A stretch of DNA of 15,230 nucleotides from sequence record KY579375.1; one strand, written 5' to 3'. The position numbers and the translations under genes are program-made. The notes below the pieces were generated by a model. That model worked only from the letters and a program-made list of their open reading frames with translations, was not told the origin of the DNA and searched no databases. Position 1 is the first letter of the stretch; each line of letters begins with the position of its first letter. Below are positions 1 through 15,230 of the stretch, in pieces.

Positions 1-34
1 GCCCTTTATAAAGTTACAATCTTTTTTCCATTTG
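1..34 (+). promoter_or_regulatory. Leaderless late promoter of the a82 operon, with a T-tract that may terminate the vp1/vp3 transcript
   Basis: TTTATAAA at 5-12, T6 tract at 22-27, ATG at 35. Confidence 0.75.
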
Positions 35-283
35 ATGAGTGCACTAGGGGATATCATATACGTTTTAGGTATTCTGATTCCTCTTTTGGGTTTGGTCATA
101 AGAAATTATATGCTAAATTTGATGGGATTTGTGATGGGCACTATAGGCTTTCTAGTGTTTGTGTCTAATCAGACAGACATAACGTTTTCTGCATCAACAT
201 TTTACATATCGTTTTTGCCGTTAGCATTCGGGCTAATCAATTTCGCCTTCTTCTTTGATTGGCTGAGGGAAGAGAGGATATGA
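35..283 (+). CDS. a82: Fusellovirus core membrane protein, SSV1 A82-like
   Basis: Three hydrophobic segments; first gene after vp3; ATG at 35 is 22 nt after the TATA box (the track start at 32 is TTG). Confidence 0.85.
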   Translation: MSALGDIIYVLGILIPLLGLVIRNYMLNLMGFVMGTIGFLVFVSNQTDITFSASTFYISFLPLAFGLINFAFFFDWLREERI

Positions 284-528
284 TGAGGTGGATGACAAAT
301 GGTCTTGTTAGTCCCAAAAACATACGGCGAAATAATCCTAGGTTTCGATTTAATTATGTTGACTACTGTTTTGCTGTTCAGAAAGCCAAAGCACAGACAA
401 GAGAGATCAATACCAAACCCGAGATCCATAGGATGGTATATCGTCATTTCGTCAGCAGTCGCCTTAATCGTAAGTCACTTTGTTTCCTATGCGTCTTTAG
501 TAGATTACTACATGGGGTTGGGAATTGA
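280..528 (+). CDS. c84: Basic protein, SSV1 C84-like, overprinted on a92
   Basis: ATGA overlap with the a82 stop at 280-283; Arg/Lys-rich; syntenic with the SSV1 c84/a92 overlap (recalled). The track start at 259 is TTG. Confidence 0.55.
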   Translation: MMRWMTNGLVSPKNIRRNNPRFRFNYVDYCFAVQKAKAQTREINTKPEIHRMVYRHFVSSRLNRKSLCFLCVFSRLLHGVGN

Positions 529-571
529 TAGTCTTATATTTTATATGGGGTTGAGGTGTCTGTATGGCTGA
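299..571 (+). CDS. a92: Fusellovirus core membrane protein, SSV1 A92-like
   Basis: Strong RBS GAGGTGG at 285-291; hydrophobic segments; synteny. Confidence 0.85.
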   Translation: MVLLVPKTYGEIILGFDLIMLTTVLLFRKPKHRQERSIPNPRSIGWYIVISSAVALIVSHFVSYASLVDYYMGLGIDSLIFYMGLRCLYG

Positions 572-1405
572 CGGGAAACTCGTGTCTGTTTATGAAGAAG
601 AATTAAGAAAAGCCCAAACATTTGAAGAGTTAAAGCAGAGATATGATGAAGCGGTAAAGCAGATAAATGACGGGAAAGCTCTTAAGAAACTTTAAAAGGT
701 CTTGAAAAGAGAGAATTCGAAATAAAGAAGGCTCAGTTTGAACAGCTGAAAGCGGAGTTAGCAAAAAAGAAGAAGAAGTTTAAGAAAGAGAGATTAGACA
801 TCAGAGTTAAGGTTACAAAGAAATGGATCAACAGCAGACTTTTCACCGCTGAGCACTATGTCGCTATGTTACAGCAGAGTAAAGATGGCTTACAATTGCT
901 GTTTCTGAGGAAAGCGAAACTGGTAGAGAATCAGGGCTATTTGATGTTGGAAAATAAGAAACTGAAGAAGGTATGGGTCTTAAACGGCGAACCTCTTCTG
1001 TTAGAGAAGTCAAAAATTCCATGGGGTAAGAAGTTTGTCGCTGTGCACTTTGTGTTACCTGATTTTCCGTATACTTTGGACTTGTCTGTAGACGATAAGA
1101 TCAGGGAATTAACGCTAAAGACTCTTAATGCACCACAGATGTTACATTCAATGGTGAAAACAAAGTTTTTCGAGGCATTAGCGAGAGCAGGAGGTGGGGC
1201 TGATTATACGATGCTTATAATCGGTGCAATCATGGGCATCGGAATAGGAGTGGCGATTGGCTTTGGAATAGCAAACGCAAATCTGACACACCTACTCAGT
1301 CAACATGTGGCAAACACAACTGCAACCCATTTAGCAACAACTACAACAACTACTACCTCACCTAGTTTTACGATTCCATCAAACAGCACAAAGGGGGTGA
1401 GCTGA
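564..1405 (+). pseudogene. b277: SSV1 B277-like core protein, frame-disrupted near 692-703 (real lesion or sequencing error)
   Basis: ATG at 564 reads MADGKLVSVYEEELRKAQTFEELKQRY...KKL to TAA at 693-695. The lysine-rich continuation EKREFEIKKAQFEQLKAELAKKKKKF... resumes in the -1 frame from 704 and runs into the 866-1405 ORF. One added base gives a 280-aa ORF with a C-terminal TM helix and Thr-rich tail. Confidence 0.85.
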
Positions 1406-1879
1406 GTGGCTAACAAGAAGAACGACTCAAAGAACGACTCAACAGAAATGGAACAACTGAAGAAGGAAATTGAGGAACTGAAGAAGAAACTAGAAGCATT
1501 AGAGCCAACAAACAATGAACCGGCTGAAGATGAGAAACTGCAGGAAATCGAGAATCCTTATACGGTAACAAACCGGGCAATAGACGAGTTGGTTAACCCT
1601 GAGGACACCATGTTCTACTTATCTGGGGATCAAATACGGTTAATACTCGCGGCTTATGAATTTGCAATATTACCGACATATTTTGGTGAAGAGCCGGTCA
1701 CGGAATTGATTGAATACGCCGAGAAGCTTAAGCATCATCTAGTTAGCAAAGGCGGTAGGGGTAGAAGAGACATATTAAGAGTATTAAGAGTCAGCAATAG
1801 CCAGGCCAGGGAAAACGTGAACAAGTCAATCTTCAAACAATTGTTCGAGCATGGGAGGGAACATGAAGATGAAGAATGA
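1406..1879 (+). CDS. a154: SSV1 A154-like conserved protein
   Basis: GTG start with RBS GGGGGTGA at 1393-1400; ENPYTVTN...DEL motif; N-terminal coiled coil; directly upstream of b251. Confidence 0.9.
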   Translation: MANKKNDSKNDSTEMEQLKKEIEELKKKLEALEPTNNEPAEDEKLQEIENPYTVTNRAIDELVNPEDTMFYLSGDQIRLILAAYEFAILPTYFGEEPVTELIEYAEKLKHHLVSKGGRGRRDILRVLRVSNSQARENVNKSIFKQLFEHGREHEDEE

Positions 1880-2603
1880 TGAATGGTTGTGGCTAGGGAC
1901 TAGGATAATAAACGCTTACAAGTCTAATGGCTTTGAAAGTGCAATAACGTTTGGCAAACAGGGTGTGGGGAAAACTACTTATGCACTAAAGGTGGCAAAA
2001 GAAGTTTATCAGCGGTTAGGACATGAACCGGATGAGTCTTGGCAATTGGCTCTTGATTCTTTATTCTTTGAGCTCAAAGACGCACTACAATTAATGAAGA
2101 TATTTCGTCAAAACAATAGGACTATCCCCATAATCATATTTGATGATGCGGGGATTTGGTTACAAAAGTACCTCTGGTATAAGGAAGAAATGATAAAATT
2201 CTATCGTATTTATAATATTATTAGGAATATAGTGAGTGGGATTATTTTTACCACTCCTTCCCCTAACGATATAGCGTTTTATGTAAGAGAAAAGGGTTGG
2301 AAATTAATAATGATAACGAGAAACGGAAGACAGCCTGATGGCACTCCTAAAGCACAGGCAAAAATAGCTGTGAATAAGATAACGATTGTGAAGGGGAAAA
2401 TATCAAATAAGGTTAAGTGGAGGACAGTGGACGACTATACGGTAAAGCTTCCGGACTGGGTATACAAAGAATATGTTGAAAGAAGGAAATTTTATGAAGA
2501 GAAACTACTTGAGGAATTGGATGAGATTTTAGATAGTGGTAATGGAACGAAAAACACGTTAAATTTATCACTATTCCCTCAAAATAACGACGCAAAAGGA
2601 TAG
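1869..2603 (+). CDS. b251: B251-like P-loop ATPase (DnaA-like/packaging ATPase candidate)
   Basis: Walker A GKQGVGKT and Walker B IIIFDD. Start is ATG 1869 (RBS GGGAGGGA 1853-1860) or ATG 1863. Confidence 0.93.
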   Translation: MKNDEWLWLGTRIINAYKSNGFESAITFGKQGVGKTTYALKVAKEVYQRLGHEPDESWQLALDSLFFELKDALQLMKIFRQNNRTIPIIIFDDAGIWLQKYLWYKEEMIKFYRIYNIIRNIVSGIIFTTPSPNDIAFYVREKGWKLIMITRNGRQPDGTPKAQAKIAVNKITIVKGKISNKVKWRTVDDYTVKLPDWVYKEYVERRKFYEEKLLEELDEILDSGNGTKNTLNLSLFPQNNDAKG

Positions 2604-2636
2604 TGATACGGGGTGTGAATGGGGGGTCAGTGTCTG

Positions 2637-3626
2637 TTAAATGTTCTGTCTTAGCCATTCTGCATACTTCTTATACTCCTTTTTCGCCAAAGTGAGTAAG
2701 TCCAGGTAATGCTTTGTCAAGATATTGCCGGGCGTCCTACCCTCTAAGAAGTCTACAACCTCACTGGGGATACCAAGTTCTAACATTTTTGTTGCGGTAA
2801 ACTTCCTAATGTATTTAGGCGGAACTAGATTAAGCTTCTTAACGTATTTATCCACATAAGCTTTAGAGATCTTAATCTTTTGAATGGGCGTTACGTGGAA
2901 TAAATAGAAACTCTTCTTTTGCCCCCTAGTCCAGTTGAGTATGTAAACACTAAAGCCGACCTCCTGCATTTCGTTTTGCGGGTCGTAATTATTAAGCACT
3001 CTGAGGGCTTCAGATTCCCTAGACCCTGACTCAAGTAAAAGCCGGTATAATAAATATAAATTAGGATATTGTTTGACCTTTGTCAGTGTTTCTTTTATTT
3101 CATCTAACACAGGTACCCTGAGGTCTGGTTTTGTCTTTTTCGGCTTAAGGTTCTGAGGAGGCTCTTGACCTAAAACAAGCTTATAGAAATTCCTCCATGC
3201 TTTTATACAATTATTCGATTCTTTTCTTCCTTGCTTAACACACGATATATATTTCTTTATTGTCTCTTCGCTGATATTCTTACTACGTAAAGCTAATTCG
3301 AATTTAAGTAAATCACTTGCGGAAATTTCAGAGTTGTTAGAAGACGTTAGATTAGAGTCAATTATTCTAACTCCTTTCAATTCTTCATAATTAGCAGTGG
3401 GGGTTTTAGGGGGTGTCCCCCCTAATGCGGGCCTTTCGAGCCCGTGACCCGGGTTCAAATCCCGGCCGCGGCACTTCATATCATAATATTCATTTACGAT
3501 TTGTTCTAAAGAACCAATGTAAGTGTGCCTTTGCTTACCATCATCACCGTTCTCTATTGAGTAAACATAATACTTACCTTTAATCTCTTTTACGTAGAAT
3601 TTAGAACCCACATAAAAGTTAGGCAT
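2637..3626 (-). CDS. int: SSV-type tyrosine recombinase (integrase, D335-like)
   Basis: Catalytic motifs GSRESE (R), KYIRKF (KxxR) and TKHYL (Y nucleophile); internal attP translated as CRGRDLNPGHGLERPA. Confidence 0.97.
   Translation of the reverse strand: MPNFYVGSKFYVKEIKGKYYVYSIENGDDGKQRHTYIGSLEQIVNEYYDMKCRGRDLNPGHGLERPALGGTPPKTPTANYEELKGVRIIDSNLTSSNNSEISASDLLKFELALRSKNISEETIKKYISCVKQGRKESNNCIKAWRNFYKLVLGQEPPQNLKPKKTKPDLRVPVLDEIKETLTKVKQYPNLYLLYRLLLESGSRESEALRVLNNYDPQNEMQEVGFSVYILNWTRGQKKSFYLFHVTPIQKIKISKAYVDKYVKKLNLVPPKYIRKFTATKMLELGIPSEVVDFLEGRTPGNILTKHYLDLLTLAKKEYKKYAEWLRQNI
3425..3474 (+). other. attP site = 3' half of tRNA-Glu(UUC)
   Basis: Anticodon stem CGGGC/GCCCG (3428-3432/3440-3444), loop CTTTCGA with anticodon TTC at 3435-3437, T-arm CCGGG-TTCAAAT-CCCGG, acceptor 3' strand CCGCGGC, discriminator A3473. 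There is no 5' half. The exact left boundary needs the host tRNA sequence. Confidence 0.93.
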
Positions 3627-3675
3627 TCTAAGAATGTTAATTCACGCGGGGTTAAATACTCATTCTAATAGAATA
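3624..3675 (-). promoter_or_regulatory. Putative leaderless integrase promoter flanked by two palindromes
   Basis: Minus-strand TATTTAA at 3658-3652, 26 nt upstream of the ATG at 3626; palindromes CATTCT-A-AGAATG (3624-3636) and ATTCTA-A-TAGAAT (3662-3674). Confidence 0.55.
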
Positions 3676-3745
3676 TCAGTAAAGAAATTGAAAGAAGGCG
3701 ATAACAATTCCGCAGTTGCACAAAAAACTGAATTTCATGGAAACT

Positions 3746-3833
3746 GCTGCAGTCAGAAAATTCAAAGCGATGCTGCATGCAGCATGCAGCTGCTGTATGC
3801 AGCCATCAAAGAAGGAGTGCTGCTGTATGCAGC
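3746..3833. repeat. GCWGC-rich cluster of palindromes and direct repeats
   Basis: Perfect 16-bp palindrome ATGCTGCATGCAGCAT (3770-3785); 15-bp direct repeat GCTGCTGTATGCAGC (3789-3803, 3819-3833); eight GCWGC sites. Confidence 0.85.
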
Positions 3834-3845
3834 AAAAGGTATTAC

Positions 3846-4472
3846 TTATTTCCCGTTCACCCTAGTAAGATACTCCTTAAAGCTCTGATAGAAACCCTTA
3901 ATTGCCACTCTAAGCTCTACTAAGTTCTTCCACACTGAAACGGGAATAAGATAATATTCGCTTTTGGCGTCTCTCTCAAACTTATCCTTCTTAATCTTGT
4001 TCTGTCTCTCTAAGTTTAGTATCTGCAATGCACTAATACACTTGAGCTTATCCTCAGTATCGTTATAATGAATAAACCAAACTCTTCCCATCACATCATA
4101 CTTCTTTGCCACTTCTAATTTAATACTGAGGATGGCGTAAACGCTTTCCCCATATCTCTCTTTACTTTGTTCCTCAGTCCAACTTGAACCCGTGATATCA
4201 ATCCATACTAAAGGATAGTATGAATCCTTAGCTTTGACGTATAGTGTTAAGTCGTACTTGTCCTCCAACCCTTTGTAATATTCATAATTAATAGTATTAG
4301 TAAGTGTGCCAACTCCAGAACGCCTAATATACACGTCAAAATCGAGATACTTACGCCATTTGGCCAGTTTTATGATCAACTTCCCTAAAACCAGATACTC
4401 TCTTCCCAACCATACGTTGGGCAAAATGTAATCTTCTTGTTGATTGCCCCAATATTTTAGTTTAAAACTCAC
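3846..4472 (-). CDS. d244: D244/D212-like protein, PD-(D/E)xK nuclease (resolvase-like) fold
   Basis: GTG start with RBS AGGTGA 7 nt upstream; recognised from YWGNQQEDY...VWLGREY and position upstream of int. The candidate active site YD...WIDITG has T where K is usual. Confidence 0.85.
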   Translation of the reverse strand: MSFKLKYWGNQQEDYILPNVWLGREYLVLGKLIIKLAKWRKYLDFDVYIRRSGVGTLTNTINYEYYKGLEDKYDLTLYVKAKDSYYPLVWIDITGSSWTEEQSKERYGESVYAILSIKLEVAKKYDVMGRVWFIHYNDTEDKLKCISALQILNLERQNKIKKDKFERDAKSEYYLIPVSVWKNLVELRVAIKGFYQSFKEYLTRVNGK

Positions 4473-4479
4473 GGGCGGG

Positions 4480-4665
4480 TCACCTCAGCATCTGGTAAAG
4501 TTCCGCCGTAATTCTGTTGCTTAAGAAAATCGCTTTCTCTACTTTCTCTTTGTCGTAACTCTGAGTGATAATATCTATTTTTATATTATGTATAATACTA
4601 AGCAGTTCCCTTATATCTTGATCCAGGTCTAAGAATAGTTCTTTCTCTGAGACTTCAGTCATCAT
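4480..4665 (-). CDS. d63: D63-like ROP-like helical hairpin protein
   Basis: [24 protein letters not shown]...AELYQ closely follows the recalled SSV1 D63 sequence; RBS AGGTGA. Confidence 0.9.
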
Positions 4666-4668
4666 TTT

Positions 4669-5148
4669 TCACCTTCTTATCCTAGGGGAAAGCCTATCTA
4701 GTCCTCTTCTTCTTCTTTTGAAGTATTCTATATCCTCTGGCCTAATCTTTTCCTTTACTAGCTCTTCGGCTTCCATTAGACCTTTCTTACTTAACATGTA
4801 AGCATATTGTCCTCTTTTCATTCCACTAGCTATAATGATAAATCCTGCAAAGTAAAGATCTTCTACAGTGGCCATTATGAACTTACTATAAGGACCATAA
4901 TTGTAAGGATAAAAGTGGGGGTCCTCTACCTTGTATCCTTTGCTAGTGAGTTCTAACCAGAATACATACGCTTCTTTAACTAGTTTTGTGTTGCCGAATA
5001 TTGGTTTATCTTTATCGCACCATAATAAGAATAAGATTAAGTCACTCACAGTTAAGTCTACATCTTCAGCTTCCTCTATGGCTTTATCTAAATCGTCCCA
5101 TGAATATAATTTTGTACCATCTGGTAAAATCTTCCTAGGTTCAACCAT
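4669..5148 (-). CDS. SocA/Panacea (DUF4065)/YwgA-like winged-helix protein
   Basis: Motifs IFGNTKLVKEAY and FYPYNYGPYS, then a DL...G helix and a YxLSKKG wing; ATG overlaps the upstream stop (TGATG). Confidence 0.8.
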   Translation of the reverse strand: MVEPRKILPDGTKLYSWDDLDKAIEEAEDVDLTVSDLILFLLWCDKDKPIFGNTKLVKEAYVFWLELTSKGYKVEDPHFYPYNYGPYSKFIMATVEDLYFAGFIIIASGMKRGQYAYMLSKKGLMEAEELVKEKIRPEDIEYFKRRRRGLDRLSPRIRR

Positions 5149-5630
5149 CAGTTCACCACCAACCTCCTCAGTTCTTTAATCTTCTCAGTTAGTTCTCTCA
5201 TCCGTGCCGGGGGTAAAACATAAGCATTTGATTTCTTTTCCCAATTATTTTTCTCTATCATTAATAGTAGTTGTTCCAATTCATTTAGTAGTTCTGTGAG
5301 TTTTGTTAAATCCAACTTAGCCTCAGCTTTGGCCTCAGATTTTGACTCACTTTTACTTATATTTATATTGAATATTACATTATTATTTTCTGTGCTTTTG
5401 CTAATTATGTTTCTAAATTCAGATTTTATTTCGTCTGGAATTTTTATTCCTTTTTCTATTGCCTTTGCAACTATATACGCTGAGACTAACTGTCTGAGTT
5501 CAACAATATCTTCCGAATCTGGATCAAGTAATTCGTAAATTAAATAGATTTTCGCCGGAATCCTCACACTAAAGACTCTAGTTTTTTTGCTCTTCTTTGA
5601 TAATAATTTTTCTAAAAGCCCATCATCCAT
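5148..5630 (-). CDS. Hypothetical protein with RHH-like N-terminus and C-terminal coiled coil
   Basis: RVFSVRIP beta strand followed by helices; leucine heptads LTELLNELEQLLL; ATG 5630 has RBS AGGTGA (the track start GTG 5639 lies inside the RBS). Confidence 0.8.
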   Translation of the reverse strand: MDDGLLEKLLSKKSKKTRVFSVRIPAKIYLIYELLDPDSEDIVELRQLVSAYIVAKAIEKGIKIPDEIKSEFRNIISKSTENNNVIFNINISKSESKSEAKAEAKLDLTKLTELLNELEQLLLMIEKNNWEKKSNAYVLPPARMRELTEKIKELRRLVVN

Positions 5631-5635
5631 TTTTT

Positions 5636-5830
5636 TCACCTACCTGAAACTTTTTGAATGGGTAAATAGTAACATAACTTTACCCTCAATACGAAAGGGT
5701 ATAGGGGTATAGGGGGTATATAGTGTAAAAGTGTAGACAAAGTGTCTACACTTTTTTTATTAGTGGGGGTATAGGGGGTATAGTGTTTCGTATTGAGGGT
5801 AAAAGTGTGTTGTTGCTTACCCAGTTTCAA
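5636..5830 (-). CDS. Possible small hypothetical protein overlapping the repeat element
   Basis: TTG start overlaps the upstream stop (TTGA) and the ORF ends in AGG TGA, which forms the next RBS. Its composition (YTPYTP, YIPPIP) is dictated by the DNA repeats. Confidence 0.35.
   Translation of the reverse strand: MKLGKQQHTFTLNTKHYTPYTPTNKKSVDTLSTLLHYIPPIPLYPFVLRVKLCYYLPIQKVSGR
5679..5803. repeat. Concentric inverted repeats enclosing G(3-5)TATA direct repeats
   Basis: 18-bp perfect IR 5679-5696/5786-5803 and 13-bp perfect IR 5727-5739/5743-5755, both centred on 5741; five G(3-5)TATA units at 5697, 5704, 5712, 5765 and 5774. Confidence 0.92.
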
Positions 5831-6258
5831 AAAATTTCACCCCTAAATAAATTCAAAATTAGCTCTGCCACAATTTTTCCTTTTTCAGTTAGCTTATAGT
5901 AAATTCGAATGTCCCCGTTTACGCGATATCTTTCTACTAGTCCGTAATTTACAAGATTATTTAGATATCGCTTTGCATATTTCCCATTTGTCCTCAATAA
6001 TTCTTTAAATTTATCCGCATTAATTCCTTTGTTTGATCTATATAATATTAATAGTATTTTTAACTCCTTATTTTCTTTATGATATAAATATCGTAGTTCA
6101 TTCAAAACTTCTATTAGGCTTTTAGCGGAATACCTAGGTACTACCTCATCTTCAACTCTTTCCTCATCATCTTCAACTAATTCTTCATCTTCTTCAACTC
6201 TTTCCTCTTCTTCCTCCTCTACTCTTTCCTCTACAACTAATTCTTCATTTATGTTCAT
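5827..6258 (-). CDS. Winged-helix (MarR/PadR-like) protein with acidic N-terminal repeat
   Basis: YLNNLVNYGLVER...YYKLTEKG wing motif; 23 of the first 41 residues are D/E; ATGA overlap with the upstream gene and RBS GAGGTGA. Confidence 0.85.
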   Translation of the reverse strand: MNINEELVVEERVEEEEEERVEEDEELVEDDEERVEDEVVPRYSAKSLIEVLNELRYLYHKENKELKILLILYRSNKGINADKFKELLRTNGKYAKRYLNNLVNYGLVERYRVNGDIRIYYKLTEKGKIVAELILNLFRGEIF

Positions 6259-6437
6259 CCCATCACCTCAGCAATTTTCTGTTTGATTTCGTTCTCGTGC
6301 TCTCTTAAGTAGGCCTCAAGTGCCTCATTTAATATGTCTGAGAAAGTCTTACCCCTAGCTGAGGCTAGGAGTTTCCCCTTCAAAAAAATATCTTCCCTTA
6401 TCTTGAGGGTTGTTTTTACATACTTTTCCATGCTCAT
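6255..6437 (-). CDS. Ribbon-helix-helix (CopG-like) regulator
   Basis: KTTLKIREDIF...A...GKTFSDILNEALEAYL; ATG 6437 is 26 nt below TTTATAAG (leaderless). Confidence 0.85.
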   Translation of the reverse strand: MSMEKYVKTTLKIREDIFLKGKLLASARGKTFSDILNEALEAYLREHENEIKQKIAEVMG

Positions 6438-6511
6438 CAATTTATCAATCTGTCAATCTTTCCTTATAAATCTTTCTGTCTATCTATATCTCTTTCTTCA
6501 ATCTATCAATC
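6435..6511 (-). promoter_or_regulatory. T5-like early promoter with tandem GATTGATA-type operators
   Basis: TATA TTTATAAG at 6470-6463; three tandem 8-mers at 6458-6435 and two at 6511-6496; 23-nt block at 6465-6487 is an inverted 21/23 match to 6951-6973. Confidence 0.8.
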
Positions 6512-6708
6512 CTCTCTAATAATACTTTGAACATCTCGTATGCTTCTTTGGCCTCTTTACTATCTAATATACCTAATATTTTTAGAAACTCTGCATAGGG
6601 TATAACTGCTGCAGCACCGCCCAAAGCTAATATTGTAGTTATTGCCTCCTTTAGTTTGTTCTCATCTACCTCACTTTGCGGGAAAAAATCGTTTGTTAAT
6701 TTCCTCAA
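6484..6708 (-). CDS. Small hypothetical protein, start uncertain
   Basis: Open frame fills the gap between e73 and the T5-like promoter and reads as amphipathic helices. No well-placed ATG/RBS. Confidence 0.4.
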   Translation of the reverse strand: MRKLTNDFFPQSEVDENKLKEAITTILALGGAAAVIPYAEFLKILGILDSKEAKEAYEMFKVLLERIDRLKKEI

Positions 6709-6892
6709 TTTTTGGTTGGAGTTCCTTAGGTAGTTTTTCCTTATTCTGAATTAGCCACATCACCACAGCTTCTTCTATTATCTCAGTCATATCCCTGTTC
6801 AGATAGACAGATACTAACTTCAGTACTTGATAGACATCTTCATCGAATGCTAATGTAGTCTTCTTTTTTGTTATCTTTTTACTTTCGACCAT
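6671..6892 (-). CDS. e73: E73-like RH3 (ribbon-helix-helix-helix) DNA-binding protein
   Basis: MVESKKITKKKTTLAFDEDVY...LNRDMTEIIEEAVVMWLIQNKEKLP is near-identical to recalled SSV-RH E73; 73 aa from ATG 6892; RBS GTGGGGA. Confidence 0.92.
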   Translation of the reverse strand: MVESKKITKKKTTLAFDEDVYQVLKLVSVYLNRDMTEIIEEAVVMWLIQNKEKLPKELQPKIEEINKRFFPAK

Positions 6893-6911
6893 CTGTGTCC
6901 CCACAGATTAT

Positions 6912-6931
6912 TAAGAGAATTCTCTTATATA
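6912..6931 (-). promoter_or_regulatory. e73 promoter with overlapping 16-bp palindrome
   Basis: Minus-strand TATATAAG at 6931-6924; perfect palindrome TAAGAGAATTCTCTTA at 6912-6927. Confidence 0.7.
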
Positions 6932-6949
6932 TCTGCATCTTTATGGTTG

Positions 6950-7011
6950 GATTGATAGACAGAAAAATTTATATATGCAGATTGATAGATTGATAGATAG
7001 AGGGTCTGAAA
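6950..7011 (+). promoter_or_regulatory. T6-like early promoter with GATTGATA repeats
   Basis: Purine-rich BRE AGAAAAA, TATA TTTATATA at 6968-6975, GATTGATA at 6950, 6980 and 6988; ATAGATAGAGG at 6993-7003 resembles the SSV1 F55 site ATAGATAGAGT. Confidence 0.8.
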
Positions 7012-7302
7012 ATGGAACCTCAGGAGGAAAAAGAAGTTCTTGTGTCCCAAAGTTCAATTTATTTTTTATTAACGGAAGGAAGGAAAACGTATGGAAAGTC
7101 TTTAAATCTCAAGATTGAAATAAACGACGATGACAGAATAGAGAAAAAATTCTTTTTTACAGAAAAACCAGCACTAAAAGAAGTCCTATTAAAGATAAAG
7201 AGACTCTATGAGGTATATGAGGATTCAGAATCAGAAACACAGGAGGCAATAAGGAAAGAAGTACTTCTTGAGATTGCAAAGCTAATTTATTTATTCACAT
7301 GA
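7012..7302 (+). CDS. a100: SSV1 A100-like protein
   Basis: FLLTEGRKTYG...KIEI...KRLYEVY...AIRKEVLLEIAK follows recalled A100; first gene of the T6-like operon. Confidence 0.88.
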   Translation: MEPQEEKEVLVSQSSIYFLLTEGRKTYGKSLNLKIEINDDDRIEKKFFFTEKPALKEVLLKIKRLYEVYEDSESETQEAIRKEVLLEIAKLIYLFT

Positions 7303-7314
7303 CGGTGAGACTAA

Positions 7315-7584
7315 ATGAAAGCACAACTACCGAAACAAATACTGAAACAAATTATCTTTAACAGCAAAAACGCAGAGGAAGAAATAGAATTTGAAGAACC
7401 AGTGATGTTGACAAAGAGTCAGGTTAGGGAGGTGTTTGGTAGACCAAAAAGTATCATCACGGCAAACGGTGATCTATGGACTGAAGTACTATTCTATGAT
7501 TCAGGCGTGAAAATAGTCATCATATATGAGAGTCAAGATAACAAAATCTTCAGGATTCATAAAATCAAAATGGTGAGGGGATAG
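7315..7584 (+). CDS. Hypothetical protein
   Basis: RBS GGTGAG at 7304-7309; operon position; globular alpha/beta composition. Confidence 0.8.
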   Translation: MKAQLPKQILKQIIFNSKNAEEEIEFEEPVMLTKSQVREVFGRPKSIITANGDLWTEVLFYDSGVKIVIIYESQDNKIFRIHKIKMVRG

Positions 7585-7594
7585 GGGATTGGTA

Positions 7595-7843
7595 ATGAAA
7601 GCAAAGGTTGAGTATATCAAATTACCAAAGTCATCACATTCAAGATCTTACCGAAAGATAGAAGTGACAAGAAAGGATGGGATAATAGAGCTAACTCTGA
7701 CAGAATCTATGGATGTTGTCTCTTTCAAATTACCGCCCACCCTTAATGCGAAATTAGAAGAAGTTGCAGTGAAAATGAAAAAGTCAAAGAGTCAATTGAT
7801 CAGAGAGGCATTAGAGAAGTATCTTCAAAGCCTGGGGGGGTAA
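7595..7843 (+). CDS. c80: C80-like protein with C-terminal RHH domain
   Basis: VVSFKLPPTLNAKLEEVAVKMKKSKSQLIREALEKYL; ATG 7595 with RBS GGGGA. Confidence 0.9.
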   Translation: MKAKVEYIKLPKSSHSRSYRKIEVTRKDGIIELTLTESMDVVSFKLPPTLNAKLEEVAVKMKKSKSQLIREALEKYLQSLGG

Positions 7844-7845
7844 TT

Positions 7846-7953
7846 ATGTTTAGATGCCCCATCTGTGGTTTTGTTTCAGTTACATTATTTGCAGTATTTG
7901 CAGCAAAGCAACACGCAAGACTTACGATAAAAAAACATCTAGAGGTGGAATAA
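7846..7953 (+). pseudogene. a79: Internally deleted A79-like zinc-finger gene (35 aa)
   Basis: Not in the ORF track. Reads MFRCPICGFVSVTLFAVFAAKQHARLTIKKHLEVE*, i.e. the A79 N- and C-termini fused with the middle missing; 9-nt tandem duplication at 7886-7903. Confidence 0.75.
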
Positions 7954-7955
7954 GA

Positions 7956-8087
7956 ATGTATCAGTGTATTAGATGTGGGCAGATCTATAGAAAGAAAAAA
8001 GAAGTGATGCAACATTTAATAAAAGACCACAGACAAGGAACGTTCACTCTTGAATACTTTTATATGTATTTCAGGGTGAGAGAATGA
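7956..8087 (+). CDS. a45: A45-like C2H2 zinc-finger protein
   Basis: MYQCIRCGQIY...QHLIKDH; RBS GAGGTGG at 7942-7948 supports ATG 7956 rather than 7854. Confidence 0.88.
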   Translation: MYQCIRCGQIYRKKKEVMQHLIKDHRQGTFTLEYFYMYFRVRE

Positions 8088-8389
8088 CAATTCTATATGA
8101 TGTATTGTTATATTACGGGTTTCAATTCAATGACTATTGGACGACGATTTTAGGCGTTAATGTGGGTGCGCATGAGGCGAATATTATAGCAAAGCTGTTC
8201 ATGAGAAATAAATGGACACTAGCAATCTACAAATTTGATTTAGCAACAGTCGCTTTATTGCTAGGTTTTATGTTACCCACACTGCATCAGACAGAACTAT
8301 TTTTGCTAATAGCGGATGTTGTTGAGTGTCTTGTTACTCTCAATAACATATTCGCGATTAGGAGGCATAAGAGGGGGAAGAAAAAATGA
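8084..8389 (+). CDS. Small membrane protein, SSV1 C102-like (DUF5658-like)
   Basis: ND.WTT..G...GAHEAN motif, hydrophobic helices, basic C-terminus; ATGA coupling on both sides. Confidence 0.8.
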   Translation: MTILYDVLLYYGFQFNDYWTTILGVNVGAHEANIIAKLFMRNKWTLAIYKFDLATVALLLGFMLPTLHQTELFLLIADVVECLVTLNNIFAIRRHKRGKKK

Positions 8390-8985
8390 GCCGACTGCTT
8401 ACTATACTATATAATTATGAAATAGTATCACAGAATGACGGCAAGACAATATGGGTCACTGAGTTAGCCAGATGTCTGAGAAGAAGTTTTCTAATGCGGA
8501 AGGAAGGCAAAGTGAAGTTGAACCATTATGAGATAATGAAGATGCATATAGGATCCGGGTTACACATGAGGTTACAACGGATCCTACAGAAGAACGGTTT
8601 TGAGGTTGAGAAAAGGGTAGAGAGGAAAACCGCCTTAGGCTTTACTGTTACGGGGAAGGTTGACGCTTACGATAAGGAAGAGGGCACAGTTTACGAATTG
8701 AAATATACACATGACGACCAGTTGAATAAGGTTAAGTTGAACAACTACCTAAGGCAACTGAACTATTATATTGAGATGACTAATGCGACTAGAGGCTATC
8801 TGGTGATTGTTCACGCTGATGGTTCAGTGGAAGAGATTAAGCGTAACCGTGTAGAGACTGACTTAGAAAGCCGTGCTAATGCTTTTGGGATTTACGTGAA
8901 GGAAAACATTCAACCACCGCCAAAGCCTAAACCTGATTCTGAGTGTCTGGATTGCCCATTCTTCAAACTATGTTGGGGGGATTAA
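8386..8985 (+). CDS. cas4: Solo Cas4-like RecB-family exonuclease with Fe-S cluster
   Basis: VTELARC (Cys1), GSGLH, GKVDAY, YELKY, QLNYY, and C-terminal CLDCPFFKLC. Confidence 0.93.
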   Translation: MSRLLTILYNYEIVSQNDGKTIWVTELARCLRRSFLMRKEGKVKLNHYEIMKMHIGSGLHMRLQRILQKNGFEVEKRVERKTALGFTVTGKVDAYDKEEGTVYELKYTHDDQLNKVKLNNYLRQLNYYIEMTNATRGYLVIVHADGSVEEIKRNRVETDLESRANAFGIYVKENIQPPPKPKPDSECLDCPFFKLCWGD

Positions 8986-8987
8986 GG

Positions 8988-9359
8988 GTGTCTGTTATCA
9001 GAAAATATCAGAGCGGAAACAAAGGGGTATTCTTTCATCTTAGTGTTGAAGAATACGAGAGATACAAGAACCTAACTTCTGAACAGAAGAAACTAATACG
9101 TGCAGTCGTTAAGTCATTAATCTATAACCCGGGTTTGTTGGATGAATCTAACTATCTCTATAAGTTACTGACAAGTAAAGCAGTCTCACCCTACGTTTGC
9201 CCCCTCTGCTTAATGCCCTTTAGTTCTTCCGTTAGTCTGAAACAACACATCCGTTATACGGAACACGCAAAGACTTGCCCGGTGTGCGGTAAGGAGTTTA
9301 GAAACACAGACTCGACTTTAGACCATGTTTGCAAAAAACATAATATCTGCGTTAGTTAG
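8988..9359 (+). CDS. b129: B129-like tandem C2H2 zinc-finger DNA-binding protein
   Basis: CPLC...HIRYTEH and CPVC...HVCKKH; GTG 8988 with RBS GGGGGGA. Confidence 0.93.
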   Translation: MSVIRKYQSGNKGVFFHLSVEEYERYKNLTSEQKKLIRAVVKSLIYNPGLLDESNYLYKLLTSKAVSPYVCPLCLMPFSSSVSLKQHIRYTEHAKTCPVCGKEFRNTDSTLDHVCKKHNICVS

Positions 9360-9368
9360 GTGATGTTG

Positions 9369-9692
9369 ATGGACAAGGTCAGGAAATTATGGCTCCTCAT
9401 AATCATAGGTAACTTGTTTGATTACACGGTTACGCTTGTCCTATCCTATCTTGGATTGCTCTATATGGATCGCAATTTTTTCATACGGTATGACACAAGT
9501 TTCTTAGACGTTCTGATGACCTTAACCGGTGAGAAATTATTGCTCTTGAGCGGAGTTTACTGGTTTAGTAAACTATTCGATTATCTAAAAATCAGTAAGT
9601 ATAAGTGGATTGGACTACTACCTTTTGCAATAATAACTATGCTATTAGTGGGCTATATTATATTAGGTCTTATCGTTATCTTTCTCTTTTGA
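9369..9692 (+). CDS. Small multi-pass membrane protein
   Basis: Three to four hydrophobic helices; RBS AGGTGA at 9358-9363 favours ATG 9369. Confidence 0.8.
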   Translation: MDKVRKLWLLIIIGNLFDYTVTLVLSYLGLLYMDRNFFIRYDTSFLDVLMTLTGEKLLLLSGVYWFSKLFDYLKISKYKWIGLLPFAIITMLLVGYIILGLIVIFLF

Positions 9693-9693
9693 A

Positions 9694-9728
9694 GCCCTTT
9701 ATAAAGTCACACTTTCTTTTTCCGGCAA
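9694..9728 (+). promoter_or_regulatory. Leaderless promoter with embedded T-tract
   Basis: GCCCTTTATAAAGT identical to positions 1-14; TTTCTTTTT tract; ATG at 9729. Confidence 0.8.
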
Positions 9729-10664
9729 ATGAGGAAGGAACTACTTTCCCTAACCTTTCTAGCACTACTATTAATTCCAACACTAGGCATACTACCATCA
9801 GCACAAACAAGCCCAAATACATGGGTAATAGCGTTCTACCCCGGTTCATATCCTTCCGGTACCTCACCATCAAACTTTACCTCCTTCACAGTAAACTTTA
9901 CTATACCCCCTTTCCTGCAAACAAGTAATGGATATTTAGGATTCGTCTTGACGGCTACTGTGCCGGCCACAGAATATATTGGTGGACTTTATTCTGGCAC
10001 AGTGGATATTGCTCTACAAATAGGATTAATTTTTGTTACTCAAACAAACACTTATGTGTTAACAGCACAGGTATGGACACCCTATGGTACTCAAATTTAT
10101 GGTTATGCGGAAACTATTTATCTACCTGCTAACACTGAAGCTGTTATATCACTAATATATAATTATGCTAACGGACATGTGGCAATAGGACTTTTACAGG
10201 GAGGCGTAACGGTATATAATGTATATTTCCCAACATTGTATAGCCATAATAACTGTGTATATAATGTTACCAACAATGGCGGATTTTCAGAGCCTAGTGG
10301 GCAAAACCCGTCTTTTGCCATAGAAGGAACGTATACAGGTTCACCACCTTTTAATGATACTGGATGGGATGGAATGTGGTTCGACGGAGCCCCAATATCA
10401 GATATAAATGCTATGACTGGCTACTCTTCAGCAACCGGTGTAGGTGGTACCGCGTCAATACCTCCGTATTATGCTGAATCCGGTTTAACATTATTCCATA
10501 ATGTTTTGTTTAATTATTGGTATAACCCGTATGCATGGTATTTCAGTATAGGGACTCCACAAGATTATAGTGCTCATGGGTTGCACTACATTCAGCTATC
10601 TGAAGGTAAGGAATACAATACAATAAATGGTCTAAACTACGCTTTGCAATGGGTCCCACCATAA
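9729..10664 (+). CDS. Secreted beta-rich protein at the A291/B310 (killer toxin) locus; possible peptidase G1-like fold
   Basis: N-terminal signal peptide MRKELLSLTFLALLLIPTLGILPSA; N-glycosylation sequons; own promoter; located between the early block and vp4; LQIG and FAIEG motifs. Confidence 0.85.
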   Translation: MRKELLSLTFLALLLIPTLGILPSAQTSPNTWVIAFYPGSYPSGTSPSNFTSFTVNFTIPPFLQTSNGYLGFVLTATVPATEYIGGLYSGTVDIALQIGLIFVTQTNTYVLTAQVWTPYGTQIYGYAETIYLPANTEAVISLIYNYANGHVAIGLLQGGVTVYNVYFPTLYSHNNCVYNVTNNGGFSEPSGQNPSFAIEGTYTGSPPFNDTGWDGMWFDGAPISDINAMTGYSSATGVGGTASIPPYYAESGLTLFHNVLFNYWYNPYAWYFSIGTPQDYSAHGLHYIQLSEGKEYNTINGLNYALQWVPP

Positions 10665-10697
10665 GATATTTTAAGCAAATCTACTTTTTTTTAAAAC
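10665..10697 (+). promoter_or_regulatory. Terminator/promoter between the 311-aa and 111-aa genes
   Basis: TTTTAAGC at 10669-10676, T8 tract at 10685-10692, ATG at 10698. Confidence 0.6.
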
Positions 10698-11033
10698 ATG
10701 GAATTCTCGTCACTTCTAATTTTCGTTTCTGGTATAATCGTTTCTCTCTTAACTCTTTATTTCTCACCAGATTTTGGAAGGGTTAAACCAAATAAAAGAA
10801 ACCTATCAGTTGTGTTTTTATCAATAGTCCTTGTAGGGATAGGTTTGTGGTTTTATACCATTGACCACCCAACATTTATAGTACTACCATACAAAGAACC
10901 ACCAGGAGGGTTTTACCTTGGTCCGCCACCAACTAAATGTATTCCGCCTCCATGGTACGCTAACTTATGGCCATTCATAATCACAATAGGCTTAAGTATA
11001 CTTATAATTCCATTAATTAGACCAAAGAAATAG
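10698..11033 (+). CDS. Three-TM membrane protein at the C124-like position; candidate immunity protein
   Basis: Three hydrophobic helices, basic loops RVKPNKR and RPKK, and a Pro-rich loop. Confidence 0.82.
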   Translation: MEFSSLLIFVSGIIVSLLTLYFSPDFGRVKPNKRNLSVVFLSIVLVGIGLWFYTIDHPTFIVLPYKEPPGGFYLGPPPTKCIPPPWYANLWPFIITIGLSILIIPLIRPKK

Positions 11034-11066
11034 CCCTTTATAAACTCACTCTCTTTTTTACGCTTA
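11033..11066 (+). promoter_or_regulatory. Leaderless promoter of the virion operon
   Basis: GCCCTTTATAAAC, then CTCTTTTTT, then ATG at 11067; same layout as 1-34 and 9694-9728. Confidence 0.8.
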
Positions 11067-13496
11067 ATGAAGTGGGGTCTATCTTTACTTCTTCTAACAC
11101 TGTTAATTCTGCCTATTACCGCAAACGGTGTTATAACTGGTCCTCATCCTTATTTTGATGGTGGAGGCGGTTTTACCGGGCCTTTCTTCTCATACTCTAA
11201 GACAATTCAAGTTGGTTCCTCTACTTTTTCTTCTAAATATAATGGTTCAACACTTTCCACCGCACCTTGGCTTAACCCAACTTATATAAGCGTTTATAAC
11301 AAATACTACCTCCAAGTTTTACCGAATCAACAATATATTAATAATAACGTATCTCTTTCTCTTTCATCATCACAAATCGCACTAAACGTCACATGGTTAT
11401 TGGCATCCTCAGGCAATTCGGGATCATACGGTTCAATCGCCATAGGCTACGGTGTAAATTTCCCTTCAGGGTTTACGGGTAGCTATGCCCCCGCATCACC
11501 TTACGCCTCTGATGGGATTGTGGTTTATATGGAAAAAGGAAGCTTCCCAACATATAGATTATTCGTATACTTTGATGGTGTGAAACAGCTAAACGTGTCT
11601 GTGGGCTCAATTAGTGTTGGGCAACAAATAGGTTTAGGGTTCTGGTACTTACCCGCTTCAAACCAACTTTATGTTTATTACTATAACGGTACTTTGAAGA
11701 CTTTTTCAATAATACCGGGTCAAGTTATCAATAATCAATTTTACCCTCTCTCACTGAATACTGTGAACAGTAATTACGTTATCGACGCTCAGAATGTAGG
11801 CCCGGGTTATGGTTATGGGCAGTGGGTGGTGATAACATATTCGATTTTTCAGTCTAAAACTTATACAGCAACGCTAAGTTATACATCTGTCATCTTAGGT
11901 AATGGGGTTCAAGCGTTAGCGGGCTTTGTGGGGGCGAATAATCCGCTAAACGTTTCGACTAACGCAACGTCATGGAGTGTAGTATCTATCGTCAAAGTTG
12001 TAAATTATAGCGTTTCAAATTCACAGTATCCAGTAAGTGGCAGTGTGAGTTACACAGCGACAACTAAGGGTATTTACTTCATCCTTAACGTTTATCCTGC
12101 ACCTAACGTAAATACATGGTATCTTAACGTTACTGTGGAATTTCAGTTTGTAACAGCCTCAAGTACTGTCTACATGAATATCACAATCCCCGTTTTTGTT
12201 GGGGGATTTGCGGTTCAGGTACAAGTTAATTTACCGCAATCATCATATTTAAGTGGTCAGACTATCAGCGTAACTAATTCAACAACAATAATGTATCCTC
12301 CTAATGCCGGTTATTCGTTAGTGCAACCCCCTAAAGTGCTTATAAATATCCAGGGTCTAACAAACGGCTTTGTGGCGTTACCGTATATAATTACAGCAAA
12401 TGCAGTTGTCCCTACCACTTATTATTATATTATCAACATTCAGTTGGGGCAATTCTCTCTAGGTAGTGCAACCGGGACTATAACCATTTACCCCGTTTCG
12501 CCCTTACCGGTGATCTTTATTGGGCAATACCCCCACACAGCACAGGTAGGCACGAAAGTAACGATTACTTTCCAATTCAGTTACAACACGCCCGTTTCAA
12601 ACGTTACTATGTCAGCGTTTGTTCAGACTACTTCAACATTTGCATGGGCTTATGCATCTATAATAACATCTTCATCAGTGATGCAATTCAAGGGCTATTG
12701 GCTATCGGCGGGCGATGGGATACTATTAATTACGCAAAATCAGAATTATCTCATTCCATTCAATTTCACAGGCATATCATTTTACAATAATAGCGTGAAT
12801 ACAGTACAGATTGGTATTATTAATAATGGATTGCAATTGACGATTAATGGTTACACCCTCAATATAGCGAATACTTCACCCGTTATCGGTTTAGGGTTCT
12901 ATTACGGTGCCGGTAAACTGGTTCTTAACTGGTTCTTTGTTAGCGGTATCGTTTTGCAGAGTGCAACAGCAAACCAGGCTTACGTAATATCGATTGGGAC
13001 TAATCCATCAACACTCACACAGTATACGACAGGGTACACAAACAGTAGTGGTTTCGGTCAGGTTACGATTACACTGACTGACACACCTTACCAATTAATC
13101 AATATCTACTGGGCTGGCGTAAACAAAAACGTTTTGCTAAATATCACTGTGACTCAGCCCACCACAACAACTACTTCTACCGTGAATGTGTCAACATTAA
13201 ACTACAACTATACACAGCCGTTTACCCAGAGTATCCAGCCTAACAGTTCACTCTATAATTTCAGTAATGAACAGCCATGGGCAACAATCATAGGGGTTGT
13301 GGTTACGTCGTTAGTAGCGTTATTAGGATGGAAATTCGGTGGAAAGGCGGGAGCCAGTGGAGCTGTGGTGATGGGATTAATTATGACAGCATATTTAGGG
13401 CTAATGCCTTGGTATTTGTTTTATATATTCATATTTGGAATTGCAATGTTATTAGCAAAAGTAATGATAGACAAATTTATGGGGAGTGATGAGTAA
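11067..13496 (+). CDS. vp4: VP4 tail/receptor-binding protein (C792-like)
   Basis: 809 aa; signal peptide, long beta-rich ectodomain with many NxS/T sequons, Thr-rich linker, C-terminal TM helices; synteny. Confidence 0.93.
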   Translation: MKWGLSLLLLTLLILPITANGVITGPHPYFDGGGGFTGPFFSYSKTIQVGSSTFSSKYNGSTLSTAPWLNPTYISVYNKYYLQVLPNQQYINNNVSLSLSSSQIALNVTWLLASSGNSGSYGSIAIGYGVNFPSGFTGSYAPASPYASDGIVVYMEKGSFPTYRLFVYFDGVKQLNVSVGSISVGQQIGLGFWYLPASNQLYVYYYNGTLKTFSIIPGQVINNQFYPLSLNTVNSNYVIDAQNVGPGYGYGQWVVITYSIFQSKTYTATLSYTSVILGNGVQALAGFVGANNPLNVSTNATSWSVVSIVKVVNYSVSNSQYPVSGSVSYTATTKGIYFILNVYPAPNVNTWYLNVTVEFQFVTASSTVYMNITIPVFVGGFAVQVQVNLPQSSYLSGQTISVTNSTTIMYPPNAGYSLVQPPKVLINIQGLTNGFVALPYIITANAVVPTTYYYIINIQLGQFSLGSATGTITIYPVSPLPVIFIGQYPHTAQVGTKVTITFQFSYNTPVSNVTMSAFVQTTSTFAWAYASIITSSSVMQFKGYWLSAGDGILLITQNQNYLIPFNFTGISFYNNSVNTVQIGIINNGLQLTINGYTLNIANTSPVIGLGFYYGAGKLVLNWFFVSGIVLQSATANQAYVISIGTNPSTLTQYTTGYTNSSGFGQVTITLTDTPYQLINIYWAGVNKNVLLNITVTQPTTTTTSTVNVSTLNYNYTQPFTQSIQPNSSLYNFSNEQPWATIIGVVVTSLVALLGWKFGGKAGASGAVVMGLIMTAYLGLMPWYLFYIFIFGIAMLLAKVMIDKFMGSDE

Positions 13497-13738
13497 TGAC
13501 AGATGCAATTAGCTTAGCTTTACAAACGGGATTAGGACCCGTTATAGCAATAATCATCACATTAGCAATGATGGGACTGGTGTACAAAATGGCGGGAAAG
13601 ATACCCGCAATTCTAGTGGGTATAGCATCAACTTTCACCCTAACTTTCATGAATTTTTTACCGCTTTTTTGGGGTGTTACGATTATTTTTGGGTTAATCG
13701 CGGGCTTAGTCTTAGGAGGTGATAGAAATGGGGACTAA
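13496..13738 (+). CDS. b78: B78-like small membrane virion protein
   Basis: 80 aa, almost entirely hydrophobic; TAATG overlap with vp4. Confidence 0.88.
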   Translation: MTDAISLALQTGLGPVIAIIITLAMMGLVYKMAGKIPAILVGIASTFTLTFMNFLPLFWGVTIIFGLIAGLVLGGDRNGD

Positions 13739-14231
13739 GCTTATCATATACGTATTGATTTTTGATATCTTTCTATCGTTAATGGTAGGAGCTTATTCGG
13801 GTATAACACCACCCAGTATCCCGCCAGAACCAAGCTACTCAATTGCCCAAGCAATAGCATCATCAATCGTTTGGACAGCGGGATGGGGTCCTCTAACGTT
13901 ATGGGGTCCAGTCACATTAATTCCACCATTCTCAATATTGGGGGCTAACTTTCCCGGTTTGACGTTACCGGGTCTAACGATACCGGGTGTGACATTATTT
14001 AGCATTAGTTTCTCATGGTTAGCCCCAATTCTTTACGTGTCTGAATGGTTAGTGTGGATCTCTCAAGTAATTTCGAGTGTAATCAGTTATCTCTTCAGCA
14101 TTTTCACTTCTTCTATAAGTCTGTTAGCGAATGTGTCAGTTGTAGGGCCGTTTTTAACGGCGTTTGTGCTAATCGTTAACTTCATACTGATTTGGGAATT
14201 GGTGAAGTTAATACGGGGATATGGGCCATGA
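13728..14231 (+). CDS. c166: C166-like membrane protein
   Basis: ATG 13728 with RBS GGAGGTGA; hydrophobic and Pro/Gly-rich; synteny. Confidence 0.88.
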   Translation: MGTKLIIYVLIFDIFLSLMVGAYSGITPPSIPPEPSYSIAQAIASSIVWTAGWGPLTLWGPVTLIPPFSILGANFPGLTLPGLTIPGVTLFSISFSWLAPILYVSEWLVWISQVISSVISYLFSIFTSSISLLANVSVVGPFLTAFVLIVNFILIWELVKLIRGYGP

Positions 14232-14554
14232 CTTATAATGCAAATGAGATAAGGGCGAAAATCGTTAGGAGGAAGATTTTGCAACTTGTGGTAGAAAACT
14301 ATGTTTTGTCTGCATCACTTATCTCGCACACACTTCTGTTAAGCTATGCTACAGTGCTTAGACATCTTAGGATCCTAAATGACCAGGGCTATATCGAATT
14401 GTACAAAGAAGGGAGGACATTATACGCAAAAATACGCGAAAACTCGAAAGAAATTCAGATTCTGAATTCAGAACTGCGGGGGTTTAAAAAGCTTAGTGAG
14501 AAACCAGATTTGACCAAAAATGGAGGTTTGGTCAAAACTAAAGATAACACATGA
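14228..14554 (+). CDS. b115: B115-like ArsR-type HTH regulator
   Basis: ATGA overlap with c166; RRKILQLV...[30 protein letters not shown] wHTH. Confidence 0.9.
14470..14519 (+). promoter_or_regulatory. T2-like vp1 promoter inside b115
   Basis: GGGGGTTTAAAAA with TATA at 14483-14490, 30 nt before ATG 14520; resembles the recalled SSV1 vp1 promoter. Confidence 0.7.
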
Positions 14555-14933
14555 GACACTTAGAGTTGCAAAGAACCCGCACAAATTCTTTACGAAAGAC
14601 CAAATAGAGGAGGCAATCAAGATCTTCTACCAGACTTGGGATGGAAATATTGTCAGTTCAGCAAGGAAATTTGTAGAAGTGGCATCCAAAAACCCCAAAC
14701 TTACTAGGGGCGAAGCAACTAACATAGGAGCAATCTTAGGCCTATTCATCTTCATTTTGATAGGCATAGTACTATTGCCCGTAATCGTTAGCCAAGTAAA
14801 TAACTTAACGTCAGGTACTACACCTAGCGTAACCGGCACAAACGCCACACTCTTACAACTAGTGCCGTTATTCTACATCCTAGTGTTAATAATAGTCCCC
14901 GCCGTCGTAGCGTATAAGATATATAAAGATTGA
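14520..14933 (+). CDS. vp1: Major capsid protein VP1 precursor
   Basis: Conserved processing site GE/ATN (E65), 72-aa mature protein with two hydrophobic helices, sequons NLT and NAT, C-terminal AYKIYKD. Confidence 0.97.
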
Positions 14934-14948
14934 TTTGAGGGATGAGGG

Positions 14949-15230
14949 ATGGAGGAGGTTAATTTAAAGCAAATTCTTTTTTTGGTAATTTTCGATATAC
15001 TTGGTGTCGTTCTGTTTCAGCCCATCATATCATTTGTGAATAATATAACCACATCTGGTAGTTACACCACTGTTGTATCAGGCACTGTAACACAAACGCA
15101 ATTCGTTAGCAATCCTAACTATGTAGGCTCTTCAAATGCCCCACTGGTCTCGTTAGTCCCGCTCTTCTACTTGATAGTGCTAATTGTAGTGCCCGCGGTC
15201 ATAGCATATAAAATCTACAAGTCTGAATAG
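14949..15230 (+). CDS. vp3: Minor capsid protein VP3
   Basis: Paralogue of mature VP1 (LVPLFY...VPAV.AYKIYK); RBS GAGGG. Confidence 0.96.

Follow-up and report, generated by a model that had tools for sequence, protein, structure and literature searches.

A composite dyad-symmetric element between ORF18 and ORF17 of Sulfolobus spindle-shaped virus 3 and its co-variation with the flanking proteins

Locus and architecture of the element

The window, that is the whole analysed stretch of 15,230 nucleotides (KY579375.1), corresponds to Sulfolobus spindle-shaped virus 3 (SSV3) and covers its genome completely. This genome is tightly packed, and its largest true intergenic gap (196 nt, 5631–5826) separates ORF18 from ORF17. 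The gap is occupied by a dyad-symmetric element, which overruns it at the right end by ~13 nt, covering the last codons and the stop of ORF18. The following features were distinguished:

5827–6258, minus strand: ORF18, 143 aa, acidic N-terminal tail and winged helix-turn-helix (wHTH) domain of Lrs14/Sta1/MarR type
5148–5630, minus strand: ORF17, 160 aa, ATG at 5630–5628, Shine-Dalgarno GGTGA at 5640–5636
5645–5839: whole dyad-symmetric non-coding element, 195 bp, ORF18–ORF17 gap and the end of ORF18
5659–5686: putative left operator O_L, TGGGTAA-N14-TTACCCT, half-sites 21 bp apart centre to centre
5679–5696: left arm of the outer inverted repeat, perfect 18 bp, TTTACCCTCAATACGAAA, overlaps the inner half-site of O_L and reaches the conserved GAAAG
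5697–5723, plus strand: left cluster of three G-run/TATA units (GGGTATA, GGGGTATA, GGGGGTATATAG) in the same orientation
5727–5755: centre, composed of AAAAG, box 1 TGTAGACA (5732–5739), AAG, box 2 TGTCTACA (5743–5750) and CTTTT
5752–5758, plus strand: T7 run immediately following box 2 (A-run on the T5-coding strand)
5765–5783, plus strand: right cluster of two G-run/TATA units (GGGGGTATA, GGGGGTATAG), oriented like the left one
5786–5803: right arm of the outer inverted repeat, perfect 18 bp, partner of 5679–5696, paired columns with compensatory changes
5796–5823: putative right operator O_R, AGGGTAA-N14-TTACCCA, changes together with O_L
5636–5830, minus strand: "ORF64" frame with a TTG start, annotated in SSV4/5 and left out of the SSV3 record, most probably not a gene

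GenBank gives a GTG at 5639 as the start of ORF17; the ATG behind GGTGA is used here. The first-pass annotation placed the element between a wHTH gene and a gene of ribbon-helix-helix (RHH)/coiled-coil type. The first of these assignments holds for ORF18, even if its matches to Lrs14/Sta1/MarR-type proteins are weak, while RHH affiliation of ORF17 stays at the level of a pattern: its N-terminus contains xVxSVRIP and two helices, a Pfam search of ORF17 gave no RHH match, hhalign against CopG-like proteins of SSVs aligned the strand with an insignificant probability of 0.6%, and two AF2 models had pLDDT of 53–56 overall, falling below 50 over residues 1–35 and 1–41, respectively. By its layout ORF17 has a basic tail, an N-terminus resembling strand-helix-helix and a helical C-terminal domain set apart from it. 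The latter is exchanged as a module between relatives, whose sequence types are denoted below by letters (91% identity of type B to types D/E). No ATPase, helicase, primase or Rep domain was found in ORF18, ORF17 or ORF16. The gene for DnaA-like B251 is located 3 kb from the element.

Two perfect inverted repeats form the skeleton of the element, the outer one with 18-bp arms and the inner one with 13-bp arms (AAAAGTGTAGACA, 5727–5739 and 5743–5755, 3-nt loop). Their coordinates and sequences, the loop and the common centre at 5741 had been given in the first-pass annotation and proved to be correct in every detail. In a whole-genome scan with a 250-nt span these were the two longest perfect inverted repeats of SSV3, and no centre other than 5741 had two perfect runs of at least 10. 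Among 100 genomes simulated by a Markov model arms reached 15 at most, and co-centred runs appeared in none of them. The symmetry extends further, to 45-nt arms matching at 78% (5659–5703 and 5779–5823) and to an additional 14-nt pair (5645–5658 and 5826–5839). As RNA of either strand, the 195 nt (5645–5839) fold into a single hairpin with z about −11 to −12, and at 80 °C the folding energy is −15.7 kcal/mol for the T5-sense strand and −17.4 kcal/mol for the plus strand. Energies calculated for DNA folding at 75–80 °C were inconsistent and were disregarded.

Three layers are superimposed here: outer palindromic operators, a central pair of boxes, and polar plus-strand G-run/TATA units with the T-run. 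The combination GGGTAA-N14-TTACCC occurs twice in the genome (5660–5685 and 5797–5822), both times within the element, with 0.02 occurrences expected, and half-sites are found four times in the 199-nt span 5628–5826 versus four times across the remaining 15,031 nt. The five same-orientation G(3–5)TATA units noticed earlier in the two 30-nt spacers were all registered again; they account for 5 of the 10 GGGTATA sites of the genome, with 2.3 expected by chance. Together with the hairpin, the T7 run looks like a terminator on the plus strand.

Conservation in relatives and coding status

All 14 database genomes carrying the T5 wHTH gene contain the element. Searches with the wHTH protein yielded few relatives; ORF17 found more, and its homologues led to 15 further loci (a genome contig of Sulfuracidifex metallicus and 14 metagenome contigs), each of them again with the element. 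No copy exists in SSV1, SSV2, SSV6 and SSV9, viruses with the B251 gene and other core replication genes in common. The wHTH gene, the element and the ORF17 gene make up an accessory early-gene module within the T5-like operon of one fusellovirus subgroup. BLASTN, proposed earlier as a check, detected nothing in plasmids and only close relatives among phages; in aligned relatives compensatory changes maintain the outer symmetry, while the inner one is not kept. Viral, metagenome and genome collections were also scanned with the degenerate pattern GAAAGRGTRTAN{1,4}GTATAG, and among the matches listed most were due to chance, the real ones being known SSV4, SSV5, SSV8 and M.14.25-like contigs. 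No operator copies were found at other promoters of SSV3. The CTGAGTA upstream of the T9 promoter of SSV10 was considered as an operator and rejected as part of the usual promoter surroundings, the corresponding sequence in SSV3 being CTGAATA.

Homologous dyad regions of 165–260 bp occupy the same position in all relatives and have diverged in step with them. It is therefore hardly credible that the element is a MITE or another recently inserted mobile palindrome, as its 45-nt imperfect terminal inverted repeats and length of about 165–195 bp could suggest; moreover, a target-site duplication is absent at 5640–5644/5840–5844, and no copy was found in the plasmid collection or elsewhere in the SSV3 genome. 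In comparisons of RH, Lassen and M.14.25, nucleotide identity is 0.76–0.88 within the element versus 0.63–0.86 in the flanking genes. Paired cells amount to 81.7% versus 37–47% with slid partner columns; 14 pairs have changed on both sides, and none of 500 shuffles reached the observed value. Conservation exceeding that of the flanking genes and paired changes support the earlier suggestion of a cis-acting site and speak for selection on it.

The layers differ in their variability. The polar one is constant with a single exception in type G, where no G-run precedes the right-hand GTATA: GTATAG..TAGT of the left cluster is kept in all nine sequence types, GTATA(G/C) of the right cluster is present in all types, and the T5–T7 run retains its place and strand everywhere, palindrome-less types included. 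An invariant layer of this kind disagrees with the first reading of the G-run/TATA units as iterons matched to a variable initiator. There are 4–8 outer half-sites per element (up to 8 in types B/C), and their spacing changes from 21 bp to ~30 bp in types B/C, which corresponds to one helical turn inserted in both operators.

The perfect inner hairpin is not kept as a structure. There is no palindrome at the centre in type D (z = −0.04), in type E z is −1.0, and type G with its relatives has two direct TGTTGACA boxes with two non-Watson-Crick positions. Central base-pairing potential with compensatory change holds between types A/B and C and is not found in all relatives. Loss of the symmetry in relatives, named beforehand as an argument against a functional site, was hence observed for the inner repeat and not for the outer operators. 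Judging by these alignments, the centre does not behave as a conserved cruciform or structural hairpin, and the perfect 13-bp hairpin of SSV3 seems to be incidental to the inverted orientation of two boxes. A rolling-circle double-strand origin was also considered and rejected because of the 3-nt loop, loss of the hairpin in type D, its alteration in types G/E and the absence of a Rep domain in the flanks.

In most relatives an open frame of 63–119 codons crosses the element, and as ORF64, D110 or F102 it is annotated as a gene in SSV4, 5, 8, 10 and others, giving rise to phrog_29126 and phrog_26550. In SSV10 the product of F102, named F111 in the paper, is listed as a transmembrane protein with two predicted membrane helices (PMC6080066). 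If it were coding, the symmetry would be incidental. Such a possibility is next to negligible. Substitutions are distributed evenly over codon positions of the ORF64 frame (11/12/13, 23/22/31 and 22/18/20), and the synonymous to non-synonymous ratios of 4:20, 9:42 and 6:34 in this frame contrast with 22:27 and 33:30 in the flanking genes. Frame lengths shift, starts are TTG or ATG, SSV3 and SSV17 have different frames at the C-terminus, neither the L342–344 metagenome contigs nor the SSV3 record has a gene call over the element, and a Pfam search with the ORF64-type frame gave no hit. Based on this data ORF64, D110 and F102 (F111) carry no coding signature, and the element appears as non-coding DNA under selection. 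The earlier statement that its symmetry is not explained by coding is in line with the flat codon positions and the non-synonymous excess.

Co-variation of sub-sites with the flanking proteins

The sub-sites of the element change in step with its two flanking DNA-binding proteins, as far as this can be judged from sequence comparison. For the outer half-sites the class correlates with the recognition helix of ORF18 in four cases: TGGGTAA is accompanied by the helix RTNGKYxKRY, TGAGTCA by KT(N/S)GxYxKRY, GGGACT by HxxHKRMRQI and CGGTAA by an unrelated wHTH protein of 92 aa. The step from TGGGTAA to TGAGTCA contributes weakly, since the recognition helices are nearly identical there. O_L and O_R always change together, while the centre lying between them assorts independently. 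ORF18 is proposed on these grounds as a binder of both O_L and O_R.

The centre consists of two 8-bp boxes TGTnnACA located 11 bp apart, the middle bases of which track three N-terminal residues of ORF17. Five states of these residues (FSV, IGI, VSI, LAF and IEF) are followed by the box types. Boxes TGTAGACA/TGTCTACA go with TR(V/I)FSVRIP, two copies of TGTTAACA with TKVIG(I/V)R(L/I)P, and two copies of TGTTGACA with TKVVSIRLP. The rule was then applied as a prediction to later-fetched contigs, and all seven conformed to it (VVSI with TGTTGACA, VIGI with TGTTAACA) whatever the operator class. One of them is a recombinant combining the VIGI strand with helix 1 of G type, in which the pairing nevertheless held, and in one of the seven (L348) the second box is a variant, TGTTTACA. 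Between types D and E only two patches near each other differ, namely the centre and the initial ~30 codons of ORF17, apart from a few mid-gene changes, with ~100 conserved nt between the centre and the differing patch of ORF17. ORF17 is accordingly put forward as the candidate binder of the central boxes. The expectation that the element has its own binding proteins thus fits the co-variation of its sub-sites with products of both flanking genes.

The region is mosaic and recombining, and co-variation may partly reflect physical linkage.

Possible functions and related systems

The most likely role of the element is that of a regulatory switch. In the reading we prefer, to which we give an even chance, it would be a non-coding composite protein-binding control region of the wHTH/ORF17 module in the T5-like operon. 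Its sites co-vary with those parts of the proteins which are expected to read DNA, the boxes through five states and 7/7 predictions and the half-sites through four classes. As suggested by this co-variation, the ORF18 protein may bind both outer operators, and the N-terminal strand-helix-helix-like segment of ORF17 may bind the pair of central boxes, with two dimers probably sitting on the same helical face. The 13-bp hairpin would then be a by-product of inverted boxes with no cruciform required. Purely by analogy, the polar layer can be likened to a BRE-like G-run, a TATA-like core and an oligo-T stop, for which host TBP/TFB or a conserved viral factor would be the readers. The assembled complex may, again by analogy, control transcription passing through the element or starting from it, the possible output being either autoregulation, acting on ORF17 and the T5 genes downstream of it, or control over a short plus-strand transcript. 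Variable protein/site pairs could serve as immunity-like determinants of specificity among co-circulating viruses.

A precedent for this architecture exists at the T6 promoter of SSV3, where same-orientation 8-bp units TTGATAGA flank BRE/TATA. The TATA-like units of the element, GGGGGTATATAG and TTTTTTTATTAG, are weak, and no canonical TATA of the TTTAWA type, as at other SSV3 promoters, is sensibly placed upstream of ORF17 on the T5-sense strand. To our knowledge, SSV1 and SSV2 are the only fuselloviruses with mapped transcripts, and both lack the element. Position of an operator 3' of its regulator gene, here ORF18, is unusual and counts against an operator. A Tn5 insertion at position 6453 of SSV10 abolished virus function (PMC6080066). 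It maps into the homologous left G-run/TATA cluster. Its lethal effect may be due to polarity on the essential downstream gene D152.

The same features can be viewed as a replication origin, which we consider a serious alternative, though a less probable one. The element would be the origin of this fusellovirus subgroup, marked by the wHTH protein and ORF17 through multiple sites and melted or primed at the AT-rich centre and T-run, and promoter-like plus-strand units might provide a primer or an activating transcript. No origin has been mapped in any fusellovirus (PMC6080066; PMC9608457; bioRxiv 10.64898/2026.06.17.732947), which leaves room for this idea. It is favored by location in the largest true intergenic gap, by conservation above the flanking genes in the RH/Lassen/M.14.25 comparisons, by the dyad and its multiple iteron-like binding sites (as many as 8 half-sites in types B/C) beside a visibly AT-rich centre with the T5–T7 run, by matched specificity pairs, also typical of initiator/iteron incompatibility systems, and by lethality of the Tn5 insertion in the SSV10 homologue (PMC6080066), the result that may be polar. 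SSV1 and SSV9 have conspicuous inverted-repeat regions of their own elsewhere, and that of SSV1 is in its hypothesised origin region. If the element is an origin, fusellovirus lineages would carry non-homologous origin modules at different genome positions (the Tind–Tlys palindrome of SSV1, the inverted-repeat cluster of SSV9 and the present element), with the wHTH protein and ORF17 as exchangeable specificity factors and priming from the plus-strand promoter/terminator unit. However, the element is not conserved wherever the replication machinery is: SSV1, SSV2, SSV6 and SSV9 do without it despite shared core genes, so it is not a family-wide origin. Both flanking proteins are small and regulator-like, and neither resembles an initiator, helicase or NTPase or has an ATPase, helicase, primase or Rep domain; the B251 gene is present in element-less viruses as well. 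The turning points of cumulative GC skew fall at about 6900 and about 2700 rather than at 5741, even if the skew is uninformative on the origin because it follows gene orientation. The TCCA..TGGA dyad, which we take to be of ORB type, appears to be absent. SSV10 has a separate stem-loop candidate, "Tori" (PMC6080066). The origin, packaging or partition function suggested by the first-pass annotation is not supported by the sequences compared.

Segregation or packaging is quite unlikely. In that case RHH-type ORF17 as an adaptor and the wHTH protein would assemble on the boxes of a centromere-like or packaging site, as do ParR, ParG, omega and AspA of pNOB8. The layout of ORF17 (basic tail, strand-helix-helix-like N-terminus, separate C-terminal domain exchanged as a module) is typical of ParR-like adaptors. 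The boxes are spaced by one helical turn, and diversification of specificity is typical of partition incompatibility. Centromeres are bound by the RHH protein SegB in Sulfolobus and by the HTH protein AspA in pNOB8 (PMC8682754). On the other hand, neither the module nor the scanned genes revealed a partition NTPase, the SegB S1 motif GAAGAGTCTAG is missing from the element, and SSVs persist integrated as well. SSV1 and SSV2, which have no element, serve as packaging helpers of the satellite plasmids pSSVx and pSSVi; if so, this argues against a general packaging signal. Function at the RNA level, either as a stem-loop of T5 mRNA affecting processing, stability or ORF17 translation, or as a short plus-strand hairpin RNA ending at the T-run, is very improbable. 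The 195-nt single hairpin forms on either strand and its energy is still negative at 80 °C, both central mismatches in TGTTGACA viruses are G.T wobbles on the plus strand only, and the G-run/TATA units and T-run invariably belong to this strand. Yet in T5-sense RNA of types B/C 35–41 of about 120 arm positions are mismatched, wobble counts give no support, central pairing is absent or weak in types D/E, and all four copies of a half-site change jointly, something that pairing alone would not call for. A covariance-model search with Rfam 15 gave nothing in 5640–5830 at E <= 1.

Apparently the element has not been described in the literature, even if an earlier description is possible. Fuselloviruses are model archaeal viruses, transcript maps of which are available for SSV1 and SSV2 only, and SSV1 is devoid of the module. 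A stretch annotated as a gene (ORF64, D110, F102/F111, two PHROG families) is re-read here as a conserved DNA site, and two of the four genes leading the T5 operon of SSV10, all of them essential and uncharacterised, obtain probable DNA targets. Predictions are available at the level of residues and bases, with IG corresponding to A, VS to G and FS to AG/CT. Freely recombining protein/site pairs suggest discrimination between self and relatives, be it immunity, incompatibility or origin specificity. If the element is an origin or a tightly regulated promoter, it may be useful for Sulfolobus vectors.

Several known systems are comparable with a composite control region of this kind. Iteron/ORB origins (lambda ori, theta plasmids, Sulfolobus oriC) also have dyads of initiator-sized sites, an AT-rich centre and adjoining genes for DNA-binding proteins; the element differs from them by its absence from sister viruses, by the lack of an adjacent initiator ATPase or helicase and by the lack of a skew signal. 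In parC two repeat clusters flank a promoter core. RHH dimers occupy arrays of short boxes cooperatively in ParR/parC (R1, pSK41), ParG (TP228), omega (pSM19035) and SegB (PMC8682754), and ParR is comparable to ORF17 in having an N-terminal DNA-binding domain and a C-terminal partner domain. Unlike these systems, the SSV3 locus has no partner NTPase nearby and no SegB motif, and the RHH fold of ORF17 is only putative. In SSV1 the F55 repressor acts at tandem-repeat operators of the T5, T6, Tind and Tlys promoters (PMC6080066; PMC9608457). The common features are the virus family, control of early genes, a small viral regulator, putatively of RHH type in the case of ORF17, and short same-orientation repeats flanking a core, as in T6 of SSV3 with TTGATAGA around GAAAAATTTATATA. 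The distinctions are that F55 occurs in SSV1 only, sequence similarity is lacking, and the SSV3 element lies inside the T5 operon rather than at a promoter, has no canonical TATA and contains an extra dyad layer with a second (wHTH) protein. Matched repressors and operators are combined in phage immunity regions, such as cI-OR-cro of lambda or immI of P22 with RHH proteins Arc and Mnt. While the SSV3 element belongs to the world of archaeal TBP/TFB promoters and separates co-oriented rather than divergent genes, it shares with these regions the location of operators between the genes of their presumed binders, palindromes or paired boxes one helical turn apart, and the diversification of protein/site pairs, which recombination reshuffles among related viruses.

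Symmetry and coding capacity of the element

The exactly concentric inverted repeats described in the first-pass annotation were found again upon re-checking, with all coordinates exact: perfect 18-bp arms (5679-5696/5786-5803) and perfect 13-bp arms (5727-5739/5743-5755) share the centre 5741, and G(3-5)TATA units of the + strand fill the two 30-nt spacers, three in one and two in the other. According to a scan of the whole circular complete SSV3 genome (KY579375.1, 15,230 bp), these arms are its two longest perfect inverted repeats, and no centre other than 5741 has two perfect runs of at least 10. None of 100 Markov-simulated genomes contained co-centred runs, and the longest arm there was 15. 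The symmetry is wider than initially noticed, reaching 5645-5839, and this stretch folds into one hairpin with a z-score near −12.

In some relatives the element is annotated as a gene: ORF64 in SSV4 and SSV5, D110 in SSV8 and F102 in SSV10, the latter corresponding to F111 of the published description, where it figures as a predicted two-helix membrane protein (PMC6080066); two PHROGs families rest on frames of this type. Substitutions between relatives are, however, distributed evenly across codon positions (11/12/13; 23/22/31; 22/18/20), and synonymous to non-synonymous changes relate as 4:20, 9:42 and 6:34 versus 22:27 and 33:30 in the flanking genes, which show the usual third-position excess. 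Frames, starts and lengths of the annotated ORFs also differ among relatives. The flat codon-position pattern, the non-synonymous excess and the shifting frames rule against the annotated genes, and a real ORF with merely incidental symmetry is unlikely. Since the element has no coding signature, yet is conserved better than its neighbours (nucleotide identity 0.76-0.88 versus 0.63-0.86 in RH/Lassen/M.14.25 comparisons), selection would act on DNA, or on RNA.

Genomic setting and distribution

Two genes on the minus strand of the T5-like early operon are separated by 196 nt, the widest true intergenic gap of SSV3, whose genes mostly abut or overlap. The element fills nearly the whole of this gap, and on the right its outermost arm overlaps the ORF18 stop codon. 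ORF7 (839-1405), marked as non-functional in the SSV3 record, misses about 95 N-terminal residues, so that 572-838 is what remains of a pseudogene and does not count as true intergenic DNA (window 572-1405).

Genes flanking the element
5827-6258, minus strand: ORF18, acidic tail and winged-helix (wHTH) domain, weak Lrs14/Sta1/MarR-type matches
5630-5628, minus strand: ATG start of ORF17 behind a GGTGA Shine-Dalgarno sequence (5640-5636), the same start as in the SSV4 annotation

This ATG is more likely the ORF17 start than the upstream GTG at 5639 chosen in GenBank. The RHH fold of ORF17 is putative. The source names of its homologues P0016 (JGI Ga0326767_005687) and P0020 are “mRNA-degrading endonuclease HigB” and “predicted DNA-binding protein”; nothing observed here supports the HigB name. 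In M.14.25 (L005:1322-1798, compared with L007 and L003) ORF17 is a mosaic, SSV3-like in its N-terminal part (74% across alignment columns 1-36) and 91% identical to SSV13 and SSV17 over the C-terminal 60 residues, which implies that recombination has joined two exchangeable domains within this gene. In the wHTH proteins, E/V-rich repeats (EEVV units) make up a tail of 40-60 residues (N-terminus of ORF18, window 5827-6258); SSV8 DNA matching this tail (L003:2541-2617) is annotated as “unique direct repeat element”.

The element occupies the same place in all 14 database fuselloviruses with the T5 wHTH gene. A search with ORF17 gave 15 further loci, namely one provirus-like contig of Sulfuracidifex metallicus and 14 metagenome contigs, most of them taken to be from hot-spring communities, and from these 14 genomes and 15 loci nine sequence types were defined (alignment A9). 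No similar sequence was present in the plasmid collection, no match in Rfam, and no such motif cluster was found in SSV1, SSV2, SSV6 and SSV9. In SSV2, ORF61 directly adjoins the D-63 homologue with no wHTH gene, element or ORF17 in between, while SSV1 lacks all genes of this set; thus wHTH gene, element and ORF17 (with ORF16 in SSV3) form an accessory module. The S. metallicus contig (BBBY01000028.1, 13099-17850) shows a provirus fragment of fusellovirus-like type outside the genus of the other hosts, encoding an ORF17 homologue (70% identical), the nuclease and an integrase fragment. In MK054221.1 (NL01B.C01.03, ~3100-3205) about 95 nt of the left arm occur twice, with N at the junction; this may be a genuine tandem duplication or an artefact of assembly.

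Predicted operators, central boxes and the neighbouring proteins

Predicted outer operators
5659-5686: O_L, TGGGTAA-N14-TTACCCT
5796-5823: O_R, AGGGTAA-N14-TTACCCA

In the whole SSV3 genome GGGTAA-N14-TTACCC is confined to O_L and O_R, and four half-sites fall within the scanned 199-nt span (5628-5826) versus four in the remaining 15 kb. All half-sites, at least four per element, change in concert between types: TGGGTAA (A, D, E), TGAGTCA/TGAGTAA (B, C), GGGACT (F, G) and CGGTAA (S. metallicus). These classes track the recognition helices of the wHTH proteins, respectively RTNGKYxKRY, KT(N/S)GxYxKRY, HxxHKRMRQI and an unrelated 92-aa wHTH protein that replaces the usual wHTH gene product in S. 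metallicus beside an otherwise SSV3-like element. Types B and C have 6-8 half-site copies, and their spacing of ~30 bp instead of 21 bp adds one helical turn to both operators.

The centre is composed of AAAAG, TGTnnACA, AAG, TGTnnACA and CTTTT, with two 8-bp boxes 11 bp apart. Box type tracks three residues in a strand-like segment at the ORF17 N-terminus.

Central boxes and the corresponding ORF17 segments
TGTAGACA and TGTCTACA, mutually inverted copies (SSV3): TR(V/I)FSVRIP
TGTTAACA twice, palindromic (SSV8, SSV10): TKVIG(I/V)R(L/I)P
TGTTGACA twice, direct copies (several metagenome viruses): TKVVSIRLP

It is the inverted arrangement that makes the perfect 13-bp hairpin of SSV3, while any hairpin formed by direct copies of TGTTGACA would contain two positions without Watson-Crick pairing. 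The centre of type D is a direct repeat in tandem, with no hairpin (z = −0.04), and that of type E an unrelated GC-rich palindrome, each with its own ORF17 segment. Of the symmetry expected to be conserved in relatives, the outer part is kept in every type, because palindromic predicted protein sites form a mirror pair, but the inner 13-bp pairing is missing or weakened in some thriving lineages.

Over 1.2 kb, SSV17 and SSV13 match almost completely; their differences are confined to the 25 nt of the centre, the initial ~30 ORF17 codons and a few mid-gene positions, and about 100 conserved nt separate the centre from the ORF17 patch. As a prediction test, seven later contigs were picked by ORF17 sequence and their boxes were then read. 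All seven had the predicted box (VVSI with TGTTGACA, VIGI with TGTTAACA), although in one of them (L348) the second box is a variant, TGTTTACA. A recombinant combining the VIGI strand with a G-type first helix was among the seven.

A formal count over six types gave 81.7% paired cells versus 37-47% in slid controls, with 14 pairs changed on both sides, but the pattern of change says more than this number. Operators of the TGAGTCA and of the GGGACT class were each found with TGTTAACA boxes as well as with TGTTGACA boxes, so the outer and central layers assort independently, each coupled to its own protein. O_L is coupled to the wHTH gene despite the centre lying in between. Such coupling across an independently assorting centre does not fit well with physical linkage alone and would be explained by direct recognition. 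Judging from these sequence patterns, the element is rather probably a platform for assembly of two neighbouring gene products: ORF18 and ORF17 proteins would assemble on it, and the polar layer would be read by a factor constant across viruses. In hyperthermophiles with reverse gyrase DNA is relaxed to positively supercoiled, which disfavours cruciform extrusion.

Functional readings of the element

A replication origin, one of the functions first proposed, is a less probable but serious alternative. In its favour, the element lies in the largest intergenic gap of SSV3, contains dyad sites in several copies (resembling iterons in types B and C) and an AT-rich centre, and fusellovirus origins are unmapped as of 2026 (PMC6080066; PMC9608457; bioRxiv 10.64898/2026.06.17.732947). 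The sole tested Tn5 insertion inside it, at SSV10 6453 (PMC6080066), mapped 37 nt from the box centre, was lethal; however, this site is also upstream of essential D152, so lethality may be polar. The element is, moreover, not present in sister viruses that share the core replication genes, and GC skew of SSV3 was uninformative on the origin. In SSV1 the A-rich Tind-Tlys region (5349-5477), a hypothesised origin region, lies between the arms of that genome's longest perfect inverted repeat (16 bp), and in SSV9 inverted repeats of 22-24 bp are clustered in the large non-coding region (8241-8537), ~500 bp from its truncated wHTH gene. Both differ from the SSV3 element in sequence, and lineage-specific origin modules are therefore conceivable. 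A soil metagenome contig (Ga0099791_10010473, ~2290-2560), unrelated and matched by a loose pattern, has arrays of GGTATAGAGGTAGACTGT-like units flanking an AT-rich stretch and looks like an iteron-type region of another replicon. By computation, the T5 message could thermodynamically form a stem even at 80 °C, but 35-41 of ~120 arm positions would be mismatched in types B and C, which makes this RNA-level role unlikely. Also unlikely are a partition or packaging site, also suggested initially, and a MITE.

Polar layer, + strand, kept in nine types
left motif: GTATAG..TAGT
T-run: T5-T7, directly after the boxes
right motif: GTATA(G/C)

G-runs stand 5' of the TATA cores, the only exception being type G without the G-run before the right-hand GTATA. 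That the element is a platform for its neighbour gene products and serves to control transcription has, as a whole, about an even chance, the platform part being more probable. Transcriptional control is favoured since both proteins are regulator-sized, ORF18 gives weak regulator-type matches and neither has a replication-protein domain; since fast-diversifying, reshuffled protein/site pairs are a hallmark of immunity-type switches; and since the polar layer looks like a BRE-like G-run (cf. CGGGGGTTTAAAAA in the SSV3 T1/2 promoter) with TATA-like cores and an oligo-T stop after it. Real weaknesses of this reading are that upstream of ORF17 no canonical TATA box lies close enough to be of use and that the RHH fold of ORF17 is putative. 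A 16-nt palindrome makes up the SSV3 T5 promoter region (6904-6935).

In the accessible literature this stretch is a gene or unannotated and the element undescribed (PMC6080066), although older fusellovirus papers may mention it. It is new as an instance, and the residue-to-base predictions it offers are unusually clean and directly testable. Its kind is familiar: genes of the putative binders flank a site that resembles a composite operator or an origin. A similar plan of short repeats around a core, which also favours transcriptional control, is found in the SSV3 T6-type early promoter (window 6940-7003), where same-orientation TTGATAGA units flank GAAAAATTTATATA; these repeats differ in sequence from those of the element, and their SSV1 equivalents are, as summarised in PMC6080066 and PMC9608457, operators of the RHH repressor F55.

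What the first reader, a model, noticed from the sequence alone, without database searches (positions are those of the whole stretch)
9729..10664. Secreted killer-toxin-locus protein looks like an acid glutamic peptidase (eqolisin, family G1)
Seen: after the signal peptide the order of motifs is SPNTW, NFTSFTVNFTIP, ALQIG (Q97, 10017-10019), YVLTAQVWTP, and PSFAIEG (E199, 10323-10325). Established: G1 peptidases show S.NW, FTSV...FTVP, LIQ.G, Y.AWYE..P and W(I/V)VE in that order, use a Gln/Glu dyad in a beta sandwich, and work at low pH. Genes at this SSV locus (SSV9 B310, SSV1 A291) have been linked to killing or growth inhibition of uninfected cells, and I recall no mechanism. Inference: the toxin is an acid-active secreted protease or a derived fold that attacks the S-layer or surface proteins of competitors. 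The Q-E spacing (102) is longer than the roughly 82 I recall for G1 enzymes, so insertions must be assumed.
Basis: partly seen in the sequence, partly recalled or inferred. Interest (0 to 1): 0.82.

Follow-up and report, generated by a model that had tools for sequence, protein, structure and literature searches.

The report
Archaeal-virus killer toxin with protease-like fold
This gene of the archaeal virus SSV3 is a close relative of a proven secreted toxin that kills uninfected host cells. Its predicted shape and its few invariant residues fit an acid-active glutamic protease slightly better than the sugar-cutting enzyme proposed in print, but this is not yet shown.

Summary
The window is the complete SSV3 genome. 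ORF 9729-10664 (ORF32, 311 aa) is the 70%-identical orthologue of SSV9 B310, an experimentally proven secreted killer toxin.

Q97 and E199 are invariant in all intact family members, as are Q114 and W116. E199 is the only invariant carboxylate.

Two AlphaFold2 models give a concanavalin-A-like beta sandwich. The best solved-structure matches are glutamic peptidases: neprosin (G3) for model 1 and scytalidoglutamic peptidase (G1) for model 2. They rank ahead of GH16 glucanases and lectins, but the scores are marginal (E 1e-4 to 1e-5, TM 0.3-0.5).

At sequence level nothing is significant. Pfam, NCBIfam, PDB searches, hhalign, a G1 HMM and a collinear block test all stay at the level of shuffled controls.

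The protein is not a G1 member: it has no propeptide, a 40-residue insertion after E199 and an extra C-terminal tail. A Gln/Glu acid peptidase is the best single mechanism (about 0.4). A lectin-like binder (0.3) and a GH16-like glycosidase (0.12) remain open. I could not measure the Q97-E199 distance because no coordinates were available.

The parts
9698..9705 (+). TTTATAAA, an archaeal TATA-like box A of the T3-type promoter, about 24-31 nt upstream of the ATG, which implies a leaderless mRNA
   Evidence: Read directly. It aligns with the annotated SSV1 T3 'promoter box A' and is conserved in SSV9 and SSV11. In SSV1 the T3 transcript starts 1 nt before the A291 ATG.
9729..10664 (+). ORF32 CDS, 311 aa: B310-type fusellovirus toxin gene ('Gene 1' of the toxin locus)
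   Evidence: Identical in SSV4 and SSV5 and 70% identical to SSV9 B252/B310. phrog_15623 matches over the full length, E 4e-197. Toxicity of B310 is shown in PMC8628083.
9729..9806 (+). Sec-type signal peptide, residues 1-26 (MRKE / hydrophobic core / PSAQ). The exact cleavage site is inferred.
   Evidence: Sequence. It is conserved at DNA level across SSVs whose mature toxins are unrelated. B252, which lacks the signal peptide, is inactive, and an A291 cleavage-site mutant is inactive.
9807..10553 (+). Concanavalin-A-like beta sandwich, residues 27-275. pLDDT is mostly above 85 for about residues 47-186 and 45-68 beyond.
   Evidence: AlphaFold2 models and Foldseek against PDB.
10017..10019 (+). 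Q97 codon: candidate catalytic Gln, the counterpart of Q53 in scytalidoglutamic peptidase under the best collinear mapping
   Evidence: Invariant 14/14. Aligned to Q53 by hhalign and by the block chain. Lies in strand 87-102 at pLDDT about 90.
10068..10076 (+). Q114-V115-W116. The two invariant residues Q114 and W116 lie on the hairpin partner strand. W116 maps to W67 of G1, which positions Q53 and stacks on substrate.
   Evidence: Q114 15/16 and W116 16/16. Mapping. Role of W67 from PMC6154417.
10323..10325 (+). E199 codon: candidate catalytic Glu and the only invariant carboxylate of the family
   Evidence: 16/19, and the three exceptions are frameshifted or truncated fragments. Mapped to E136 by the block chain but not by hhalign. 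Lies in strand 195-200 at pLDDT about 66-68.
10329..10460 (+). Residues 201-244: a conserved insertion (GWDGMW...INAVAG.S..T.VGG) between the E199 strand and the IP.YYAESGLTLF strand, at the place where G1 enzymes carry their short flap
   Evidence: Alignments. Low pLDDT. The comparison with the G1 spacing is inference.
10554..10661 (+). Residues 276-311: C-terminal tail with short helices and the highly conserved motif Y.QLSEGQSYNTINGLNYAL.W..P. G1 and G3 peptidases have no counterpart, and its function is unknown.
   Evidence: The tail survives alone in decayed proviral remnants.
10685..10692 (+). T8 run between ORF32 and ORF33: a likely partial archaeal terminator
   Evidence: Sequence. SSV1 has an annotated termination site at the same place. 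In SSV9 the downstream gene C108 is on the same transcript but less expressed.
10698..11033 (+). ORF33, 111 aa, with three hydrophobic segments: the allele-linked 'Gene 2', orthologue of SSV9 C108
   Evidence: 70% identical to C108. In SSV9, C108 neither killed nor protected.

Best explanation
ORF32 is the SSV3 copy of the B310-type fusellovirus killer toxin. It is transcribed from a strong leaderless T3-type promoter and exported by a Sec signal peptide. Outside the cell it folds into a roughly 31 kDa, almost Lys/Arg-free, acid- and heat-stable beta sandwich with a conserved C-terminal tail. I propose that in the hot acid medium (pH about 3, 75-80 C) it acts as an endopeptidase of the glutamic type. 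E199 would activate a water molecule, and Q97 would polarise the scissile carbonyl and stabilise the intermediate, held in place by W116 and Q114. The enzyme would cut an exposed surface protein of cells that do not carry the virus, stopping growth or killing them. Shown: the toxicity and secretion dependence of the orthologue (literature), the fold class, and residue conservation. Inferred: that the protein is catalytic, that it is a peptidase rather than a glycosidase or a binder, the identity of the target, and the basis of producer immunity. It is not a member of family G1. At most it is a separate, propeptide-less family with the same fold and the same dyad chemistry.
For: Identity. 70% identical to SSV9 B310 at the same locus, with the same Gene 2. 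B310 alone makes supernatants that kill naive cells. It is active from an SDS gel slice at about 34 kDa, and the form without a signal peptide is inactive. The factor survives 30 min of boiling and is larger than 30 kDa. Fold. AlphaFold2 model 2 has pLDDT 70.7 and pTM 0.72, with the N-terminal two-thirds mostly above 85. Its top three PDB matches are scytalidoglutamic peptidase entries 2ifr, 2ifw and 1s2b (E 6e-5 to 3e-4, prob 1.00, TM by target 0.42-0.45). A B. subtilis protease, CPAVM1 (8xai), reaches TM 0.50. GH16 entries reach only TM 0.25-0.33. Independent model 1 gave neprosin (glutamic class) as five of its top eight matches. Residues. Q97, Q114, W116 and E199 are invariant. E199 is the only invariant carboxylate, which fits a Gln/Glu dyad and not a two-carboxylate glycosidase. 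There is no ExDxxE motif. Mapping. The best collinear mapping onto nine G1 blocks puts Q53, W67 and E136 on Q97, W116 and E199 in both SSV3 and SSV9, and hhalign pairs Q97 with Q53. Strand alternation places Q97, Q114, W116 and E199 on the non-core face of their strands (sequence reading). Signal-peptide cleavage leaves W32 as about the sixth mature residue, as W6 is in mature SGP. The mature protein has 1 Lys, 0 Arg and pI 4.2. G1 and G3 families are themselves unlinkable by sequence: 11% identity, and a G1 profile does not find neprosin in PDB. Absence of sequence signal is therefore expected for a distinct glutamic-peptidase family.
Against: No sequence method supports homology to any peptidase. 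The motif chain is not above shuffles. Foldseek E-values for peptidases (about 1e-4) are within a factor of ten of those for GH16 enzymes (6e-4), and lectins follow at 3e-3. TM scores are low and rmsd is 8-11 A. E199 lies in a region of only moderate confidence. The Q97-E199 distance could not be measured. hhalign did not pair E199 with E136. There is no propeptide, unlike all characterised G1 and G3 enzymes. Cells expressing the toxin gene alone are immune to it, which is easier to explain for a receptor binder than for a protease. Other SSV toxin alleles said to share the fold (SSV1 A291, SSV10 299) show no Q/E pair in my alignments. W, E and Q are also typical residues of sugar-binding sites.
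Confidence: 0.4

Rival explanations
1. The toxin is a non-catalytic, lectin-like binder. The sandwich uses Q97, Q114, W116 and E199 to bind a glycan or protein receptor on the S-layer or membrane of sensitive cells. It kills by blocking an essential surface function, or the C-terminal tail perturbs the membrane. Producers are immune because nascent toxin masks or down-regulates the receptor, as in yeast killer systems.
For: Galectins and legume-lectin-like domains are recurrent Foldseek matches, with TM by target up to 0.62. Immunity is conferred by the toxin gene itself, and cross-immunity among alleles is nested. The mature parts diversify extremely fast behind a conserved signal peptide, as expected of a receptor arms race. 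Other alleles lack the Q/E pair. A Trp plus Glu/Gln cluster is typical of sugar-binding sites (established knowledge of galectins).
Against: Lectin matches cover only the core and have weaker E-values (3e-3 or worse) than the peptidases. Nothing in the sequence looks like a pore-forming or membrane-inserting segment. Killing by binding alone at low dose would need an unidentified essential receptor.
Confidence: 0.3
2. The toxin is a GH16-like glycoside hydrolase or transglycosylase that trims or remodels the N-glycans of surface glycoproteins. This is the reading published for the SSV toxin fold.
For: Abshier et al. 2026 report GH16 1,3-1,4-beta-glucanase 3AXD as the top Foldseek match for SSV1 A291 (TM 0.45, rmsd 10 A) and call the fold hydrolase-like. 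Here GH16 entries (xyloglucan endotransglycosylase 1umz, carrageenase 9xlc) score E 2.5e-4 to 7e-4.
Against: There is no ExDxxE catalytic strand and only one invariant carboxylate. PF00722 gives no hit. TM normalised by target is lower for GH16 (0.25-0.33) than for glutamic peptidases (0.36-0.50) in both models. Sulfolobales have no wall polysaccharide, only N-glycosylated proteins (established knowledge).
Confidence: 0.12
3. In SSV3 the gene is not a toxin at all. It would be an inactive allele, or a secreted accessory of the virion or its end filaments.
For: SSV3 itself has not been tested. Many related copies in genomes and metagenomes are truncated or frameshifted. The gene sits just upstream of VP4.
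Against: The ORF is intact and keeps its promoter, signal peptide and all family-invariant residues. It is identical in SSV4 and SSV5. It shows no similarity to VP4. A291 deletion mutants still make normal virions.
Confidence: 0.05

Closest known systems
SSV9 (SSVK1) B310 killer toxin (DeWerff et al. 2021, PMC8628083)
   Same: 70% identical over residues 25-311. It has the same locus between the B129-type zinc-finger gene and VP4, the same promoter, signal peptide and linked Gene 2 (C108/ORF33, 70% identical), and all invariant residues are shared.
   Different: SSV3 ORF32 has not been tested. 30% of residues differ, which may shift cross-immunity, as it does for SSV17 against SSV9.
Eqolisins, MEROPS family G1 / Pfam PF01828 (scytalidoglutamic peptidase 1S2B/2IFW, aspergilloglutamic peptidase 1Y43)
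   Same: Two-sheet concanavalin-A-like sandwich, and the best Foldseek matches of the better model. A Gln on the central strand of a three-strand meander, a Trp on the next strand and a Glu on a later strand occur in the same order. Both are extracellular and work in acid. The mature N-terminus lies a few residues before the first Trp.
   Different: No detectable sequence similarity. No propeptide. Q-E spacing is 102 rather than 83. There is an insertion of about 40 residues after the Glu strand and a 36-residue C-terminal tail. The conserved G1 positions D43, G41, G44, G55, E69 and P72 are not conserved here. The host is an archaeal virus.
Neprosin, glutamic-class prolyl endopeptidase (G3, DUF239; 7ZVB, 7ZU8)
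   Same: Top matches of model 1 over about 300 aligned columns. The catalytic-domain size is similar (252 aa against 285 aa), as is the dyad spacing (E188-E297 = 109 against 102). A Trp (W175) is indispensable. It is active at acid pH.
   Different: Neprosin uses Glu/Glu, and its E188Q mutant is inactive, whereas this protein has Gln. Neprosin has a pro-domain of about 100 residues. PF03080 gives no hit.
GH16 beta-glucanases and xyloglucan endotransglycosylases (3AXD, 1UMZ)
   Same: Same fold class. This is the published comparison for the SSV toxins, and these entries match here at E of about 5e-4.
   Different: The catalytic ExDxxE strand is absent, there is a single invariant carboxylate, and TM scores are lower than for the glutamic peptidases.
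Yeast killer toxins K1 and K28, encoded by dsRNA satellite viruses (functional analogue; own knowledge, and cited as an analogy in PMC7188992)
   Same: A chronic virus makes its host secrete a protein toxin that kills virus-free competitors. The toxin gene itself gives the producer immunity.
   Different: Unrelated proteins and mechanisms (pore formation; nuclear entry), a different domain of life, and no beta sandwich.

Membership tests
B310-type fusellovirus toxin (phrog_15623) | Significant full-length sequence similarity to SSV9 B310 | tested here: met
   tblastn gives 70.8% identity over residues 25-311, E 8e-110. phrog_15623 E 4e-197.
B310-type fusellovirus toxin (phrog_15623) | Position on the T3 transcript between the B129-type zinc-finger gene and VP4, followed by the allele-linked small membrane gene | tested here: met
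   Gene order. ORF33 is 70% identical to C108. The promoter is conserved.
B310-type fusellovirus toxin (phrog_15623) | N-terminal signal peptide required for activity | tested here: met
   Presence shown. The requirement is shown only for B310/B252 and A291 in the literature.
B310-type fusellovirus toxin (phrog_15623) | Supernatant of an expressing strain inhibits uninfected cells | not testable with these tools
   Shown for SSV9 B310, not for SSV3 ORF32.
Eqolisin, MEROPS G1 / Pfam PF01828 | Sequence match to the family profile | tested here: not met
   No Pfam hit at E <= 10 for ORF32 or any of 27 relatives. A G1 HMM run with --max scores -1.3 bits. hhalign scores 15.5, equal to the shuffled null.
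Eqolisin, MEROPS G1 / Pfam PF01828 | Two seven-stranded antiparallel sheets forming a concanavalin-A-like sandwich | tested here: inconclusive
   The model is such a sandwich, and SGP entries are the top three PDB matches (E 6e-5 to 3e-4, prob 1.0). However, TM is 0.32-0.45, rmsd is 10-11 A, and the C-terminal third has low confidence.
Eqolisin, MEROPS G1 / Pfam PF01828 | Catalytic dyad Gln53/Glu136 pointing into one cleft | tested here: inconclusive
   Q97 and E199 are invariant and are the residues chosen by the best collinear block mapping. That mapping is not significant, hhalign does not pair E199 with E136, and no coordinates were available to measure the distance.
Eqolisin, MEROPS G1 / Pfam PF01828 | Other near-invariant positions (G8, G41, D43, G44, G55, W67, E69, P72) | tested here: not met
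   Only W67 has an invariant counterpart (W116). G99 and P118 of SSV3 vary in relatives. No counterpart exists for D43 or E69.
Eqolisin, MEROPS G1 / Pfam PF01828 | Synthesis as a zymogen with an N-terminal prosegment of about 40-55 residues | tested here: not met
   The first sandwich strand (TWVIAFY, 31-37) starts about 5 residues after the signal peptide. B310 is active at its full predicted mass.
Eqolisin, MEROPS G1 / Pfam PF01828 | Pepstatin-insensitive endopeptidase activity with an acid pH optimum | not testable with these tools
   Needs the purified protein.
Neprosin family, G3 / PF03080 | Profile match and a Glu/Glu dyad | tested here: not met
   No Pfam hit. The first dyad position is Gln, and neprosin E188Q is inactive. 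Only the fold match is present.
Glycoside hydrolase family 16 / PF00722 | Catalytic motif E-x-D-x-(x)-E on one strand, with two essential carboxylates | tested here: not met
   No such motif in the sequence. E199 is the only invariant acidic residue, and D214 and E250 are replaced in P0026 and P0019.
Glycoside hydrolase family 16 / PF00722 | Profile match | tested here: not met
Glycoside hydrolase family 16 / PF00722 | Beta-jelly-roll fold | tested here: inconclusive
   GH16 entries match at E 2.5e-4 to 2e-3 but with TM by target of only 0.25-0.33.
Galectin / legume-lectin-like carbohydrate-binding domains | Fold match and the family's sugar-binding residues | tested here: inconclusive
   Core-only fold matches at E 2e-3 to 2e-2 with TM by target up to 0.62. 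No Pfam lectin hit. Binding was not testable.

The most novel reading that the evidence does not exclude
B310-type fusellovirus toxins would be a new, sequence-orphan family of glutamic (Gln/Glu) endopeptidases. They would be propeptide-less, active in boiling acid, encoded by a virus, and used as a diffusible weapon against uninfected archaea. Some other alleles at the same locus (for example SSV13 p30 and SSV10 299, which carry Leu/Tyr and no Glu where SSV11 p29 has FIQAGFD and SIVEAP) would be dyad-less derivatives with changed activity.
Probability: 0.3. Interest if true: 0.8.

Novelty: new member of a known kind. Interest (0 to 1): 0.58.

Why it matters
Fusellovirus toxins underpin a documented virus-host mutualism: infected Sulfolobus cells kill CRISPR-immune competitors. 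No mechanism is known for them. The only published idea is a generic 'hydrolase-like (GH16) fold'. Naming a specific dyad (Q97/E199, plus W116) turns the open question into a point-mutant experiment in an existing genetic system (pSeSD expression in S. islandicus with a spot-on-lawn assay). If the toxin is a protease, it would be the first virus-encoded secreted killer protease in archaea. It would also be a fourth structural lineage of glutamic peptidases and a hyperstable acid protease of possible practical use. If the mutants still kill, attention shifts to a lectin-like receptor mechanism, which would explain self-immunity.

Tried and rejected
1. Pfam, NCBIfam and PHROG scans of ORF32, 26 relatives and 8 other toxin alleles found only the orphan phrog_15623. 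No peptidase, GH16 or lectin family appeared.

2. A PDB sequence search with the family profile gave only spurious S21e hits. The same search with SSV11 p29 gave spurious lipocalin hits.

3. Two word-index searches and one exhaustive search of 1.8 billion representatives found only 20 proteins (E <= 0.001). The 17 best (E 1e-5 or better) are toxin relatives or fragments of them; the named ones come from Sulfolobales genomes. The three weakest are not clear relatives: P0025 shares only the signal peptide, P0026 is a very divergent homologue on an unidentified contig, and P0027 is a false positive. No cellular bridge to a known family exists.

4. The search for related loci in viral and genome collections added nothing new. 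The metagenome scan gave 14 loci, many of them frameshifted.

5. hhalign of the toxin family against a 30-sequence G1 alignment gave E 0.16-0.26, equal to reversed and block-shuffled nulls. The G1 HMM without filters scored below 5 bits for all toxins. Semi-global BLOSUM62 z-scores were mostly below 2 and no better than VP4 control segments.

7. Prokaryotic G1 sequences were sought as intermediates, but only three actinobacterial loci were found and they were not used.

8. hhalign between toxin types I, II and IV was not significant once the signal peptide was removed. It twice paired LQIG with IQAG.

9. Foldseek against viral predicted structures gave only generic jelly rolls.

10. Paralogy with the neighbouring VP4 was rejected: BLASTP E 0.4.

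11. Model coordinates are not exposed by the tools, so the Q97-E199 distance could not be computed.

A note on method: the query was my recollection of A. niger aspergilloglutamic peptidase, an industrial protease and not a toxin. The tool matched it to 1Y43, and from then on I used the sequences as the tool printed them. The SSV9 toxin was used only from its in-frame part and was not read through its frameshift.
Full report
WHAT THE WINDOW IS

The 15,230-base window is the complete genome of Sulfolobus spindle-shaped virus 3 (KY579375.1). The finding covers ORF32 (9729-10664, + strand, 311 aa).

The protein is identical in SSV4 and SSV5. It is about 70% identical to the SSV9/SSVK1 gene first annotated as B252 and later re-annotated as B310.

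The gene order is the standard fusellovirus one. A B129-type zinc-finger gene and a small membrane gene come first, then ORF32, then ORF33 (111 aa, 70% identical to SSV9 C108), then VP4.

WHAT IS ALREADY KNOWN

DeWerff et al. (PMC8628083) showed the following for B310:
- B310 alone, expressed from a plasmid in uninfected S. islandicus, gives supernatants that kill naive cells.
- The form lacking the signal peptide (B252) is inactive.
- Activity elutes from an SDS gel at about 34 kDa.
- Producers are immune through the toxin gene itself.
- The downstream gene C108 neither kills nor protects.

They explicitly note B310 homologues in SSV3, SSV4 and SSV5. The SSV9 killing factor survives 30 min of boiling, is destroyed by pepsin and is larger than 30 kDa (PMC7188992).

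Abshier et al. 2026 (PMC13431529) showed that SSV1 A291, at the same locus, is needed for growth inhibition and needs its signal-peptide cleavage site. They modelled A291, B310 and SSV10 ORF299 with AlphaFold3. They called the common fold 'hydrolase-like' because the top Foldseek match of A291 was the GH16 glucanase 3AXD (TM 0.45, rmsd 10 A).

No paper in the searched library connects these toxins with glutamic peptidases. The object is therefore a known kind of gene.

CHECK OF THE OBSERVATION

All coordinates and motifs are right:
- SPNTW at residues 28-32.
- NFTSFTVNFTIP at 49-60.
- ALQIG at 95-99, with Q97 at 10017-10019.
- YVLTAQVWTP at 109-118.
- PSFAIEG at 194-200, with E199 at 10323-10325.

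The PDB sequences of scytalidoglutamic peptidase (SGP) and aspergillopepsin II carry SNW, (F)TVP, AILQTG (Q53), YDAWYEWYP and AE(F/W)I(I/V)ED (E136), 83 residues apart.

The mature protein (residues 27-311) has one Lys, no Arg, pI 4.2 and four N-glycosylation sequons. That composition suits a protein that lives at pH 2-3.

IS THE RESEMBLANCE MORE THAN CHANCE?

At sequence level it is not.
- Pfam finds nothing at E <= 10 for ORF32, for 26 relatives or for eight other toxin alleles. NCBIfam finds nothing.
- The family profile finds no PDB chain.
- I built a 30-sequence G1 alignment. hhalign against the toxin family gives E 0.16-0.26 and score 15.5. Block-shuffled templates give 14.4 +/- 2.6, and 42 of 150 reach 15.8 or more. 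Reversed profiles score 13.0-13.5.
- A G1 HMM with all filters off scores every toxin below 5 bits.
- Semi-global alignment z-scores are no better than for VP4 control segments.

I then ran a test designed before looking at the toxins. It takes nine conserved G1 blocks, requires them in order, and allows free gaps up to 70 residues.
- SNW onto NTW32.
- TVP onto FT(I/V)P60.
- Q53 onto Q97.
- W67 onto W116.
- E136 onto E199.

The total score, however, is ordinary: z = 0.25, with 75 of 200 shuffles equal or better. The mapping is therefore the best available one, but it carries no statistical weight by itself.

This negative result has limited force. G1 and G3 glutamic peptidases share the fold and the catalytic Glu at only 11% identity. 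A G1 profile does not find neprosin or the B. subtilis CPAVM1/YncM structures in PDB either.

THE FAMILY AND ITS CONSERVED RESIDUES

The family is tiny. The exhaustive search of 1.84 billion representatives found 20 proteins (E <= 0.001). The 17 best (E 1e-5 or better) are toxin relatives or fragments of them, and the ones that carry names come from Sulfolobales genomes. The three weakest are P0025 (shared signal peptide only), P0026 (a very divergent homologue) and P0027 (a false positive). Many copies are fragments or frameshifted.

Members range down to 25-45% identity (P0008, P0019, P0026). Across all of them the invariant residues in the confidently modelled part are W32, Y37, Y69, V73, Q97, F102, Q114, W116 and G120. 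E199 is present in every intact sequence.

E199 is the only invariant acidic residue. D214 and E250 are replaced in P0026 and P0019. There is no ExDxxE motif. One carboxylate plus one Gln is what an eqolisin-type dyad needs. It is not what a GH16 retaining mechanism needs.

Residue alternation along the strands puts Q97 (with A95 and G99), Q114 and W116 (with T112), and E199 (with S195, A197 and T201) on the face opposite the hydrophobic core residues. This is read together with the strand assignments. It is consistent with a cleft, but it is not proof.

FOLD

Model 1 used 10 sequences and reached pLDDT 59 and pTM 0.63. Model 2 used the mature protein with 27 sequences and reached pLDDT 70.7 and pTM 0.72. 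In model 2, residues 47-186 are mostly above 85 and the rest is 45-68. Both models are all-beta sandwiches.

Foldseek against PDB, model 1:
- A putative sugar hydrolase (4qhw) ranks first.
- Five neprosin entries follow (glutamic class; E 1.5e-4 to 7e-4, about 300 aligned columns, TM by target 0.36-0.44).
- They rank ahead of GH16 xyloglucan endotransglycosylase, the di-glutamate mucinase HC7, lectins and alginate lyases.

Foldseek against PDB, model 2:
- The top three are SGP entries 2ifr, 2ifw and 1s2b (E 6e-5 to 2.6e-4, prob 1.00, TM by target 0.42-0.45).
- Next come a GH16 carrageenase (6e-4, TM 0.27), B. subtilis 'protease CPAVM1' (TM 0.50) and YncM (0.47), XET, HC7 and galectins.

The fold class (concanavalin-A-like lectin/glucanase sandwich, to which G1 belongs) is therefore solid and agrees with the published AlphaFold3 models. 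Within that class, glutamic peptidases rank first in two independent models, both by E-value and by target-normalised TM.

The margins are small and rmsd is 8-11 A. The tools return no coordinates or residue alignments, so I could not measure the Q97-E199 distance.

The order of strands matches SGP one for one:
- First strand right after the signal peptide.
- A strand ending in FTIP.
- A three-strand meander at 70-84, 87-102 (Q97) and 108-116 (W116).
- Four more strands.
- The E199 strand.

There are also differences. An extra hairpin lies at 170-180. A conserved but poorly modelled insertion of about 40 residues follows E199, at the position of the G1 flap. A 36-residue C-terminal tail has no peptidase counterpart. 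The Q-E spacing of 102 lies between G1 (83) and neprosin (109).

DIFFERENCES THAT EXCLUDE G1 MEMBERSHIP

- No profile match.
- No prosegment. The first strand begins about five residues after the signal peptide, and B310 is active at full predicted size.
- Most near-invariant G1 positions are absent (D43, G41, G44, G55, E69, P72).
- It is not G3 either, because neprosin needs Glu at the first dyad position and its E188Q mutant is dead.

MECHANISM

The best-supported single reading is a secreted acid-active endopeptidase with a Gln97/Glu199 dyad that cuts a surface protein of non-producers. I put this at about 0.4.

The main rival is a lectin-like binder, at about 0.3. It accounts better for self-immunity through the toxin gene, for nested cross-immunity and for the hypervariability of the mature part. 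W/E/Q clusters also make sugar sites.

The published GH16-type glycosidase idea is weakest on residue evidence, at about 0.12.

The target, and how producers escape, are unknown under every reading.

OTHER ALLELES

I fetched the locus from twelve further SSV records (SSV1, SSV2, SSV6, SSV7, SSV9, SSV-Lassen, SSV-RH, SSV10, SSV11, SSV13 and three more strains). By BLASTP the proteins fall into unrelated types.

The promoter, the ATG and the DNA encoding the signal peptide are conserved across types, while the mature parts are not. This suggests cassette exchange.

Within the SSV2/7/10/11/13 type, only SSV11 p29 shows G1-like strings: NNWAGVAYS, FIQAGFDI, SIVEAP and ELPYVSGG..F.F. Its relatives have Leu or Tyr, and no Glu, at those columns.

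In the published assays SSV11 p29 inhibited naive cells. SSV13 p30 did not, but it inhibited SSV9- and SSV17-infected cells. This fits an active-versus-dyad-less split. It rests on three data points and on alignments that are not significant, so I record it as a lead only.

VERDICT

The gene itself is a new member of a known toxin family. The mechanistic hypothesis is new, specific and cheap to test.

Noticed in passing
L003 (AY423772.1) about 1425-1445, compared with window 9729-9745: The deposited SSVK1/SSV9 sequence keeps the conserved TATA box and ATG-AGG-AAG of the toxin gene. It is 1 nt shorter than SSV3 just after codon 3, so the frame hits a stop after 7 codons. This explains why the gene was first annotated as the truncated B252. 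Downstream the frame is open and homologous.
   Followed up: partly
window 9690-9806; L002 805-915; L030 2905-3015; P0025 and P0010: The promoter, the start codon and the DNA encoding the signal peptide are conserved among SSVs whose mature toxins are unrelated. P0025 and P0010 carry a signal peptide almost identical to ORF32's on a completely different mature protein. The locus looks like a cassette that recombines behind a constant 5' end.
   Followed up: partly
L030 2954-3865 (SSV11 p29) compared with L032 2925-3845 (SSV13 p30), L029 2415-3314 (SSV10 299) and L021 2897-3814 (SSV2 305): SSV11 p29 has strings resembling G1 peptidase motifs (NNWAGVAYS, FIQAGFDI, SIVEAP, ELPYVSGG..F.F). Its relatives have Leu/Tyr and no Glu at the Q and E columns. 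In published assays p29 inhibits naive cells and p30 does not. The resemblance is by eye and not statistically significant.
   Followed up: partly
L016 4010-4297 (+), 4328-4615 (+), 5606-5797 (-), 6577-7023 (-); also L008, L010, L011, L014: A metagenomic contig that looks like host chromosome (L016) holds decayed proviral remnants. One is a lone C-terminal 95-aa toxin piece next to a broken C108-like gene. There is also a second toxin fragment of another subtype and a zinc-finger fragment. Several metagenomic toxin copies are frameshifted. Toxin genes decay often once they are integrated.
   Followed up: partly
L035 2061-3077 (P0026): The most divergent homologue (338 aa, about 27% identity) keeps Q, QVW and the PSVAIEG Glu. 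It sits on a 5.4 kb contig whose other genes match no Pfam or PHROG family and are not arranged like a fusellovirus. The family may extend to another mobile element.
   Followed up: partly
P0027, compared with ORF32 residues 213-255: A 1136-aa leucine-rich-repeat protein scored E 4.5e-4 with 10 stretches, only because its repeat NQISDINAVAGLTNL resembles the toxin's ISDINAMTGYS/INAVAG motif. This is a false positive of the profile search.
   Followed up: yes
L033 2903-3856 (MK054221): One Yellowstone SSV carries at the toxin locus an unrelated, acidic 317-aa protein with a different N-terminus. This is possibly yet another toxin type or a replacement gene.
   Followed up: no
L022 2891-3866 (SSV6): SSV6 has no gene of about 300 aa at this locus. 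It has a 99-aa ORF and a 213-aa ORF annotated as similar to the C-terminus of VP4, followed by a 1232-aa end-filament gene.
   Followed up: no
window 839-1405: The GenBank record marks ORF7 of SSV3 as non-functional and missing about 95 N-terminal residues. The open frame 866-1405 is what remains.
   Followed up: no
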